Shown: positions 1 through 64,000 of the stretch, one piece after another
Numbering within the stretch: position 1 is the stretch's first letter
Layout of the letters: each line of letters opens with the position of its first letter
Source of the DNA: a virus
IMG/VR virus record: IMGVR_UViG_3300017769_000001
Coordinates: 32,001 to 96,000 of that record
DNA: 64,000 bases
Reading direction: 5' to 3' (one strand)
Program-made: the position numbers and the translations under genes
The notes under the pieces: generated by a model
Told to the model about the DNA's origin: nothing
Databases searched by the model: none
Seen by the model: the letters and a program-made list of their open reading frames with translations, nothing else

Positions 1-82
1 ATCCGTTGTTGACATCAACTTCGGCGGTGGTTACACTGTTCCAATGACAGTCACCGTAGCAACCAAAGAAATCAAGATCTGA
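1..82 (+). CDS. 3' end of a gene entering the window (..SVVDINFGGGYTVPMTVTVATKEIKI*)
   Basis: Open frame from base 2 to TGA at 80-82, followed by a terminator. Confidence 0.6.
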   Translation, partial: SVVDINFGGGYTVPMTVTVATKEIKI

Positions 83-99
83 TTGATTTCTACTGAAAA

Positions 100-123
100 G
101 GGGAGCTTCGGCTCCCTTTTTTT
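100..123 (+). terminator. Intrinsic terminator
   Basis: GGGAGC-TTCG-GCTCCC followed by T7. Confidence 0.9.
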
Positions 124-133
124 GGAGTATGAT

Positions 134-481
134 ATGAGTGAAGATAAATTCGATCCCGTCACAGAATCTATGATATTCGCAATTGAAAACAGCGTGGTGT
201 CTTTTCACTCTTCAGACAAGCCAATTCAGGGGTTTCATTCTCACATTTTTCGAGTAACTGCGAATCAATACCTTATGTGCATCCAGATTCCGGAGATAAG
301 CGGTAACGGCGTGTACATTGAGTTCAAACTTGATATCGATCTGTGGAGAGAACACTCCAAGAAAACAAATGATTCCATACTTGGGATCAAGGACTATTAC
401 TCAACACACTTTCGGAAATCTTGTGATTACGAAAGGGTGGCTTCTATCATAGAAACCGTACTTTTATCATCGAATTTATGA
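134..481 (+). CDS. Hypothetical protein (C-terminal Leu-helix group)
   Basis: ORF 83..481; ATG at 134 follows GGAG. Confidence 0.7.
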   Translation: MSEDKFDPVTESMIFAIENSVVSFHSSDKPIQGFHSHIFRVTANQYLMCIQIPEISGNGVYIEFKLDIDLWREHSKKTNDSILGIKDYYSTHFRKSCDYERVASIIETVLLSSNL

Positions 482-488
482 GGCACTT

Positions 489-848
489 GTGATGTGGAAC
501 CCTATGATCGATGCGTTAGAAACCATCTATAACCGACCTATGCTCGCTGTGTGTGTAGAGATTTTAAAGTCTCGAACCCCGATATTGGACTCTAACAAAT
601 ACATCCACATAAGTATAAACTCTCATGATCACAAAAAGTATGGCTATGTTTATGGGATTCAATTCGTAACAGTCAATGCTTTATTTTCTGGGGTTTATCA
701 AGTAAAGTTTGTATTCTTGTTGGATAGTCTCCAAAGTCGAATAAATGAAGAAGGAATTGAGTGCGACACTATTGAAACTTTCCTTGAAGACTCGTACGAA
801 CGAGACTATGATAAATTGTCAATGATGTTACAGGTGGATGAGTTATGA
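489..848 (+). CDS. Hypothetical protein (C-terminal Leu-helix group)
   Basis: GAGG RBS, coupled to next ORF. Confidence 0.7.
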   Translation: MMWNPMIDALETIYNRPMLAVCVEILKSRTPILDSNKYIHISINSHDHKKYGYVYGIQFVTVNALFSGVYQVKFVFLLDSLQSRINEEGIECDTIETFLEDSYERDYDKLSMMLQVDEL

Positions 849-1162
849 CACCAATCGAAAAGCTTGTTAGTGAACACCAAATAGCGGACTTCGATATCGA
901 CCCTATATGCAGTCATGAACTTCGGGTGGTGATATCAATGAATCCTACTTCATCGAAGTTCCAGTTTCTTTATACCAACATCATACAAATCAGCGGAGAC
1001 GGCTTGTATGTAATTTTTGGGCTGAGTTCTGATGAGATTCCGGTTTATTTCGACCATCCGTATCGAATGACGAAAAGAAACGCTCGCGATCTGAACCGGC
1101 AGATTAACAAAGTAGGAAAAGAAAAAATTCTCAATATCCTGCGAGCCAGACTCATTCTTTAG
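845..1162 (+). CDS. Hypothetical protein (C-terminal Leu-helix group)
   Basis: ATGA overlap with previous ORF. Confidence 0.7.
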   Translation: MTPIEKLVSEHQIADFDIDPICSHELRVVISMNPTSSKFQFLYTNIIQISGDGLYVIFGLSSDEIPVYFDHPYRMTKRNARDLNRQINKVGKEKILNILRARLIL

Positions 1163-1215
1163 TTGACGGGGTCTTGTTGATGTGGTAGCATTCTGGTATT
1201 GTTTGAGGTAGTGAA

Positions 1216-1851
1216 ATGCATCCACTCGATTCCGTCGTTATTTTTAACGCTCCACCAATGTCAGGAAAGGACGTCGCAGCAGCCCACATTGATGAAACCA
1301 TCACAAAGGTAACGGACATCGTTACAGTCCCAATGATGTTCAAAGAGCACCTGTACAGGCTGGCGTCCGTTATCTATAATCTCGACTATTATGTCGTGGT
1401 TGATTACGCAACTGACAGAAGCAAGAAAGAAACCCCAACCGACCTGTTCGGTGGGTTATCCCCAAGGAATGCGATCATTGACATCTCCGAAAACGTGATC
1501 AAACCAAGATACGGTAAGCGGTATTTCGGCAATGTCTGTGCTTTAAACATGATGTCCGTGTCAAATATCATAACCCGACAGAAACTTTTCGTGTTCAGTG
1601 ACGGGGGTTTCCCAGACGAAGCAAAGCCGGTGATTGAAACGGTCGGTGCCGGGAAGACACTCGTCATTAGAATCCACCGAGAAGGTTATGAGTACGGTTC
1701 CGATTCAAGGCGTTATATGTCGGAAGACATGTTCGAGAAACCTCCAACCTTCATTGACATCTACAATGAAGAGGGTAAAATTGACGAGTTCTTCCAACAA
1801 TGCACCTCTAAAGTTCTGGAGTTCATTAATGAAAACGTCAAAGAGAGCTAA
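1216..1851 (+). CDS. Deoxynucleoside monophosphate kinase (T4 gp1-like)
   Basis: P-loop NAPPMSGKD, FSDGGFPDE, IRIHREG and DSR motifs. Confidence 0.85.
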   Translation: MHPLDSVVIFNAPPMSGKDVAAAHIDETITKVTDIVTVPMMFKEHLYRLASVIYNLDYYVVVDYATDRSKKETPTDLFGGLSPRNAIIDISENVIKPRYGKRYFGNVCALNMMSVSNIITRQKLFVFSDGGFPDEAKPVIETVGAGKTLVIRIHREGYEYGSDSRRYMSEDMFEKPPTFIDIYNEEGKIDEFFQQCTSKVLEFINENVKES

Positions 1852-1852
1852 A

Positions 1853-2167
1853 ATGACGTACGCGAATGCCGCCATCCATGTTTTGAAAAACATAGAAGAA
1901 GTCACCAAAGTCGGGATTCGTCAAGATTCGGATGATCTCATAAAAGGGCAGTTCCATCCGTGTATCGAAATCCATAAGATGTTCATGTTCTCCAAGTATG
2001 TGATCTACTACAAGGACTACGAGTACACAGTACGTTCAGACCCGGCTGCACTGGATGATGTTTACGATGATCGAAACATTGCAGAAAACATCGTGATATC
2101 TGGCATGATGAAACTTCATTCGAAAGGTCAACTGATCGAAATGCTTGACACAGTTGCTGCACTCTGA
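1853..2167 (+). CDS. Hypothetical protein (C-terminal Leu-helix group)
   Basis: 3' part of ORF 1634..2167; ATG directly after kinase stop. Confidence 0.65.
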   Translation: MTYANAAIHVLKNIEEVTKVGIRQDSDDLIKGQFHPCIEIHKMFMFSKYVIYYKDYEYTVRSDPAALDDVYDDRNIAENIVISGMMKLHSKGQLIEMLDTVAAL

Positions 2168-2200
2168 GAAAATGTAACGATAACCCTAAAGGAGGGTAAT

Positions 2201-2959
2201 ATGGACTTGGTAAAAACCAAGAAAATTCTTGAAATCATGGAAGGCGTTGGTATTCTGGATGCCGGTATCTTCGCAGCTGATGACAAGAATCAGATCCGAG
2301 GGATCACACAAGACAAGAACACAATCATCTATACAGAGACAGACCAGTTCATCGAACATCAAGTCGGTCTTCTGTCCGTGAAAGGTCTCCTGTCGCGTCT
2401 GAACCTGTTCGACGAAGAAAAAATGGGTGTTGAACTCGAAACTCTGAAGTCGAAGAAGAATGGTGAAGACTTTGTCAACCAGATTACCATCAAGGAAGGT
2501 CGCCGACGTTCCAAGGTAACCACGACTGACCCAGCAAACATGCGGACGATCCCCACGGATTATCCACAATGTGAAACTGTGTTCAGCGGCGTTATCAACA
2601 AGAGCTATGTCGACTATATCAGTAAGATGAAGAACTCGATCAATAGTGCTTCTGTTACCGATACGATGTACATCGAAATGTACTTTGACGAATCCAGCGA
2701 CAAAGGTACTGTGAATTTCAGTATCGGTGGTGGGTACGACGACTTCGATGATAAGTTCGACGTTGATATCAACGACGAGTTTGATTCGGAAACGTTTTCG
2801 GTGAAATGGAAAATCGACCCTGTCATCCGAGCGATGAAGCAAGCGTCATCCATTTCTGAAGAAGAGAAGGTTGAATTCCAAGTGACTGATCGCGGTCTTC
2901 TGGAAATTGACATCGACGGCATTGTGGTTACAGTAGCCCCAATGAACGTGACTAAATAA
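2201..2959 (+). CDS. Probable sliding clamp (gp45-like)
   Basis: 252-aa acidic two-domain alpha/beta pattern, GGAGG RBS, next to SSB. Confidence 0.55.
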   Translation: MDLVKTKKILEIMEGVGILDAGIFAADDKNQIRGITQDKNTIIYTETDQFIEHQVGLLSVKGLLSRLNLFDEEKMGVELETLKSKKNGEDFVNQITIKEGRRRSKVTTTDPANMRTIPTDYPQCETVFSGVINKSYVDYISKMKNSINSASVTDTMYIEMYFDESSDKGTVNFSIGGGYDDFDDKFDVDINDEFDSETFSVKWKIDPVIRAMKQASSISEEEKVEFQVTDRGLLEIDIDGIVVTVAPMNVTK

Positions 2960-3035
2960 AACGCTACGTCGAGATACGTTAGTGTTACGGAGGCAGAATT
3001 CTGCCAAATCTTAAAATCTACGGAGAATATACGTT

Positions 3036-3992
3036 ATGGCATTGACCAAACACAAACTGAAGAAACAGATCCTCGAAAAAACCCTGAACAAGACCGAGCA
3101 CGGTGGTGGTCGTCGTGAAGACGATCCAAAAATCCTGCCGTACTACAAGCTTGACACCAACGAAAAGATGGAAGTCATGTTTGTTCCATACGAAGACGGT
3201 GACCTGTTCAAGCACTTCAAAAAACACGGCCCCAACATGGGTGTTGCTTCTGTCGGCAGCGTAGACTGCATCTATCACTCTCGCGGTGAAAGCTGCCCTG
3301 CATGTGCCAAAGGCTTCAGTTATGTAAAGGACGGCAAAGGTACTCCGATGTCTAAGAAATGGATGGCGAAGGACTACTACGTCGCACAGGTCGTGGTAAT
3401 CGACTGTCCGTTCGACATCCCTGAACTGGAAGATGGAAACCAAGTCCGAATCTTCTACATGCCGTTCGCGGTTATGGAAAAGATCAAGGAATCCTATGCC
3501 GAAGGAATCGTCGAAGATCCGACTGAACACGTGTTCGTTATCAAGAAGACAACGAATCAAGGTGGGAACGCTTCCTACGCCAACTCTTTCTTCCGCCCGC
3601 AACCTGCTGGTGATGAGATCTACGAGGCGTTTGGTGATGCGGTAGTGGAAATTCACGATCTGTATGACGCGGATATCGCTCCTGCTGAAGTCACTGTCGA
3701 CGAAGTTGCCGAGTGGGTTGAGAAAGCCGACAAGGCACTGAACGAAGATGAAGGTGGTAACGGTGGTCGTACCCGTCGTGAGTCCGGAAACGATTCTTCT
3801 GACGATGGTGGAGCTGCCCGTCCTGCCGGTAACTCCCGTCTCGGACGCCGATCTGAACGTAAGGCTGAAGATGATGGGGATGAAGGCGATGATGGTTCTC
3901 AAGACGACACACAGTCAAAAACCACCGAGTCCTCTGGTGGTGGTAACAGTCTGAAAGATCGCCTACGTCGTGCGCGTGCATCTGGTCAGTAA
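3036..3992 (+). CDS. 32: Single-stranded DNA-binding protein (gp32-like)
   Basis: H..C..CPAC zinc ligands, FVIKKT..GG.ASY.NSFF, acidic C-terminal tail. Confidence 0.85.
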   Translation: MALTKHKLKKQILEKTLNKTEHGGGRREDDPKILPYYKLDTNEKMEVMFVPYEDGDLFKHFKKHGPNMGVASVGSVDCIYHSRGESCPACAKGFSYVKDGKGTPMSKKWMAKDYYVAQVVVIDCPFDIPELEDGNQVRIFYMPFAVMEKIKESYAEGIVEDPTEHVFVIKKTTNQGGNASYANSFFRPQPAGDEIYEAFGDAVVEIHDLYDADIAPAEVTVDEVAEWVEKADKALNEDEGGNGGRTRRESGNDSSDDGGAARPAGNSRLGRRSERKAEDDGDEGDDGSQDDTQSKTTESSGGGNSLKDRLRRARASGQ

Positions 3993-4042
3993 ATAACCAA
4001 AAAGGGGGCTCTTCGGAGCCCCAATCCTAAAAGGGGTTTGAC

Positions 4043-4609
4043 ATGGATAAAATCATGCACCTGAGAGCCATTGACCATGACGCGAGTCGTGCAGGGCATA
4101 CTCAGTATGATCAAAGCAAGCGAGGGGTCACTGTAATTGGCAAGTTCGTAGACAACCTCGAACAGAACCGGAGAGACTTGGTCTTCTCTTGGGCAATTCA
4201 GGACACCAGAGATCGTTACTGTAAGAAGACAGGTATCGAGATTGCAGGGGAACGAATGAATAGTGGTATCATCATCCAGACGGATTATGTTTCGAAGTTT
4301 TCTCTGAAATACCAGTTCTTCAACTCGATTGCAGCTGCAAGGGAGTTCTACCACAGTGACGAAGCTCCAGACAACGAAGAACGACGTCGTTTCCTCGACT
4401 TGACGTTCTATTCTCTGGCTGAGATTGCTGAGTCGAATAACTGGTACATGGACATCAAATCAGAGTACCTCCCGTCAATTCATCCGGATATTCTGATTAA
4501 CTATATCCACAGGATGAATTTGAAAGAGCTGTCAAAGCTGGATATCTACTCGATGGTTGGTAAGTATCCAACACTGACAGCAATGATTAACAGGAGCTAC
4601 GGGGTATGA
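4043..4609 (+). CDS. Hypothetical phage protein
   Basis: 188-aa ORF, coupled to next. Confidence 0.7.
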   Translation: MDKIMHLRAIDHDASRAGHTQYDQSKRGVTVIGKFVDNLEQNRRDLVFSWAIQDTRDRYCKKTGIEIAGERMNSGIIIQTDYVSKFSLKYQFFNSIAAAREFYHSDEAPDNEERRRFLDLTFYSLAEIAESNNWYMDIKSEYLPSIHPDILINYIHRMNLKELSKLDIYSMVGKYPTLTAMINRSYGV

Positions 4610-5154
4610 CCACGATTGTCGATAAACTGAGAACAAAAATTCTCAACGCTGGATCGGCTGCACAGGAAATCAACCGCTTCAACGCAAGGTTTCTCGGCAT
4701 TCCGGAAAACATTTCTGACTTTCTTTCACGAGGGGTCAGAAATGTTAACCCTCCAGCAATTACCTTTGCAACGACGAACCATGGGAATCGTCGAGCGAAC
4801 TTTCAGGACGTTGGTAAGCTGGAGAGTGAAATCCTGACGATCACCCTGATGAGTGATGATGAAGGGATCATGGACGGAATTATCATGTCCCAGATCTTCC
4901 GTCAGAAAGGCGATGAGATCAGTGGGTTTGAAGGGACGAAGAGCCAGTCGAAGTTTGATATCAAACTTGAGATATTAAACACCAATTCGAAGGTGGTTCG
5001 ATCTGAGACTTACAGGAATTGTTTCATTGCTACTCTTCAGAAACCAGATCTGGAGAATACCCAAGCAGCAACGAACGCACTCTACACCCTGACAATCCAG
5101 TACGATTCAATCGACTATTCGATTGAAGACGAAAGCTTCGTTCTCACTTCTTGA
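4606..5154 (+). CDS. Tail tube / baseplate tube initiator-like protein (gp19/gp54 fold)
   Basis: NRF, P.ITF, ETYRNCFI, LTIQYD motifs. Confidence 0.65.
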   Translation: MTTIVDKLRTKILNAGSAAQEINRFNARFLGIPENISDFLSRGVRNVNPPAITFATTNHGNRRANFQDVGKLESEILTITLMSDDEGIMDGIIMSQIFRQKGDEISGFEGTKSQSKFDIKLEILNTNSKVVRSETYRNCFIATLQKPDLENTQAATNALYTLTIQYDSIDYSIEDESFVLTS

Positions 5155-5608
5155 ATATCTGAAATTCTGTAAGGACTATGAATTCCCATCCCCTTTCCTT
5201 ACAGAATTTCTTTGCAGCTTCCCACTTCAGCATGTTCGTAGTGAAAACTTCACACTCTTTAAGATAGACGTCTTGACGCTTCCTGCTCGTCTTGACTGGC
5301 GGTAAGGTTTGACTATGCGGCTTAATCTCTGCAAGATAGGTTTTAAACTCCCCATCCTTGGTTCTGACTTCCATGAAGATATCAACCATATATCGACGCT
5401 TCCTTTGAATGCGCGGATCCATGTACGGGACAACAGTCGTTTCGCTGCCCCATCGGATTACAGACGGATGGTTGTCTGCCCAACGAAAGACGGCGTACTC
5501 ATAACTGGAAAGGTAACGGGGGTTCTTGGTTCCTACGTATTTCTCTTTGTTGACGACGTCGTAAGTACCCTGCATACATTTGCTGAAAGCCCCCTTTCGC
5601 TTCGCCAT
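5144..5608 (-). CDS. 4: Head completion nuclease (T4 gp4, TnsA-like fold)
   Basis: N.EKYVG, SSYE, WGSE..VPY, RYMVD, EIKP..QT.PP, KWEAA, LTE; start MAKRKG at 5608. Confidence 0.9.
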   Translation of the reverse strand: MAKRKGAFSKCMQGTYDVVNKEKYVGTKNPRYLSSYEYAVFRWADNHPSVIRWGSETTVVPYMDPRIQRKRRYMVDIFMEVRTKDGEFKTYLAEIKPHSQTLPPVKTSRKRQDVYLKECEVFTTNMLKWEAAKKFCKERGWEFIVLTEFQIFKK

Positions 5609-5772
5609 TAGTCGAAACTCCCGTTCTTCTGCATTTTGGTAGCTGTCGCATACAGGATACTCTCCCAATCGTCGTCATAACGATCCCGGAACTTGTCCTT
5701 GTTATCCTTTATCCATTGTTCTGCTTTGTCGTTCAGCTTGAACTTTTCTTCAAACAATTCTTCGACACGCAT
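5608..5772 (-). CDS. 54-aa probable internal head peptide with the MRVEELFE leader (not in ORF track)
   Basis: Translated by hand: MRVEELFEEKFKLNDKAEQWIKDNKDKFRDRYDDDWESILYATATKMQKNGSFD*; GAGG RBS; stop overlaps gp4 start. Confidence 0.8.
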   Translation of the reverse strand: MRVEELFEEKFKLNDKAEQWIKDNKDKFRDRYDDDWESILYATATKMQKNGSFD

Positions 5773-5903
5773 CAGTTAATCCTCTCTGGCATTACATATT
5801 CGAACTTACTCACCTCACGAAAGATCATATGAAGCTGTCCGTTGATAACCTTTGAACGCTTCTGTGGCATGGTGACCGTGATCCTGTATTTGAACCGTCT
5901 CAT
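5772..5903 (-). CDS. 43-aa hypothetical protein (MRRFKYRITVTMPQK...)
   Basis: Fills the gap; TGATG coupling to the next gene. Confidence 0.5.
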   Translation of the reverse strand: MRRFKYRITVTMPQKRSKVINGQLHMIFREVSKFEYVMPERIN

Positions 5904-5904
5904 A

Positions 5905-6309
5905 TCACACCCCACCTGAAGGAAGCGGACTGATTGATTCGATGAATTTTACTTCTCCGTACAGGAACGTCTCAACAGAACCATCCGGAAGACTTATCTT
6001 GAGGTCATAGACACCGGGACGCGGATAATCAAATACGAGCGTATCTTCTGCCGGAACATCAATAACAACAACGCCGTCAGTTCCAACCGGAGACCACACG
6101 TACCCTGCATCGGAAAGACTAATTGAAATGTCGGTTTCCTCTGACTCCGGATCAGAAACAAACTCGTACCCTTCATACGGCTTGATCGTCATTGAAAACT
6201 GTGATGTTGAAAGGTCGAGAGGAATTTCGTTTCCAGTTTCATCCATCGTTTCGATCTTCATGCTAAAAGAGAATCGACTTCCCTTATGGATTGTTATATC
6301 ATGCTTCAT
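5905..6309 (-). CDS. Virion structural protein (BppU-N / LtfC-like beta sandwich)
   Basis: DITI.KGS.F, PLDLS, GVYDL, FLYGEV motifs. Confidence 0.6.
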   Translation of the reverse strand: MKHDITIHKGSRFSFSMKIETMDETGNEIPLDLSTSQFSMTIKPYEGYEFVSDPESEETDISISLSDAGYVWSPVGTDGVVVIDVPAEDTLVFDYPRPGVYDLKISLPDGSVETFLYGEVKFIESISPLPSGGV

Positions 6310-7037
6310 GGTAATTCTTCTCCGTCAATTACCTCTTTCGTCTCCAGATTGATAATGTCATCGGAGTTCAGAGTCGGTTTGTTTTCTTCATAGACACGCA
6401 GGCGGATATCTTCAAGTGGATCCGTGTCTTTGAGAGGGTATGAAATTCTTACAGGAACACTGAACTGCAACGTCATTTCAGCAGCACGATGAGATTGTCC
6501 GAGTGGTCTGGTTATCTCATTAGAGATTCCCTCCATACGAATTGATGTGATATAATCAGGATCAAACGCATTGGTTGATTTTTGAATAACAACCTCTGGA
6601 TGGAAAGTCAGCAGGATCTTTTCCAAGATTTCCATCAATTGGCTGACAGACGATGCATAAATGCTAAGGTCGACCCCCAGTCGAAGTGGAACCCCGGACA
6701 ATCGGTTGACGTTCGTCATCTGACCGTCGGACGCTTGGCGATATCCAACCTCCATCTGATGGTACGGATTCATTCGAGATTCGTCATCCAGTTCGATACT
6801 TGAGAGGTTCACAGCCATCAGAGGCACTTTCACGTTTTTGTATTCAGTGTCTTTGTTCAATATTGCCGCAACAACGCGAGAGGGCGACCCGAACATAACC
6901 GGGACTTTTTCTTCGTATTGCTGTCCGTTCCTCACAACACCATCTTTCACGGTGAATGTAGAGAACGCTCTTATCACTTGAGACAGATATCTTTCTATCT
7001 GATTCTCATAAAATGTTTGGTCTTTTGTGCTACTCAT
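6306..7037 (-). CDS. 15: Tail sheath stabilizer / tail terminator (gp15-like)
   Basis: FY..QI.RY, VPVMFG, ILEKILLTFHP motifs. Confidence 0.85.
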   Translation of the reverse strand: MSSTKDQTFYENQIERYLSQVIRAFSTFTVKDGVVRNGQQYEEKVPVMFGSPSRVVAAILNKDTEYKNVKVPLMAVNLSSIELDDESRMNPYHQMEVGYRQASDGQMTNVNRLSGVPLRLGVDLSIYASSVSQLMEILEKILLTFHPEVVIQKSTNAFDPDYITSIRMEGISNEITRPLGQSHRAAEMTLQFSVPVRISYPLKDTDPLEDIRLRVYEENKPTLNSDDIINLETKEVIDGEELP

Positions 7038-7063
7038 GGAGAATACATCTCTAGGCTTTTCCC

Positions 7064-7081
7064 CTATTTAAGCCTAAATAC
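7064..7081. promoter_or_regulatory. Divergent late promoters (TAAATA core)
   Basis: TTAAATAG on minus and CTAAATAC on plus between divergent structural genes; TAAATA also precedes 13971, 50616, 51560, 56021, 56914, 57806, 58323, 59895 and 60446. Confidence 0.7.
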
Positions 7082-7107
7082 TCACTATGATATAAAGAAG
7101 GTATGTA

Positions 7108-7815
7108 ATGAGTGTTCGCCGGTTTTCCGTAACAAGTGTTCTCGACGTCAGTTCCCTAGAAGGGTATTACGGACGGCTTGATGTGTACGCATCGTTCACC
7201 GATGATGGTGAGTTCGATATGTACGGAGCCGTCGATGGCAATCTACGTCCTTATGGGGTGTTTGCTTACATGATCAACGACGTGGTTGGTCGTAGGTCTC
7301 GTGAAAGTACACTGTACGCCCGTGTGTTCAGATACCGAGAGAGATCAAAGCAACCACTGAATGTCCAGCAATATACCATGGACGATTACGAACTGGACTA
7401 CCAGAAGATGTTGAGAATGTTTCCGGATCATGAAGAAGTCCTCGATGAAATTTATACTCTGGTTCCGGGACAGCTTTCAATTAAAAATGCTTTCGCACAC
7501 ATCTGGCAGCTGACATTCCGGTTTGCAGCCAAGCTGTCCAAAGGACTGAAATCGATCAAAGAAACATGGGCTGAATTGTTCCAGAAATTGGAATATGATG
7601 CTGTTATCGACAAGCGTGGCACTGGCATTATCGACTCCGACAGAAAACCGTGCCTGATCGTTCTTGGTGATACTGCTGGGCAGCTGATAGAAGATCTGGA
7701 GATTGTGAGCACTCAGGTCTACAAGAAAGAACAGAACAGTCGAATTTACTTCAAGATTGCTCGCTTCAATCGACTGACGGCTGTTGCAAACGCACGAAAT
7801 AGGATCAAGAAATGA
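7108..7815 (+). CDS. Late hypothetical protein, possible ART-like fold
   Basis: PYGVFAY and EYDAVID..GTGII motifs. Confidence 0.5.
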   Translation: MSVRRFSVTSVLDVSSLEGYYGRLDVYASFTDDGEFDMYGAVDGNLRPYGVFAYMINDVVGRRSRESTLYARVFRYRERSKQPLNVQQYTMDDYELDYQKMLRMFPDHEEVLDEIYTLVPGQLSIKNAFAHIWQLTFRFAAKLSKGLKSIKETWAELFQKLEYDAVIDKRGTGIIDSDRKPCLIVLGDTAGQLIEDLEIVSTQVYKKEQNSRIYFKIARFNRLTAVANARNRIKK

Positions 7816-8516
7816 AGACTGCAAAGATCGGAGTCTATGGTGGAAGAACCAGAAAACTCCAGAAGAAACTTTCATATGAAGCAACTTCCATGACGTGGAA
7901 GATCGCAAACGTTTACAAGTATCTTGGTAGTAGGGCAAGCGTCAACCCAAGCCTGAATGATATTCAGGTAACGACGTTCATGGAAGTTCCTGATCGTGCA
8001 TATGACAAATACCCGGTGCCAATCAACATTTATTTCGAGCCTGCTCCAGAACAAGTGACAGACTATTCTCAGTTTGGGATTATAGACCCCATCGGAACTG
8101 ATCAGATCATAAAGGTTCATGTAAATTCCTATGACGACCTTGGTCGTTCTCTCGTAGAGGGAGATGTCATAGAGGTTCCTTTCTTCAAAAATCCCAAGCA
8201 TGACGCCATGTGGGAAGTTGTTGATGTTGATGGCAGTCAGGAATTCGAAAAGTTTTACACTGTTGTTAAGCTTCGTGTTCTTGAAGACAGTCGCAAGACT
8301 CGTGAAATCGATATCACTGGTTCCATTGGGCCTGAACTCGATGACATTGTCGACCAACACAACCAGCACGCGAATGACTATGTTGGTCATGACGGTGTTG
8401 ATGACACTGGAATTGATAACGGAGAAACAAACCCAGACATCAACGAACCTTTCGATGGTGTTGAAGAAACCAGACGATCTTTCTTAGACGAATTTGATGG
8501 AGACCTATTACCGTGA
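7812..8516 (+). CDS. 14: Neck protein (gp14-like)
   Basis: SQFGI, LGR....GDVIE.P, WEV; adjacent to gp13. Confidence 0.75.
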   Translation: MKTAKIGVYGGRTRKLQKKLSYEATSMTWKIANVYKYLGSRASVNPSLNDIQVTTFMEVPDRAYDKYPVPINIYFEPAPEQVTDYSQFGIIDPIGTDQIIKVHVNSYDDLGRSLVEGDVIEVPFFKNPKHDAMWEVVDVDGSQEFEKFYTVVKLRVLEDSRKTREIDITGSIGPELDDIVDQHNQHANDYVGHDGVDDTGIDNGETNPDINEPFDGVEETRRSFLDEFDGDLLP

Positions 8517-9247
8517 GCGTGAATCTGAGTAACGAATTTATTGATGATGTCGTAACCATGCTGAGTGGTACGCTTGTTGACGTGGAGTTGGACACTCCTG
8601 ACATCGAAACCGCGTACCGTATGGCGAAGAAAACATGGAAACAGAAGGGGAATGATAACCTGAATCACTCATTCTACCAACTCGATGTTGTGTCTGGGCA
8701 GAATGAATACCAGCTTCCAGCGGAGATTACTGATGTGGTCAGTGTGATCACGATGAGCAACGATGCATTCACCATGGAAGATCCGTTCGCCATGGCATCC
8801 TTTCAGGAAACGTTCACCTATGGAATGGGCGGGGGTGTGAGTGGGGATTTCTTCTACATCTACGATATGACTCGCCAGATCATCGATAACAACAAAATGT
8901 ACACCGCCGAAGAGCCCAACTTCAGATTCAACAGACGCTCGAATACGATCTACCTGTTCAATCCCCCGTCTGTTGACAGAAAATGGGTCTTAGAGGTATA
9001 CAGACAGTCTACAGACGAAGAATACCAGAATAACCTCTGGATCCTTAACTGGACTATTGCAGAATGTAAGCAGATCCTTGGTCGCGCTTACCGCAAGTTC
9101 GGGTCGCTTCCATCTCCAACCGGTGAATCCCAGATTGACGGCGATCAGCTGGTTCAGGAAGCACAGAGGGAGAAGGAGTTACTTCTTGAAGAAATCGACA
9201 ACTTTGTTGACGGTGATCCTGACGGCATGGGAGTGTACATCGGATGA
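8513..9247 (+). CDS. 13: Neck protein (gp13-like)
   Basis: VDVEL, W...W..A.CK..LG...RKF..LP, IDGD.L..EA..E. Confidence 0.85.
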   Translation: MSVNLSNEFIDDVVTMLSGTLVDVELDTPDIETAYRMAKKTWKQKGNDNLNHSFYQLDVVSGQNEYQLPAEITDVVSVITMSNDAFTMEDPFAMASFQETFTYGMGGGVSGDFFYIYDMTRQIIDNNKMYTAEEPNFRFNRRSNTIYLFNPPSVDRKWVLEVYRQSTDEEYQNNLWILNWTIAECKQILGRAYRKFGSLPSPTGESQIDGDQLVQEAQREKELLLEEIDNFVDGDPDGMGVYIG

Positions 9248-9681
9248 GAATTGAAGAAATATGGACTCCGGGGGAGCAAGAGTACGACGATCTTACACTG
9301 GAGATTAAGGAAGTCTACTCTGGGAGGCTTCTACTAAACTTTGACGATGAACAGGTCAAATATTTGTATCGTGGCGTGTCGAAAGAAGAATACGAAGACA
9401 TCGTCGAAAGCGGAGTCATCAAGCCTTCTAAATTTTATGGAAGGATCCATGCTTCTGCTATCCCTGTGATCGTCGACAGCGACGTATACGTGGTGCTGAA
9501 GATAAAGTACGTACCTTCGGACGGGTGGAAGCCAAAAGCTGCTTCTACAGGCGTATACGCGGTCACAGGAAAGGAAATCCCCAAGGATCGGATCATGGAT
9601 AAGATCCCGGTAGGAATTGCAAGAACTGAAGTCCTTCTCAGGAAAACAAGAATGAGTCAATTCATGGAGTTTCAAACGTGA
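9244..9681 (+). CDS. MRIEE-leader internal head protein, ART-like; paralog of 10972..11409
   Basis: YLYRGVS.EEY..I..SG.IK motif. Confidence 0.65.
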   Translation: MRIEEIWTPGEQEYDDLTLEIKEVYSGRLLLNFDDEQVKYLYRGVSKEEYEDIVESGVIKPSKFYGRIHASAIPVIVDSDVYVVLKIKYVPSDGWKPKAASTGVYAVTGKEIPKDRIMDKIPVGIARTEVLLRKTRMSQFMEFQT

Positions 9682-10493
9682 GAGTTGAAGAGATATTCGA
9701 AGGAATCAGCAATGTTTTATTTCATGGGACTTCTATAGAGGCCGCAGCGTCAATTCTCAAAAGGAATGAGTTCCGCCTGATTCCAGAACTCGCCACCGGG
9801 GAGTTTAAAATGAATGGCAGGCGCAACTCTGAATACGTTTACTTCATGTCTACAGCAAGGACAAAGCAGTCTGATTTTACATCAAAAACCGAAGTGATAT
9901 TTCGTCTCGACGGTCGTAAACTTTCCGCAAATTACACAGGGAGCCCAGTCAGCTTCTTCGGAGACAAATCCGCTATGGATGAAAGCGAAGATCGGATATA
10001 CTCGATGAACCCGACTATAAAAAGAGCATCCCAATACATCACTGCTGTTGAAATGTATAGTATGTTCGGGTCATTTGACGACACAGAGTCCTTCATCATT
10101 CAAACATCGATGAAGATGGGGATTCCTGTTCGGGTTTATGATTCAAAAGAAGATATGGCATCAAATCAACGTCCGTGGTCAGAAGAGAAGGTAATATCTT
10201 CTCTGGAGGGAGAACCGAGGATCCCAGACAGAGGGATGAACAAAGATGCAGAAGAAGTTGGGGATCTTGTTGTTCGATTATTCAAAGGAAGATTTTTTGA
10301 TGATTCAGAAAACAAGTTAAAGAAAGCGTTGCGATACAATGAATTCGACAACCTGATCAACGAATTGTTGCGTAAAGGGTCTGACAACACTCGACACGAA
10401 ATAATGCGGGAAATGAGATTGAATAAGATCCAAAGCATATCTGGGTTGAGAAAGTGGGTTCACGACGAAATGCGCAAGAGAGGTGAAATGTGA
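9678..10493 (+). CDS. MRVEE-leader internal head protein, ART-like; paralog of 12743..13387
   Basis: LFHGTS, FMSTAR, ESEDR (H-S-ExE). Confidence 0.65.
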   Translation: MRVEEIFEGISNVLFHGTSIEAAASILKRNEFRLIPELATGEFKMNGRRNSEYVYFMSTARTKQSDFTSKTEVIFRLDGRKLSANYTGSPVSFFGDKSAMDESEDRIYSMNPTIKRASQYITAVEMYSMFGSFDDTESFIIQTSMKMGIPVRVYDSKEDMASNQRPWSEEKVISSLEGEPRIPDRGMNKDAEEVGDLVVRLFKGRFFDDSENKLKKALRYNEFDNLINELLRKGSDNTRHEIMREMRLNKIQSISGLRKWVHDEMRKRGEM

Positions 10494-10972
10494 GAGTTGA
10501 AGATATTTTCGAAAGCGTTAGAACGTCCGGAGTTTTCTATCACGGCACTAATAAGAAATTCACGACGTTTGACGTTAACGCGGTGCCTGTTAACAGGGCG
10601 ACTAACGTTTCTGGTGCTTACTTTACCCCTAGCATGGTCGAAGCTGGTGAGTACGGTGGACGGATTATCAAAGTAGAAATCAATCCAAGAAAACCTTTCT
10701 TCTCCATGCAGAAGAACCAAATCACCGAATCAATGGTTCGTAAAGCGAAAGAACTTCTTTTGAAGTTTACGACTTACAAGGAAGGTTGGTTGGACAGTGC
10801 CATACTTCCCGCTTTCGTTGAGAGAGGTAATTTCGGCGGACTTTCTGATATCAGTGGTGACATAAAGAGAGATATTCTTTTAGCAGGCGGGTACGATTCG
10901 TATGTAGATGGTCGTCATGTTGTTATTCTTGAGCCAAGTCAAAGATCGGTTAAAATTGTTGGGGAATTCTGA
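10490..10972 (+). CDS. MRVED-leader protein, ART-PolyVal-like
   Basis: FYHGT..KFTTFD, GAYFT, A.EYG, GYDS. Confidence 0.7.
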   Translation: MRVEDIFESVRTSGVFYHGTNKKFTTFDVNAVPVNRATNVSGAYFTPSMVEAGEYGGRIIKVEINPRKPFFSMQKNQITESMVRKAKELLLKFTTYKEGWLDSAILPAFVERGNFGGLSDISGDIKRDILLAGGYDSYVDGRHVVILEPSQRSVKIVGEF

Positions 10973-11409
10973 TGAGAGTGGAAGAGCTTTATGAGGGCAT
11001 CGATGATGGCATGTATGATGATATTACTCTTGAGATTGAAGACCGTTCGGGGCGTTTAATGACGAATCTAGGGGAACCTGTAAAATACCTCTATCGAACC
11101 ATCTCCAATGAAGAGTATGCCGATATCAAAAAATCTGGCATGATAAAGGCCGGTGGTTTTTATGGAAGGATTCATGCTGCCGATATTCCTACGGGTGGAG
11201 ACGGCAATGCGGATCGCGTCATTAAAATCAAATACGATCCTTCTGATGGATGGACACCAAAACGAGCCAGCACTGGCGTTTATGCTACTACTTGGGAAAA
11301 CGTTTCTGCTGATAAAATCGTGGACACTATTCCTTTATCAATTGTTAAGACGAATTGGATGTTGCTAAAAACTTGCTTTAGTCAATACATGGAGTACCAG
11401 ACGCGATGA
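10972..11409 (+). CDS. MRVEE-leader internal head protein, ART-like
   Basis: Shares FYGRIHA, KIKY.PSDGW.PK.ASTGVYA with 9244..9681. Confidence 0.65.
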   Translation: MRVEELYEGIDDGMYDDITLEIEDRSGRLMTNLGEPVKYLYRTISNEEYADIKKSGMIKAGGFYGRIHAADIPTGGDGNADRVIKIKYDPSDGWTPKRASTGVYATTWENVSADKIVDTIPLSIVKTNWMLLKTCFSQYMEYQTR

Positions 11410-12257
11410 AAGTAGAAGAACTGTTCGAAGCAACCGTTATTGGAACGGGGCACAAGAGTCCACTGTCGGACTCGGACACCATTAGAGTCTATCATGGGAC
11501 TGATGACCCTAACTTTTTATTGACCGCCGTTACAAAGGGTCTCAGTGGCGGAATGCGAGCCAACCGCCGTTATTCGTATGAAGCAAACAACAATCCGAAA
11601 GGACTGTTTGTCACCCCTGATCTCAAGACCGCGAAAGACTTCGGTAGTTACATCATAGAATTCCACACCAGAGTTCGAGACTTGGAATCTCCTGTATGGC
11701 CGAATGGGACTTTCACGGGTCAGGGTCAAATGAGTGGAGTTTTTGGTGACGACGCCGACAGGGAACAAGAGAGAATCCGCCAAAGGATGAACTGGAGTGA
11801 ATCGGAATTTGAGTTCGTTAGAAACAGTAGCAGGCCGGAAGTTGCTGCTATGCTACTCGTCTCAGGTGAGCGACAAGCCCTGTTCACCGGAGATTTGAAT
11901 CGCAACTCAATCAGGGCAGTTTGGGTTTCTTCAGATCCTACAAGGATAAATCAACCATACGAACGATTACATCCAAGAGAGCTTCTGAAGCGAGTCAAGG
12001 ATGAAGGACTGATGGATAAGTTCGGAAGTCGTGTAGGGGGCGTTGACAAAGAGTCTGAGATTTTCAGGAACATAAATGGTAAACTCGTTCAGCCTCGCGA
12101 CGACGTGACATTCGAAGATCTTGTTATGGCAGTGAAACGTAAGCGTCCTTTCGTCGACGAAGAAACAATTCGAAGTGTTCTGAGGGACAATGAGGATTAC
12201 ATAAGAAGGTACGTGTGGAGTGACAGGCAGTTCAATCAAGTTATCAGGACAATGTGA
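11406..12257 (+). CDS. MKVEE-leader protein, ART-like
   Basis: VYHGT, GLFVTPD...A..FG, E.QA. Confidence 0.65.
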   Translation: MKVEELFEATVIGTGHKSPLSDSDTIRVYHGTDDPNFLLTAVTKGLSGGMRANRRYSYEANNNPKGLFVTPDLKTAKDFGSYIIEFHTRVRDLESPVWPNGTFTGQGQMSGVFGDDADREQERIRQRMNWSESEFEFVRNSSRPEVAAMLLVSGERQALFTGDLNRNSIRAVWVSSDPTRINQPYERLHPRELLKRVKDEGLMDKFGSRVGGVDKESEIFRNINGKLVQPRDDVTFEDLVMAVKRKRPFVDEETIRSVLRDNEDYIRRYVWSDRQFNQVIRTM

Positions 12258-12709
12258 TGAGAGTTGAAGAAATATTTGAACAACAAAACCAATTGTTCGA
12301 ATCTAAAAAGGAAGTCGTGATATTCGGAGAGAATCATTTTAAATTCGATGAGGTTTCTCGCATCCGGCAGGCAATCGTTGATTTCAATCCGTCCGTCATC
12401 GCTCATGAATTGTATTGGGAAGAAGAAAGCTACTTCAAGCGACATCTCCCCGACGTAAAAGTTCTCCCATTGGAGAAGGAGGTCGGAAAGTTTGACAACA
12501 TGAAGGCTCAATTCAAATCAAGAGAACGTTCTATGATCAATCATCTAAAACGTTACTTCAGGAAATACAATCGGGTCGCTGTTGTGATCGGGGATACCCA
12601 TCTCCGGACAATTGAGACGGAAGAGCTTGGAAGAAAGAGCCCAATCATGGAATGGGCTAAAAGAGTCGGCGCTACGGTTGTAAGAAGCAAATACAGAGAA
12701 ATAAAGTAA
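12257..12709 (+). CDS. MRVEE-leader protein with a Tiki/TraB/ChaN-like metal motif
   Basis: VIFGENH, AHE, RE..M, VVIGDTHL. Confidence 0.6.
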   Translation: MRVEEIFEQQNQLFESKKEVVIFGENHFKFDEVSRIRQAIVDFNPSVIAHELYWEEESYFKRHLPDVKVLPLEKEVGKFDNMKAQFKSRERSMINHLKRYFRKYNRVAVVIGDTHLRTIETEELGRKSPIMEWAKRVGATVVRSKYREIK

Positions 12710-12742
12710 TTATCATCCACAGATGATGTTAAAGAGGAAACA

Positions 12743-13387
12743 ATGAAAGTAACCGACATTTTTTCAGAAGACTCGACGATGACGACAATCGCCAATCTTC
12801 CAAACACCCCGTTCGTTCGTCCTAAGAAGAAAAAGAAAAAGAAGAAAGAGAACGACAAGCTGTACGAAGGTCTTTCTCCCGTTCTCTTTCATGCGACAAG
12901 TTTGAAGTCATTCGTTCAGATAATGAACACCAACGAGATCCGGTTGTCAAAAGACCCCCTGAACAAAGGAAACTTCTACATGTCGTTCTCTAGGAATAGA
13001 ACTAATGACTTCCTAAGATACCTCAATGACATGAGAGATCATGAGCTGGATGAAGAATCGTTCAACCCAAGGGAAGATGCGTTTGTTGTAATGCAGATGG
13101 ACGGGCGGGCACTGTCTTCAAACTTCTCTGGTGGGGCGTTTGATACGTTCGCGTACGATGGGGATGATTATGGAAGACCAGACGCATCTGATTTCATGGA
13201 AGACCGCTTGGTGAGTAACTCCCCGTCGATCAAAAACGCTTCTCGCTACATCAAGGCGGTATCGCTGGTTAATGGGTCTGAAGTTCCAGATTCGACTCTC
13301 GTCAAGTTGGTGGGTCTTTTCGGTGCAAATTTTGCTATGTACGATACACTACAAGACTACATGAAAAACAGGGTGAGGGAGCGTTAA
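12743..13387 (+). CDS. MKVTD-leader protein, poly-Lys tract then ART-like domain
   Basis: K8 run, LYE-GLSPVLFHATS, YMSFSR, MEDR. Confidence 0.6.
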   Translation: MKVTDIFSEDSTMTTIANLPNTPFVRPKKKKKKKKENDKLYEGLSPVLFHATSLKSFVQIMNTNEIRLSKDPLNKGNFYMSFSRNRTNDFLRYLNDMRDHELDEESFNPREDAFVVMQMDGRALSSNFSGGAFDTFAYDGDDYGRPDASDFMEDRLVSNSPSIKNASRYIKAVSLVNGSEVPDSTLVKLVGLFGANFAMYDTLQDYMKNRVRER

Positions 13388-13405
13388 AGCTCCCCCAGCC
13401 GAACA

Positions 13406-13873
13406 TCATTCATCGTCTTTGAATTCGATGATCGGACACACCTTCTCTTTTTTTGCTTTTAAGTATGAAGTAATCAGGCCGGGTTCTTTGTTTTTCTTTT
13501 TGGGCTTGATTTTGTCCCACCCGATAACCTTAGAAAATGTGGTTCCACGTTTTTGGAGAATCCAATCGATAATCCCGACAGCCGCTACCACGTTAAAGAC
13601 AACCCCGAGGGTTAACAGAATCTCAGCACCTTCGTCCTCCGTTACGATCAACGGAAGGCTGGTGAAATATGCGATTATCTGATACAGCGGAGACAACATC
13701 ACGACAGCGATAGCGGCGATGAGTACACCAATAGCAAGCCACATCAGACACCCAGCAACAACCATCCAAAACAGCGAGCACAGCGACACACGCCCATTAG
13801 AACGGATTTCCGCCTTTGCGGACGTGCTGAGGATGTGTTGATATATAAAAGAGGATCTTTTCAATTCTACCAT
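13406..13873 (-). CDS. Membrane protein
   Basis: Two hydrophobic segments, C-terminal YLKAKKEKVCP; sigma70 promoter TTGACA-17-TAAGAT at 13903-13931. Confidence 0.75.
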   Translation of the reverse strand: MVELKRSSFIYQHILSTSAKAEIRSNGRVSLCSLFWMVVAGCLMWLAIGVLIAAIAVVMLSPLYQIIAYFTSLPLIVTEDEGAEILLTLGVVFNVVAAVGIIDWILQKRGTTFSKVIGWDKIKPKKKNKEPGLITSYLKAKKEKVCPIIEFKDDE

Positions 13874-13970
13874 AGTATTTCTCCTTTGAGGTTTGTACCC
13901 GCATCTTAACTCTCTATTGAAGTAGTGTCAACTGAAAAGATAAATAACATCAAACTAATAAGGTAACCTC

Positions 13971-15155
13971 ATGCTGAGTTCTGATTACATCCGATCAATC
14001 GTTCGAGAATCTATCAAAGAATCTTATCAAACCATTCTTTTTGAAAACTTTGGTCTTCTGGAAGACACTCTGATGTCGGCTATGGATGTCGGGTTTGCTG
14101 GAGAAATGGTTCGTGACTTCGAAGAAGTGGTCGACGCCGCAACGAAAGCCGTTGGATTCAATTCGATGGCGATGGATGCAGAAGAATACGTACAGGAAGT
14201 CGTCGAAATTTACAGAACGCTGGTTAAACGTGGAGTAAAGTTCGTTGACTCGGGCGGCAGGGAAGTAAGACAGGGGAATGACTCCAGTTTCTGGATCGGA
14301 CAGTTGAACCGAAATATGGATATGCGGTCTGTTGATAGAGTCGTATCCATATTCTGTGCAATGCTTGTGTCTACCATGAGAATGATCAAAGAGCGAAAGG
14401 ATTTCAAAGACAACAAAGAATCGTACAAGATCATCCATAAGGGATCAAACTTCACTGTGTTCAAACCAGAACACAAAGCCGCAGCGTGTAGACTTGGAGC
14501 AAACACCAAATGGTGTATCTCGGCCAGAGGATCCGACAACTACTTCGACGATTACAATGCACGTGGGGAAGTGTACATCATCCATACCAGAAATGATAAA
14601 TACGCGATCATTATGGCTGATGGGCGTGTGAAAGAGATTCAACATTCTGGGAATACGTACGACGAGCAAAACTACGGGCAGTATGAAGAATTCGTCAGTA
14701 TGATGCGCGGTGATGGAGTTGACCTAGAACTTCTCGATTCTCTGATAGGGAGCAATCTTTCCAAGATCAGGAAAAAGAAGGAATTCCGTATCGAGAGTAT
14801 GGAGTTGATCGGTGATCTTGAAAAGAACATGGCGGTTACTGATACACTCGGATTTGACGATATCGAAAACTTTTATTTGAGCCTTTCTATGGATGGTGAG
14901 ACGCATGAGGTCGACGGTATTATTGTTGCGAAGAAAGCATCAGAAACTTTCATGACAACAATACACAACCCCCACATCGCACCAATAAACGGAATCGCAC
15001 TGGAGTTACTGCCTAAGTTCAATGATGGCAGGTTCCCGGATGATAATGTGATGAACAAATTTTCCGCAGAATTGAGAAAAGTTGTCGAAAAGCGCGTTGG
15101 TGACTTTGAAACAGTAAGACTTCAGCAATTCGTGAAAATTGCTGAAGAGGATTGA
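13971..15155 (+). CDS. Late hypothetical protein, probable internal head protein with a G..TKWCIS domain
   Basis: TAAATA promoter, ILFE/LLE possible protease sites, AAC.LG..TKWCIS motif. Confidence 0.55.
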   Translation: MLSSDYIRSIVRESIKESYQTILFENFGLLEDTLMSAMDVGFAGEMVRDFEEVVDAATKAVGFNSMAMDAEEYVQEVVEIYRTLVKRGVKFVDSGGREVRQGNDSSFWIGQLNRNMDMRSVDRVVSIFCAMLVSTMRMIKERKDFKDNKESYKIIHKGSNFTVFKPEHKAAACRLGANTKWCISARGSDNYFDDYNARGEVYIIHTRNDKYAIIMADGRVKEIQHSGNTYDEQNYGQYEEFVSMMRGDGVDLELLDSLIGSNLSKIRKKKEFRIESMELIGDLEKNMAVTDTLGFDDIENFYLSLSMDGETHEVDGIIVAKKASETFMTTIHNPHIAPINGIALELLPKFNDGRFPDDNVMNKFSAELRKVVEKRVGDFETVRLQQFVKIAEED

Positions 15156-15518
15156 TCAAAGAGTATTCAGTCTGTGTCGTTCTTTAATCAGGGTGGCGAC
15201 TTCTCGAAATCTTTCTACGGCAGGAGTCGTCCCGAGATAAATCGATTCCATCAGAATTGATGTAGCAGAAAAAACATCGTCGAAGCTGGTGTCCTTGGCA
15301 ATGATATCATTCATGAATAACAGGTTATCCATCAGATCGACCGTTGCAGTTGTGGATACTGCAACTTCAGAACTTCCGATCTCACCGATTTGTTTGTTGA
15401 GGATATACTCCATACACACTATAGCGTGATGGTATGAAGAAACCGAGTTTACGGACTGAGATCTGTTAGCGTCTTCTACCGCTTCGATCACTTCATCGAA
15501 TGTTCTCACAGTACTCAC
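15156..15518 (-). CDS. Hypothetical protein (C-terminal Leu-helix group)
   Basis: Coupled ORF. Confidence 0.65.
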   Translation of the reverse strand: MSTVRTFDEVIEAVEDANRSQSVNSVSSYHHAIVCMEYILNKQIGEIGSSEVAVSTTATVDLMDNLLFMNDIIAKDTSFDDVFSATSILMESIYLGTTPAVERFREVATLIKERHRLNTL

Positions 15519-15889
15519 AGTTCTTTCTCCATTCTTAGGACTGACAATACGGTTTCAAGGCGATCAAGAGATCCTTTATTGAATGCCGAATAGTGTTTCA
15601 GAACCCATTTGAGGGAATCAATAAACTGATTCTCATCGTAATGATATAGACCTTCTGCGAGGTTTTCAACCATATCAAGAAGAACTATGTGTCCCGTGTC
15701 TGGAAAATTGACAGAGGCTGTTACATCCACTCCGGTGATGTAATAGCACAGCTCCACGGTTCTTCTGCTGTAGTTCACCGATTCGACGGTACGGTTCACT
15801 ACCGGATGCATTTTGACGTCATCCGTCAGAGCCGTTCTTAGAAACCCGTCGATTATCGGATCTGTGTCAACGGACATAGAGCTTACCAT
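15515..15889 (-). CDS. Hypothetical protein (C-terminal Leu-helix group)
   Basis: Coupled ORF. Confidence 0.65.
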   Translation of the reverse strand: MVSSMSVDTDPIIDGFLRTALTDDVKMHPVVNRTVESVNYSRRTVELCYYITGVDVTASVNFPDTGHIVLLDMVENLAEGLYHYDENQFIDSLKWVLKHYSAFNKGSLDRLETVLSVLRMEKEL

Positions 15890-16337
15890 GAATCTTGCAA
15901 TTCAAATCCACGTTCATCAAACCAGTACCCCAGTACCAATCTTGGTTGTCCATCTTCCCACAGGTACACCCTTTGATCTCTGTTTGATATCGATGGAACC
16001 TCTCGTCTTGATTGAATCCCCATGCAGATTGCAGTTCAAACTCCAATTGGCGGACGGTTTTGATGATGTCTTCAAACGAATCCGGGTTCTCCAGAGCATA
16101 CATCAGACGATCACCGATGATCTGGATCTCGTTAATCTGATCATCGGTCAGCCCGAATTTGTTCGCAAGATCCATGTTGATCTTGTACTTTTTCCGCGAC
16201 CGAAGCTCACCTCCAATCAAATTTACCATAGCCTTAGCTTCTTCTAGTTCGCTGGAAAGCTTGTTAACGACAGCCTTCCAGCTTTTCAGAGAATGTTCCA
16301 GCATTTCCGGACTACACTCTTTCAGTTGCTTTTTCAT
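15867..16337 (-). CDS. Hypothetical protein with C-terminal CxC..C..H cluster
   Basis: LQ.AWGF.QD..FH, GCTC.KMDN, C.IHG. Confidence 0.7.
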   Translation of the reverse strand: MKKQLKECSPEMLEHSLKSWKAVVNKLSSELEEAKAMVNLIGGELRSRKKYKINMDLANKFGLTDDQINEIQIIGDRLMYALENPDSFEDIIKTVRQLEFELQSAWGFNQDERFHRYQTEIKGCTCGKMDNQDWYWGTGLMNVDLNCKIHGKLYVR

Positions 16338-16341
16338 ATAA

Positions 16342-17481
16342 TCACCACTTAAATGAAAATGTTGCTCCAAACTCATCGCCGACTGCTGGATAGTTTGGAA
16401 CTTCCTCTACAGTGTAGTGTAAGCCCAACTCCAAGTTGCTGTCAACCCTATGTGTCAAAGAGGCAATCCAGCGATTCTCTTTCTGCGACATTACTGGATG
16501 GTTTCTGTCGAACTTCGCAACTTCTTGATAAGCAATGGCATCTGCCCTGTCAAGTTCTTCGTAGGTGACTCTCAGTGATGTTTGCCCATATGATAGAACT
16601 GGGGACACCCACCACCCGCTCCTTTGAATGTCATATGACTGTACACCGGATCGCTCCCCCTGAACTCCATTTTCAGTGAGTCCAACTAAGTAATCAACAT
16701 ATTGAAAGTCCATTGACAGGCTGACACCACCATCATAAAGATCCACAGACCCTCCGATAGCAGCCCGACGATCATTGTGCTTTCCGCTGTTGAAAGAGCC
16801 GGGGGCACTTCCTGTTTTATTGACGAGAAGCCAGCCATAGATATTCAATCTCCCGAAGTCATATCCAACATATCCTTCCACTACGGGCGTGTTATTTCCT
16901 TTCTCTTGTGGGTCTAGTGTCCCGTTGAGGTAGCAGTTGCCGCTAAGACATGGGCGATCCCTACCCCAAAGGACAGACAGAGAGGCTGTAAAGCCATCTA
17001 CGTACGAGATCCTATATCCATTGAAGATACCTGAGTTGTAGATGACGGCGTGTGGGGCATAAGGAGCAAATTCGAATACAGGATCGACGTATGTTGTCAT
17101 CCTGCCAAAGTATGATGTGGTTGATTGGGAGTGTTTGTAGAAGACTTTGGCTTCTCTTAACTGAGAGTTGCCGTAATAGTAGATAGATGTTCCAGAGTTC
17201 CTGTAGATGTCTTTTTTGGTGATATCTCCTTGCTTTACTTCGATCTGATCATTGGTCAGTGATGCTTCTATCAAAGCCCCGTACTGCTGGTTTTCTGCTT
17301 TGAGAGTGATAATAGCATCCGTCAGTTTCATTTGATGCTCTCTTCCGGACGAACCTGATCTGAGCTTTTCGTTGAAGAAAGCACCCCCTTTAAGTTCTAA
17401 ACCTAAAGAGGGCTCAACAGCATGTAGTGCGGTTGTGAAGAAAGTTAATAAAAGAGTCAAAGCGAATGTCAAGCGTTTCAT
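16342..17481 (-). CDS. Outer-membrane beta-barrel / porin-like protein
   Basis: Signal peptide MKRLTFALTLLLTFFTTALHA, alternating beta strands, C-terminal beta signal GATFSFKW. Confidence 0.7.
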   Translation of the reverse strand: MKRLTFALTLLLTFFTTALHAVEPSLGLELKGGAFFNEKLRSGSSGREHQMKLTDAIITLKAENQQYGALIEASLTNDQIEVKQGDITKKDIYRNSGTSIYYYGNSQLREAKVFYKHSQSTTSYFGRMTTYVDPVFEFAPYAPHAVIYNSGIFNGYRISYVDGFTASLSVLWGRDRPCLSGNCYLNGTLDPQEKGNNTPVVEGYVGYDFGRLNIYGWLLVNKTGSAPGSFNSGKHNDRRAAIGGSVDLYDGGVSLSMDFQYVDYLVGLTENGVQGERSGVQSYDIQRSGWWVSPVLSYGQTSLRVTYEELDRADAIAYQEVAKFDRNHPVMSQKENRWIASLTHRVDSNLELGLHYTVEEVPNYPAVGDEFGATFSFKW

Positions 17482-17537
17482 GATAAGCCACCCGATTATT
17501 CTAGTAGTTATCATAGTTGTCTCAATCTCCAGATCTG

Positions 17538-17987
17538 TTAGAGTCCACTCATTTCCAGAACGCTTTCCACCATGGTGGCTTCCAATTTTTCTTTCAGCTC
17601 TTCGTCTTTTTTATTCGAAATGTGCTTTATCGATTTCACAACTTTATAACGAATGTAGTTGGCTGTTGACGGTGCTACCCATAAGTCAGCAGGAACTCCA
17701 TCGATATCTATACTCTGGAGATCGCCGTCATCATCAAATCCAGCGCGAACTTTCCCAAAAATATAAACCCCGTCAAGGTTACTCTCGTGAGACGCTATGG
17801 TTGCATGTTTGGTGGATGTTATTTTGAGATTTTTCTGTCTGAAATACCGCAGTATGTACGTATCCAGATCGGTCGTATACCCACTCTTTCTGAGGTATTG
17901 GTTTTTATTCCAAACCCGCAGATAAAGTAGACCGACAATGAGATAGTCCATAATGGTTTTTCTCTTAAAATTATACCGGTTACTCAT
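17538..17987 (-). CDS. Hypothetical protein (C-terminal Leu-helix group)
   Basis: AGGAG RBS. Confidence 0.65.
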   Translation of the reverse strand: MSNRYNFKRKTIMDYLIVGLLYLRVWNKNQYLRKSGYTTDLDTYILRYFRQKNLKITSTKHATIASHESNLDGVYIFGKVRAGFDDDGDLQSIDIDGVPADLWVAPSTANYIRYKVVKSIKHISNKKDEELKEKLEATMVESVLEMSGL

Positions 17988-17998
17988 ATCACACTCCC

Positions 17999-18199
17999 TT
18001 AAACCCAGTCCCAGTTTTGAAGTTTGTGGCGGTTCTCTGTCAAAGCGTCCGCCACTTCGATGAGTTCTTGAATTGACGATACGGCTGTCTGTCTTTCCGT
18101 AGTACCGTCTAAGACGATAATGTCTCCTTCGGCAGTTACGTTAACATCCATGTTAGCACGCTTGCACAACTCGATGAGTTCTTCAATCTTGTCCGCCAT
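17999..18199 (-). CDS. Hypothetical protein
   Basis: Operon packing. Confidence 0.6.
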   Translation of the reverse strand: MADKIEELIELCKRANMDVNVTAEGDIIVLDGTTERQTAVSSIQELIEVADALTENRHKLQNWDWV

Positions 18200-18494
18200 C
18201 GTTTATAACCTTCATCTTCGATACGTTGGTTACGGTTTCTTCGGTGATGCATTCTTTTGTCAACTCTACGAAGTCATCAACAATTTGATCTGTGACTTCC
18301 TGCTTTACCTGAAGAAACCGCTTGTTTACTGGATGTCCGGTTTTGTGATCCCCGACAACAAGCATCGGCATCAGCTTGTTGTGTCCCAGATGAACCATCC
18401 ACTCACGACCATTGTAATCGAACGTCTTGATGACGTCAACCTCGTAGGAATGATTCTCCGGATCCAGACCGATGATTTTAGCTTTTGCTTTCAT
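18183..18494 (-). CDS. Hypothetical protein
   Basis: Operon packing. Confidence 0.6.
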   Translation of the reverse strand: MKAKAKIIGLDPENHSYEVDVIKTFDYNGREWMVHLGHNKLMPMLVVGDHKTGHPVNKRFLQVKQEVTDQIVDDFVELTKECITEETVTNVSKMKVINDGGQD

Positions 18495-18720
18495 CCCACT
18501 TCCTCACCTTGTTTGCGATTTGAAGAATCTCTGAATCAGTCAGAGAAGTGTTAACCGTTCTGCGTATTTCACAGCAAAGCTCTTCAAATGTCAACGTCGA
18601 TGTTTCTTCGGTTTTCTTCTTACCAAATATTCTGTCGTAGTTTTCGCTGTATGCCTGATAGGAAGAACTTCCTGCCCGTGTTTTAATACTGTCTCCAGTT
18701 ATGTCGTTTCTTGCTGCCAT
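18478..18720 (-). CDS. Hypothetical protein (NDITGDSI / NYDRIF phage family)
   Basis: Motifs recurrent in small phage proteins. Confidence 0.65.
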   Translation of the reverse strand: MAARNDITGDSIKTRAGSSSYQAYSENYDRIFGKKKTEETSTLTFEELCCEIRRTVNTSLTDSEILQIANKVRKWDESKS

Positions 18721-19319
18721 TATAGTAGCTCCAGTCTCAGTTTTATAAATGAATGATCAATGTCGCTCATCGTAACATAATCGTGATCGAATGTTAATTC
18801 CAAATCAAGACACGAGTGATCCATGTGCGCCAAGTACTGATGATAAAAGAATTGCGAATACAAACTCTCCGAATGGAACTTATCGTAAGAGTTTAGAAAC
18901 TTACTATACAATTCACCGACCATGATCGTCATCCAATACGTCGGCTTGACTTTGAACGCCGCTACTGGTTTTTCGTATGTAAGATCTTCTCTATAGTACA
19001 TGAATGAAAGTGAGCACTGAGTTCCAGACAAATAGTCTTGATGGATCCCCACAATGAGACCTCCGATTTTGAAGAACGCCTCATGTGGAGTTCCAAAACA
19101 AATCCCGGCTCTTCTCATATCATCCATGTCTAGCCGTCTGATCTCATCAATGATACAGAATGCCTTGAACATTTCTTCGGAACCACCAAACCGCATCATA
19201 AACCGATTTGAAGTTATCAATCCGGGGAGTGCTATGTTGTATGCGAGATTGTACCAGCGCATTCTCCTGAAGAACTTCTTTCTCCGGTTCGTGAATATCG
19301 TCTGGTCGTTAAGATCCAT
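18720..19319 (-). CDS. Hypothetical protein (C-terminal Leu-helix group)
   Basis: Operon packing. Confidence 0.65.
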   Translation of the reverse strand: MDLNDQTIFTNRRKKFFRRMRWYNLAYNIALPGLITSNRFMMRFGGSEEMFKAFCIIDEIRRLDMDDMRRAGICFGTPHEAFFKIGGLIVGIHQDYLSGTQCSLSFMYYREDLTYEKPVAAFKVKPTYWMTIMVGELYSKFLNSYDKFHSESLYSQFFYHQYLAHMDHSCLDLELTFDHDYVTMSDIDHSFIKLRLELL

Positions 19320-19320
19320 T

Positions 19321-19863
19321 TTACAAATCCTTCAGTTCATTCATGATGAAAGCTTCTTCCAATGCTTGTTTGAGTTCGTTGCTGTCTTCTATTGCTTCAA
19401 ACCTTTTATTGAAGAAATGTTCGTGGAATCTCAGATACCCTTTATTATTCAACGCCGAGGTTTCTTTAATGACTTTTCTAACAGCCCTCAGAGTAGGATA
19501 ATCCGGATATAATTCTCTATCGCCTAGTAGTGGATTCGGAATTGCTTTCAAAGCACCGCTAGTCCTAAAAACGGTGATCGAACCGTCGGCATATGGGTGG
19601 TTCCCATACCATATATGCACCACTAGCCGACCAATGACAATGATTTTCTGCATATTACTTTCGTAAAAATCATCTATTCTTCCTTCCGATATCAACTTCC
19701 TGATCTCGCACAACATACAATAGAGAATCATCATGGTCTCTTTGTCTTTTGATATCCTTTTGAGTCGCCGATTAAAGAATATACACATGATGAAGTCTGG
19801 TGTTAAATACTTCTGGATCTTCCACCTTCTGCATCTTGCAGGCGTCATAAAGGATAGCATCAC
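19321..19863 (-). CDS. Hypothetical protein (C-terminal Leu-helix group)
   Basis: Operon packing. Confidence 0.65.
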   Translation of the reverse strand: MMLSFMTPARCRRWKIQKYLTPDFIMCIFFNRRLKRISKDKETMMILYCMLCEIRKLISEGRIDDFYESNMQKIIVIGRLVVHIWYGNHPYADGSITVFRTSGALKAIPNPLLGDRELYPDYPTLRAVRKVIKETSALNNKGYLRFHEHFFNKRFEAIEDSNELKQALEEAFIMNELKDL

Positions 19864-20129
19864 CGACCCCGGATAGTTTTAGTGATCTCCGCTTCTGCTT
19901 GCTTCACTGCGTCGATCAGCTGGTTGAGATTCTGTGCTGCTTCCATCGCATTCATACACTCTCGCTTCATCAGCTTGGTGGCAATTGCCTCGTATGAAGG
20001 ATGAAACGTCCTTGACTCAGTGATCTTATCATCGCCATCACGAGTCTTTCCGACCTTACGCTCAACCAAAATGAAGTCGTGTTCTCTCGGGCCTACTTCA
20101 ATAGCCCACTTCTCATTGAGTTCGATCAT
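19860..20129 (-). CDS. Hypothetical protein
   Basis: GAGG RBS before MIELNEK. Confidence 0.65.
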   Translation of the reverse strand: MIELNEKWAIEVGPREHDFILVERKVGKTRDGDDKITESRTFHPSYEAIATKLMKRECMNAMEAAQNLNQLIDAVKQAEAEITKTIRGR

Positions 20130-20278
20130 TTGAAATTCCTCTTGTTTGAATCCATTGTTCAACTGTTAGCCCATTATAGCACGAAAGATCCACATATCTC
20201 CAGCCCCTTTTGCTGTCCAAGTAAGCAAAAGATGTCTCGTCTATAAACGCGTAACGAACTCCCTTATACTCGCGTATT

Positions 20279-20473
20279 TCAGGAGTTCTTATGATAGTCG
20301 ACACCAAGCTCCAGCTCATTTAAAACCTCCTGTAGACGATCTGAGAGCCCTACACGACAGGAAGATATTTTAACCGGGTGGAAGCTCCCGCCATTAGGCG
20401 ATTCTTCTTTCGTATTCAGAATATCGAGAAGTTCAGTGACTGTCGCCTTGAGTTTCGCGTTATCTTGATTCAT
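20279..20473 (-). CDS. Hypothetical protein
   Basis: AGGAG RBS. Confidence 0.55.
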   Translation of the reverse strand: MNQDNAKLKATVTELLDILNTKEESPNGGSFHPVKISSCRVGLSDRLQEVLNELELGVDYHKNS

Positions 20474-20637
20474 TTTAATCTCCTTATGTCAATTGCATCC
20501 GCGTTATAGTCCCATGCAGCCCGGTCGATCTTATTAGTCGCCGTCCAAGCACTTTGAAAGAACCATACTCTTGCGATAGCATATCCAACAGGAACTCCGT
20601 TACGAACCAAGTTGGCAGTGTAAAATTTCTTGAACAT

Positions 20638-20697
20638 AAAAAAATCCCCTTTAAAATCCTAATATCGGATTCTAAAGGGGATTGCAGTAGATGTCAA
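20638..20697 (-). terminator. Terminator closing the tRNA operon, overlapped by a sigma70 promoter
   Basis: AATCCCCTTTAGAATCC..GGATTTTAAAGGGGATT plus T run; TTGACA-17-TAGAAT at 20697-20669. Confidence 0.7.
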
Positions 20698-20703
20698 TAC
20701 GAG

Positions 20704-20785
20704 AGTGATGTGAGAATCGAACTCACCAGAACATCAGAAGCGCATTTCCGGCGTCCCTCCAGTCAACCACTTCTCACAAACCACC
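20704..20785 (-). pseudogene. Degenerate tRNA-like element
   Basis: T arm GTGAG-TTCGATT-CTCAC and weak acceptor stem; no CCA or clear anticodon arm. Confidence 0.45.
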
Positions 20786-20828
20786 AACGCGCTGATGACT
20801 GTGATGTCAGACCTTATCACCCATAAAA

Positions 20829-20906
20829 TGGTGCCCATGGCATGGATTCGAACCTGCGACCTATCGCTTACAAGGCGATTGCTCTAACCAACTGAGCTAC
20901 ACGGGC
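20829..20906 (-). tRNA. tRNA-Thr(TGT)
   Basis: Cloverleaf, encoded CCA. Confidence 0.9.
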
Positions 20907-21091
20907 TTAAAAAATATGATGTAGTACACTGCTCCAACTGAACAGAAACTCATCGCAACATAAAACAAACAACGAGCAACAACCGCTTTAACTGACATGG
21001 TGTTGAATATCACTTCTGGTATGATTGCTATCAAATTAGCTACACAGCAAATCGAAACAAATAACAGAATCACCACAATCATCATTGTCAC
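20897..21091 (-). CDS. Small two-TM membrane protein
   Basis: Hydrophobic ORF between tRNAs. Confidence 0.45.
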   Translation of the reverse strand: MTMMIVVILLFVSICCVANLIAIIPEVIFNTMSVKAVVARCLFYVAMSFCSVGAVYYIIFFKPV

Positions 21092-21104
21092 CGTAGTTAT
21101 GTAA

Positions 21105-21179
21105 TGGAATCACTGACCGGACTCGAACCGATGTATTACGGGTTGCAACCGCACGCATAACCAACTCTGCCACAGTGAT
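21105..21179 (-). tRNA. tRNA-Cys(GCA)
   Basis: Cloverleaf, U73, CCA. Confidence 0.9.
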
Positions 21180-21180
21180 A

Positions 21181-21256
21181 TGGAAAGGGTGCTCGGACTC
21201 GAACCGAGGATTACCAGAATCAAAATCTGGTGCCTTACCAACTTGGCTACACCCTA
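21181..21256 (-). tRNA. tRNA-Gln(TTG)
   Basis: Cloverleaf, CCA. Confidence 0.9.
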
Positions 21257-21352
21257 TCAAAATGTGGGAGTGAACCGCAAATCCTCCCTACCCTGTGGTT
21301 CGGCTAAAGCTAGAAGACAAAAAGGCCGATTGCAGGTTTTCAAGTTGTTTAT

Positions 21353-21455
21353 CGCATCGCCAGTCAAGGACTCGAACCTTGTCTCCCGGTTGTCTCCTTC
21401 CCTAGTGTTGGGCGAGTCCAGCCAGTTTGCTCCAATACACCACATAGGCGATGCG
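21353..21455 (-). ncRNA. tRNA-mimic RNA with 9-bp closing stem and T arm, no CCA
   Basis: CGCATCGCC/GGCGATGCG; CAAGG-TTCGAGT-CCTTG. Confidence 0.55.
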
Positions 21456-21471
21456 TCTTACTCGAAGGGCA

Positions 21472-21831
21472 CTACCCCTTCTTTCTGAAATCGTTCAACG
21501 TTTTCTTTGAAACGTCGAGTATTTTCAATGTTTCTTCGGGCTTCCAAGTCACGCAACTCGGCTCACTCGAAGGTTCATATCTGTTAGAGTACACGTATCC
21601 GTTAACCGAGTCAACCTCTTTTTCGAAAACAGACCGCCAGTCATAACCGTGATCAATTTCCTCTACAAACCGACTCGTATCAACTTCTACTCTGTGAAGG
21701 AAAAACTCAGAGTTCCTTCCGATCTTCCGAGCAACCGCTTCCAGAGCACTTTCCAGAGATCCAACATGAACACCCTGTTCTGTACACCGGAATCGACTTA
21801 TGAGTACCGGCGATGCATGATACGCTATCAT
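21472..21831 (-). CDS. Small ART-PolyVal-like protein inside the tRNA operon
   Basis: AYHAS, GVHVGS..SA, GYVY.NRYE. Confidence 0.55.
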   Translation of the reverse strand: MIAYHASPVLISRFRCTEQGVHVGSLESALEAVARKIGRNSEFFLHRVEVDTSRFVEEIDHGYDWRSVFEKEVDSVNGYVYSNRYEPSSEPSCVTWKPEETLKILDVSKKTLNDFRKKG

Positions 21832-22109
21832 GGTGCTGGTTTCTCTGCGGATCCTTTCCTTCCCTCTGCAACGTATCCGGATTCGAAATTCGGAAGCTGC
21901 ATTACAGGTTCAGTACTGATAACCTCCAGCCGCGTTACATCCATCCATGACGACATGTTATACTCGCCTTTCTCATCGGCTTTCATAGTCAACACAGCCT
22001 GAATGCATCCGTAAAGGTCAAAGGAAACCGTGGTGACAACCCCTTCGATACCAGTTACTTTGTCTTTCGCACGATAACCAAGAAGATTCAGATGACTGTT
22101 TACGCTCAT
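21828..22109 (-). CDS. Hypothetical phage protein
   Basis: LG..AKDKVTG..GVVT...DLYGC.Q, W.D..RL family motif. Confidence 0.75.
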   Translation of the reverse strand: MSVNSHLNLLGYRAKDKVTGIEGVVTTVSFDLYGCIQAVLTMKADEKGEYNMSSWMDVTRLEVISTEPVMQLPNFESGYVAEGRKGSAEKPAP

Positions 22110-22141
22110 AATGCTTACTCGTTTGGTTGTGTTTAACGGTA

Positions 22142-22243
22142 ATGCCCTTACAGGGTACGCCTGCCCGATTCACGAGAGTCACATGGCGCGCTTTCCATGC
22201 TTCGGCGGTTGTTTTGTTTCCGCCACGCACCCTGTAAGGACAC
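22142..22243 (-). ncRNA. Structured RNA, 18-bp closing stem with multibranch head
   Basis: GTGTCCTTACAGGGTGCG/CGTACCCTGTAAGGGCAT with G-U pairs; inner hairpins. Confidence 0.65.
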
Positions 22244-22250
22244 TTTAAAT

Positions 22251-22344
22251 TGGTGGGGCCGGTTGGAATCGAACCAACGTTGTGTCATTGTGCCGGTTTT
22301 ACAGACCGGAGAGGAACATACACCCAGCGTCCTCAAACGTCCCC
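22251..22344 (-). tRNA. tRNA-Tyr(GTA), atypical enlarged D arm
   Basis: CCGGT-CTGTAAA-ACCGG anticodon arm, T arm, CCA. Confidence 0.8.
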
Positions 22345-22348
22345 AAAA

Positions 22349-22426
22349 TGGTAGCGGGAGAGGGATTCGAACCCCCGTCATTTGGCTTATGAGACCAAGC
22401 TGGAACCAACTCCAGTCCACCCCGCG
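22349..22426 (-). tRNA. tRNA-Met(CAT), initiator-like
   Basis: CGCGGGG 5' end with 1:72 mismatch, CCA. Confidence 0.85.
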
Positions 22427-22430
22427 TCAA

Positions 22431-22560
22431 ATGTTATTTGGCAATCGCTTGCTGGCCTGAATGGGCAGACCTTAACCTGTAGCCGAGTCAGGTTCCCTCT
22501 CCCTTTGCTCAACATCTTTCGGGCTATATTGCAAAGGAACAAGCGATTCCCAAATAACAT
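22431..22560 (-). ncRNA. Structured RNA, four-way junction with probable kissing loops
   Basis: ~21-bp closing stem, three hairpins, complementary loops. Confidence 0.7.
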
Positions 22561-22633
22561 CTTTAGATCCGCCCTCGCCCACGACCCTTGCAAGGTTCGA
22601 TAATCGTGGGCTAGGACTTGCCAACTCACTTGA

Positions 22634-22719
22634 TGGTTCCAAACAGGACTTGCACCCCTCGAACGCGCTATGCAGGAATCGAACCCAGCATCAAGATCGT
22701 TGACCATTTCGTTAGAACC
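22634..22719 (-). ncRNA. CCA-ending tRNA-like RNA with two T-loop-like hairpins
   Basis: GGTTCTAAC..GTTTGGAACCA; GGTTCGATTCC and GGTGCAAGTCC. Confidence 0.45.
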
Positions 22720-22744
22720 CATTCTACACTGATGAATGAACTCT

Positions 22745-22880
22745 GTCAACTGGCGCCTCCGTTGTTTTTTACAAGGCGGAAGCAAACCTCCTTGAAGCAG
22801 TTCCCGTGGCTTACCCAACTCGTTGATCCGACGAGCCTAATACGCTTGCCACTTCGGTATACACCCATGCTTAGGGTATA
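22745..22880 (-). ncRNA. Probable structured RNA
   Basis: Nested stems GTGGC/GCCAC, GGCTCGT/ACGAGTT, GCTTCCG/CGGAGGC, AACTG/CAGTT; no credible ORF. Confidence 0.45.
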
Positions 22881-22882
22881 TT

Positions 22883-22960
22883 TGGTAGGGGCGGTGAGAC
22901 TCGAACTCACGACCTACTGGTTAAAAGCCAGTTGCTGCTAACCAACTGAGCTACGCCCCT
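22883..22960 (-). tRNA. tRNA-Lys(TTT)
   Basis: Cloverleaf, CCA. Confidence 0.9.
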
Positions 22961-22975
22961 ATGTCCTTATTAATT

Positions 22976-23051
22976 TGGTAGTCGGAGTAGGAATCGAACC
23001 CACGTAGAACGGTATGTAAAACCGCCGCATAAGCCACTCTGCCATCCGACT
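22976..23051 (-). tRNA. tRNA-Val(TAC)
   Basis: Cloverleaf, CCA. Confidence 0.85.
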
Positions 23052-23055
23052 GAAT

Positions 23056-23134
23056 TGGTGTGAAGGACGAGAATCGAACTCGCGTATACAAGGGTCACAA
23101 CCTTGCGCCTTAACCAACATCGGCCACCTTCACC
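23056..23134 (-). tRNA. tRNA-His(GTG)
   Basis: Cloverleaf with G-1, CCA. Confidence 0.9.
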
Positions 23135-23140
23135 ACAACG

Positions 23141-23401
23141 TTACTTTACGCTGTAACATGCTGTTCCGGTTGCATTCTCGTTCCCAGCGACGAAAACACA
23201 CCGAACGTCGTCGCTGAAAGCAGGCGTCCATTCATAGACGCGAACATCGAACCCATGGGTCTCCAGTTTATACTTCACATCGGAATCCCGAGTAGTCCAT
23301 GACATCGTCACTGCACTGTCAAGCCACCCCGCGTTTACAGCTGCGATTGATGAAAAACTGATCGCAACTGCTGCCAGTACTACAAAGAAAAGCTTCTTCA
23401 T
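23141..23401 (-). CDS. Small secreted protein
   Basis: Signal peptide MKKLFFVVLAAVA, AGGAG RBS, RVYEWTP..C motif. Confidence 0.75.
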   Translation of the reverse strand: MKKLFFVVLAAVAISFSSIAAVNAGWLDSAVTMSWTTRDSDVKYKLETHGFDVRVYEWTPAFSDDVRCVFVAGNENATGTACYSVK

Positions 23402-23426
23402 TACTCTCTCCTGCTTTGGTTGTGGA

Positions 23427-23561
23427 TTGTGACGACTCAAGCTTACAAGGAATCCCGCTTAACGCTTCACACGGCATAAGACTCACACTAACCGTGTACC
23501 CTGCCACACCGGAGTCCCGGCGTTTCTTGATAAGGCATTACTCAAATGAGTGCCGTCACAA
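23427..23561 (-). ncRNA. Structured RNA immediately 3' of tRNA-Ile
   Basis: Closing stem TTGTGACGGC/GTCGTCACAA; inner TACACGGT/GCCGTGTG and CGCCGG/CCGGTG. Confidence 0.55.
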
Positions 23562-23563
23562 AA

Positions 23564-23639
23564 TGGTGCTAGGATCTGGATTCGAACCAGAGACCAATCG
23601 CTTATCAAGCGAACGTTCTACCAACTGAACTATCCTAGC
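23564..23639 (-). tRNA. tRNA-Ile(GAT)
   Basis: Cloverleaf, CCA. Confidence 0.9.
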
Positions 23640-23856
23640 GCAAACGTTTGTCGTTAACACGAACAAAATCAAAAACCAATCGATGTAGTGATGTAAGTTC
23701 TTCTTCACTCATTTCTTTCTTACGACCGCACCGCTCACAAACTTTGTATTTCGTAACTCTCAGTAGAGACCGATACGGGTGACTGGGGTCGATCCGAAGC
23801 TTTTTATACTTATGGAATCCAACCACACACTTAAACGGTTTCATTTCTAACACCAT
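23635..23856 (-). CDS. Small C..G.H / CxRC zinc-binding phage protein
   Basis: C.VGFHKY..CERCG. Confidence 0.6.
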   Translation of the reverse strand: MVLEMKPFKCVVGFHKYKKLRIDPSHPYRSLLRVTKYKVCERCGRKKEMSEEELTSLHRLVFDFVRVNDKRLR

Positions 23857-24124
23857 CTACTTCGTCGATATACCGCTGTGGTACTTTCTGACCAGAACAA
23901 AACTGGGTCGAAATCTCTGACTTGGAGTTCACATAAACATACCCACGTTCAATAACTCCGACTTCCTCGTTATAACGGTCGCGTACCAGTGCGATGTCTT
24001 TCCGATGATAATCCTTCTCTTCCATCAGAGCTTCTGAATAACTGTCGACTTTGTAGGTGTCTTGAATATCACCATGTTCGTCCACCTGCTCGACAACCCA
24101 TTCATAGGAAACTTTGTTTTTCAT
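23831..24124 (-). CDS. Hypothetical protein
   Basis: GGGAG RBS; own promoter TTGACA-17-AATAAT at 24183-24155. Confidence 0.7.
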   Translation of the reverse strand: MKNKVSYEWVVEQVDEHGDIQDTYKVDSYSEALMEEKDYHRKDIALVRDRYNEEVGVIERGYVYVNSKSEISTQFCSGQKVPQRYIDEVDGVRNETV

Positions 24125-24192
24125 GACATCTCCCAGAAGTTCTAGTGAGATTGAATTATTTCACAATAGAGTTTCGATGTCAACAAGAATTT

Positions 24193-24269
24193 TGGTCGGA
24201 GTAGTAGGACTCGAACCTACGACCCTCTGCTCCCAAAGCAGATGCGCTACCAGACTGCGCTATACTCCG
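24193..24269 (-). tRNA. tRNA-Pro(TGG)
   Basis: Canonical cloverleaf, CCA. Confidence 0.95.
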
Positions 24270-24273
24270 ATGT

Positions 24274-24353
24274 TGGCACCCCCGGTAGGAATCGAACCCA
24301 CATGTGTCCAGTTAGCCTTTCTACTGGTTCGTAGCCAGAGGGCATACAGGGGT
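24274..24353 (-). tRNA. D-armless tRNA-Arg(ACG)-like RNA
   Basis: Acceptor stem, T arm, CCA and CTGG-CTACGAA-CCAG arm present; no D arm; ~20-nt extra region. Confidence 0.65.
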
Positions 24354-24359
24354 ATTAAA

Positions 24360-24435
24360 TGGTGGAACGACAGGGACTCGAACCCTGAACCTGAGCCTTG
24401 CAAAGACCCTGCTCTCCCAGTTGAGCTATCATCCC
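24360..24435 (-). tRNA. tRNA-Ala(TGC)
   Basis: G3:U70, CCA. Confidence 0.9.
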
Positions 24436-24436
24436 G

Positions 24437-24538
24437 AGTATACATTGATCCTGCCTCTATGGCAATCCAAGCGATTCGTATAGGTCAGTGCCAACCAACC
24501 ACAACACACGCCCAGTAAAGGCAGGATCAATGTATACT
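24437..24538 (-). ncRNA. RNA with perfect 20-bp closing stem and ~60-nt head
   Basis: AGTATACATTGATCCTGCCT/AGGCAGGATCAATGTATACT. Confidence 0.65.
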
Positions 24539-24543
24539 TAAAT

Positions 24544-24642
24544 TGGCGGAAGGACAGGGATTCGAACCCTGACGTCTACTCACGTAAACCCTCGGTTTTC
24601 AAGACCGCTGCCGCTACCCAGACTCTTTCGGCTTACCCTTCC
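24544..24642 (-). tRNA. tRNA-Ser(TGA), enlarged D loop
   Basis: Long variable arm, G73, CCA. Confidence 0.9.
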
Positions 24643-24651
24643 AAAATTAAA

Positions 24652-24757
24652 TGCAGGTTGGTGTCTCAAACCAAGAAATCCCGAACCCTGAACTGAGACA
24701 TTGGCAGTCTGTCGCGAATCGACACTTCCGCTCAGTTCTTTGAGGATTTTACCTGCA
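24652..24757 (-). ncRNA. Structured RNA between tRNA-Trp and tRNA-Ser
   Basis: TGCAGGT/ACCTGCA, AAATCCT/GGGATTT, GAACTGAG/CTCAGTTC, TTGGT/ACCAA. Confidence 0.6.
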
Positions 24758-24760
24758 ATG

Positions 24761-24832
24761 TGGCACTCTGTCAAGGATTCGAACCCTGCACGGCGAAGTT
24801 TGGAGCCTCGCCTGCCCCCAAGAGCCCAGAGC
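24761..24832 (-). tRNA. Atypical tRNA-Trp(CCA): minimal D arm, 7-bp anticodon stem
   Basis: GGCGAGG-CTCCAAA-CTTCGCC, T arm, G73, CCA. Confidence 0.7.
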
Positions 24833-24838
24833 ATAAAT

Positions 24839-24914
24839 TGGCTGGCGAAACAGGGCTCGAACCTGTGACCGTCTCCTTAACAGGGAGCTGCTCTACCAAC
24901 TGAGCTACACGCCA
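24839..24914 (-). tRNA. tRNA-Asn(GTT)
   Basis: Cloverleaf, CCA. Confidence 0.9.
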
Positions 24915-24925
24915 ATAAACTTACC

Positions 24926-25014
24926 TTTGAATAGAGATCTGATCGGACTTGGGTATCTAATCGACTCCGACCCCTCAAGTCTTCAACTCGATATTGGTCA
25001 GATCCCTAATCAAA
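24926..25014 (-). ncRNA. Rod-like structured RNA
   Basis: TTTGATTAGGGATCTGA/TCAGATCTCTATTCAAA and GACTTG/CAAGTC. Confidence 0.55.
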
Positions 25015-25045
25015 ACCCATCAGTTTACGCCTGATGGGACGCGTT

Positions 25046-25121
25046 TGGTGGAACCGGCTGGGATCGAACCAGCGACCACAAGATCTTCAATCAAGCACTC
25101 TACCAGCTGAGTTACAGTTCC
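25046..25121 (-). tRNA. tRNA-Phe(GAA), two U-U mismatches in anticodon stem
   Basis: Cloverleaf, CCA. Confidence 0.85.
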
Positions 25122-25125
25122 ATGA

Positions 25126-25200
25126 TGGTATCCCTTACCGGATTCGAACCGGTGTTACCGCCTTGAAAGGGCAGCGTCCTAACCGCTAGACGAAAGGGAC
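25126..25200 (-). tRNA. tRNA-Glu(TTC)
   Basis: Cloverleaf, CCA. Confidence 0.95.
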
Positions 25201-25205
25201 ATAAT

Positions 25206-25282
25206 TGGCGACTCCTACCGGGATCGAACCGGTGACCTTCCGCGTGACAGGCGGGTGCTCTAACCATCTGAGCTAAGGAGCC
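25206..25282 (-). tRNA. tRNA-Asp(GTC)
   Basis: Cloverleaf, CCA. Confidence 0.95.
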
Positions 25283-25351
25283 ATTGTATAGTGATAGAAG
25301 TTTGAAATTCTACCATGATCCTATACAAAGATCAAACTTAATTTCTTATTT

Positions 25352-25440
25352 TGGCGGTGAGTGTAGGACTCGAACCTACGCACCCCTTTCGGGATGTACG
25401 ACTTAGCAGGCCGCTGCATTACCAACTCTGCCAACTCACC
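25352..25440 (-). tRNA. tRNA-Ser(GCT)
   Basis: Long variable arm, CCA. Confidence 0.95.
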
Positions 25441-25446
25441 TAAAAA

Positions 25447-25523
25447 TGGTACGGGAGGTGAGACTCGAACTCACAAACTTCGGAACCTAAATCCGACGGC
25501 TATGCCAATTCGCCTACTCCCGC
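25447..25523 (-). tRNA. tRNA-Leu(TAG), short variable arm
   Basis: Cloverleaf, CCA. Confidence 0.9.
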
Positions 25524-25524
25524 A

Positions 25525-25600
25525 TGGTTGTGGGTGCTGGACTCGAACCAGCGACCTATAGGATATGAACCTACTGCTCTACCAACTGAGCTAACCCACA
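25525..25600 (-). tRNA. tRNA-CAT (elongator Met or Ile2)
   Basis: Cloverleaf, CCA. Confidence 0.9.
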
Positions 25601-25611
25601 AAACTTTCCAA

Positions 25612-25626
25612 CAATGTTAAAGAACG
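25612..25626 (-). promoter_or_regulatory. boxA antitermination element
   Basis: CGTTCTTTAACA versus rrn boxA TGCTCTTTAACA. Confidence 0.75.
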
Positions 25627-25646
25627 CGACACTAATGGTCAAAAAT

Positions 25647-25721
25647 TGGAGCGGGTAATCGGTCTCGAACCGATCCACGGAGGGTGGAAGCCTCCCGCTC
25701 TACCAACTGAGCTATACCCGC
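25647..25721 (-). tRNA. tRNA-Gly(TCC), first tRNA of the operon
   Basis: Cloverleaf, U73, CCA. Confidence 0.9.
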
Positions 25722-25740
25722 AAAACTTTTTCAACTTCCT

Positions 25741-25775
25741 AAAACGAGAAAACCCTTCTTGTTTGAAGGGCTTTC
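25741..25775 (-). terminator. Attenuator terminator (3:4 hairpin)
   Basis: GAAAGCCCTTC-AAACAA-GAAGGGTTTTC then TCGTTTT, 20 nt before tRNA-Gly. Confidence 0.75.
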
Positions 25776-25806
25776 AGAAAACTTACGTGTGTTTACTCTA
25801 CGTACG

Positions 25807-25923
25807 CTAGAAGCCCTTAATCTCTACCTCGCGATCACTCCAAATATTAAAGCCGAGCGACATCGCGGGATTATGATATCCCTTTGCCGGTTGTGCTTTT
25901 GTGTTGGAGTTCATAGTAAACAT
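25807..25923 (-). CDS. 38-aa leader peptide of the tRNA operon (not in ORF track)
   Basis: MFTMNSNTKAQPAKGYHNPAMSLGFNIWSDREVEIKGF*; 19 different amino acids; last codons complementary to the terminator 5' arm. Confidence 0.75.
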   Translation of the reverse strand: MFTMNSNTKAQPAKGYHNPAMSLGFNIWSDREVEIKGF

Positions 25924-25987
25924 ACTTAAATTCTCTGAGTATTCCCTTAGTTAGTGTTGAAAAACTATCAAAATTTAGACCTACTGA

Positions 25988-26085
25988 AAAATTTTAGATA
26001 CCTCTGACTAGGAGTCGAACCTAGATCGAAAACGCGAAGCGAATTCCGGCATACCGTTAACCGCACCAAAGGCATCTAAAATTTT
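25988..26085 (-). ncRNA. tRNA mimic with ~19-bp extended acceptor helix
   Basis: AAAATTTTAGATGCCTTTG/CAGAGGTATCTAAAATTTT; CTAGG-TTCGACT-CCTAG. Confidence 0.6.
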
Positions 26086-26243
26086 ACCTGAATGAAGGAC
26101 TCGAACCTCCATATCTACATTACGTTGCACTGTCAGTAGAAAGGTAGCTTTCGCCATGAGTGCAGAGTCGCTTATTAGTATTACACGACCCATTCATATC
26201 GGCTTAGGCCACACCCCCGTATACCAGTTCCGGCAATTCAGGT
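26086..26243 (-). ncRNA. 158-nt tRNA-like RNA with a large insert in place of the anticodon arm
   Basis: ACCTGAAT/ATTCAGGT, D arm CCG-GAACTGGTATA-CGG, T arm GGAGG-TTCGAGT-CCTTC. Confidence 0.65.
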
Positions 26244-26244
26244 G

Positions 26245-27130
26245 TTGGGTTTCGCATTCAACGTAACGTACAAGTAGCCGGTATTACTCGTTACTATCAA
26301 ATGCAGCTCGTTCCTATTGTACTACTTTCTTGGTAATCCACCCACAGCTTCCCAAGTTTCTTTGCTCCCCGGCCTTTTCACGCTCCGCTTTCACGGCTAC
26401 GGTCGAATCTCCGGTTTAGATCCCAATCCAACCCTTTCCGGGTTTGGCTCTAAGGGATCGTTCTGCCTATTCTCTCTATTTAGATAGCCACAATTGGCTC
26501 TGTCATCTATGAATGGAGACATCAGGCTTCGCTCCAATTTTATGGTGACGGGTTCTTCCTGCCTAAACCGTGTGATTAGCACGTTCACCATCTTCGTTAG
26601 ATCCGCCTCTCAAGGTCGCAGACCAGTAACCAAACACGCTACTCTAATAGGCTTCAATCATCCGGATGGCCGTCCGTCGATTTTCCACCTGTCTGAGCCG
26701 AACATACCCCGATATGCCAACCCAGACCCCTTTCGGGATGAAACGACCCTTTCAGGCCGATCCATTAAACGCTTTCGAGTATACGCTTGTAACGAGTATT
26801 CGGGGATCACAATATTCATCCCTACGATGATAGCATGATCGAATGTTAGTCATACTTCCCAGAACCGTTACCTTAACTGGGTAAGGAAGTCCAGAAACCA
26901 ACTTGGCGGTTGGCTCTTAAACACCCTTTATACTGGATCGGCTTTGTGCGCCAACACAACTACCAATCCGACACCGTTGTTGGGAGTAACTCAGCCAACG
27001 ACTTCTAACCTCCCTAGTGCCCTCACTATAAACAACCGCCTAAGCAATCATTTATGAAGCCCGTATGTAAGACTCCAATTTTACCTCCGGTGATCTCGGA
27101 GGGTTTCACCGCCGGGTTCCCCCGACTGCG
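26245..27130 (-). ncRNA. Giant structured ncRNA (~885 nt), GOLLD/ROOL-like class
   Basis: No credible ORF, many GNRA-capped stems, complementary loops, dedicated promoter, next to tRNAs. Confidence 0.7.
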
Positions 27131-27136
27131 TAATCT

Positions 27137-27165
27137 ATTCTATTAAAGGCTCACTCCATTGTCAA
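27137..27165 (-). promoter_or_regulatory. sigma70 promoter of the giant RNA / tRNA operon
   Basis: TTGACA-17-TAGAAT; a second TTGACA-18-TATAAT lies at 27277-27248. Confidence 0.8.
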
Positions 27166-27304
27166 CACCTTTTTCGAATTTTTTCGTTGATTCGATTCAG
27201 AAGACTTATGCCATGCCTTGTCTGCTTCCTAAGATCAACGTTTGAAAATTATAAGCTCTAGTTAGTGTTCGTGTCAACCAAAATTTGAAGAAAATTTGAA
27301 AATT

Positions 27305-27637
27305 TTACGATCCCATTCGGATTGCACACTGAACAAGAAGATCTATCACATCCTTAATATCAAAGGCGAACGATATGTCGGATGCTCCGAAGTTCTTCTC
27401 AGTGAACTCAAACAGCTTCTCAGTTCTTCGCTCTACAACGAGACTCCCATTGGTCACACTCTTTCCGACGTCCAATGAAAGAACCCTGCCAATAAAGGCT
27501 GCAATTCTTGTTTCTGGCGTTACTTCTGAGATTAATGCAGACTCATGATATATACTAGCGATACGAGTTCCATTGAATCTGTCAACAACAGAAACCCAGC
27601 TACCACGCAGAACCAGTCTGTTGTTACTCATAACCAA
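27305..27637 (-). CDS. Hypothetical protein
   Basis: Operon packing. Confidence 0.6.
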   Translation of the reverse strand: MVMSNNRLVLRGSWVSVVDRFNGTRIASIYHESALISEVTPETRIAAFIGRVLSLDVGKSVTNGSLVVERRTEKLFEFTEKNFGASDISFAFDIKDVIDLLVQCAIRMGS

Positions 27638-27977
27638 TCTCGTCCAGACAATCTTCGATCATCTTGCATATAGCATCGGTATCAGGATCCGGATCTCTCA
27701 GCCGTTCTACGACTTCCTTAACCGTAGCAACCAACTGATGGTGGTTGTTTGCAGCCCTTACAATGTACTCCAGACGCTCCTGACGATTGTTGTAGATGTC
27801 GTCAAATCCGATTGCTTCTGGTACGATACAAACAACATTCCCATTCGAGTCCTTTATACTGGATGACGTTGTTCCGTATTCATCATCACAACAAAGGGTA
27901 TACGGTTCGTTTCCGATGTACTTTCCGCATTGTTTAAACATCCATGGAAGGCCGAGAATCTCTTCACTTTCGCTCAT
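27624..27977 (-). CDS. Hypothetical protein
   Basis: LPW..., YIVRAANNH..LV motif. Confidence 0.7.
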   Translation of the reverse strand: MSESEEILGLPWMFKQCGKYIGNEPYTLCCDDEYGTTSSSIKDSNGNVVCIVPEAIGFDDIYNNRQERLEYIVRAANNHHQLVATVKEVVERLRDPDPDTDAICKMIEDCLDEIGYE

Positions 27978-28146
27978 TCTGATTACCCTCAGTCTTGATT
28001 TTCAACAGCTGGTCTTCGAGATTCCATTCACGCTCGCTAACCAACTCTTCAGATAGCTTGATTTTGGCTATCAGTTTTCTCGCGACCACATCGTCGTCAA
28101 CTTCATCCATGACCATCTTACGAATTTCATCGAAGCTCTGCTTCAT
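27964..28146 (-). CDS. Hypothetical protein
   Basis: GAGG RBS. Confidence 0.55.
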   Translation of the reverse strand: MKQSFDEIRKMVMDEVDDDVVARKLIAKIKLSEELVSEREWNLEDQLLKIKTEGNQNERK

Positions 28147-28184
28147 GATTGTTTCGATGCCTCAATTGCGTTTTAGATTTCAAG

Positions 28185-28303
28185 TTAACCGGCACATTCG
28201 GGATCGAACCGGGACACCATCGAATGATTGTCGCTACTCAGTTAAGATGCTACCTCGTCTCCCTTGCAGAGTCAACAGCACATCAAAGCCAGTGGCCGGT
28301 TAA
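28185..28303 (-). ncRNA. Structured RNA with closing stem and T-loop hairpin
   Basis: TTAACCGGC/GCCGGTTAA; CGG-TTCGATC-CCG. Confidence 0.5.
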
Positions 28304-28305
28304 TA

Positions 28306-28432
28306 TGGCGTGTGATGGAAGGAGTCGAACCTTCGAACTAGCCACCCTCCACGAGAAGTCGTCCGCGCTTATGTCATAGTAGTCGAACCTACCCTTCTAC
28401 TACCGAGAAGCTCGGCGTGGAGATCATCACAC
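28306..28432 (-). ncRNA. 127-nt CCA-ending tRNA-like RNA with 8-bp acceptor stem and no canonical anticodon arm
   Basis: GTGTGATG/CATCACAC-G-CCA; GAAGG-TTCGACT-CCTTC; CTCCACG/CGTGGAG. Confidence 0.65.
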
Positions 28433-28500
28433 TGCAAAGGAGTCTCGTAAAACCCCTTTACAGTGTGATCCCGGAATTATCCGGGATACACTGACTGGCT

Positions 28501-28890
28501 TTAGTCTCCCTTGCGGAGTTTAACCAGCTCTTCGATTGGCATGTTGCGCAGTTCCTCGTTTTGCTTCTCAGCAATGATCTGGTCGATCAGCTGGTTCTTC
28601 TGACGAGTTTCCGCTGCTTTCAGACGGGAAGCTTCCTGATCCTTACGAATTCGGATCACTTCCTTTACGACATCCATCTTCAGGTTCAGAGTGCTGTCTG
28701 TTGATGGGGTGTCGTCGACGAAAGAAATCTCCCCGGATTCTTTGATCTCAGAATACAGATCAGAAGCAACACTCTGAAGAGAAGTCTTACCCTTCATCGG
28801 AATGTCGAACAGGTCTTCGGTAGTCAGAAGTCCTTTCTGAGTTGCGAAGCGGATCTTCTTCTGTGCTGCTTTCAGGAAAATGTCACTCAT
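28501..28890 (-). CDS. Conserved phage coiled-coil protein
   Basis: K.RF...KG.L..EDLFD.P, EISFV; usual partner of the upstream 671-aa gene. Confidence 0.8.
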   Translation of the reverse strand: MSDIFLKAAQKKIRFATQKGLLTTEDLFDIPMKGKTSLQSVASDLYSEIKESGEISFVDDTPSTDSTLNLKMDVVKEVIRIRKDQEASRLKAAETRQKNQLIDQIIAEKQNEELRNMPIEELVKLRKGD

Positions 28891-28901
28891 TTTATTGCTC
28901 C

Positions 28902-30917
28902 TTAAAATTTCACTTTGATTGTACGGTTGAACTTACCACTCACACGACAGATGATAGCATCTTTCTTCGTAGAAGAAAAGCCCAAACCACTAAGCTGATC
29001 TTCGGAGTGTTTCGCCTTCAGGCGAGATCCTAGAACCTCAAACACTTTACGGTGTTTGTTAAGGTCAACACTCAGGAACTCATTGTAGAATCCGCGAGCG
29101 TCTTCAGGGTTCTTACAGCCTTCCAGAATGAAGAAGGTATGTCGGTTGCCGATCCCCTTCTGACCGTCCCAGTAGTTCGGAGAATTCATCACCATAGAAA
29201 CCTTTCGGAAGTCATTTGACCGAATGCCCCAGAAATCCTTCGGCTTCTGGCTCGACTGAAGGTTGCTGATCATCTTCATTTCACCGGTACGGTGGTTGAA
29301 GTCGAACTCTGCTACCTTGATACGACCTTTCAGCTCCTGATCGTAACTGAATGTAAAAGTTTCACCATTACATTCAATCTCAACGGAGAACCCGTAGTCT
29401 TTCTTCTCCCGTTGACGGAACTGATGAACCACGACGACGTATCGCCCTGTCTCCATCTTACTGCGTTCAGGCCATGTGATATTCTCTACAGGACTCGGAA
29501 CAGTGAACGAAGCGTTCGCATCGACGTCAAGATTGCCACGTGTTTTTCGGTTCAATTCATCACCGAAGTAGATTTCATTGCCACTTGGCTCAATCACATG
29601 AAGATCGAGGTCATCTTTGTTGTCCCACGACAGAGAACAACGGAGATACCCATCGACCTTACCACCGGCCTTCTTCACTCGCTCTTTGATGGAGTCTGCA
29701 ACTTCACCGTTATACGACCATGAGAAGTTGTTATCCCACTTAAACATACACGGAGACGTCTTATCCACCGGGGCGATCAGGCTCATCAGGTTGTTTTCAT
29801 GTTTGTTTTCAACCATGACCTCAACAGATTCTGCCTTTGGAAGGATCGACTCCAGAAAATGATCAATCGAAACTTCTTCGATCTTATCGAAAGACTGTTT
29901 CTTGACAGCGGTGCTTGCGAGTTCTTCAAAGATCCCGCCTCCCATCGCAGGTTTGACGGATCGATCTGCAAACAACACGTTGTTGATTGTCAGGTCTTCT
30001 GCCGTTGCAAACCGACGGTTGAGAGATTCCTCCATCCCCAGCCGTGTCACCGTTTTTTCAGCTTCCTTGATCATTCCTTTCGTGATCAGAGCAGTCGGAC
30101 GGCGATAATTCTCCGGTGCCACTTTGGTCTCGAACGCCTTTACGGCTGTTTCCAGATCAACACCATCACTCAGATCAACCAGAAGCGTTCCGATGACAGT
30201 ATTCCGGATCCGAGCAGAGCCGCCCATCTTAACGGCATTCTCCCAAAGGAAGATATCTTTCTTCACTCGTGACCGAAGCTTTCCGTACTCAGCCTGCAAC
30301 CGAGACAGGGTTTCCAGAGTCGGCTTGTGCTCTTGACCTCGATACAGAGAATTCTGGTCGATTAATTCAAGAACCAGCTCGACAGATTCTTTGCTGATCT
30401 CTTCCAGACTGCGTTTCAGTACAGACTTCGTTTCCCGGACGTTTCCAGTCACAGACCCCGGATCTGCATTCACCAGACGACTTGGCAGTTTGTGACTGAA
30501 GTGCGTGAATCGGAATTCAGTACCAGAATCTTCGTCTTTAACGATTGATAATCCGGCAGCGCCGACGATGCTGTCATGGCAGAAGTAAAGGTTCGCAATT
30601 GGCTTGCTGAGAACGTACTCGTTCATCTTCTTCGCAACTTCTTCATAGAAATCGCCAGTCTTTACATCCCAGATCGTAAGCAGTTTGCCGTTATCGACAA
30701 CAACCATGTCGCCGATGTTTCGAACGAAGTGTTTGCAGCAGTTACAATCGTGTTCGGTGCGTTCACGGAACATCGGATTGGTTCCTTCCGGAAACGCAGA
30801 AAGATAAACTTCCCAGAGTTCATCGCGAGTAACGTCAACGCGAAATGCGGTTCCTTTTTTCAGGATATGAGAAACACGTGCGTCGACTGCGTTGCTGAAT
30901 CGTTTGAATTGATCCAT
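28902..30917 (-). CDS. Conserved large phage protein with a YfaP/DUF2135-like domain
   Basis: HDCNCCKHF, KVAP.NYRRP, LSW...DDLDLHV.EP, LDVD.N...PVENI.W. Confidence 0.75.
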   Translation of the reverse strand: MDQFKRFSNAVDARVSHILKKGTAFRVDVTRDELWEVYLSAFPEGTNPMFRERTEHDCNCCKHFVRNIGDMVVVDNGKLLTIWDVKTGDFYEEVAKKMNEYVLSKPIANLYFCHDSIVGAAGLSIVKDEDSGTEFRFTHFSHKLPSRLVNADPGSVTGNVRETKSVLKRSLEEISKESVELVLELIDQNSLYRGQEHKPTLETLSRLQAEYGKLRSRVKKDIFLWENAVKMGGSARIRNTVIGTLLVDLSDGVDLETAVKAFETKVAPENYRRPTALITKGMIKEAEKTVTRLGMEESLNRRFATAEDLTINNVLFADRSVKPAMGGGIFEELASTAVKKQSFDKIEEVSIDHFLESILPKAESVEVMVENKHENNLMSLIAPVDKTSPCMFKWDNNFSWSYNGEVADSIKERVKKAGGKVDGYLRCSLSWDNKDDLDLHVIEPSGNEIYFGDELNRKTRGNLDVDANASFTVPSPVENITWPERSKMETGRYVVVVHQFRQREKKDYGFSVEIECNGETFTFSYDQELKGRIKVAEFDFNHRTGEMKMISNLQSSQKPKDFWGIRSNDFRKVSMVMNSPNYWDGQKGIGNRHTFFILEGCKNPEDARGFYNEFLSVDLNKHRKVFEVLGSRLKAKHSEDQLSGLGFSSTKKDAIICRVSGKFNRTIKVKF

Positions 30918-30971
30918 TGTTATTCCTCTTTATTGAGTGTTCGTGAATGATAATGCAGTTTAAGGTGAAAG

Positions 30972-31232
30972 TCAAAGATCTTTGATCATTTCGTTCACAA
31001 AAGACTCTATAAGATGCTTTTTGAGTTCTTCTGCGTCGATTTCGGAAAGTTCTTTCGCCATTTTGTAAATGAGTTCCATATCGTAATCCCCCATAAACCC
31101 GAACGGATCTACCCGAGATTTCAACTCCAATACAGCCCTACACCGAACGACCCTATCAAACGAACTGGGTTCTACGTAGAATTCTACGCTGCTTTTTGAT
31201 ACATGGATTTTGATTTTATCGTTGTTACTCAT
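30972..31232 (-). CDS. Hypothetical protein (C-terminal Leu-helix group)
   Basis: Coupled ORF. Confidence 0.6.
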   Translation of the reverse strand: MSNNDKIKIHVSKSSVEFYVEPSSFDRVVRCRAVLELKSRVDPFGFMGDYDMELIYKMAKELSEIDAEELKKHLIESFVNEMIKDL

Positions 31233-31597
31233 AGCGCAATCTCCGCGTACGCAGCCAGAAACAAGTCACCCAACTCTCTTGGGGATGGTTTTGCATATAA
31301 CGGGCCTTTTCGGTTTTTCAAGTTGATAGTAATAAGGTATGTATTGAGGTTAAAAAGAGACCTCGCCTTATTACCCTTGTAACGCTTCTTTTCCGGGTAT
31401 CCCTTGTCAGAAAGGTCGTACATAGAGTTTATGATCTTTCCGATATAAACAGACAGATCACACGGAGCGTCTTTTATACTGAAGTACGGAGATATTTCTA
31501 TGTAGAATATCAAATCATTATTACTGCACTTGAACGCTGAAGATATTCGTATCTTCGGATTCTCATAGTCGTCTTTCGTCAACCTTAAAGTACCCAC
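31229..31597 (-). CDS. Hypothetical protein (C-terminal Leu-helix group)
   Basis: Coupled ORF. Confidence 0.6.
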   Translation of the reverse strand: MGTLRLTKDDYENPKIRISSAFKCSNNDLIFYIEISPYFSIKDAPCDLSVYIGKIINSMYDLSDKGYPEKKRYKGNKARSLFNLNTYLITINLKNRKGPLYAKPSPRELGDLFLAAYAEIAL

Positions 31598-31932
31598 ATT
31601 GCATACTCCGTTCTATCGGCTGTTCTCTCAAACTGAAGCTCTGCTCTTAATTCCACACGACTACACCCTTCAGTTATGTCGTATGGTTTCATCTCACAAA
31701 TTACTACATACGCGTTGACAATATAGCAATCATCGTGGACTTTGATGTAATCCAATCGTAATTTCTTTGACGTCAACGTCCGTATTAGATTTGGATCGGT
31801 TGTTGTTACTTCGCACTTTAACATCAGGTCAATCAATCCGTTTTTGTAATTTGGACTGACCGCCGAGTTTGATTCTGGCATAAATGCCCATTGTGTCTGC
31901 GGGTAACTATAATCCATACCATCCGACCTCAA
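31585..31932 (-). CDS. Hypothetical protein (C-terminal Leu group)
   Basis: Coupled ORF. Confidence 0.55.
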   Translation of the reverse strand: MRSDGMDYSYPQTQWAFMPESNSAVSPNYKNGLIDLMLKCEVTTTDPNLIRTLTSKKLRLDYIKVHDDCYIVNAYVVICEMKPYDITEGCSRVELRAELQFERTADRTEYAMWVL

Positions 31933-32184
31933 ATCGTTGCTTAGTCTGCCTGACTAGAGTGTTCATCTTTATATCGGAATATGGCGTCTCGGATGGCGAG
32001 CATGTGCTTGTACGCATCGCCATCACTGCGATGTGTGTCGAGTACCTTCGACACCGAAAGCCAAAAAATGAGTGAAGGGATGAACAAAGTGAAGATGAAA
32101 AGTAAAAGTGTCATTTCTGTAAGTCCTCGTTCAATGAGAAAGAATGGAATGCCCGCGATTTCTCTTCTTTGGTTTGTATTCTGA

Positions 32185-32622
32185 TTAGTCTTCCGACATG
32201 ATTGCGTCATGCGCACTAACAAGCATCCTATAAACGTGCTTGTTATAGATCCTGTAACGACCGAGAATCGGGTGCTGCTCTCCGACCCCATAATAGTCAT
32301 TGATGAACTTTGCAACAGCCCCAGACCGGGATATACCGGCGTCACAATGAACGTAGAAGTCTTTAACGTTCTCGTCCACAATCGCATCTACAACCTCCGT
32401 AACTAGGAAGTTCGCGTCCTCTACTGTCATTCCTTCTTCATCATCTTTGAAGACGAGCGTGAACCCTGAAGCGTTTGCGGATGCCATGAGTCCCATCATC
32501 TCATCAGCGTCGTCTTCCGTTGTGTTGATAGAGATGATGATGAGTCGGTCTTGATCGGACAAATCGTTGTCTCGAAGAAGATCGATTGCGCTCCCTCGGC
32601 TATTGAATGTTACGTTAACCAT
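32185..32622 (-). CDS. Dual-specificity / tyrosine phosphatase-like protein
   Basis: VHCDAGISRSGA (CX5R), N.HVYR. Confidence 0.85.
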   Translation of the reverse strand: MVNVTFNSRGSAIDLLRDNDLSDQDRLIIISINTTEDDADEMMGLMASANASGFTLVFKDDEEGMTVEDANFLVTEVVDAIVDENVKDFYVHCDAGISRSGAVAKFINDYYGVGEQHPILGRYRIYNKHVYRMLVSAHDAIMSED

Positions 32623-32819
32623 AATTGCACCGTTTCTCTGTTCTGACTATAGAACCGCGCTTAGAGATCATTTGGACTTTGCCGCCTCCCGCGATTGCAC
32701 ATTTTCGACACTCGTGTTCGAACGTCGCCTTTCCAATCTTCTTCGACTTTCCTTTGTAAACCTGAACGCCGTTACGGTATACAGTAACACGAAATTCAGG
32801 GAAAAGAAACCGAATCAAC

Positions 32820-33245
32820 TTACCAACGAACATTCGCGTACCACTCCCCATCCTTAAATTCATACAAGGCGGTCAGTGGTGCTTGTCCGCCATCAGTTCG
32901 AACCAGTTGGTGTTGAGTTCTGTTCCCGCACCCACGATATCCGAGTTTGTCGGTTATCTCCCAAGCAATTGGGCGACCGCCTTCGGTGTACCCATTACAA
33001 AACAGACTTCCGGTTGGATTGAACGGAAACTCTTTACACCCTTCAATCCTTCCGGTCGACACACCTATGGATATCAGTGTAACTCCGAACGACTTTGCAA
33101 CGTAGAGTATATCTTTGGTTCGGTTGACCGATTCCGTAAATTCCTTGTAAAACTTTGACTCATCTTCGAGAGTCTCCGGTTTCGTCCGCCTGTGTTCAGA
33201 TTCAAACCTTGATTCGAAAAATTCTTGAATAGGAACCAGTTTCAT
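32820..33245 (-). CDS. Hypothetical protein
   Basis: ATGA coupling. Confidence 0.65.
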   Translation of the reverse strand: MKLVPIQEFFESRFESEHRRTKPETLEDESKFYKEFTESVNRTKDILYVAKSFGVTLISIGVSTGRIEGCKEFPFNPTGSLFCNGYTEGGRPIAWEITDKLGYRGCGNRTQHQLVRTDGGQAPLTALYEFKDGEWYANVRW

Positions 33246-34006
33246 TTCTTTTTCCTTTTTGTCGGGGCTTTCTTGAAGCTCATGTCGTCGAATCCCTTAG
33301 CATCCCGCATGTCGGTGTCTGATATTTGGACAGGAGGAATCTGGTTTACACCGAGCACCCCGGTGATGAACATCGAGATATCCTGAAAGGCCGTATACGC
33401 ATCCACAACCTTGTAGAACCCGATATCCTTCAGTGACGGGTTGAGATACACTTCATCAGAAACGTCGCTTGGATGCATTGGAGGGTAGCAGTCTTTCAAC
33501 ATAGCATGGATGGGGGTTCTCTGAGATGGAATCACGAACACCGGAGTTTTTAGCTCATGAAAGATTTCCGGACACTCTTTCGGGAATCGATCAAAGAATC
33601 TCTCGGCGTCTCTTATGATTTCTTTTCTGGAGTGTCGTCTGGTGTTGTACGTGAACTCCGTATTAAGGTAGTCTTTGATCATCGCTTCACTCGGTTCATA
33701 GTGGAATCTCAGATCTCTTCCGTAATCATACACCGCTGTGTACACCGGATATATCTTACCACAGAACCCAACGAGATCGATAGCACCGGCAAATGCGTTC
33801 CGGAAATTCCTTTTATCCATCGATTCACCGATCAGATGTTCCAGCAGCGTTATTCGATTATTCTTGGAGTAGTATTCGTTTCTTGTCGGTAGATCTTTGT
33901 TCGGACGTTCGATCATTTCAAGGTTCCTGACATAGACAATGGTCTCATCAACACCCATCGATGCGCCGATATCGTAATAGTCTCGAAACTTTGAAATGAT
34001 CTTCAT
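33242..34006 (-). CDS. Conserved hypothetical phage protein
   Basis: MKIISKFRDYYD, GFCGK.YP, AFQ.I..F, KGFD..SFK. Confidence 0.8.
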   Translation of the reverse strand: MKIISKFRDYYDIGASMGVDETIVYVRNLEMIERPNKDLPTRNEYYSKNNRITLLEHLIGESMDKRNFRNAFAGAIDLVGFCGKIYPVYTAVYDYGRDLRFHYEPSEAMIKDYLNTEFTYNTRRHSRKEIIRDAERFFDRFPKECPEIFHELKTPVFVIPSQRTPIHAMLKDCYPPMHPSDVSDEVYLNPSLKDIGFYKVVDAYTAFQDISMFITGVLGVNQIPPVQISDTDMRDAKGFDDMSFKKAPTKRKKK

Positions 34007-34016
34007 GATTACCTCG

Positions 34017-34364
34017 TCAGATTTTGAACTTTTTTGCGATCTCTTTCATCAGATCTGGGTTGTAGAATTCGCTTCCGATAATCTCATCATGGATTCGAAT
34101 CAAGCAGTCCACAAGAGAACCCGCGAATTTTGTTACTTCTTCGGTCAGACTGTCATCCTCTATAAAAGACATCCCAAAGTCAATCGTCGGCAATGACAAT
34201 GCAATCAATGCCGCGTCTGATGGCGAGATACCTTTCGTTTTTTGAATGATCGCATCTGCAACCGCGTTCGTGAAGATTACGATCTGGGAGCAGTAAAGAG
34301 AATCCAGAATCCGATGATTGGATTCTGTAGCTTCAACCAATTGCTTTTTGATTCCATCAATCAT
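34017..34364 (-). CDS. Hypothetical protein
   Basis: Operon packing. Confidence 0.6.
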   Translation of the reverse strand: MIDGIKKQLVEATESNHRILDSLYCSQIVIFTNAVADAIIQKTKGISPSDAALIALSLPTIDFGMSFIEDDSLTEEVTKFAGSLVDCLIRIHDEIIGSEFYNPDLMKEIAKKFKI

Positions 34365-34366
34365 CT

Positions 34367-34591
34367 TTATCCCCCTCTCTCTTCTTCGATAACTTTTCGA
34401 ATCTCTTCAAACCCACAATCATAAGCAGCCTTTACTTTTTCTGCCTTCTCCAGATCAGACGGAAGTGCAATTGAAGTAGCGACTGTCCACTCGCCCATGT
34501 TTTTCATGAAGGAAAGAACCTCAACCGGGTTCCCATACCAGATAGTCGTAAACACAGAAATCCGGTTTGTACTCCGCTCTACTTGAATCAT
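34367..34591 (-). CDS. Hypothetical protein
   Basis: Operon packing. Confidence 0.6.
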   Translation of the reverse strand: MIQVERSTNRISVFTTIWYGNPVEVLSFMKNMGEWTVATSIALPSDLEKAEKVKAAYDCGFEEIRKVIEEERGG

Positions 34592-34598
34592 TTGTCAC

Positions 34599-35192
34599 CT
34601 ACCGATTTTCTCGTCCAAGTGGAATGTTTGCTTCGAGTTTTGAAGCATAACACAGGATGTCATCTTCCGTCCAGAACCGATGGTCTCCGAGCCGCTCTTT
34701 CGAACCGTCAAGACCAACATCGATCACTTTCCCCGGAGCGTGGATTCTTCCATGCTCATGACCATGTATCATGATTGCTCCGCGATGACTTTGGTTGAAA
34801 GTCAGCATCGGGTAGTGGCACATGACAAGTTTCTTGCGGTTCTGTCCTTGTCCGATCTTGATCTCCTTCAAACGATCAACCGAGACAATCTTGCTACTCA
34901 TCTGTTTCAGAGAGTCAAACATACGCTCGTTGTCATGGTTACCGAGAATGCAGCGGATGTTTCCGTTCAGCCGACGGATGACTTTCATTGCCATCTCCAT
35001 TCCAGTTGTGCTGGAGTTGACAAAGAAAAAATCGCCGAGATGCCACACGGTGTCTCCAGAACTAACTTGCGAGTTCCAAAGCTCGATCAGCTTTTCTTCA
35101 TTCTCTTCTTGCTTCCACGGTCTGTCAGTGAACTTGCAGATGTTCTTATGAAAATAGTGGAGGTCTGAAGTGAAAAATGTTTTGTTTTGCAT
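34599..35192 (-). CDS. Calcineurin-like metallophosphoesterase
   Basis: SDLH, LGD, GNHD, CHYP, HGHEH. Confidence 0.9.
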   Translation of the reverse strand: MQNKTFFTSDLHYFHKNICKFTDRPWKQEENEEKLIELWNSQVSSGDTVWHLGDFFFVNSSTTGMEMAMKVIRRLNGNIRCILGNHDNERMFDSLKQMSSKIVSVDRLKEIKIGQGQNRKKLVMCHYPMLTFNQSHRGAIMIHGHEHGRIHAPGKVIDVGLDGSKERLGDHRFWTEDDILCYASKLEANIPLGRENR

Positions 35193-35440
35193 GGTTGCTC
35201 CTAAATCATGAACACCAGTGACCAGAGGATACAGAATCCGACGAAAGAGAGAACTGACTTCAACGTTGAAGTCTTACAACTGTTTTTTGTATTTTCCAAA
35301 ATGCCACTCCTTCATACTTTCGTTGATTTGGATCTTGAAAGCTTCCAGATCTTCCTTCGACTTCTCTTTCCAGTTCCGACGCATGTCTGAATTTTTGAAA
35401 TACCCGCCGTTTGAACACTTCACCCCGATGACGTAAGTCG

Positions 35441-35659
35441 TCATTGTCTGGTTTCGTAGTTCGTTTCTTTATTAGGGGAAAACAACATCCCACCGGAGAA
35501 CGCGTCACTGATAGGAGTAAAAGCAACATCAATGTAAGTCACACCACCGTGAAGCATACAGGTTGATAAGGCTGGTTCAATCTCGCTGAAGTACAGACGG
35601 GAAGAATCAGAACAACCAACCAACATAGCCAGCATTGCGACAACAAGTAACTTTTTCAT
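35441..35659 (-). CDS. Small lipoprotein
   Basis: Lipobox LVGC. Confidence 0.6.
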   Translation of the reverse strand: MKKLLVVAMLAMLVGCSDSSRLYFSEIEPALSTCMLHGGVTYIDVAFTPISDAFSGGMLFSPNKETNYETRQ

Positions 35660-35758
35660 AACGACACCTCAAGCGAAAATGATAACGAGCATGACTGTGT
35701 AGATCACAATCACGGCCAGATAGATACGAATTTCTGTAACTTTTCTGATACGACGCAT

Positions 35759-36187
35759 TTAGAACCTCACTTCTGGTGAGAATACGATGGCGTCTCCGAA
35801 AAGCTTTATCGTAGGTTCGATCATATACTTCGTATAACCGATCCCGATATGACCATGCAGACAGGGCGTTTGTTCGTCCCTGAAGTCGCCATAGCATCCA
35901 CGATATCCGTAGTTTACACCAATGGAGGCCGTTACGTCAACGTTCTCCATGATAGTGTAGCGCCAATGTCTTGCAATGAAAAAAGAATCACGTCCGAAAG
36001 AGTTTTTGAAGTATCCAGCGGCTACACTACCGTACTCCACTGCGACGATGTTATGAGTTTCATTCGTAATGTTTTCGCTGACTACATGACGGCTCCAACC
36101 ACCAAGAGCGACGTGAACCTCTTCCCGCTCGAACGCGTTTGCGTTTAGAGCGAAGAAGATCAATGAAACAAAGGCAAAAGCTTTCAT
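35759..36187 (-). CDS. Small outer-membrane beta-barrel, PagP-like
   Basis: Signal peptide, GGWSRH, NE.H, YFKNSFGRDS, G..YGY, terminal F. Confidence 0.65.
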   Translation of the reverse strand: MKAFAFVSLIFFALNANAFEREEVHVALGGWSRHVVSENITNETHNIVAVEYGSVAAGYFKNSFGRDSFFIARHWRYTIMENVDVTASIGVNYGYRGCYGDFRDEQTPCLHGHIGIGYTKYMIEPTIKLFGDAIVFSPEVRF

Positions 36188-36217
36188 ACTTTCTCCTACG
36201 CCCTCAACGAGCGTTTA

Positions 36218-37636
36218 TCAGTTTACTTGAATTACGGTGACTTCGTCTTTCAGCCACTCGGGAATGGAGCCATTCCGAGTAACCACGACAATGAGGGGAA
36301 TCTCATGTTCGTAGACGTTTAGGATGTCGCCGTGCGACAGATATCCGTCAGTGAAGATGACAATGACGTTATAGGCATCATCGCCCCATTCCTGTTGGAA
36401 CAATTCTACCATATGGGACATCACTGTACCACCGCCACCCTTCAGCGATACTGCGGTCGGATCGTCCTCGTTTTCAGATGAAAGTTGCGCCAGCATAAAC
36501 GCCTTGCTGTCACATGAAGCCACGTCGATCTGCCAGTTGCCGATTTGATCAACAATGCCGTGTAGTTCGGTCATTGCTTCGGTCAAATCGGAATCCGACA
36601 TAGAACCAGACGTATCAACACCGAAGCCGACTCGAATCTTTTCACCTTCACGTGAAGGAAACACTACTTCGTCAGTGGATCGACGATTGTAGTACGCATA
36701 TGTCGGCTTATCGTCGCGAGTTCGTTCAAAGAAATTGGCGAACTGATCCCGCCAGTCTACTTTCGGCTCACTCATTTCGAGGAACTTTCGGATGATTCCC
36801 ATTTCAGCATCGCCAACACCCTTACCCATCTGAGCCTGAGTGGCTGCGGCTCGAATGGTTGACGCGATCTCTTGAGACGTTGCAGATGACGATCCGCCAT
36901 CGCCACTGTTGGATTCAGGAGGAAGATCGAAAGCTTGCTGCCCGTTCTTTCCACCGCCAGATCCACCAGATTTCGAACCACCATTTTTCTTCTGTTCTTC
37001 TTCGAGATCCTTATAGATCTCGTCCTCAGTCCATCCATCATACTTGCGATCAAAGCATATCTCAAATACATCCTTCGGAAGCAATTCGACCGATCCGGTT
37101 TTTGCTCCATTACGAATGATCGCATCCATTGACGAATGAATGTAGTAGTCACACGCCACATTGAAAAGCTTCGGGTCATACCCTGCTTCGGCTCCGCGCA
37201 TCCCGTGCTCGTAGAAGATATGCCATACCTCATGAACAATCGCGAAAGACCGATATGCGCCTTTCTGGAGGTATTCCATGAAGAAGATTGGATTGATTAT
37301 CACATAAAAGTTCGTACCGAGAGCCATCGCACCGGCTGTCGGGAGATCCAGAGACCAGTAGAACTTGCACTGAAATGCAAGTGCGCCGAAGAACTGACTG
37401 AATCCAGTAACCCGGAAAAGAACATCAGAAAGCTCTCGCTCCCATTCAGAGGGAACATGCTGCTTCGCGATTGTCTTGAGAGATTCGATTTTGGTGTCTT
37501 TACCGTTAACTTCGATAGTACCACCACCGATAGCCCCAGAAGGAAGATTCCGATACTTTTCGACCAAAGCCGAATATTTGCCGACTTCAGAATCAGGAAC
37601 CCACGAATAAGGCTTTGTGTTGAATGTATCGGACAT
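36218..37636 (-). CDS. DUF2201-type metallopeptidase / vWA protein
   Basis: HEVWH, N.ACDY.I, DTSGSM MIDAS, GGGGT, FTDG; promoter TTGACA-17-TATTAT at 37711-37683. Confidence 0.9.
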   Translation of the reverse strand: MSDTFNTKPYSWVPDSEVGKYSALVEKYRNLPSGAIGGGTIEVNGKDTKIESLKTIAKQHVPSEWERELSDVLFRVTGFSQFFGALAFQCKFYWSLDLPTAGAMALGTNFYVIINPIFFMEYLQKGAYRSFAIVHEVWHIFYEHGMRGAEAGYDPKLFNVACDYYIHSSMDAIIRNGAKTGSVELLPKDVFEICFDRKYDGWTEDEIYKDLEEEQKKNGGSKSGGSGGGKNGQQAFDLPPESNSGDGGSSSATSQEIASTIRAAATQAQMGKGVGDAEMGIIRKFLEMSEPKVDWRDQFANFFERTRDDKPTYAYYNRRSTDEVVFPSREGEKIRVGFGVDTSGSMSDSDLTEAMTELHGIVDQIGNWQIDVASCDSKAFMLAQLSSENEDDPTAVSLKGGGGTVMSHMVELFQQEWGDDAYNVIVIFTDGYLSHGDILNVYEHEIPLIVVVTRNGSIPEWLKDEVTVIQVN

Positions 37637-37813
37637 GATTACCTCACTTGAAACATTGAAACCATTTTTTCTTACGTTCATGATAATACTGACACTCTTT
37701 CCTCGTGTCAATGATTGTGACCCCAGAATCGAGAGCTATGATCCGTTTTTCTGGATCATAGCTCTTGACTGTGGACTCAACCCCCGTCCGTGGGTGTCGA
37801 ACCCGGACAAGCA

Positions 37814-38968
37814 TTACTCGCTTGCCATTGCAGAAGTCCGATCCAGAACCTTCTTCAAACTGTCGCGAAGCTTGGAAAGCTTGCTGTTTGTCATGATCTG
37901 CATCAGAGCTTTCGGGTTTGCTCGCTTGATCGAGCGGAAAGCAACACCGGCAGACGAAACGTCGAATTCTTTGAAAATCGCGTTCAGATTGTCGATTGCT
38001 TCGTAGTCCGGGTTGTCTGCTTCCATCATATCAACCATGCGCATAGCGGTGGTGGAAATGATGATGAACATGATGCCGCGATCTGCGTTCGCGTCATTCG
38101 GAGCATTGTAGACGCCAGTCTTCTGAACTTCTTCGTAATCCGGCAACCAGCGTTCATTGCGCAGGAATCCGATGAAGTTGGAGCCAACCGAAGAGCCGAG
38201 GCACGACAAGATGCCCATTTCTTTCTCTGCCGGAGTCAGATACTGGTTAAAAAGAATCCGACTAACAGACTCGTAGTTGGCTGGGCAAGCAAACCCGTAC
38301 TCACCATCCAGAGCCTTTGAAACCAGATCAGAAGGCTTGAAGTTAACCCATCCAGCTACGGCGGGGTGGAGTTTTCTCTTCATCGCATAAGTGATGAAGT
38401 CTTCTGCGGTCGGCTCGATGAGGAAGTGAGCGCAGAAGCGGCGTGCCAGTGCTGGAACGATGCCCTTTGCACCAGTTTTGTCTTCTTTCAGGTTGCCGGC
38501 TGCGAGTACGAGAACACCTTCAGGAAGCTTCGTGCCGTTATGAATCGTGCGATCATGAACCAGACGATAACACGCATGTTGGTTCGGGATCGGGGCGTTT
38601 GCGAGTTCATCCAGAAGCAGAATACCGCACTCACCATCACGCGGGAACCACTGTGGAGTGGAGAACAGCATGTCCTTGATTTCAATACCGTCGACAACAT
38701 CAACAGTCGCCGGGTATGGGATGCCCTGAATGTCCGATTCCTGTTGAGCGCCAACCCGAACGTCCCAAATCTTGAACTTCGCATCGAATGCCTGTTCAAA
38801 CAGGTCTTTGACGTCAGCACCAATCTGATGTGTTACCGCCGACTTACCAACGCCGGGACTGGAGTGGAGCATCACAGCCTCGCCACATTTCTTGGTATCC
38901 GCCATTTCCTTGCAGATTGCCATGATGAAACTTTGCGCTTGGCTCAGGGATACTTTGGTCATTGCCAT
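37814..38968 (-). CDS. MoxR-like AAA+ ATPase
   Basis: SSPGVGKS, LLLDE, AAGN, PALARRF. Confidence 0.9.
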   Translation of the reverse strand: MAMTKVSLSQAQSFIMAICKEMADTKKCGEAVMLHSSPGVGKSAVTHQIGADVKDLFEQAFDAKFKIWDVRVGAQQESDIQGIPYPATVDVVDGIEIKDMLFSTPQWFPRDGECGILLLDELANAPIPNQHACYRLVHDRTIHNGTKLPEGVLVLAAGNLKEDKTGAKGIVPALARRFCAHFLIEPTAEDFITYAMKRKLHPAVAGWVNFKPSDLVSKALDGEYGFACPANYESVSRILFNQYLTPAEKEMGILSCLGSSVGSNFIGFLRNERWLPDYEEVQKTGVYNAPNDANADRGIMFIIISTTAMRMVDMMEADNPDYEAIDNLNAIFKEFDVSSAGVAFRSIKRANPKALMQIMTNSKLSKLRDSLKKVLDRTSAMASE

Positions 38969-39033
38969 GGGGTGTTACCTCACTTTTTGAATGTAGAACG
39001 AATCTTACCAGAAAGAATTTTAAAAGAAAAGCC

Positions 39034-40035
39034 TCAATTGAGACTTTTCAGCTTTTTATCGAACAGCTGGCGAACACGAGTGGTGATCGCTTTGCTGACC
39101 TTATCAGTGTCGCGATGCTGGGCCATTGGAGTGGCGTTACGCGACAAAACGTGCTCACTGATGGTCTTGATCAGGGTGAGACCAGAACCGGCCTTAGAGG
39201 TGTCTACAGACGCCTTGCAGGCACCAGTGATTTCTTCGTTCAGATCTTTCGGAAGTTTGGCGTCTTCCAGAACGTTGGAAAGGAGCGCGTAGATGTCAGT
39301 CTCGCTGAACTCGCCATCGGCGAGGAACTTGACGTATGGAACGATTTGACTGTTCCACGTATTCGCAATCGATGCGACGGCTGCGTTGAAGTTCACGATT
39401 TCAGCTTTCGCGCCGTTCGTATGGCGAACACGGAAGTTGAACCCGCTCTTTCCAGTATCCGTAAACAGCAGTGGTTGCCCATCGGCTGAAACCGGAATAA
39501 CCGACATCGAATGGTTTGAGGATTTGTCCAGAGACGTCTTCAAAACGATTTCCATGTGATAGCCGTCAACAGACTCCAGAGTGGCGGTGTCGATGTCTTC
39601 AACACGAACCCGCAGCTGCTGAGAACCGCCATTATAGGAGTTGTACACATAAGTCGGCTTCGACTTCGTACTCTCCAACATCTTCTGGAGATTCTCGTAG
39701 ATCATAGCCGGGGCGACAGCGGCATAATAGTCGCTACACGGCGTCAGTGCCTTCCACTCGTTGTCGTTGTTGCGGTCGACCATAACCATGTAATACTGGC
39801 CGTCACGACCACTCTCAGTGACGTACGCACCGTGCATGATCTTGTCATCGCCGTATGTCGCAGTGGCGAGTCCGTTGTCGTCGTAAGCTGGCTCGTGCAC
39901 CATGATCGGCGTTACTGCAATGCCCATCTTCACGTGGTTGATTGCTGCTTCCCACGCCTCTTCTCGACTGCAATTTGCAGTGTCGATGACAGTGACGTCC
40001 AGATCAACTTTTTCGAATTTGCGTTCGTAAGCCAT
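39034..40035 (-). CDS. Hypothetical protein, possibly DUF932-like
   Basis: GG.., TSLD.S, RVRHT motifs; promoter TTGACT-17-TAGTAT at 40095-40067. Confidence 0.55.
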   Translation of the reverse strand: MAYERKFEKVDLDVTVIDTANCSREEAWEAAINHVKMGIAVTPIMVHEPAYDDNGLATATYGDDKIMHGAYVTESGRDGQYYMVMVDRNNDNEWKALTPCSDYYAAVAPAMIYENLQKMLESTKSKPTYVYNSYNGGSQQLRVRVEDIDTATLESVDGYHMEIVLKTSLDKSSNHSMSVIPVSADGQPLLFTDTGKSGFNFRVRHTNGAKAEIVNFNAAVASIANTWNSQIVPYVKFLADGEFSETDIYALLSNVLEDAKLPKDLNEEITGACKASVDTSKAGSGLTLIKTISEHVLSRNATPMAQHRDTDKVSKAITTRVRQLFDKKLKSLN

Positions 40036-40145
40036 GATTCTTACCTTTTTGATGTGTTCGAAGTAAATACTAAAGACTTTCGAGGTGAAAGTCAACTTAC
40101 AAATAAAAAATATCGAAACTTTCGTTTTAAAGTTTACTTTCAATG

Positions 40146-40169
40146 AAAAGGGGGAATTATCCCCCTTTT
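40146..40169 (-). terminator. Terminator after rIIB
   Basis: AAAAGGGGG/CCCCTTTT hairpin. Confidence 0.7.
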
Positions 40170-40171
40170 CA

Positions 40172-41152
40172 TCAGACCTTGCCAGTTACTTCTTCGATAA
40201 CCTTGTACTTACAGACACGAGCCTTGGCGTTATTGTAATCGACCGGAATCGACACGAAGTCAGCAGGATCGACCAGAACCTTGACCACCCGAGAGCCGTT
40301 GAATTGTGACAGGTAGCTCTTTGCACATACGTGGTATCCGCGAGAGCAAGTCTGATGCTTGTCGGCGTTGACTTCCCAGCGGGGCATGTATGGCTCCTGA
40401 CCGATGGAGTTGTCAACCGTGTTCGAATGGCAATCCTTCCAGTTTTCGCGAATCTTCTTGAAAGCGACAACCATACCGTCGTCGTCGATCTCGATGTCGT
40501 TGTGCTGGAGGAACCCGAACAGCTGCTGTACCGAATCCTTTGAAGGATTTTGGTACAGGCGATCAGTGAACTTAACAAGACGGTTCAGACCACTGTCATC
40601 ATCAGCCCGTGCTGCTTCGATCAGTCGATCCCCCAGATCGGCAGAGATAACACGACCGGAATAGCGAACAACACCAGCTTTAGTGTCGACTTCAACGCGC
40701 CCACGCGTCAGCTTGATGAACTGTTCCTTTTCAGAAATCATTTCAAAAGCAGCCTTCAGCTGATCTTGCGTTGGCTTCCCTTGACTTTTCAGGAGATCGG
40801 TTACGATCTTATCAAACCGAGGATCGGTGTTCTCCAGATTCTCGGTTTCCTTTTCAGAGCCGGTGATCTTGCTGATTGACAGGAAAGAACCGGTCAGGAT
40901 GAAGTTGAACTTTGAACTTTCATCAACAACGACAGGGTCTTTCTTCGCTGGACTCTTCTTTGCACTCTTCCGGTGCTTCTGCTTCTCAGGGGTCTTAACT
41001 GCGATTGCCTGACCGCTTTCACGGTGGTGCTGAAGCGCACGGCGAACCGTACGCTCGGAAGTGTTCAGGATGCCTGCGATTTCAGAAACAGTTTTCCCGT
41101 TCTGAATCTTCAGCTTTGCAGCACGAGCCGCGATGTTTTTGTATACAGCCAT
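40172..41152 (-). CDS. rIIB: rIIB-like protein
   Basis: N-terminal HTH, NPS...QLFGFL, CS.GYHV, V.PAD.VSIP.DYN..K.RVC.Y.V. Confidence 0.9.
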   Translation of the reverse strand: MAVYKNIAARAAKLKIQNGKTVSEIAGILNTSERTVRRALQHHRESGQAIAVKTPEKQKHRKSAKKSPAKKDPVVVDESSKFNFILTGSFLSISKITGSEKETENLENTDPRFDKIVTDLLKSQGKPTQDQLKAAFEMISEKEQFIKLTRGRVEVDTKAGVVRYSGRVISADLGDRLIEAARADDDSGLNRLVKFTDRLYQNPSKDSVQQLFGFLQHNDIEIDDDGMVVAFKKIRENWKDCHSNTVDNSIGQEPYMPRWEVNADKHQTCSRGYHVCAKSYLSQFNGSRVVKVLVDPADFVSIPVDYNNAKARVCKYKVIEEVTGKV

Positions 41153-41185
41153 GATTTTCTCCTAACTTTGAATTTGGTTCAGTGT

Positions 41186-43309
41186 TCAGACATTAAAGCC
41201 GTTTTTGCGACAGAAGTCAACCATCTTGATGATCTTTTCTTGGTCAGAAGTCAGACCGTAGCTCATGATACAGCTAACCACCAGATTGTTGTAGATTGAT
41301 TCGACCTTTTCAATCGCGTCGACAAAATCCTTAACTTCGTCCGTGCAATGACCTTCCCATTCCGCAAGCAGACCAGTAGTGTCGTCCGAAGGCCGTCCGA
41401 CAATGTAATTGACAATGTCATCGACATTGCGGACGTAATCTCGGTACTTGTCAACTACCTTTTCACATTCCGGGTTGTCACCATATTGTAGGTATTTTTC
41501 GATACTCGAATCACGCAGCTTTGGGTTTGCTTTGTCTGCACGGATAAAGTAACTATCGAGAGCCATCATCTTCATGATGTCAGATTTTTTCGATTGCAAA
41601 AACTGCTTCAAAACAACATCATATCGAGCGAATCCGGCTTTCTTGATTTTGTTCTTGTTGTTTGCGGTTTCAACCACGTATTGGATGTCATCGCCGAAGA
41701 TAGACGGGACGAAGTAGCGATCATAGTCTACCAGATCGGAAGTGATTACCAGAGTCTTTTTGATGTCATAGACTCTGTTATCAGCTCGTGCGACCGATCC
41801 GCTCGTCTGTACAACCCGACCATAGATGGTTTCATCCGACTTCGTGCTGGTGGCTGTTCGGTTCGAACTCACACGAACTTTCTTGACTTCATTCTTGATG
41901 TCGGAAAGCTTGACATGCTTAATGTCTCGCCCGATACGAGCAGACAAGCGGCGAACGAAGTTTTTGCTTACCTCCCCTTCACGCTCACGGATAAGAATCA
42001 TATCCTTCGACAGACTGTGCAGCTTGATGTAACGATTAACGTTCGTCTTAATACCAGACTCACTCAAACCGATATCGTTCTCAACCAAAACTATAGAGTT
42101 GTATTTCTGGTAGCTGCTTTTGCAGAGTTCATTATAAGACAGCCGTTTCAGATATACTGGACTGCGCTTATAAATGCCAGCAGGAGTTGTCCGAGTAACA
42201 CTTGCAGACAGCCCATTCACAGACACGCCGAGGTTCTTGAACTTGTAAACATAAAGTCGCGTTCCGTTATAAGTGAATGTGCTGTACTTGCTGTTTTGTA
42301 GTGACGGAACCTCCGCATCCAAAATGTCCAACGCTTCAGTCCAGTTGGAAGCCGCAGAGATTTTATCCTGAATTTCTTGTTTTACTTTTTCAACAATATC
42401 ATTCACTCGGGCAGTAAGCTTTTCTTCAGTACCTTCAACCATCGAAAGCATTTCACGCGGAGCCGCCGGTTTCAGTTCTCCGTCTTCAAATGGGATGACA
42501 ATGGAGTCATCACCCACAAGCATACGGAAGAACGCACTTTCGCAGTCACGAACGACAGAACTGGGATACGGATAGATGACATTGTTCATCAGCGCGTACA
42601 CCCGATGACCGCTATACAGGCGAGAGTCTGAGAATAGTGACATTCTGGCGTATCCGCGCTCTTCAAACTGATCAAACGCGTCGTTGCAACGCAGGTTGAA
42701 ATCCTCACGACCGTGAATGATTGGGCGAGTCTTGAAGAAAGAAGCGACCGTCATTGTCTCGTGATAGAATTTATCCATGTCCTGTTCTTTAACGGGTACA
42801 CGAACCTCAACCCCATTACCGCGAGTCGTCGGTTGTTCGTGGATCAGTTCGATCACCGGCATCCCATCTTCATTGATCAGGGCAGCATACGTCCGAGTAA
42901 CACCGTCATAGTGAGCAACCACTTCGAAAGCATCGGTATACGCGAATGGAGTTTTACCGCCAATCCCGAAACCACCAGTTAGCTTGGCGGACTTGGTTTT
43001 GGTGGATTTGAACGCAGCCGCGAACACTGTACGAACACCAGTGTCGTCCAGACCAATGCCGTGATCGATGACAGAGAACACTTTGTTGAAGCGGTTTGGC
43101 AGTTGGATTTCAAAAGGAACATCCATCTTTCCGGCGTCGATGTGTGCGTCATTGGCGTTGCAGCAGATTTCGCGAACGATGGCAGCAATCTTGTGTTCAT
43201 AGATGCCGTCGAAAATGATGTTATACGCGGCTGCATTCATTTCTGCATCGAACGCAGTAGCGTTCGTGCCTGAAGTCATTACTTGACGTCCGAATTGGTC
43301 GAGTTTCAT
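41186..43309 (-). CDS. rIIA: rIIA-like protein (GHKL ATPase N-terminus)
   Basis: Y..K..AIVRE..CNA.DAH, D.GIG, STK, GGFGIG.K.PFAYTD. Confidence 0.9.
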   Translation of the reverse strand: MKLDQFGRQVMTSGTNATAFDAEMNAAAYNIIFDGIYEHKIAAIVREICCNANDAHIDAGKMDVPFEIQLPNRFNKVFSVIDHGIGLDDTGVRTVFAAAFKSTKTKSAKLTGGFGIGGKTPFAYTDAFEVVAHYDGVTRTYAALINEDGMPVIELIHEQPTTRGNGVEVRVPVKEQDMDKFYHETMTVASFFKTRPIIHGREDFNLRCNDAFDQFEERGYARMSLFSDSRLYSGHRVYALMNNVIYPYPSSVVRDCESAFFRMLVGDDSIVIPFEDGELKPAAPREMLSMVEGTEEKLTARVNDIVEKVKQEIQDKISAASNWTEALDILDAEVPSLQNSKYSTFTYNGTRLYVYKFKNLGVSVNGLSASVTRTTPAGIYKRSPVYLKRLSYNELCKSSYQKYNSIVLVENDIGLSESGIKTNVNRYIKLHSLSKDMILIREREGEVSKNFVRRLSARIGRDIKHVKLSDIKNEVKKVRVSSNRTATSTKSDETIYGRVVQTSGSVARADNRVYDIKKTLVITSDLVDYDRYFVPSIFGDDIQYVVETANNKNKIKKAGFARYDVVLKQFLQSKKSDIMKMMALDSYFIRADKANPKLRDSSIEKYLQYGDNPECEKVVDKYRDYVRNVDDIVNYIVGRPSDDTTGLLAEWEGHCTDEVKDFVDAIEKVESIYNNLVVSCIMSYGLTSDQEKIIKMVDFCRKNGFNV

Positions 43310-43410
43310 GTTACTTTTCTCCAGTCAGTATGTTACAGGTATTCTTTAACTTTGACTCGAAGTGTGCAAGCAGTCGTATCTTTGCACACTTCGAAGTAAA
43401 TTGCAAACTT

Positions 43411-43941
43411 TTATTTCAGAGTTTCATCCAACCAAACGATACATTTGATGAATTTCACTCCATTGGAGTGTTGGATTGTGACGTCACCAAAGACTTCTCG
43501 ACACTCGTCAAGATACGACTCCAGAGGCATACGATTCTGCCAGCCATCCCGAGTTTCACCCGCTTGGGATGACCCGTCTCCAGCATAAACAGTGATCACG
43601 ACATAACCACCGTTGCGCATCATTTCTCTCGCTTGTTTGAGAACCGAAATTCTCTCTTCACGATCTTTGATGACATTAAGCACGTTGCTGATAGTCGTCA
43701 CGTGCGGTGGATGTCGTTTCAGCAATTCCAGACAAACTTCATTGGTAAGTCTGGGTTGGTTGTGGGGGTCATAACCGAAGTATGCGAATCCATTATCCTC
43801 GCACCACTGCTGGAACTTTGCAGGTTTTCCGCAGCCAAGATCGAATACTCGCGGTTTGGTGACTTCACCAAAATTCAACACTGACAACGCATGGCGAATC
43901 TTGGGTAACTGGTTTCTTGCTGTTTTCTTTGAATCAATCAT
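43411..43941 (-). CDS. Class I SAM-dependent methyltransferase
   Basis: VFDLGCGK, GYDP, SNVLNVI. Confidence 0.8.
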   Translation of the reverse strand: MIDSKKTARNQLPKIRHALSVLNFGEVTKPRVFDLGCGKPAKFQQWCEDNGFAYFGYDPHNQPRLTNEVCLELLKRHPPHVTTISNVLNVIKDREERISVLKQAREMMRNGGYVVITVYAGDGSSQAGETRDGWQNRMPLESYLDECREVFGDVTIQHSNGVKFIKCIVWLDETLK

Positions 43942-43952
43942 GGTAGCACCTG

Positions 43953-44309
43953 TTAACGAATGTCCCAGCAATCTGACGTACTCTTGTCAACTTCCAGAAC
44001 GTATGGCTTCAATTCGGATTGAATGCGTTTCGCTTGCCTGATTCGGCAGCGATCGCTGTCAGTACAAGAAATCAAGCCGCTTCCTAGACGATAGTAGACG
44101 TCCAGCAGCTCGGCGTCATTCCGGATTTCAATGACAGTCTTATTCCGCTCCAGAATCTGATACGTATGGTGTTCTGGACTGATGACATTCGGATGCGTTG
44201 GATCGGCTTTGAACTCGGCAACGGCATCCCAGTATGCCGGTTCTTCGGAATCACTGAAAGTTTCAATGAAATCGGCAGTAGCCTTGACTTTGATAGGATA
44301 GTTGTTCAT
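43953..44309 (-). CDS. Early hypothetical protein
   Basis: Conserved AAGGGAAAAGGT-ATG leader. Confidence 0.7.
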   Translation of the reverse strand: MNNYPIKVKATADFIETFSDSEEPAYWDAVAEFKADPTHPNVISPEHHTYQILERNKTVIEIRNDAELLDVYYRLGSGLISCTDSDRCRIRQAKRIQSELKPYVLEVDKSTSDCWDIR

Positions 44310-44563
44310 ACCTTTTCCCTTTTCTGACGAATGTACTCTTTGATAACAGCAGAAACTGCTTCAGTCACGTCCCTGCCGTCTTTATCTACCGCGTACAGAA
44401 CGGAACCACACTTGTTATCAGCCGGAACCGCACGGATGGCGATGAATGCGCGACCTTTGCTGTTACGGACGTGATCAACACTATATCCGCGAATGACGTT
44501 GATAGTCGCCCTGATAACTTCACGGCGCACTTTCGGATGATTCAGTGACGTTTTAGTGATCAT
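44306..44563 (-). CDS. Early hypothetical protein
   Basis: Starts at the end of promoter cassette copy 1. Confidence 0.7.
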   Translation of the reverse strand: MITKTSLNHPKVRREVIRATINVIRGYSVDHVRNSKGRAFIAIRAVPADNKCGSVLYAVDKDGRDVTEAVSAVIKEYIRQKREKV

Positions 44564-44643
44564 ACCTTTCCCCTTTCCAACTTTCATTTCAAAACTTCAC
44601 TACGTGTGCCACTGTATCAACAATGGCACCGATAGTCAAGTCT
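44561..44643 (-). repeat. Early promoter / palindrome / RBS cassette, copy 1
   Basis: TTGACT-17-TACAGT with palindrome GTGCCA(T)TGT..ACAGTGGCAC, then GGAAAGGGGAAAGGT-ATG. Confidence 0.9.
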
Positions 44644-44647
44644 CCTG

Positions 44648-44833
44648 TTAAACTTTTCGAGTAATCAGGTTTGCGTTGCGAACCCGCTCACACACGGACT
44701 TGCGACCGTTCTTCATACCCTTTCGGGGGATGACGACGTCAGTATAGCCGTTCGGAGCATTCAGCGGAGAATCCGCATACTTGCCAAGCGGGTACACTTG
44801 TTCACCAGTAGATTTCAGTACGACTTGTTTCAT
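44648..44833 (-). CDS. Early hypothetical protein
   Basis: TAATG coupling. Confidence 0.6.
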   Translation of the reverse strand: MKQVVLKSTGEQVYPLGKYADSPLNAPNGYTDVVIPRKGMKNGRKSVCERVRNANLITRKV

Positions 44834-45159
44834 TACAGTTTCCCCTTCATTTCTTCATAACGACAGCCGCCATACAGCTGCCCGTTCGCTTTAACGCTGA
44901 TCAGTCGATCAACGCGGAATCGCTTGTGCTTTCCGGTTTCGGAGAATGCTCCGAACTCAGACATTGTAATCGTGTTCTGTTCACGATCATAGTTCAATTT
45001 GGCTCGACCATTGCCAGTTTTTCCTTTCTGGATTGTCTTGTTGCCAAACTGGCCGTTCATCTTTCGGATAGAGCCATCTGAATTGATGAATGTCACAGTG
45101 AACATACGACCACCGCGAATCACATCAAGCACCTGTTCACGAGTTTTAAGAATTTTCAT
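44833..45159 (-). CDS. SH3/WYL-like small phage protein
   Basis: FTVTF...DGS.R.MN, RFR.DRL.S. Confidence 0.65.
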   Translation of the reverse strand: MKILKTREQVLDVIRGGRMFTVTFINSDGSIRKMNGQFGNKTIQKGKTGNGRAKLNYDREQNTITMSEFGAFSETGKHKRFRVDRLISVKANGQLYGGCRYEEMKGKL

Positions 45160-45173
45160 TCGATTGTCAACTC

Positions 45174-45386
45174 CTATTTCACGATTTTGACATCAATCAC
45201 TGCGCTCGTCGACACTTTTCGAGTTAGTTCAACCAGTCGACCGATGTGGACAGGATGAACATAGTGAACGCCAGTGACGGTTTCGATAGCACCACTATCA
45301 ACGACTTGAAGAGTCGTTTTACGAACAACCCCGGACGAATCACAAACATTACTTTCCGCTATCCGTTTCAATGTTGCGTACTTCAT
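45174..45386 (-). CDS. Early hypothetical protein
   Basis: Operon packing. Confidence 0.5.
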   Translation of the reverse strand: MKYATLKRIAESNVCDSSGVVRKTTLQVVDSGAIETVTGVHYVHPVHIGRLVELTRKVSTSAVIDVKIVK

Positions 45387-45621
45387 TCTTGATAGCCTTA
45401 ATCAGTTGATCTTTCAGTCGTTTCCCCATAACAGGGAACCGAACGGTAGTTGAACCATGATACACTACACTGAACACACTGAACAGCTCGTGGTAGTCTT
45501 TCACCACTATAGTACTGAACCGGCGATTCGTGACAGCCTGAACCACCGGCATGTTGAAACCTTCAGCGTCTCTGGCAATCTGATTAACAATCGCTTCACT
45601 AGCTACGAATGACTTTTTCAT
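45349..45621 (-). CDS. Early hypothetical protein
   Basis: GAGGT RBS before MKKSFV. Confidence 0.6.
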   Translation of the reverse strand: MKKSFVASEAIVNQIARDAEGFNMPVVQAVTNRRFSTIVVKDYHELFSVFSVVYHGSTTVRFPVMGKRLKDQLIKAIKNEVRNIETDSGK

Positions 45622-45628
45622 GTTAACC

Positions 45629-45943
45629 TCAGTGAAGTAAGCCGTTTCGGCGACGTTGTTTAGCCGCACGGTATGAATCGTAATGGTTGCCGCTGTCACA
45701 CGGCTCTTGATCATAGACGTTGGGTGGCGTTGGGGCGACAACACGCATAACCATGTCGACAGTAATGGCGTCAACTTCAGAAACTTTGTCGGTTTTGCCT
45801 TCACTGGCGTACGCGGCTTTAGCTTTCTTAATGCCGCGTTGGATAGCAGTTTCCAACGTCTGACAGTCTGGGTTGTGTTTAGAAGCCTGCCCAGCGAAAA
45901 ACACAACAGCTTGCATTGGCGGTAAATTTGTAATGAAACTCAT
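45629..45943 (-). CDS. Early hypothetical protein
   Basis: ATGA coupling. Confidence 0.65.
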   Translation of the reverse strand: MSFITNLPPMQAVVFFAGQASKHNPDCQTLETAIQRGIKKAKAAYASEGKTDKVSEVDAITVDMVMRVVAPTPPNVYDQEPCDSGNHYDSYRAAKQRRRNGLLH

Positions 45944-46329
45944 TTTGAAATCCCCATGCCGAACTCATTGAAAGGGCGTTTGAGTACAGCGAAGTCAGCA
46001 CACTCATACGTCCGCTCGCCTTCATTAAAGCCACCGAATTCCATTATATGTTTTCCGGTTTCGGCAATAAGAACACTCTCTAATGCATCCAGTGCAGACA
46101 AGCCAGTCAGAACAAAGCATTCTCCGGTGTTCAGATTCATACAGTGAAAGATATTAACCGAATCCTTAAACTCAGCCATACCATCAAACCCCATAACCTC
46201 ACCAGTGAAGCCGGAGTTTACACGGCTCCCGTAATGACATTTCTCTGGGCTCTTAGAAACCAAGTACCCTCGTGGGATATAACCGCCGATGGCACCCATA
46301 ACAATTCTAGTTGTGATCAACAAAGACAT
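45940..46329 (-). CDS. Early hypothetical protein
   Basis: Starts at the end of cassette copy 2. Confidence 0.7.
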   Translation of the reverse strand: MSLLITTRIVMGAIGGYIPRGYLVSKSPEKCHYGSRVNSGFTGEVMGFDGMAEFKDSVNIFHCMNLNTGECFVLTGLSALDALESVLIAETGKHIMEFGGFNEGERTYECADFAVLKRPFNEFGMGISK

Positions 46330-46411
46330 ACCTTTTCCCCCTTTCCAACTTTCATTTCAAAACTTCACTACGGGTGCCACTGTATCAACAATGGCACCGA
46401 TAGTCAAGTCT
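46327..46411 (-). repeat. Early promoter / palindrome / RBS cassette, copy 2
   Basis: Near-identical to 44561-44643. Confidence 0.9.
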
Positions 46412-46415
46412 TGGT

Positions 46416-47177
46416 TTATGCAGTGATCACGAAACCACTGCTATCCTTTCTCGCCTTGCCTTTCGCAGACAAGCCAACAATGACGCCTTTCTTGTCAAGA
46501 AACCGCAGGTCGGATTCATCGCCGTTCTCTACTGTCTTCCCCATCCACATGATGGGGAACAGCTTTTTGCTGAACACTACAGCAAGATTCACGCCATACT
46601 TGTTAGCAGCCGCAACAATCAAGTCACGGTATTTTTCATTGGCTTCACTATAACTGGCGGTGATATGCCAGTTATCGACACCGGCAGCAGCCCTCATGAT
46701 ATTTGGGCGTTTGGTGTAGTCATAAAACTGAATGTGGCTGTACTTGTCGAAAATGGTCTCGCCGTCCTTGTAAACAACATTCATCCAATTGATATCAGAC
46801 GTACCATTCAAACGCAGTACTGGTATCATACCTTTCCGTTCCGCCTTTTTGATCATGGCGTCAATTTCAGCACACAACCATTCAAAGAACAGGTCTCGGT
46901 TCTCTTCAAACAACCGCGTTCTTTCGGCTCTGGCTCGACCGATACCCGGCATGAAAGCAGCCCGACCGGCAGACACCAGACACGGAGTCCGACAACCGGC
47001 TATTTCTGACATTGGGCAGATCTGGTCGTTGGGCATCATGTACAGAACCCCAGTCAAGTAACCAAACTTCTGTCCTTTGATGGTTTTGGAGTCGACACCG
47101 ACTGAAAGCAAAGAACCAACTTCGTATCCGAGCAGGTTCACTTTCCGGATTATCGCAGCTTTTGATTGCTTTTTCAT
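46416..47177 (-). CDS. Gene product 88-like protein
   Basis: CP.....C...CL...GR, RLNGTSDI, FYDYTK, GDESDLRFLD. Confidence 0.75.
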   Translation of the reverse strand: MKKQSKAAIIRKVNLLGYEVGSLLSVGVDSKTIKGQKFGYLTGVLYMMPNDQICPMSEIAGCRTPCLVSAGRAAFMPGIGRARAERTRLFEENRDLFFEWLCAEIDAMIKKAERKGMIPVLRLNGTSDINWMNVVYKDGETIFDKYSHIQFYDYTKRPNIMRAAAGVDNWHITASYSEANEKYRDLIVAAANKYGVNLAVVFSKKLFPIMWMGKTVENGDESDLRFLDKKGVIVGLSAKGKARKDSSGFVITA

Positions 47178-47181
47178 GATG

Positions 47182-47535
47182 TTATCCCCAGTATTTCCAA
47201 TCAGTTTCAAAGAAAGAACCACTACCAGTCTTTCGGTCGACATTCAAGCGATATTCGACTTCACCAATGCCGTTGTCGGTTTCCACAAGCAACCGAATAA
47301 ACCCAGTCAGTCGATCACGACCATGCAACTCACCATAACAGTACTCTGGGTATGATGGTTCGACTGAAGTAGAAGTAGAATGCGGTAACTCGATATCAGT
47401 GACTTCAGACAAAACCTTAAAGTCACCATATACTTTGTTGATAATGTCTTGCTGGCTCGCGCCTTTTCTAGTGAACAGCGCAGTACAGAACCGGCCAAGT
47501 TTATCAGTGTATTCAACCTTTACAAACGCTTTCAT
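47182..47535 (-). CDS. Early hypothetical protein
   Basis: GAGGGGAAAAGGT-ATG leader. Confidence 0.7.
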   Translation of the reverse strand: MKAFVKVEYTDKLGRFCTALFTRKGASQQDIINKVYGDFKVLSEVTDIELPHSTSTSVEPSYPEYCYGELHGRDRLTGFIRLLVETDNGIGEVEYRLNVDRKTGSGSFFETDWKYWG

Positions 47536-47550
47536 ACCTTTTCCCCTCGG

Positions 47551-47694
47551 TCAACCACCGCACATTTTCAAGTCTTTTTGAAGCATTTTCAATTCTGCTT
47601 CAAGTAAATCGCGATCACGCGCAGTAGCCATAATTTTGAGTTTCATCTCAACGAGAGCGATTTTCTTGATCAATGACTTTTTGTAATCGGTCAT
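47551..47694 (-). CDS. 47-aa coiled-coil early peptide (not in ORF track)
   Basis: MTDYKKSLIKKIALVEMKLKIMATARDRDLLEAELKMLQKDLKMCGG*, directly after cassette copy 3. Confidence 0.75.
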   Translation of the reverse strand: MTDYKKSLIKKIALVEMKLKIMATARDRDLLEAELKMLQKDLKMCGG

Positions 47695-47770
47695 ACCTTT
47701 CCCCTTTCCGACGTTTCAAAACTTCACTACGGGTGCCACTGTATCAACAATGGCACCGATAGTCAAGTCT
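47692..47770 (-). repeat. Early promoter / palindrome / RBS cassette, copy 3
   Basis: Near-identical core to copies 1 and 2. Confidence 0.9.
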
Positions 47771-47783
47771 TGTTTTAAAATTG

Positions 47784-48035
47784 TCAGTCGACAATTTCCA
47801 GACCATAGACACCCGGATAGAATTCTTGACGAATCCCAGTATCGATATCTTCAACGAACACGCGACCGGTAGAATTCTCGTGTTTTGGGCGAGAATGTGA
47901 GATCAACTTCGCAGCACCGCCGCGAAAGTCACGCACAGTATCGCCAGCGGAAACAGTCTTACCGGAATGCATGTCAATCACTTTCGAAGTATCCGGCTTT
48001 TGTACCATACCACTCAGAATGATTACAGTTGTCAT
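47784..48035 (-). CDS. Early hypothetical protein
   Basis: AAGGGGAAAGGTA-ATG leader. Confidence 0.7.
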   Translation of the reverse strand: MTTVIILSGMVQKPDTSKVIDMHSGKTVSAGDTVRDFRGGAAKLISHSRPKHENSTGRVFVEDIDTGIRQEFYPGVYGLEIVD

Positions 48036-48046
48036 TACCTTTCCCC

Positions 48047-48256
48047 TTAAAACGGATTCGACCAATTGTCGTACTGCTGCTGCGTGATTAGACCATCCTT
48101 ACACAGACCATCGGTAAAGACAGACCATGCCTCACGTTTGGCGATAGAGTCGCCGTTAAAGTTTGTGCAACGCACACACTCACGAAACATAGTCAACGCT
48201 TCATCCTTACGGACTCGAACCTTTCGCACACCTTTCATAGCACACCTCAATAACAA
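48047..48256 (-). CDS. Early hypothetical protein
   Basis: D..AKREAW..FTD.LCKDG.IT..QY.NW..P phage motif. Confidence 0.75.
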   Translation of the reverse strand: MLLRCAMKGVRKVRVRKDEALTMFRECVRCTNFNGDSIAKREAWSVFTDGLCKDGLITQQQYDNWSNPF

Positions 48257-48732
48257 AAGTCAACACTTACAACCTTAGCAGGAATGTCTCCATACTCTCC
48301 GACATTTATCGCATCGGACATGTAGTAGTCGACAATACCATCAACCGTCCCGCTGATATCAGTATCGAACGACATGAGCCCACATGACTCCCCGATTGGT
48401 CGGTAGTTGACTTTTACGCTGTGCGGTTTTGGTGTGGATTTTTCCCGCCGAATGGCTTTAGCACTCGCTTTCAGAATACAAACCAGCTCCGACTTAGTGA
48501 GTGCGGTGGTTCCAAAGGCATCCTTGTGCTTTTTGGATATAACCACAAACATAGAATCCCACTCTCGAAGTGGAATGTCGTTGAAATTCGGACAGATAGA
48601 GTCGACAATTCTCGACTCCCCAATCCCACTGGCAACTAACTGTTTCATACCATCAGTTACAAACTGACCATAGAATTGGTCATGTGTGAAATGACCAGCC
48701 ATGTATTCTTTGCGCGTTATCAAAGTGTCCAT
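48247..48732 (-). CDS. Early hypothetical protein
   Basis: TRKEYM, H..FYGQF, FNDIPL..WD. Confidence 0.75.
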   Translation of the reverse strand: MDTLITRKEYMAGHFTHDQFYGQFVTDGMKQLVASGIGESRIVDSICPNFNDIPLREWDSMFVVISKKHKDAFGTTALTKSELVCILKASAKAIRREKSTPKPHSVKVNYRPIGESCGLMSFDTDISGTVDGIVDYYMSDAINVGEYGDIPAKVVSVDFCY

Positions 48733-48751
48733 AACTTTTCCCCTATACTAT

Positions 48752-49027
48752 TCACACACTACGCATGATTACAAGATTGATTACGACACAATCGCCCGCC
48801 ATGCCGTCGACGTCGTTTGTGTGACAGAATTCTGATTCCGCGCCCTCGCTGACAGACCAGTGATAGTGTGTACCTCCAAAGGCGTCTCTAAGACTTTCGG
48901 CGCGTTCTTCCAATGCGTCGACCGATTCAATTTCATCGTCGGTCATACCTGTTTCGTCTCCGTTTACGATACTGCAAAGAGCATACGAAGGCACAGTAAA
49001 CTCGATATTTTCCAGTACTTCTGTCAT
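48752..49027 (-). CDS. Acidic early protein, first gene of the early operon
   Basis: VP.YAL..IVNGD.TG..D.E motif; GGAAAGGGGAAAAGTT-ATG. Confidence 0.75.
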   Translation of the reverse strand: MTEVLENIEFTVPSYALCSIVNGDETGMTDDEIESVDALEERAESLRDAFGGTHYHWSVSEGAESEFCHTNDVDGMAGDCVVINLVIMRSV

Positions 49028-49049
49028 AACTTTTCCCCTTTCCAACATT

Positions 49050-49655
49050 GACAGCACACTTCGGAGAGCTGCCGCCTAACATAAGCGGCAACCCGAAATC
49101 AACTGTTTTGGCTAACTTGCTCGTTAACAGCTTGCCACACTGACACTATTTCCCGCCTATGAGATACACCAGACTGCCAGCGGGAATAGCCGATATAGTG
49201 ACAGTCTGGCTGAATTCCGCGTTTCAGCCTTCAGCGGATAGTCTCGAACCGGTTTTGTGTGTTAGGTCATTTACAAGGACACACGAACCCCTTGAACGTA
49301 AATTTACAGTTTGGGTGCATTGAAATCATACACTTACACTGAAGGCTGTTACCGCCTGAGAGTGACATTCTCCGGTTAAGAGACTATCCGCCAGCATGTA
49401 AGATCGACACCTTTTCAGGCGCAACTGTGCCACGCTAACACATTTGCCTTTACTCCGTTCCAGTTTGTTACCGGTGGCCGCAACTATAACAGAGCCAGAA
49501 TCATTAGGTTACTAAAAGCGCCAAAAACTCACTTTCACTTTCGCCGACATTCATGGCCTAGCAAGTACTAGCCGCACGTTCTGAGTGCGATACAGTCCTA
49601 GACGTAACTCCCCTTCGGGAATGGGATTCCACCGTAGTGATACCCGTTGTCTCCA
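49050..49655 (-). ncRNA. ~600-nt structured leader / ncRNA
   Basis: No ORF; long-range stems and two possible pseudoknots; follows promoter and boxA. Confidence 0.6.
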
Positions 49656-50133
49656 AATTTTTAAAGAACGTTGGCGTTTCAGCCTGTGAACCATTATACA
49701 GCGTTGGTTCCCGTTGTCAAGTTTCGTTTTAAAGTTTTTTCGGTTTCCCGAAAAATCGAATCTTGATTTTGCCGTTTCAGTCTATCAGACTTGATCTGTC
49801 GTCGTCAATGCTTTTTTTGCCTTTTTGCGCGGTCTGTCGTTTGGATAACATGCCGAAACAGTACCCTATCCTAACCTGCCACCTGATAACTATTATGTAT
49901 TGTCAGGTAGTGCAAAACGACTGGCATTGATAATTTAAGCCTAGTCTAATCGAATGATCTGGCTATGTCAAGATCAAAACGAAACTCAATTTTTAAAGAA
50001 CGGTGCCGTATTGGCATGGCTTCACTTTACTGAAAGCCGTTTCCCTTGTCAAGCGATTTTTTGCTTAACTCCGCTGGCGTTGTTTGCCGCGTTTCCATGG
50101 TTCCCATGATACGGATTTCAAAACGAAAGTCAA
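49656..50133 (-). promoter_or_regulatory. Five tandem sigma70 early promoters with two identical boxA-like 15-mers
   Basis: TTGACA-16-TATAAT (49720), TTGACG-18-TAGACT (49808), TTGACA-17-TAGACT (49971), TTGACA-17-TAAAGT (50052), TTGACT-16-TATCAT (50133); CGTTCTTTAAAAATT at 49656-49670 and 49988-50002. Confidence 0.8.
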
Positions 50134-50134
50134 A

Positions 50135-50490
50135 ATTTTTATTTCCCTTTCAAATCAACAACTTACAACGATACGTCACGTAACTTATTGATTTTCTTAG
50201 AAAAAATAATTTTAAAATTTTGCGTTTTTTCTGTCCGGGGTTCTTGCTTCATTTATATGCAAATCGTGGGCGCGATTTTCTCAAAATTTTGTTTGGTGGT
50301 CAAATTAATTTTAGTTAATTTTTGTTAAGTCTTTGTTTTTATTAGGGATTTTCTTTTTCCTGTGGGTTATCCACTGGGGTAAATCTTGGTGTGTGGATAA
50401 GTGTGTAACTGTGGAAACCCTGTGTATAAGTGTGTTTTCGCGGGGGTTTCACACTACACTTCACACTACACTTCACACCACACTTCACAC
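50135..50490. other. oriC-like locus: IHF sites, AT-rich tract, DnaA boxes, 12-bp direct repeats
   Basis: WATCAANNNNTTR at 50153-50165 (+) and 50181-50193 (-); TTATCCACT 50367, TGTGGATAA 50392, TGTGGAAAC 50410, TGTGTATAA 50421. Confidence 0.65.
50448..50490. repeat. 3.6 x 12-bp tandem repeat TTCACACYACAC
   Basis: Direct reading. Confidence 0.9.
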
Positions 50491-50615
50491 GAGAAGATTC
50501 CTCGAATAATCGGCGCTTCGCGCCGACCTCAAATCGTTGCACAGATGTCCTTCATGTGTCAGCAAAATGACGCTTCCTACTAAATAAAGGGTATCAAACT
50601 AATACAAATTTTGCT

Positions 50616-51014
50616 ATGACTGATACGATAAAAGACGAATCACTCAAAGAGCGACTGATCATGGTGGAGCAACAACAAAGCCACCAGAAAGAAGTACTAC
50701 TTGAGATCAACGATACTCTCAGAGAAGTCGTCAAGACTCAGCACGTCTTGGCGAACCAGAGGAAAGATATTGACAGGTTGACGAAAGAGAACGAAGTCAT
50801 TCTCAAAAAGTTTCATGCTGCGGATATCGAGAATGCTGCTAGGAGTTCTCGTGATGAGTATACAACAAAGCTTGTGGAGTCTCTCAATAAAAAGGTAACT
50901 AACGATATCGAACCCCAGCAACAAAAAGTAAAGACTTACTTGAAGATTGCTGGAGTCGTATCTGGTGCTGGCTGGGCTCTTTTCTTGGCTACTTTGAAGT
51001 ATTGGGTTGGTTAG
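50616..51014 (+). CDS. Late coiled-coil protein with C-terminal TM helix (holin / XhlA-like)
   Basis: TAAATA promoter at ~50581; heptad pattern; IAGVVSGAGWALFLATL. Confidence 0.55.
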   Translation: MTDTIKDESLKERLIMVEQQQSHQKEVLLEINDTLREVVKTQHVLANQRKDIDRLTKENEVILKKFHAADIENAARSSRDEYTTKLVESLNKKVTNDIEPQQQKVKTYLKIAGVVSGAGWALFLATLKYWVG

Positions 51015-51017
51015 GGG

Positions 51018-51560
51018 TTAACGCACCCCTAACTGCCTGCGACGTCTCATAGCCTTCTTACGCTTCTTGACAGCACGACGTGTTGCTCCCACATCCCTTC
51101 TACGAGTCCTTGCTGCTTTTCTTGCTCTACGCTTCAAAGCGGTCTTACTCATCCCTGTAGTTCGAACGGCTTGGCGGGATCTTACTTGACGGGATCTTAC
51201 GCGGGAAACCTTACCAGAAGAAGATACTCGGCGTTTCAACTGCTCTTCAAGCTGTTCACACTCAGCTACAAGCAATTCTTCAAACCAACCCGACTCAGAC
51301 ACCAGATCACTGATATCATCGCCGTACGCTTCGCTGAGAGCCTCCTGAACCTCATCTTCACACACTTCGATAGAGAGGTCTTCGTTTACATAATGCCATA
51401 CGACTTCGCCCTCTTCTACGGTGGTCACATAATCAACCACATCGTCAGAAGTTTTTTCAAACTCGACGATGTGGTTTTTGATTTCAGAGTACTTCTCAAT
51501 CTCTACTTGGAAGAGTGGGTCATACTCACTCTCACTATAGAACATAACTTGTTGTGTCAT
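51018..51560 (-). CDS. 68: Prohead core protein gp68-like
   Basis: LEE..KRRVSSSGKV.R..., TTGMSK...RRARKAARTRR, KKRKKAMRRRRQLG resembles the T4 gp68 C-terminus. Confidence 0.85.
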   Translation of the reverse strand: MTQQVMFYSESEYDPLFQVEIEKYSEIKNHIVEFEKTSDDVVDYVTTVEEGEVVWHYVNEDLSIEVCEDEVQEALSEAYGDDISDLVSESGWFEELLVAECEQLEEQLKRRVSSSGKVSRVRSRQVRSRQAVRTTGMSKTALKRRARKAARTRRRDVGATRRAVKKRKKAMRRRRQLGVR

Positions 51561-51593
51561 TTCAAAACATCCACGGCTATGTTCTTTATTTAC

Positions 51594-52820
51594 TCAAGGA
51601 ACAACAACCAATAGAGATTCTGAAGGTCTGGTGCAGCCGGTGTAACGGTATCGCTTCTGATCGATAAAGAAAGACACATCCTCATCATAGAAGATCACAT
51701 TGGGCATACTACTTCCCTGCATCTTATGGCAAGTCAATGCGTACCCGAACGTGAAGTCGTGCAAGTTCCTATCACCGAAGTTCTCTGGAGATCGAACACT
51801 CTCATCCCACATATTGTTGTCGACCCGAACGGTCAGGAGTGGCCCACATTTCTGCATGTCAGCTCCGATTTTCTGGATCTGGAACTGCGATGTCTTGTCA
51901 CCGATATACGAGGTCAGAACTTCAAACAACTCACCGTTATTGATCTTTGATCCTGCTACCACACTATTCGATAGACATACGACCCGATCTCCGGGTTCCG
52001 GATACTCGGAAGTTTTACCAATAGCCGCACGAACGAGCATGTTATACTTCGCTCTCGTTCTGTTTGTGCCACAGATTATGACATCCCAATCTTTCCAGTT
52101 TTCACGGAGCCACTTCATATTGAAGTCTTTCTTTCGAAGTTTCTTCACGTCATCGCCTGCCGACTTGAAGCTCAATCTCCCCGTTGTTCGAATATCCTGA
52201 GCAAACATGTTTATAGACGACCCATCAGCGGTTCTCTTGACTTCTTCCAGAAAGATTATCGGCATGTTGTCAAACAGATGTGCGTACTTCTCACTCTGGT
52301 TCGATATAGCAGTGAAAACACTCTCACCGTCGATACAGTCAAGCTGTTCGTCATCGCCGACAAACAAAACGAACGCACCAGTATCAAGAACCTTTGAGAT
52401 AAGATCAAGCGGCATCATCGATGCTTCTTCAACGATTACGTAATCTCCGATCTCGTCCCGTATAGTCTGTACGTCTTTCTGCTTGAAGTACAGGAGATTG
52501 CCATTGTGATCAAGAACTGGTTCGTAGAACAGGGAATGTGACGTCGAACATGGAACGCCACGATCATTCAAGTTTTCACATGCTCGCCCTGTAAAGGATG
52601 TAACACATCCACGGATTCCGTATCGTGTCTCAGCTATCACCAACTCACTCCACAGAGACGATATGACAGCCGATTTACCAGTTCCTGCATATCCACTGAT
52701 ACACGCAAACTGAGTCTTACTATCGGCGATCCCGCTTCTTCTGAGTACGGTGTGGAGCATTATTGAGTTGTATGCAGTCAAGAATGCCATTTGCTGCATT
52801 TCTGTTAACTTGTTTGTCAT
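51594..52820 (-). CDS. dda: Dda/RecD-like SF1B helicase
   Basis: GYAGTGKS, EEASM, GD..QL, YALTCHKMQGS, YTGCTR. Confidence 0.9.
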   Translation of the reverse strand: MTNKLTEMQQMAFLTAYNSIMLHTVLRRSGIADSKTQFACISGYAGTGKSAVISSLWSELVIAETRYGIRGCVTSFTGRACENLNDRGVPCSTSHSLFYEPVLDHNGNLLYFKQKDVQTIRDEIGDYVIVEEASMMPLDLISKVLDTGAFVLFVGDDEQLDCIDGESVFTAISNQSEKYAHLFDNMPIIFLEEVKRTADGSSINMFAQDIRTTGRLSFKSAGDDVKKLRKKDFNMKWLRENWKDWDVIICGTNRTRAKYNMLVRAAIGKTSEYPEPGDRVVCLSNSVVAGSKINNGELFEVLTSYIGDKTSQFQIQKIGADMQKCGPLLTVRVDNNMWDESVRSPENFGDRNLHDFTFGYALTCHKMQGSSMPNVIFYDEDVSFFIDQKRYRYTGCTRPSESLLVVVP

Positions 52821-52877
52821 TGCTCTCCCCAAGATTCATGACGTATCCGTGCATTATGGCACGTAAAGGAGAAAAAG

Positions 52878-52900
52878 AAAACCCTGCCGAAGCAGGGTTT
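52878..52900 (-). terminator. Intrinsic terminator
   Basis: CCCTGC-TTCG-GCAGGG followed by a T-rich tail. Confidence 0.85.
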
Positions 52901-52907
52901 GTGTGGG

Positions 52908-53324
52908 TCAGTCTTTTTTCTTCGGTGGTCGACCGGGGCCGCGACGTTTTGGAGCGTCTTCAGAAGATTTGGCTTCAGATTTCTCCGAATCCTCAGAACT
53001 TTCAGGCCCACGAAGAATCGGATCTTCTTCCTTTTCTTTCTTTTCAACCGGTTTGTTGTGAACTTGAATCAGATTCTTGTACACAACCAGTGCGTTTCGA
53101 CCGTTATCCAGCTGGAAGTCCCGCATGGCGGTCAGAAGGTCAACTTCACTTCGGCTGTGCAGGTCTCTCAGCCGATTGTAGTCAACACGAGCAATGCCGT
53201 TCAGAGGAATGTGAACAGTTGCAGACTCGTTGTCACTCAAAACGATAACGCGCTTTTTGCGACGACCGGTTACGGTTTCTACGATGATATCCGTCAGAAA
53301 CGGATTGGGGTTTTTACTAGCCAT
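52908..53324 (-). CDS. Hypothetical protein with C-terminal AT-hook-like RGPGRPPK
   Basis: AGGAG RBS. Confidence 0.7.
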   Translation of the reverse strand: MASKNPNPFLTDIIVETVTGRRKKRVIVLSDNESATVHIPLNGIARVDYNRLRDLHSRSEVDLLTAMRDFQLDNGRNALVVYKNLIQVHNKPVEKKEKEEDPILRGPESSEDSEKSEAKSSEDAPKRRGPGRPPKKKD

Positions 53325-53359
53325 ATGTGCTCCTTTGATTTGTTGGCTTGAATCTCTAT

Positions 53360-54238
53360 TTAGTTCAGAAATTTAGCATTAAACAGCTTTGTGTACTTTC
53401 CGCTCATACAACCTTCAATCATCTTCATCAGATTATGGTCTCTGGCGTACTTCATTACAGCTCCCTGATTGTACTTACCCGGAATGTAAGAGGAAATCGA
53501 ATTTGAGATCGCATCGCGTACATACTGAGGTTGTTTCGACAGATCGATCAGTAACCGATTCTCAGCGTACCGATCCCCAACCTTGGTTCCATCCTTGTTG
53601 ATGGTCTCCATCAGGTTCAGCCAAGATAGAGAATCACCATAGAATGCTTCCTCCAGCTTGGTCTTCCACACTTTCGGGTATGCGGAATAGATGTTGTCAG
53701 AAGGATCACCGCGAATGCATTTCAGGAATAACTCAAACTCTGCATCGTCACAGGTTCTTTCTACGTTCTGCTGTGGAGAGAACAAAGTAACGCCGTCGAA
53801 TCTGAGAAGCTGAACAAAGTCTTTGTCTGAAGAAATGATGACGACTTCTGTGTCAGGGTCTTTCTCTTGACAGACCATAGCAATGACGTCATCTGCTTCG
53901 GCGTGTTTTACCGACATCGCATAAATTGACGTATGGGTTTCAAGAAACTCTCGCAACATGACAATCGCTTCTTGAACATCCTCATAGTAGATGTCATCAA
54001 TTTCCTTGTTCTTGTAGTCAGAGTAAACCTTCTTCCGCCAGTTTCCCTTCCCTTCGAACGCACACATAACCCCAGTACACTGATACTTCTTGAACATCGC
54101 ATTCATTTCATCAATGAATCTGATGAACAGAATCTGAGGAACATATGCCTCTTTCTTCCGCTTGTTCAGTTTCAGGATATGTCGGGTTTTCCAGAGGACG
54201 TTATTGACGTCCATAACCAGATTACGCTTCGTCGTCAT
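53360..54238 (-). CDS. rnh: RNase H / 5'-3' flap exonuclease (T4 rnh-like)
   Basis: WRK..Y.DYK, EADD, SSDKDF.QL, GD.SDNI, N..LIDL. Confidence 0.9.
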   Translation of the reverse strand: MTTKRNLVMDVNNVLWKTRHILKLNKRKKEAYVPQILFIRFIDEMNAMFKKYQCTGVMCAFEGKGNWRKKVYSDYKNKEIDDIYYEDVQEAIVMLREFLETHTSIYAMSVKHAEADDVIAMVCQEKDPDTEVVIISSDKDFVQLLRFDGVTLFSPQQNVERTCDDAEFELFLKCIRGDPSDNIYSAYPKVWKTKLEEAFYGDSLSWLNLMETINKDGTKVGDRYAENRLLIDLSKQPQYVRDAISNSISSYIPGKYNQGAVMKYARDHNLMKMIEGCMSGKYTKLFNAKFLN

Positions 54239-54683
54239 CGCCAGAGCCCTCCATAGCAACACCATCACGTAATGCTTCTTCGAACGTGAATACGAGTTGC
54301 TCCATCCCTTCATTAGCAACAAGCAGTGCCGCGAGGTTGATTGCAAACTCGTTGTCGCGCTTGTTAAATGGAAGGTAACCGTGCTCTACCAGCTTATTGA
54401 CCGTCGAAGACTTCACTTTCGTAACTGGCGTGATGCTGGACAGATCGTCGGAGATCTTCAGAGTGATAGATGTCGACTCTTGGTCTTTCAAGAGATTAGA
54501 CTCCAGCTCTTCGGATTTTTTAATTGCGGAGAGCATATCAGATCTGATAGATTCAACCGCTTCCATGAGTTCTTCGATCTTCTCGTTAGCTTCTACGTTT
54601 TTCTCAAGAAGTTCGGTGCACTCTTGGTCGAGTAATTCATATTTCCTATGAAGTTCCTCATATGTCCGTTTACGTACGAACAT
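54222..54683 (-). CDS. Hypothetical coiled-coil protein
   Basis: GGAGG RBS before MFVRK. Confidence 0.7.
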   Translation of the reverse strand: MFVRKRTYEELHRKYELLDQECTELLEKNVEANEKIEELMEAVESIRSDMLSAIKKSEELESNLLKDQESTSITLKISDDLSSITPVTKVKSSTVNKLVEHGYLPFNKRDNEFAINLAALLVANEGMEQLVFTFEEALRDGVAMEGSGDDDEA

Positions 54684-54747
54684 AACAATGCCTCCAATGT
54701 TATGAAGGTATTTAATCACTTATCATGGCGGCTGTCAATCAGGCAAT

Positions 54748-54774
54748 AAAAAACCCCGCCGAAGCGAGGTTTTT
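54748..54774 (-). terminator. Terminator after the major capsid gene
   Basis: ACCTCGC-TTCG-GCGGGGT followed by a T run. Confidence 0.85.
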
Positions 54775-54791
54775 CATCAGTTCCGTATCCG

Positions 54792-56021
54792 TTACGGAGT
54801 AACTGCGTTGCTGAAGCCAAGCTCCAGATTTGCGATTGTAGCACGAGCCAGATGGTCGGCAGAATCGGCAAGATCGGTAGCCGGATCTTCGAAAGCAGTC
54901 AGGGCGTAGCGAGTACGCAGACCCATACCCTTGTCCAGAGTCTCTGGGTTCACAACGATACCAGAGCTTGACAGTGGGATGTAGCTGCTGTAGATCAGCG
55001 GTGCGTCAACTTCAGAGCCTTTACGACCCATGATCACCTGATCACCTTCCATGTGCACGTCAACGTAAACGCTGATATTGCCATCGAAAGTACCTACGTA
55101 CAGGGTTTCAGAAGCGCGGAACGCGTTTGCTTCAGCCGGTACGAAAGTGCTGTTAGAAGCGTTTTTCAGACCAGTCAGAACGCGAGGGGAAACAACCATC
55201 CAAGTTGCACCTGAACGCTTAGTCGCCAGAGCGATGTCAGAAGACATGTCGCTGAACGCGATAGTCATTGCAGACAGTTTCTCACCAGCGTAACGACCGT
55301 CGACGTTAGCGAAGTCCAGAGTACGGACAGAACCAGCCAGACGAGACAGTTCACCGATCAGTTCGCGATCCAGTTCACGACGGATTTCGTCGGACAGAGT
55401 TGCGATCAGTTCGTTTTCCATGCTCAGACCGTCAAGGTTTTGCAGGTCATCGTCAGATTCCAGAGACCAGCGAGCAGACAGCTTGCGGCTCTTGGTTTCG
55501 ACTTGCTTCATGGTCACGTCGAGGCTCATCGGCTTACCACGGTTGCCTTCCAGATATTGAGTCTGAGCAAACGGATCCATGGCGTCGGTTGCGTTATAAT
55601 CGGCTTCGCCGTTCTGAAGCAGTGAGTACTTCTCGTACAGGTTCTGCGCAGATGCTTCGTCGCCAGCTGTTACACTTCCGTTAGTCAGTGCGTCTTCGCT
55701 GTAACGCTTACGCAGGGTACGAATTACACCGCGAGGGCCGGGGATGGTTTGAACACCAACCAGATCCATAGCCAGCAGGTTCGGCATAGTACGACGAATC
55801 AGCGGCATGAAGATTTGGTCATAGCGAGTGATGTCGCCGGTTACTGTTGATCCAGTAGCAGTAGATTCGAAAATCTTTTCCTGCTCCTGCTTACCACTTC
55901 CGCTGATGTTAACAGCGTGGGTGTTGTCCATGAACTTTTCGATCAGCTCACGACGAGATCCTTTCAGACCGTCGAGAAGGCTCTCTTTCAGTTCACTGTA
56001 TTGCATGTTTTCGGTAGTCAT
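54792..56021 (-). CDS. 23: Major capsid protein (gp23-like)
   Basis: LIRR.MP.L.A.DLVGVQ...GP.G, SRKL.A.WS.E...DL, EI..E.DRE, TRYAL. Confidence 0.95.
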   Translation of the reverse strand: MTTENMQYSELKESLLDGLKGSRRELIEKFMDNTHAVNISGSGKQEQEKIFESTATGSTVTGDITRYDQIFMPLIRRTMPNLLAMDLVGVQTIPGPRGVIRTLRKRYSEDALTNGSVTAGDEASAQNLYEKYSLLQNGEADYNATDAMDPFAQTQYLEGNRGKPMSLDVTMKQVETKSRKLSARWSLESDDDLQNLDGLSMENELIATLSDEIRRELDRELIGELSRLAGSVRTLDFANVDGRYAGEKLSAMTIAFSDMSSDIALATKRSGATWMVVSPRVLTGLKNASNSTFVPAEANAFRASETLYVGTFDGNISVYVDVHMEGDQVIMGRKGSEVDAPLIYSSYIPLSSSGIVVNPETLDKGMGLRTRYALTAFEDPATDLADSADHLARATIANLELGFSNAVTP

Positions 56022-56071
56022 TTGACAAACTCCTGATTTCTTTCCTGTTATTTATGCTTGAAAAATTTTTA

Positions 56072-56914
56072 TCAATCTTCGACGCCAGCTAGACGACGAG
56101 CATGTTTCAGCCAAGCTTTGGTATTTGGCTTTGCATCGCCATCCTGATCCTGATTTTCAATAACGACGGTTCCTTTCGGAGTTTTGTCGTCGACATTTTC
56201 ATTCAGGTTGTCCTTATCTTTGCCTTCGCCGTCACCTTCGTCGTCGCCGGATCCTTCGCCTTCACTCAGAACGACACTTTTAGCCAGTTCTTCGTATCGT
56301 GATTCCAGCTTATCCAGAGCAACGCCTTCCAGAAGAGTTGCCATGATTGCACGCTTACGGCCAGTCAGACCTTCCAGCAGTTCATTGGTTTTCTTCTCGA
56401 CGCGAAGTGTTTGCAGCTCATTGGTTGCTTCTTCCAGCTTGGCAGTCAGTTCTTCTGACTTGTCGTCTTCAGCTTTAACAAGACTTGCATATGAAGTCTG
56501 GAAAGCTTCAAACATTCGCTGACCAACCAGATTCTTGCGAGATTCTTCCAGAGACTCTTTCAGCTCTCCGAGTTCTTCCGCAATGATGGCATCGACAGAT
56601 TCTTTGATCTCTGCGTCTTTCTTCTGAGCGTACTGCTCTTTGAATTCTTCAAGCTTGGATGCGTAGCGAACATCAAGAGTGCGTGCCTCTACGATTTCGT
56701 CTTGCAGAGCTTTGAATTCTTCGGTAACTGCTTCTTCGATCATTTCGACCGCAGATTGAGCCAGTTCTTTCTTGCTGTTTTCGAATTTCTCAGCAAGTTC
56801 GACTTCACGAGCAGCAACCTTTTCGTTTACTTGTGATTCGAAAGCTTCTTGCAGTTTGGTTTTAACCTCATCTGTAAGAACAGAGCTTTCAAGGATCTCT
56901 TTCAGTTCGTTCAT
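56072..56914 (-). CDS. 22: Prohead scaffolding protein (gp22-like)
   Basis: Acidic coiled coil between protease and capsid genes, many LxE sites. Confidence 0.85.
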   Translation of the reverse strand: MNELKEILESSVLTDEVKTKLQEAFESQVNEKVAAREVELAEKFENSKKELAQSAVEMIEEAVTEEFKALQDEIVEARTLDVRYASKLEEFKEQYAQKKDAEIKESVDAIIAEELGELKESLEESRKNLVGQRMFEAFQTSYASLVKAEDDKSEELTAKLEEATNELQTLRVEKKTNELLEGLTGRKRAIMATLLEGVALDKLESRYEELAKSVVLSEGEGSGDDEGDGEGKDKDNLNENVDDKTPKGTVVIENQDQDGDAKPNTKAWLKHARRLAGVED

Positions 56915-56970
56915 TTCATTTCTCCTGAAATCTTTAACGATAGTTTGAATTTATTTAGGCTCTGCATCAC

Positions 56971-57588
56971 TTAGCGCAGATTCATTGCCTTGATGAATTT
57001 GCACATTTCTTCAAGAAAGTACTTCTGGGCAGCTGCGTCGTAAATTACCGCTTCCGCCAAGTCATTCACGATCTCGCCGCGCTTATAAGCTTCAAGGGAT
57101 TCCATGATGCTTTCGGGATACGCGTTCTGAGCAGAAGGCATCGCAACGGCATCAATAGTCACCAGATGAAAGTTGGAAACGCCGCCAGACTCATTCAGTT
57201 GACCCTTACCACGTGAAGAAACCCCAACACGAACACCAGAGTCGACAAGACCTTTCAGGATTGACCCGGCTTGTGTCTTCTCAAGAATTTCGGCAGTTCC
57301 GATTACTTGGTTGCCCTGCATCTTCAGCTCGGTGATTTTGTGTGAAACGTTCTTCAGGGAAACATCGAGACGGCCACTCGGGTGGTCAAGTTCGCCAAGC
57401 ATGTGATTGCCTTGGGCAAACATTGCGTTATGGCGGTCGACTTCTTTCTGCATTTCTTCCAGAAGGTAAGTTCTGCCGTTTCGGTTTTTCTTCTCGGCTT
57501 CCATGAAGACACCTTTCAGGTAGAGTTTCTTGCCATCTTGGGCAGATTCTGTGATAATGCCTTCTAAGTTTTGTTCGGTGAGAATCAT
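56971..57588 (-). CDS. 21: Prohead protease (gp21-like)
   Basis: NRNGR.Y, LGELDHP, VSH.I, GVSSRG.G, D.V..PSA..A. Confidence 0.95.
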   Translation of the reverse strand: MILTEQNLEGIITESAQDGKKLYLKGVFMEAEKKNRNGRTYLLEEMQKEVDRHNAMFAQGNHMLGELDHPSGRLDVSLKNVSHKITELKMQGNQVIGTAEILEKTQAGSILKGLVDSGVRVGVSSRGKGQLNESGGVSNFHLVTIDAVAMPSAQNAYPESIMESLEAYKRGEIVNDLAEAVIYDAAAQKYFLEEMCKFIKAMNLR

Positions 57589-57806
57589 TTGACGATCTCC
57601 TTCATCTGTCCGGACTCGGTGATCTCAAACCGAACATCAGTTCCGGGTTTTTTCGCAATCGGATTGTCGGATTCACCTTCAGTGATTTCCCAATCCATAG
57701 AAGCAAGGTCTTTAACAACTCGCTTCTGTTCTTTTGTCATCTTTAGAGAGCGGATCTCGCTTTCTACGAGTGTGATAAATGACATCATGAATTCCTTCAA
57801 TATCAA
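57585..57806 (-). CDS. Small head-module protein
   Basis: TAAATA promoter, ATGA coupling to gp21. Confidence 0.6.
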   Translation of the reverse strand: MILKEFMMSFITLVESEIRSLKMTKEQKRVVKDLASMDWEITEGESDNPIAKKPGTDVRFEITESGQMKEIVK

Positions 57807-57823
57807 TGACCTTATTTAGAAAT

Positions 57824-57847
57824 AAAAAAGCCCCTACTTGAGGGGCA
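57824..57847 (-). terminator. Intrinsic terminator
   Basis: GCCCCT-CAAGT-AGGGGC followed by T6. Confidence 0.8.
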
Positions 57848-57870
57848 AGGAGATGTACACGACTATGAAA

Positions 57871-58323
57871 TTACATCTCAACGAGGTTTCCTTGCGGATC
57901 TACCGTGTAATCAGTCTCATCGCCGTTGTTCTTCTTGACGATCATGTATTCGTATTGACGTGACTTTGCGAGCTTCTTCAGATCAGACATCCGGTTGATC
58001 GTGAATTCATCGACGCCTCTTTTAGGCCCACCAGTTCTCGTAGCGGTAACCTTGATGGCTTCTTCGAGAGCATCGCGATTTCCTTCTTCGGACTCACTGA
58101 CTTCTTCTTCATTGACATTGTCTTCGTCGTCCTTGTCTTCGTCGTCCTTGTCTTCGTCGTCCTTGTCTTCGTCGTCCTTGTCTTCGTCGTCCTCGTCAGT
58201 ACCATACTTTTCTTCGATGGCAGCTTTAGCAGCTTCCTGAATCTTCTGACGGATCGCTTCCCGAAGGGCCGTAACTCCGTCTTCCTTGCTCATACCTTCA
58301 TCAAAAATTTTTTCAATGCTCAT
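57871..58323 (-). CDS. Acidic prohead core protein (gp67-like position)
   Basis: After portal; DDEDK repeats; xxE sites. Confidence 0.65.
   Translation of the reverse strand: MSIEKIFDEGMSKEDGVTALREAIRQKIQEAAKAAIEEKYGTDEDDEDKDDEDKDDEDKDDEDKDDEDNVNEEEVSESEEGNRDALEEAIKVTATRTGGPKRGVDEFTINRMSDLKKLAKSRQYEYMIVKKNNGDETDYTVDPQGNLVEM
58118..58192 (-). repeat. 5 x 15-bp perfect coding tandem repeat (DDEDK units)
   Basis: TTGTCTTCGTCGTCC x5 on +. Confidence 0.95.
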
Positions 58324-58350
58324 AGAATTTCTCCAAGCGTTTTGTTCTAT

Positions 58351-59895
58351 TTACCACCCGCGACCAAGACCACCTTCTTCAGCTTGTGGTAGCCCATACT
58401 CAGAACCAAGCCTACCGTCGCCATAAACGATGTTGGCAATTGCCTCTTGTGGCATTTCTGCGATCTGTTCTTCAGTCAAACCCTTCTCCATCAGAATCAT
58501 GACTTCGTTGTCAACCATTTCTTCTTTCGACAGGTTTAGATATTTGGTCAAAGCCAGTTGTTTTGAAATAGTCTTAGCCTGCATTGTGCTCTGGAACAGG
58601 TTAAGGAGACTCTGATACGTCTCAATGTTCTTGTACAGCGCAAAATTATGTGATGGGGTGATTCGAAGTTGCATTTCTTCCGGTACTTCGATATCACGTT
58701 CCTCGCAGAACCATTTGAAATGTTTCTCAAATTCACACTCAACACGACGCTTGTCTCTGTTTACAAATCCAAGATAACGCATCTCTACTTGGTAAACCTG
58801 ACCAACTCGCATATCAGAATACGTATCTCTGTCGTTCCCTTCGTTCTGAGTATCAGTCATCGAAGGCGGAACGCGCATCGCTGCTGCAAGTTTCCTTGCA
58901 AGGTACGTCATATCATTGAGGTCGCCAGAACTCGGGCTTCCCTGTACACTCTCAATTCGAGAACTTCTTCCCTGTGACGTAACCGGGAGGTAGAAATCCT
59001 CTGTCATCGAATGGGGATCGAACTCAGTGTTGACATCACCATCTTTCTTGACGATGGCTTTTTGTTTCATCTGCAAACGGTATTTGTCAATTACTTCTTT
59101 GTGCTTCTTCGGAGGAAGACGCCCAACATCAATGTAGAATACCCTGCGATCAATACTTCTGGTGAATCGGTGGATGACCACGGCGGTTTCGAGAAGATCG
59201 AGTTTTCTCCATATTGGGTATGCACGTTCAAGCAGAGATTCCCCAAAAGGAGTATTACCTCGTTTCACAACAACCATATCTTCAACAGAAATGTGATCTA
59301 TTGAACGTTTCTGGTTGGAGTGGTTAATCGTTTCGATTTTCCGGAACGTTTCTTTGATATTGAGAAACGGGGCATTCCAATCCACGAGATAGTGAGTTAC
59401 GATGTTGTCGTCGTCCGGAGAGAGAACGTACCCGACCAATTTCTCAGGAGAAATCTTCTTCAAAGACCCATCTGGCTTCTTGACGAAAAATATACCACCA
59501 TACTTTTCAAGCTCCCGAGAATAGTCGAAAAGCTTGATCTCTAGGTTGTTCCTACCGAACCACGTATCCATCAAGTAGTTCAAAGACTTGATGTGGGTTT
59601 TTCTCAGCTTGCTGTCATCCGGGAATTCCAGAATCATGATAGGCTCGTCGTCGGCATTGCAGCTACTGATATCTTCAGCAATAATGTCCAACGCCCGAGA
59701 AACTTCGACAGACTGTCGATCCATAATGTCAAGCTTGGTTAGAATGCTTCTGCGGTCTCCTTCGAGGGATACATAGTTGTTATACCAGCTAAGACCCTCC
59801 CCCTTTGTAGATTCCGGAGCAGTGTTGTGGGTGGCATTGGCACCTAAGCGGACAGTACTCCACTGGTGTTCATAAAGCTTTTGCTCTGTTGCCAT
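58351..59895 (-). CDS. 20: Portal protein (gp20-like)
   Basis: S.LE.A, LETAVVI.R..R...RRVFYIDVG.LP, SM.EDFYLP, RVP.S. Confidence 0.95.
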   Translation of the reverse strand: MATEQKLYEHQWSTVRLGANATHNTAPESTKGEGLSWYNNYVSLEGDRRSILTKLDIMDRQSVEVSRALDIIAEDISSCNADDEPIMILEFPDDSKLRKTHIKSLNYLMDTWFGRNNLEIKLFDYSRELEKYGGIFFVKKPDGSLKKISPEKLVGYVLSPDDDNIVTHYLVDWNAPFLNIKETFRKIETINHSNQKRSIDHISVEDMVVVKRGNTPFGESLLERAYPIWRKLDLLETAVVIHRFTRSIDRRVFYIDVGRLPPKKHKEVIDKYRLQMKQKAIVKKDGDVNTEFDPHSMTEDFYLPVTSQGRSSRIESVQGSPSSGDLNDMTYLARKLAAAMRVPPSMTDTQNEGNDRDTYSDMRVGQVYQVEMRYLGFVNRDKRRVECEFEKHFKWFCEERDIEVPEEMQLRITPSHNFALYKNIETYQSLLNLFQSTMQAKTISKQLALTKYLNLSKEEMVDNEVMILMEKGLTEEQIAEMPQEAIANIVYGDGRLGSEYGLPQAEEGGLGRGW

Positions 59896-59939
59896 TGTTA
59901 AACCTCTTTGATTCGTGCCATTATTTAGACCACCTACAG

Positions 59940-60446
59940 TCACATGAACTTCTTATAGTGATTTGACCACCGATTTGAAGTGGTTTTTGCTTTATCTTCC
60001 CACTCCATCAAAGGAACCAACTCGGATACCCGGATCAATGGTAGTTTGTAAAGACGGGTGGCTCCTGATACTTTTGGAACCGCTCTTTTGAGAGCGTGCC
60101 AATCTACCATGATAGGCAAACCGTCCCTTATCCGGTTCCTGTTAGACTCAAGAACATACCGGATGACGGCAATGCGATCACGGACTGGAATGTAGTGGAG
60201 ATTGCAGACGAGCACACAGTTGTAAATGGATACGTGCCTTAGAGTGATCGCCAATGGATTTGGATCATGCTCAAACCCGGCATAATACAGATCTGCCATC
60301 GCCCCAATGTACAACTCCTGTACTTTGGATGCTGCGTATGCAGGTGACGCATACATATCCGGATCTGTCCCAGCGCCAACGTTGAGAGTGTTGAATCCTC
60401 GATATGTTTGGAAGTATTCTTCGTCTGCTGGTTTTATTAGTGCCAT
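59940..60446 (-). CDS. 2: DNA end protector (gp2-like)
   Basis: D..PL, NLHYIP...R motifs. Confidence 0.7.
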   Translation of the reverse strand: MALIKPADEEYFQTYRGFNTLNVGAGTDPDMYASPAYAASKVQELYIGAMADLYYAGFEHDPNPLAITLRHVSIYNCVLVCNLHYIPVRDRIAVIRYVLESNRNRIRDGLPIMVDWHALKRAVPKVSGATRLYKLPLIRVSELVPLMEWEDKAKTTSNRWSNHYKKFM

Positions 60447-60565
60447 ACCTTAAACTCTTCAGTATGACTCTATTTAGAAGGGGTGCCGCCCACGGATGGT
60501 AAGTCCCGACGGCTCTTGTGATGATTGGGGTGAGGTGCGGAGAGAGCCACCACAAGCAAACTTAT

Positions 60566-61114
60566 TTACTCTTCTGGAACTTCGTCATAACCAAGCATAA
60601 TAGCATTAGTTTCCCGGTCGTCGTAAAGTCCCGATATATCGCCAGACGTCGTCAGATATGGAGCGTATCTGTTCAGATGGTAACTCAGATTTTCCAAGTC
60701 ATGATCACCTTCATAATGGTGTGCTATCACAAGATCAAATGAAGGATCGTGATCAACGGCTTCGTAGAGGTCTGCAATCATTTCGAAGTACTTCTCCATT
60801 GTCGGAGATTCATACTCGGCGATTAGACACCGCACACCGTCGACATCCTCAGAACGAAGTTTGAATCCAGAAAGGCGAACTGGCCCTTTGAATATCTTCA
60901 TCACTCCTTGTGGTTCATTTTCGTACACTTCGTCAACAACAGCAACAGGTACAGACAAATATTTGTCTTCTACAACTTCAGTAATCCCGTAATCTTCACA
61001 GAAGTTCCTGATAATCTCCTTGTCCTTCGTCTCCAAGTCCATCCCGTACACCAAGTACACTGGGAACGGGATTGCGTTCTCTTTCTCTGTATTTTTCACG
61101 AACTGTCTCCACAT
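60566..61114 (-). CDS. Acidic hypothetical protein
   Basis: 182-aa ORF. Confidence 0.65.
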   Translation of the reverse strand: MWRQFVKNTEKENAIPFPVYLVYGMDLETKDKEIIRNFCEDYGITEVVEDKYLSVPVAVVDEVYENEPQGVMKIFKGPVRLSGFKLRSEDVDGVRCLIAEYESPTMEKYFEMIADLYEAVDHDPSFDLVIAHHYEGDHDLENLSYHLNRYAPYLTTSGDISGLYDDRETNAIMLGYDEVPEE

Positions 61115-62721
61115 GATCGTCGCCGAGCCATAACTGGCGATACTTTTTCTGATATCCCTTTATTTACTGGGAGTGTTGTATCGGATGGTGATTGTTTTCG
61201 ACTACCAAGTTTCTTCCGCCCATTGGTGGATTTACGCTTGGATTCGCTGTTAACCGCAGTAATAAGCTCTCGAATGTTTCTGATCTCTTCGCGCTTAACA
61301 ACACCAGATCCGAGCCGGAACAAGGGAGTTCGCATCGCACCTTCACCATGCATTTCTCCGGTCTTTTCCATAAGCCCAAACTTGATGGCTGCTGCTTTCA
61401 TCTTGTTAACCGTTTCTGTGGACACTCCAGTCCATGCTGCTGCAAACTTCTGCGAGTAGCAGGTACAGACTTCCTCCGTAGACCAAGTGGATTTCAAGCC
61501 AACCAGATCCAAGAACCCCTGTGCGGCTTTCTTTTGCCCTTTCGTCATATGAGTTATTTCTGATTTCAGTTCTGGTCTCTCAAAGTCAATGACACCAGCT
61601 TCAGACATCAACTTCATAGTCCATACGACAAACTCGGTCGGAGAAGGCTTTCTGTAGTTCTTTCCGTACCGAACGTTCATAAAGATTCTTGTCAGGTTAT
61701 AGTCGATCTTCTCGTCTGAGTTATGGTCTGAGAAATCTCTGACAATGAGACCCCAACCACCACCTTCGCGTCTGACCCAGCGGGATGACATCGAAGGATT
61801 GTTGTCAGTGTGGCCGGGGAGTAGTGACCTGAACGGGCGACCAAACATTTCCCCGTTCTTCGGTAGCGCGACTCCAACGTAAGATGCCAGTCGCTTCTGA
61901 ACGTCTTTGTTGAACAGAATACTGTTGAACATCTTTCCAGTCATTTCTCCACGACCGATGAAGATTGGATCCCCGGTGTATGTGATGTCTTCATAGCCGT
62001 GATTGGCTCCAATACCCTCGTACACACGCGAAAGAGAAGCAGAGGTCTCTGCTTCGATTACAGCAGACACATCGTCACCGGGTTCTTCCGGGATCTCTTC
62101 GTTCTTCTTTGCTGTTGATTTTGAACGTTTCGGTGTTGTCTGTTCCCTGTACTGACTAAGGCTTTCGATTTCCCGGACACCAGTCAAATGATTTTTCAGT
62201 TCCGACGGCAGTTCCGGTAATTTGTTGTCTCGTATTTGAGAAATGAAAGAGTCTAGGGAACCGCGCTGCATGTAGCGATTCCCGTCAGGAAGTATTGCGT
62301 ACCCCCCAACACCCAGAGAATCTATGGCATAAATGAAACCAACTTTTCGAACTACCTCGTTGTCTGGCTTGAAGTAGTAATGATGACCGTTGTTTAACGT
62401 TGACGCCGTCGCCTTTGTCTGGCACGTGTACTCATGAATTTTCCCAAAAGAAGCAAATGCTTGTTGGCCTTTGCTCAAATCGACATCGATTACGCTAAAT
62501 TGTCCTTCACAAGGAGCACCAATGAGCGCGTCCGGATTCTTCTTCCACCATCGCTTGACAAGACCAACATCAGAAGATGCGTTCTTGAAACCGTTCTTCG
62601 TTAATGGACTCTTGTCGCTTGGCTTGCACGGAAAAATCTTGATCCCAGCTTTGGCGTATTTTACTGCTATGTCGATGTATGATTCACTCACCCCAGATAA
62701 CCATCCTTCGCATTGTTCCAA
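61096..62721 (-). CDS. Bifunctional primase-polymerase (Prim-Pol) domain protein with extended C-terminus
   Basis: IFPC...K.PL...GFK.AS, WW...P.A.IG, VIDVD, T...G.H.YF, GGYAILP. Confidence 0.8.
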   Translation of the reverse strand: MEQCEGWLSGVSESYIDIAVKYAKAGIKIFPCKPSDKSPLTKNGFKNASSDVGLVKRWWKKNPDALIGAPCEGQFSVIDVDLSKGQQAFASFGKIHEYTCQTKATASTLNNGHHYYFKPDNEVVRKVGFIYAIDSLGVGGYAILPDGNRYMQRGSLDSFISQIRDNKLPELPSELKNHLTGVREIESLSQYREQTTPKRSKSTAKKNEEIPEEPGDDVSAVIEAETSASLSRVYEGIGANHGYEDITYTGDPIFIGRGEMTGKMFNSILFNKDVQKRLASYVGVALPKNGEMFGRPFRSLLPGHTDNNPSMSSRWVRREGGGWGLIVRDFSDHNSDEKIDYNLTRIFMNVRYGKNYRKPSPTEFVVWTMKLMSEAGVIDFERPELKSEITHMTKGQKKAAQGFLDLVGLKSTWSTEEVCTCYSQKFAAAWTGVSTETVNKMKAAAIKFGLMEKTGEMHGEGAMRTPLFRLGSGVVKREEIRNIRELITAVNSESKRKSTNGRKKLGSRKQSPSDTTLPVNKGISEKVSPVMARRRSCGDSS

Positions 62722-62984
62722 GCCTGCTTGTCAGTAAGGTAATAAAGACAGTTCGTTGACAAAGAACTGCCCACTTTCTTACGAAGCCTGCTCACTTCTA
62801 CTCTGATTATTTCCCGCGCTTCATTCTTATCTTCATCACTCCCGAATCTATAATCGATTGAATGATAAAGATTAATGAGATCGATCATTTTAGCAGTAGC
62901 CTGACCTATGGTCAATTTGTTTGATGGCTTCTGTAATCGATCTCTCATCCTGTCAGGACGCATCGCACAACCCTCTAAGTACAA
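62688..62984 (-). CDS. Hypothetical protein
   Basis: Operon packing. Confidence 0.55.
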   Translation of the reverse strand: MYLEGCAMRPDRMRDRLQKPSNKLTIGQATAKMIDLINLYHSIDYRFGSDEDKNEAREIIRVEVSRLRKKVGSSLSTNCLYYLTDKQAWNNAKDGYLG

Positions 62985-63630
62985 ATCCGTACTGACTCAA
63001 CCAATATGCGTCAGTGAGGTCATACCGGCCTTTCGTCTTAGGTATCTTCGAGAACTGATCCTTTACTGTCTTGGGGAGTGCGTCGAACATTTCATCTTTC
63101 GTCGCTTTTCCGGATCCAGTTGCAAACTTCTTCACGGTTGTTGGCGTTGCGATATCAACGAACGAGTCTTCAAATTTCACAGTAAACTCATCGTTGATCG
63201 CGTTTTTGAAACCATCAATCAGAAGGAACTGAAGCCCCGCCAATGATCTTGCCGCGTCTCCGGTTGCGCCAAATCCCAATCCTTCCATACAGACGTGCAA
63301 TGGTGCATTTTCCGACATAGTTAGAGCGTTGGTCTTCAAATACAGATTCGTCATGACGTTCCTAACGGCAGCTGCCATGTAATACTGCTGCATCGGTTTG
63401 TTCTGTTTAAGCCACTCTTCCCCACCACCAACAAGAACATCAAGAGCAGGATGGAGGACAGGTATATCTCTCTTTTTGTTATTCGGATCTGATGCTGGGC
63501 TTACTTGCACAAGGTCATATGCAATCAGGTTGCCGTCCACATCGGTGATACACCATCCAGTACTTGCAAGTGATTGATCGACCCCGATTATTAACGGCTT
63601 TTCATGTCTTACTTGATTGCAAGAATTCAT
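62953..63630 (-). CDS. RuvC-like Holliday junction resolvase
   Basis: IGVDQSL..TG, MEG..FG, P..VKKFATG.GKA.K..M, D..DAY. Confidence 0.85.
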   Translation of the reverse strand: MNSCNQVRHEKPLIIGVDQSLASTGWCITDVDGNLIAYDLVQVSPASDPNNKKRDIPVLHPALDVLVGGGEEWLKQNKPMQQYYMAAAVRNVMTNLYLKTNALTMSENAPLHVCMEGLGFGATGDAARSLAGLQFLLIDGFKNAINDEFTVKFEDSFVDIATPTTVKKFATGSGKATKDEMFDALPKTVKDQFSKIPKTKGRYDLTDAYWLSQYGFVLRGLCDAS

Positions 63631-63673
63631 AATTTACTCTCTCCATAAATATAAGGGATTGGAGACTGTATTT

Positions 63674-63856
63674 ATGAGTAAAAAAGCCGTGCCAGTTAAA
63701 ACCGAAGACCTGAAAGAAGAAGACCGCATTTACTTGTCAATGGTCAAAATAAACCGGCTCGTGCAGAACGAGATTCGAAGATGCGAATACTTAGAATCCT
63801 GTCTGACGAGCCTTAGTAAGAATATTGACGAGTCTAACCAAAGGAAATCTGGCTGA
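63674..63856 (+). CDS. Small late hypothetical protein
   Basis: TAAATA promoter and GGAG RBS before MSKKAV. Confidence 0.5.
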   Translation: MSKKAVPVKTEDLKEEDRIYLSMVKINRLVQNEIRRCEYLESCLTSLSKNIDESNQRKSG

Positions 63857-64000
63857 ATCCGTTACTCTTCGTAACAGTCCATACCATATCACACTTATCG
63901 TCAAACTCTCCGCTGTGGCTTACCAGCAGCACTTTATCGAAGCGATCAGAAATCAATCTGAATACGTTTCTCTTCGATTGTCCGTCCAAGGCAGAATCGA
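63834..64000 (-). CDS. 46: 3' end of recombination ATPase gp46 (Rad50/SbcC-like), partial
   Basis: Hand translation DSALDG..VLLVSH..VTKSNGFSQISFG* gives the D-loop, H-loop and K..GFS tail. Confidence 0.8.
   Translation of the reverse strand, partial: DSALDGQSKRNVFRLISDRFDKVLLVSHSGEFDDKCDMVWTVTKSNGFSQISFG

Follow-up and report, generated by a model that had tools for sequence, protein, structure and literature searches.

A predicted folded RNA leader behind boxA at the head of a putative early operon in a marine T4-like phage

Introduction

Antitermination mediated by boxA is textbook knowledge for rRNA operons and for the phages lambda and T7. The leader of the E. coli rrn operons carries a boxB hairpin, boxA and boxC and works with the NusA/B/E/G-SuhB-S4 antitermination complex. 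The nut elements of lambda place boxA before boxB and need the phage N protein, and the put RNAs of phage HK022 are short, two-hairpin elements of about 70 nt that need no boxA. In T7, boxA has been proven genetically behind the early promoters A1-A3 (Savalia et al. 2010, cited in PMC3709561).

In the current study we analyzed a stretch of 64,000 nucleotides (hereafter the window), which corresponds to bases 32001-96000 of a complete 148.7-kb marine phage genome with direct terminal repeats and contains a predicted folded leader RNA behind tandem promoters and boxA. The locus resembles T7 in belonging to a lytic phage with boxA behind tandem host-polymerase early promoters, where host factors would antiterminate early transcription. 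However, its leader has no sequence relation to T7, for which we know of no conserved folded body of ~600 nt between boxA and the first gene. The likeness to the E. coli rRNA operon leader extends to the tandem strong sigma70 promoters (rrn P1/P2), the small hairpin and the perfect boxA behind it, both no more than about 30 nt from the start, the long untranslated and highly structured RNA with long-range helices behind boxA and the occurrence of a further boxA inside the tRNA array of the phage, as in rrn spacers. On the other hand, the phage transcript does not yield rRNA but continues directly into putative early protein-coding genes, no boxC was recognised 3' of boxA in the phage leader, and its leader-trailer-type helix (columns 15-21 with 644-650 of the A4 alignment) has only 7 bp and is broken in one of the relatives, L015.

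Besides, HK022 put and lambda nut are comparable in that both follow early promoters of phages and act as RNA elements that let the polymerase resist termination. The leader described here differs from nut: its hairpin precedes boxA, which is the rrn order, and the phage has no evident N-like gene. The size of 600 nt or more, the multi-domain organization and the pseudoknots recall the GOLLD, ROOL and OLE RNAs, but the Rfam models of these families do not match the phage RNA, which appears to be an operon leader with boxA. We could find no printed description of a conserved RNA of such length, folded into several domains and interposed between boxA and the first early gene.

Materials and Methods

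The full-length comparison of leaders comprised five sequences, namely the window and L015, L016, L017 and L020, which are short metagenome contigs reached through variants of the DUF6926 protein cluster. Additionally, L026 was reached through a relative of gp68; it includes the promoter array and extends 350 nt into the leader. L013 and L014 are identical copies and hence uninformative. A covariance model of domain II of the leader (R1) was used for searches. The comparison of distant leader bodies covered L028 only, by R1 and local alignment.

Results

Genome context of the locus

The gene set of the phage includes a T4-type capsid protein, a portal, rIIA and 19 tRNA genes, and its host is probably a gamma-proteobacterium of marine origin. 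Its closest cultured relatives are the Alishewanella phages Slicko01 and Slickus01, whose capsid-protein identity is only 56% and which show no synteny with the window at the leader locus. The leader is located between a gp68-like head gene and a run of small leftward genes reaching rIIA, and there is no sizeable ORF from ~50600 to 49027. Considering the genomic context and the host-type promoters, these small genes behind the leader are presumably early genes. The features upstream of the leader, together with the third boxA of the genome and the first gene, are as follows:

51560-51018, minus strand: gp68-like head gene
50135-50500, upstream of the promoters: origin-like region with 12-nt repeats, DnaA-box matches and an AT-rich tract
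49779..50303, minus strand: upstream tandem sigma70-like promoters, all pointed toward the leader
49991..50001, minus strand: distal boxA copy, GTTCTTTAAAA, behind the promoter at 50052-50024 and with a small hairpin 5' of it
49693..49720, minus strand: proximal early promoter, TTGACA-16-TATAAT
49659..49669, minus strand: proximal boxA copy, GTTCTTTAAAA
48752..49027, minus strand: putative first early gene, 91 aa, DUF6926 (Pfam PF21977, E = 1e-9)
25615-25625, minus strand: third boxA, CGTTCTTTAACA, flanked by the genes for tRNA-Gly and tRNA-Met, which open the 19-tRNA array

The origin-like region has three 12-nt tandem repeats at 50448-50490, DnaA-box matches at 50392 (TGTGGATAA), at 50421 (TGTGTATAA) and near 50367 (TTATCCACT) and an AT-rich tract of 33% GC. 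Both the repeats and the DnaA-type boxes are kept in L026, L027 and the distant L028, and the sequence around them diverges. An ORF of 132 aa at 50616-51014 (plus strand), between gp68 and the origin-like region, had no match in Pfam or PHROG, and ORFs of 134-136 aa that match its position and orientation occur in L026, L027 and L028.

Promoters and boxA elements

The original prediction of a TTGACA-16-TATAAT promoter followed by boxA on the minus strand was borne out, the former with a 12/12 consensus match and the latter as a perfect match to the gamma-proteobacterial consensus GYTCTTTAANA (PMC5725501). The proximal promoter, with a predicted start near 49686, closes a tandem array of about 5-7 sigma70-like promoters (50303-49693, minus strand), those upstream having -35 starts at 50303, 50133, 50052, 49971 and 49808; the promoter scan gave 11 sites versus 4.4 expected. 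It is invariant except for one spacer base in L015, L016, L020 and L026. The promoters at 50133, 50052 and 49971 are also 90-100% conserved in L015/L026, but the spacers between them are not, with identities down to 42-56% in L026.

Two small repeated or palindromic elements occur among these promoters. A perfect palindromic hairpin, UUUUUCGG-GAAA-CCGAAAAA, lies at 49733-49752 (minus strand) between the 49808 and 49720 promoters, is present in L015 and L016 and is replaced in L026. The octamer CTGAAACG is found at 49677-49684 and 49773-49780 (minus strand), just past the predicted starts of the 49720 and 49808 promoters, and a third copy lies at 49219-49226 (minus strand), inside domain III of the leader.

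The proximal boxA, ~18 nt past the predicted start of the 49720 promoter, follows a small hairpin (GGC-UGAAAC-GCC, 49684-49673) and is invariant in all relatives. It lies inside the 15-mer CGTTCTTTAAAAATT, and an identical 15-mer occurs behind the 50052 promoter, where the distal boxA is ~23 nt past the -10 hexamer. The window holds three boxA matches versus 0.42 expected, and these are the only consensus matches in the whole 148.7-kb genome, all of them on the transcribed (minus) strand and each with a hairpin of 3-4 bp on its 5' side. Two copies head the leader and the third follows the first gene of the 19-tRNA array, ahead of the second. The leader and the tRNA array are the two long untranslated transcription units of the genome and thus exactly those that carry boxA, a distribution that is expected if boxA protects these units from Rho, as in rRNA operons. 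The copy in the tRNA array also resembles the spacer boxA of rRNA operons.

Predicted structure of the leader RNA

The leader and the four domains of its consensus fold are given below, all on the minus strand:

49028..49686, minus strand: untranslated folded leader RNA of about 660 nt, with no conserved ORF
49393..49645, minus strand: domain I, with UACG and GAAA tetraloop hairpins, a helix of 135-nt span and a dispensable variable hairpin
49233..49392, minus strand: domain II, with a 19-bp long-range helix around three hairpins, an invariant stretch and the GUGUGU/ACACAC pairing
49132..49232, minus strand: domain III, where the loop of the hairpin 49209-49199/49179-49169 pairs with 49156-49146 as an H-type pseudoknot
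49051..49128, minus strand: domain IV, with two near-invariant hairpins directly upstream of the ribosome-binding site

The early leader had been described as ORF-free and ~600 nt long; the first part of this claim held, with no conserved ORF before the ATG at 49027, and the length is corrected to ~660 nt. Between ~49686 and this ATG, no ORF is longer than 54 aa. A small-ORF reading of the region was rejected, because no ORF is common to the five sequences and indels of 1, 17 and 12 nt shift the frame.

Folding gives -225 kcal/mol (z = -3.9) for the sense strand versus -182 kcal/mol (z = -3.0) for the antisense strand, the former being more stable by 43 kcal/mol. The RNAalifold consensus contains 190 pairs in about 25 helices. 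G-U accounts for 15% of the pair cells (141 cells), and pairing is kept in 98% of cells in the sense orientation versus 84% in the antisense orientation. Since, owing to this use of G-U, the opposite strand would keep only 84% of the pairs, the promoter-sense RNA is the folded strand.

The helix of 135-nt span in domain I (A4 alignment columns 135-147 with 282-295) shows six wobble-compatible single changes. In this domain a 17-nt hairpin and another 12 nt are missing from L016 and L017, which indicates that this part of it is dispensable. The 19-bp long-range helix of domain II (49392-49372 with 49252-49233) has a core of perfect 12-nt arms (49391-49380 / 49245-49234) extended by AACCGG/CCGGTT; the helix of the original prediction is present at its stated positions, and covariation in four relatives supports the main helix. 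The same domain includes a stretch of about 57 nt that, with its unpaired segments, is invariant in 5/5 sequences. The second loop pairing that had been suggested, GUGUGU (49284-49279) with ACACAC (49262-49257), can form as well, and it is invariant in the five sequences, so its conservation cannot test the pairing.

An H-type pseudoknot had also been predicted and was recovered in domain III, where the loop CUAUUCCCGC pairs with GCGGGAAAUAG (49156-49146) at -18.5 kcal/mol, a value reached by 0.7% of shuffles. The duplex, of 11 bp with one bulge, is kept in 5/5 sequences with energies of -17 to -18.5 kcal/mol (shuffle p = 0.007-0.03). The four relatives have lost one U in the pseudoknot loop and, in a matched manner, one A in its partner, and a U-G of the domain III stem becomes U-A in relatives. 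The pseudoknot is only modestly supported, as a nested alternative is also available.

The second hairpin of domain IV has 18 bp and a 3-nt bulge, and it is not a terminator because no U-run follows it. No terminator-like site was found on the minus strand from 49686 to 49027, which makes the RNA as encoded a leader and not a stand-alone gene. The DUF6926 gene follows the leader in 5/5 sequences that reach its 3' end (window, L015, L016, L017 and L020), and its ribosome-binding site, GGAAAGGGGAAAAG, located just upstream of the ATG at 49027, is unpaired in the consensus fold.

Conservation and covariation

Structural conservation, the lack of which would have spoken against the original prediction, was observed among the five leaders. 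Standard pairs occupy 98.3% of the 938 pair cells, a share that falls to 33-40% if the pairing partners are shifted against each other. Six pairs changed on both sides (four in the long-range helix, one in an enclosed hairpin of domain II and one in a variable hairpin) and 21 changed on one side in a wobble-compatible manner, and these few covariation events should be read against the fact that the five full-length sequences are mutually 88-97% identical. The changes among the five leaders are concentrated in the dispensable hairpins.

The identity values themselves require some caution. L026 is 78.6% identical to the window at the DNA level in the capsid-gene region and ~70% in the helicase/gp68 region, versus 94-100% in the leader, and L015 and L020 are 97% identical in the leader versus 80% in the DUF6926 gene. 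This disagreement between the gene and leader trees indicates that the module was exchanged between phages and that raw identity overstates selection. The exchange of the promoter-leader-DUF6926 module may have been recent, inflating the apparent conservation. The leader differs by 5-12%, versus 16-45% at fourfold sites of the adjacent DUF6926 gene. Taken together, the pattern of changes shows clear selection for structure on the leader fold in this phage lineage.

Distribution of the leader and related loci

More distant phages, recognised by gp68 proteins with 43-56% identity (the value for L031 coming from a short partial match only), have ORF-free stretches of 0.8-1.0 kb at the same junction:

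L028:9838-10669: ORF-free stretch
L031:4129-5102: ORF-free stretch
L029:6384-7418: ORF-free stretch

L028, whose gp68 is 43% identical, combines origin-like repeats, a consensus promoter and an 830-nt ORF-free leader with boxA, and this leader folds unusually well (z = -4.95). In L031 boxA is present twice; one copy immediately follows a promoter, and ~325 nt then lead to the next gene. L029 has two boxA copies with one mismatch each and a hairpin 5' of one of them. Strong sigma70-type promoters occur at the junctions of L028 and L031, so that promoter, boxA and ORF-free leader are kept in these two at the matching genomic junction. The local alignment of the L028 leader body with that of the window was no better than alignments of shuffles, and the domain II model did not match it. 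The conserved and general part seems to be the promoter with boxA, the folded body being apparently lineage-specific.

Rfam 15 at the gathering threshold returned only tRNAs in the window, with RNase P, tmRNA and 6S among the families that do not match the leader. At E<=10, the region 49027-49686 had no match except for the edge of a spurious 11.6-bit sRNA match (49649-49762). The cmscan check proposed with the original prediction thus leaves the RNA undescribed, as no Rfam family matches the leader, including GOLLD, ROOL, OLE, HEARO, riboswitches, ribozymes and introns. BLAST of 48900-50700 in near and distant modes found nothing among 50,697 phage records, and exact-pattern scans with invariant 20-24-mers gave zero matches in IMG/VR, JGI metagenomes and GTDB genomes. 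Single-protein locus searches of IMG/VR (helicase, 161-aa protein, capsid protein and DUF6926 alignment) returned no relatives. Relatives of the 161-aa protein are encoded in L003 to L012, and no homologous leader was found there. R1 matched only its own locus in the phage genome and had no match in Slicko01, phiEco32, L003, L007, L008 and L026-L028. Within the range covered by these searches, homologues of the leader would be confined to a small clade represented by a handful of marine metagenome contigs.

A comparable arrangement was found in phage phiEco32, which has a gene-free region of ~2 kb flanked by genes 124 and 125. The boxA consensus is matched perfectly four times there, always on the transcribed strand, in the orientation of the neighbouring genes:

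L025:4788-6731 = NC_010324 72787-74730: phiEco32 gene-free region, four boxA matches

However, phiEco32 belongs to another phage family with another host and the domain II model matches nothing there, indicating a likeness of design and not of descent.

Candidate targets and binding sites of the leader were also considered. Antisense targets in the phage genome amounted to 11-12-nt chance matches, apart from the ribosome-binding cassette and boxA. A role as a CsrA sponge was rejected, since the 10-13 GGA motifs are not placed in loops and not all of them are conserved.

Discussion

Our reading of the locus, which we consider probable, is that the RNA is the untranslated 5' leader of the first early operon of the phage, organized in the manner of an rRNA operon and provided with boxA/Nus antitermination. 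Host sigma70 RNA polymerase would start at the tandem strong promoters right after infection, and the nascent RNA would expose the small hairpin first and then the perfect boxA. This element would recruit host NusB/NusE together with NusA, NusG and SuhB, so that the polymerase might become Rho-resistant across ~640 nt without ribosome cover and run on into the many small early genes, while the leader body would adopt a four-domain fold that includes long-range helices and one or more pseudoknots. Nus recruitment and binding, protection from Rho, early timing and the start site are all inferred from sequence features. As to the folded body, we lean toward a stable structural part of the early transcript that might be set free through cleavage at the long helices. 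A point against this reading is that boxA alone would suffice for antitermination, which leaves the 600-nt fold unexplained.

That excess of structure is what speaks for an RNA in its own right, cut out of the transcript or still attached to it, that would act in trans and represent a new class of large phage non-coding RNAs. We regard this as possible but rather doubtful. Its roles could be those of a sponge or decoy for host proteins, a titrator that keeps Nus factors off host rRNA operons, or a ROOL/GOLLD-like scaffold formed by self-assembly. The fold seems selected beyond what antitermination needs, the ~57-nt stretch is invariant in the five sequences even where unpaired, helices of 18-19 bp that could be RNase III sites flank the domains, multiple strong promoters imply a very high copy number, and large ornate RNAs are known from phage-rich contexts (PMC12286853). 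However, there is neither a terminator nor a mapped processing site before the first gene, complementarity to targets in the phage genome is not above chance, GGA motifs are not enriched in loops, the clade is very narrow and deeper relatives have different leaders. The early non-coding RNA of the original prediction thus survives as a structured RNA, by its conservation, compensatory changes, strand-specific G-U and lack of Rfam matches, but not as a stand-alone gene, as no terminator follows; the decoy role proposed in that prediction is possible but found no support here. A broader version, in which the folded body is a new large-RNA class serving as host-factor decoy or scaffold and unrelated phage families have repeatedly evolved the disguise of an rRNA operon for bulk early synthesis, is speculative and somewhat less likely still.

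The remaining explanations appear much less plausible. An RNA primer or R-loop for replication, like ColE1 RNA II or the T4 oriF/oriG transcripts, would tie the leader to the origin-like region that adjoins it (50135-50490) and is also kept in L026, L027 and L028, and the size of the leader is near that of RNA II, which is roughly 550 nt. Nevertheless, transcription is directed away from the DnaA boxes, the RNA extends past an intact ribosome-binding site into a gene that is translated, and no G-rich/C-rich hybrid-forming segment was noted in it, making this role quite unlikely. A cis-acting antiterminator like put of HK022, in which the RNA itself modifies the polymerase without Nus factors, would fit a structured element directly behind early promoters. 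Yet the perfect boxA, with two copies at the leader and one at the tRNA array, points to Nus-factor antitermination of the rrn/T7 type and not to an RNA acting on the polymerase alone, and 660 nt far exceed the ~70 nt of put; to our knowledge Rfam holds no put model. This part of the original prediction found no support, and we consider it very improbable. The ribozyme suggested along with it, self-cleaving or otherwise catalytic, could account for the complex fold, the pseudoknots and the invariant unpaired stretches, but no known ribozyme or intron class in Rfam matches the leader even at E<=10, and the sole group I match (E = 0.78, 15 bits versus a gathering threshold of 50) is found in the upstream promoter region (49737-49979), leaving catalysis with hardly any probability. 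Equally slight is the chance that the RNA has no function and is conserved through recent spread of the module between phages or through DNA-level signals. The promoter-leader-DUF6926 module is indeed far more similar between phages than core genes are, and the gene and leader trees conflict for L015/L020, but compensatory double changes, strand-specific G-U and variation placed in dispensable hairpins are unexpected without selection on RNA structure.

The folded boxA leader reported here occurs in a marine T4-like phage. If it reflects a general phage strategy, it would point to a class of RNAs made early by phages and to the Nus/boxA machinery as a commonly hijacked host system. The locus also offers a compact test case, since mutations can be introduced into boxA and into the folded body independently of each other.

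A minor observation concerns the 3' border of the leader. The ribosome-binding cassette GGAAAGGGGAAAAG(T)TATG at 49031-49044 is repeated at ~48744, 47709, 47547, 46349 and 44581, before several of the putative early genes. The ends of the contigs L018 and L019 at the ATG were considered as a possible RNA end and this was rejected, since assemblies break at the repeated cassette: L016 ends inside it, and L018 and L019 begin 2 nt before the ATG.
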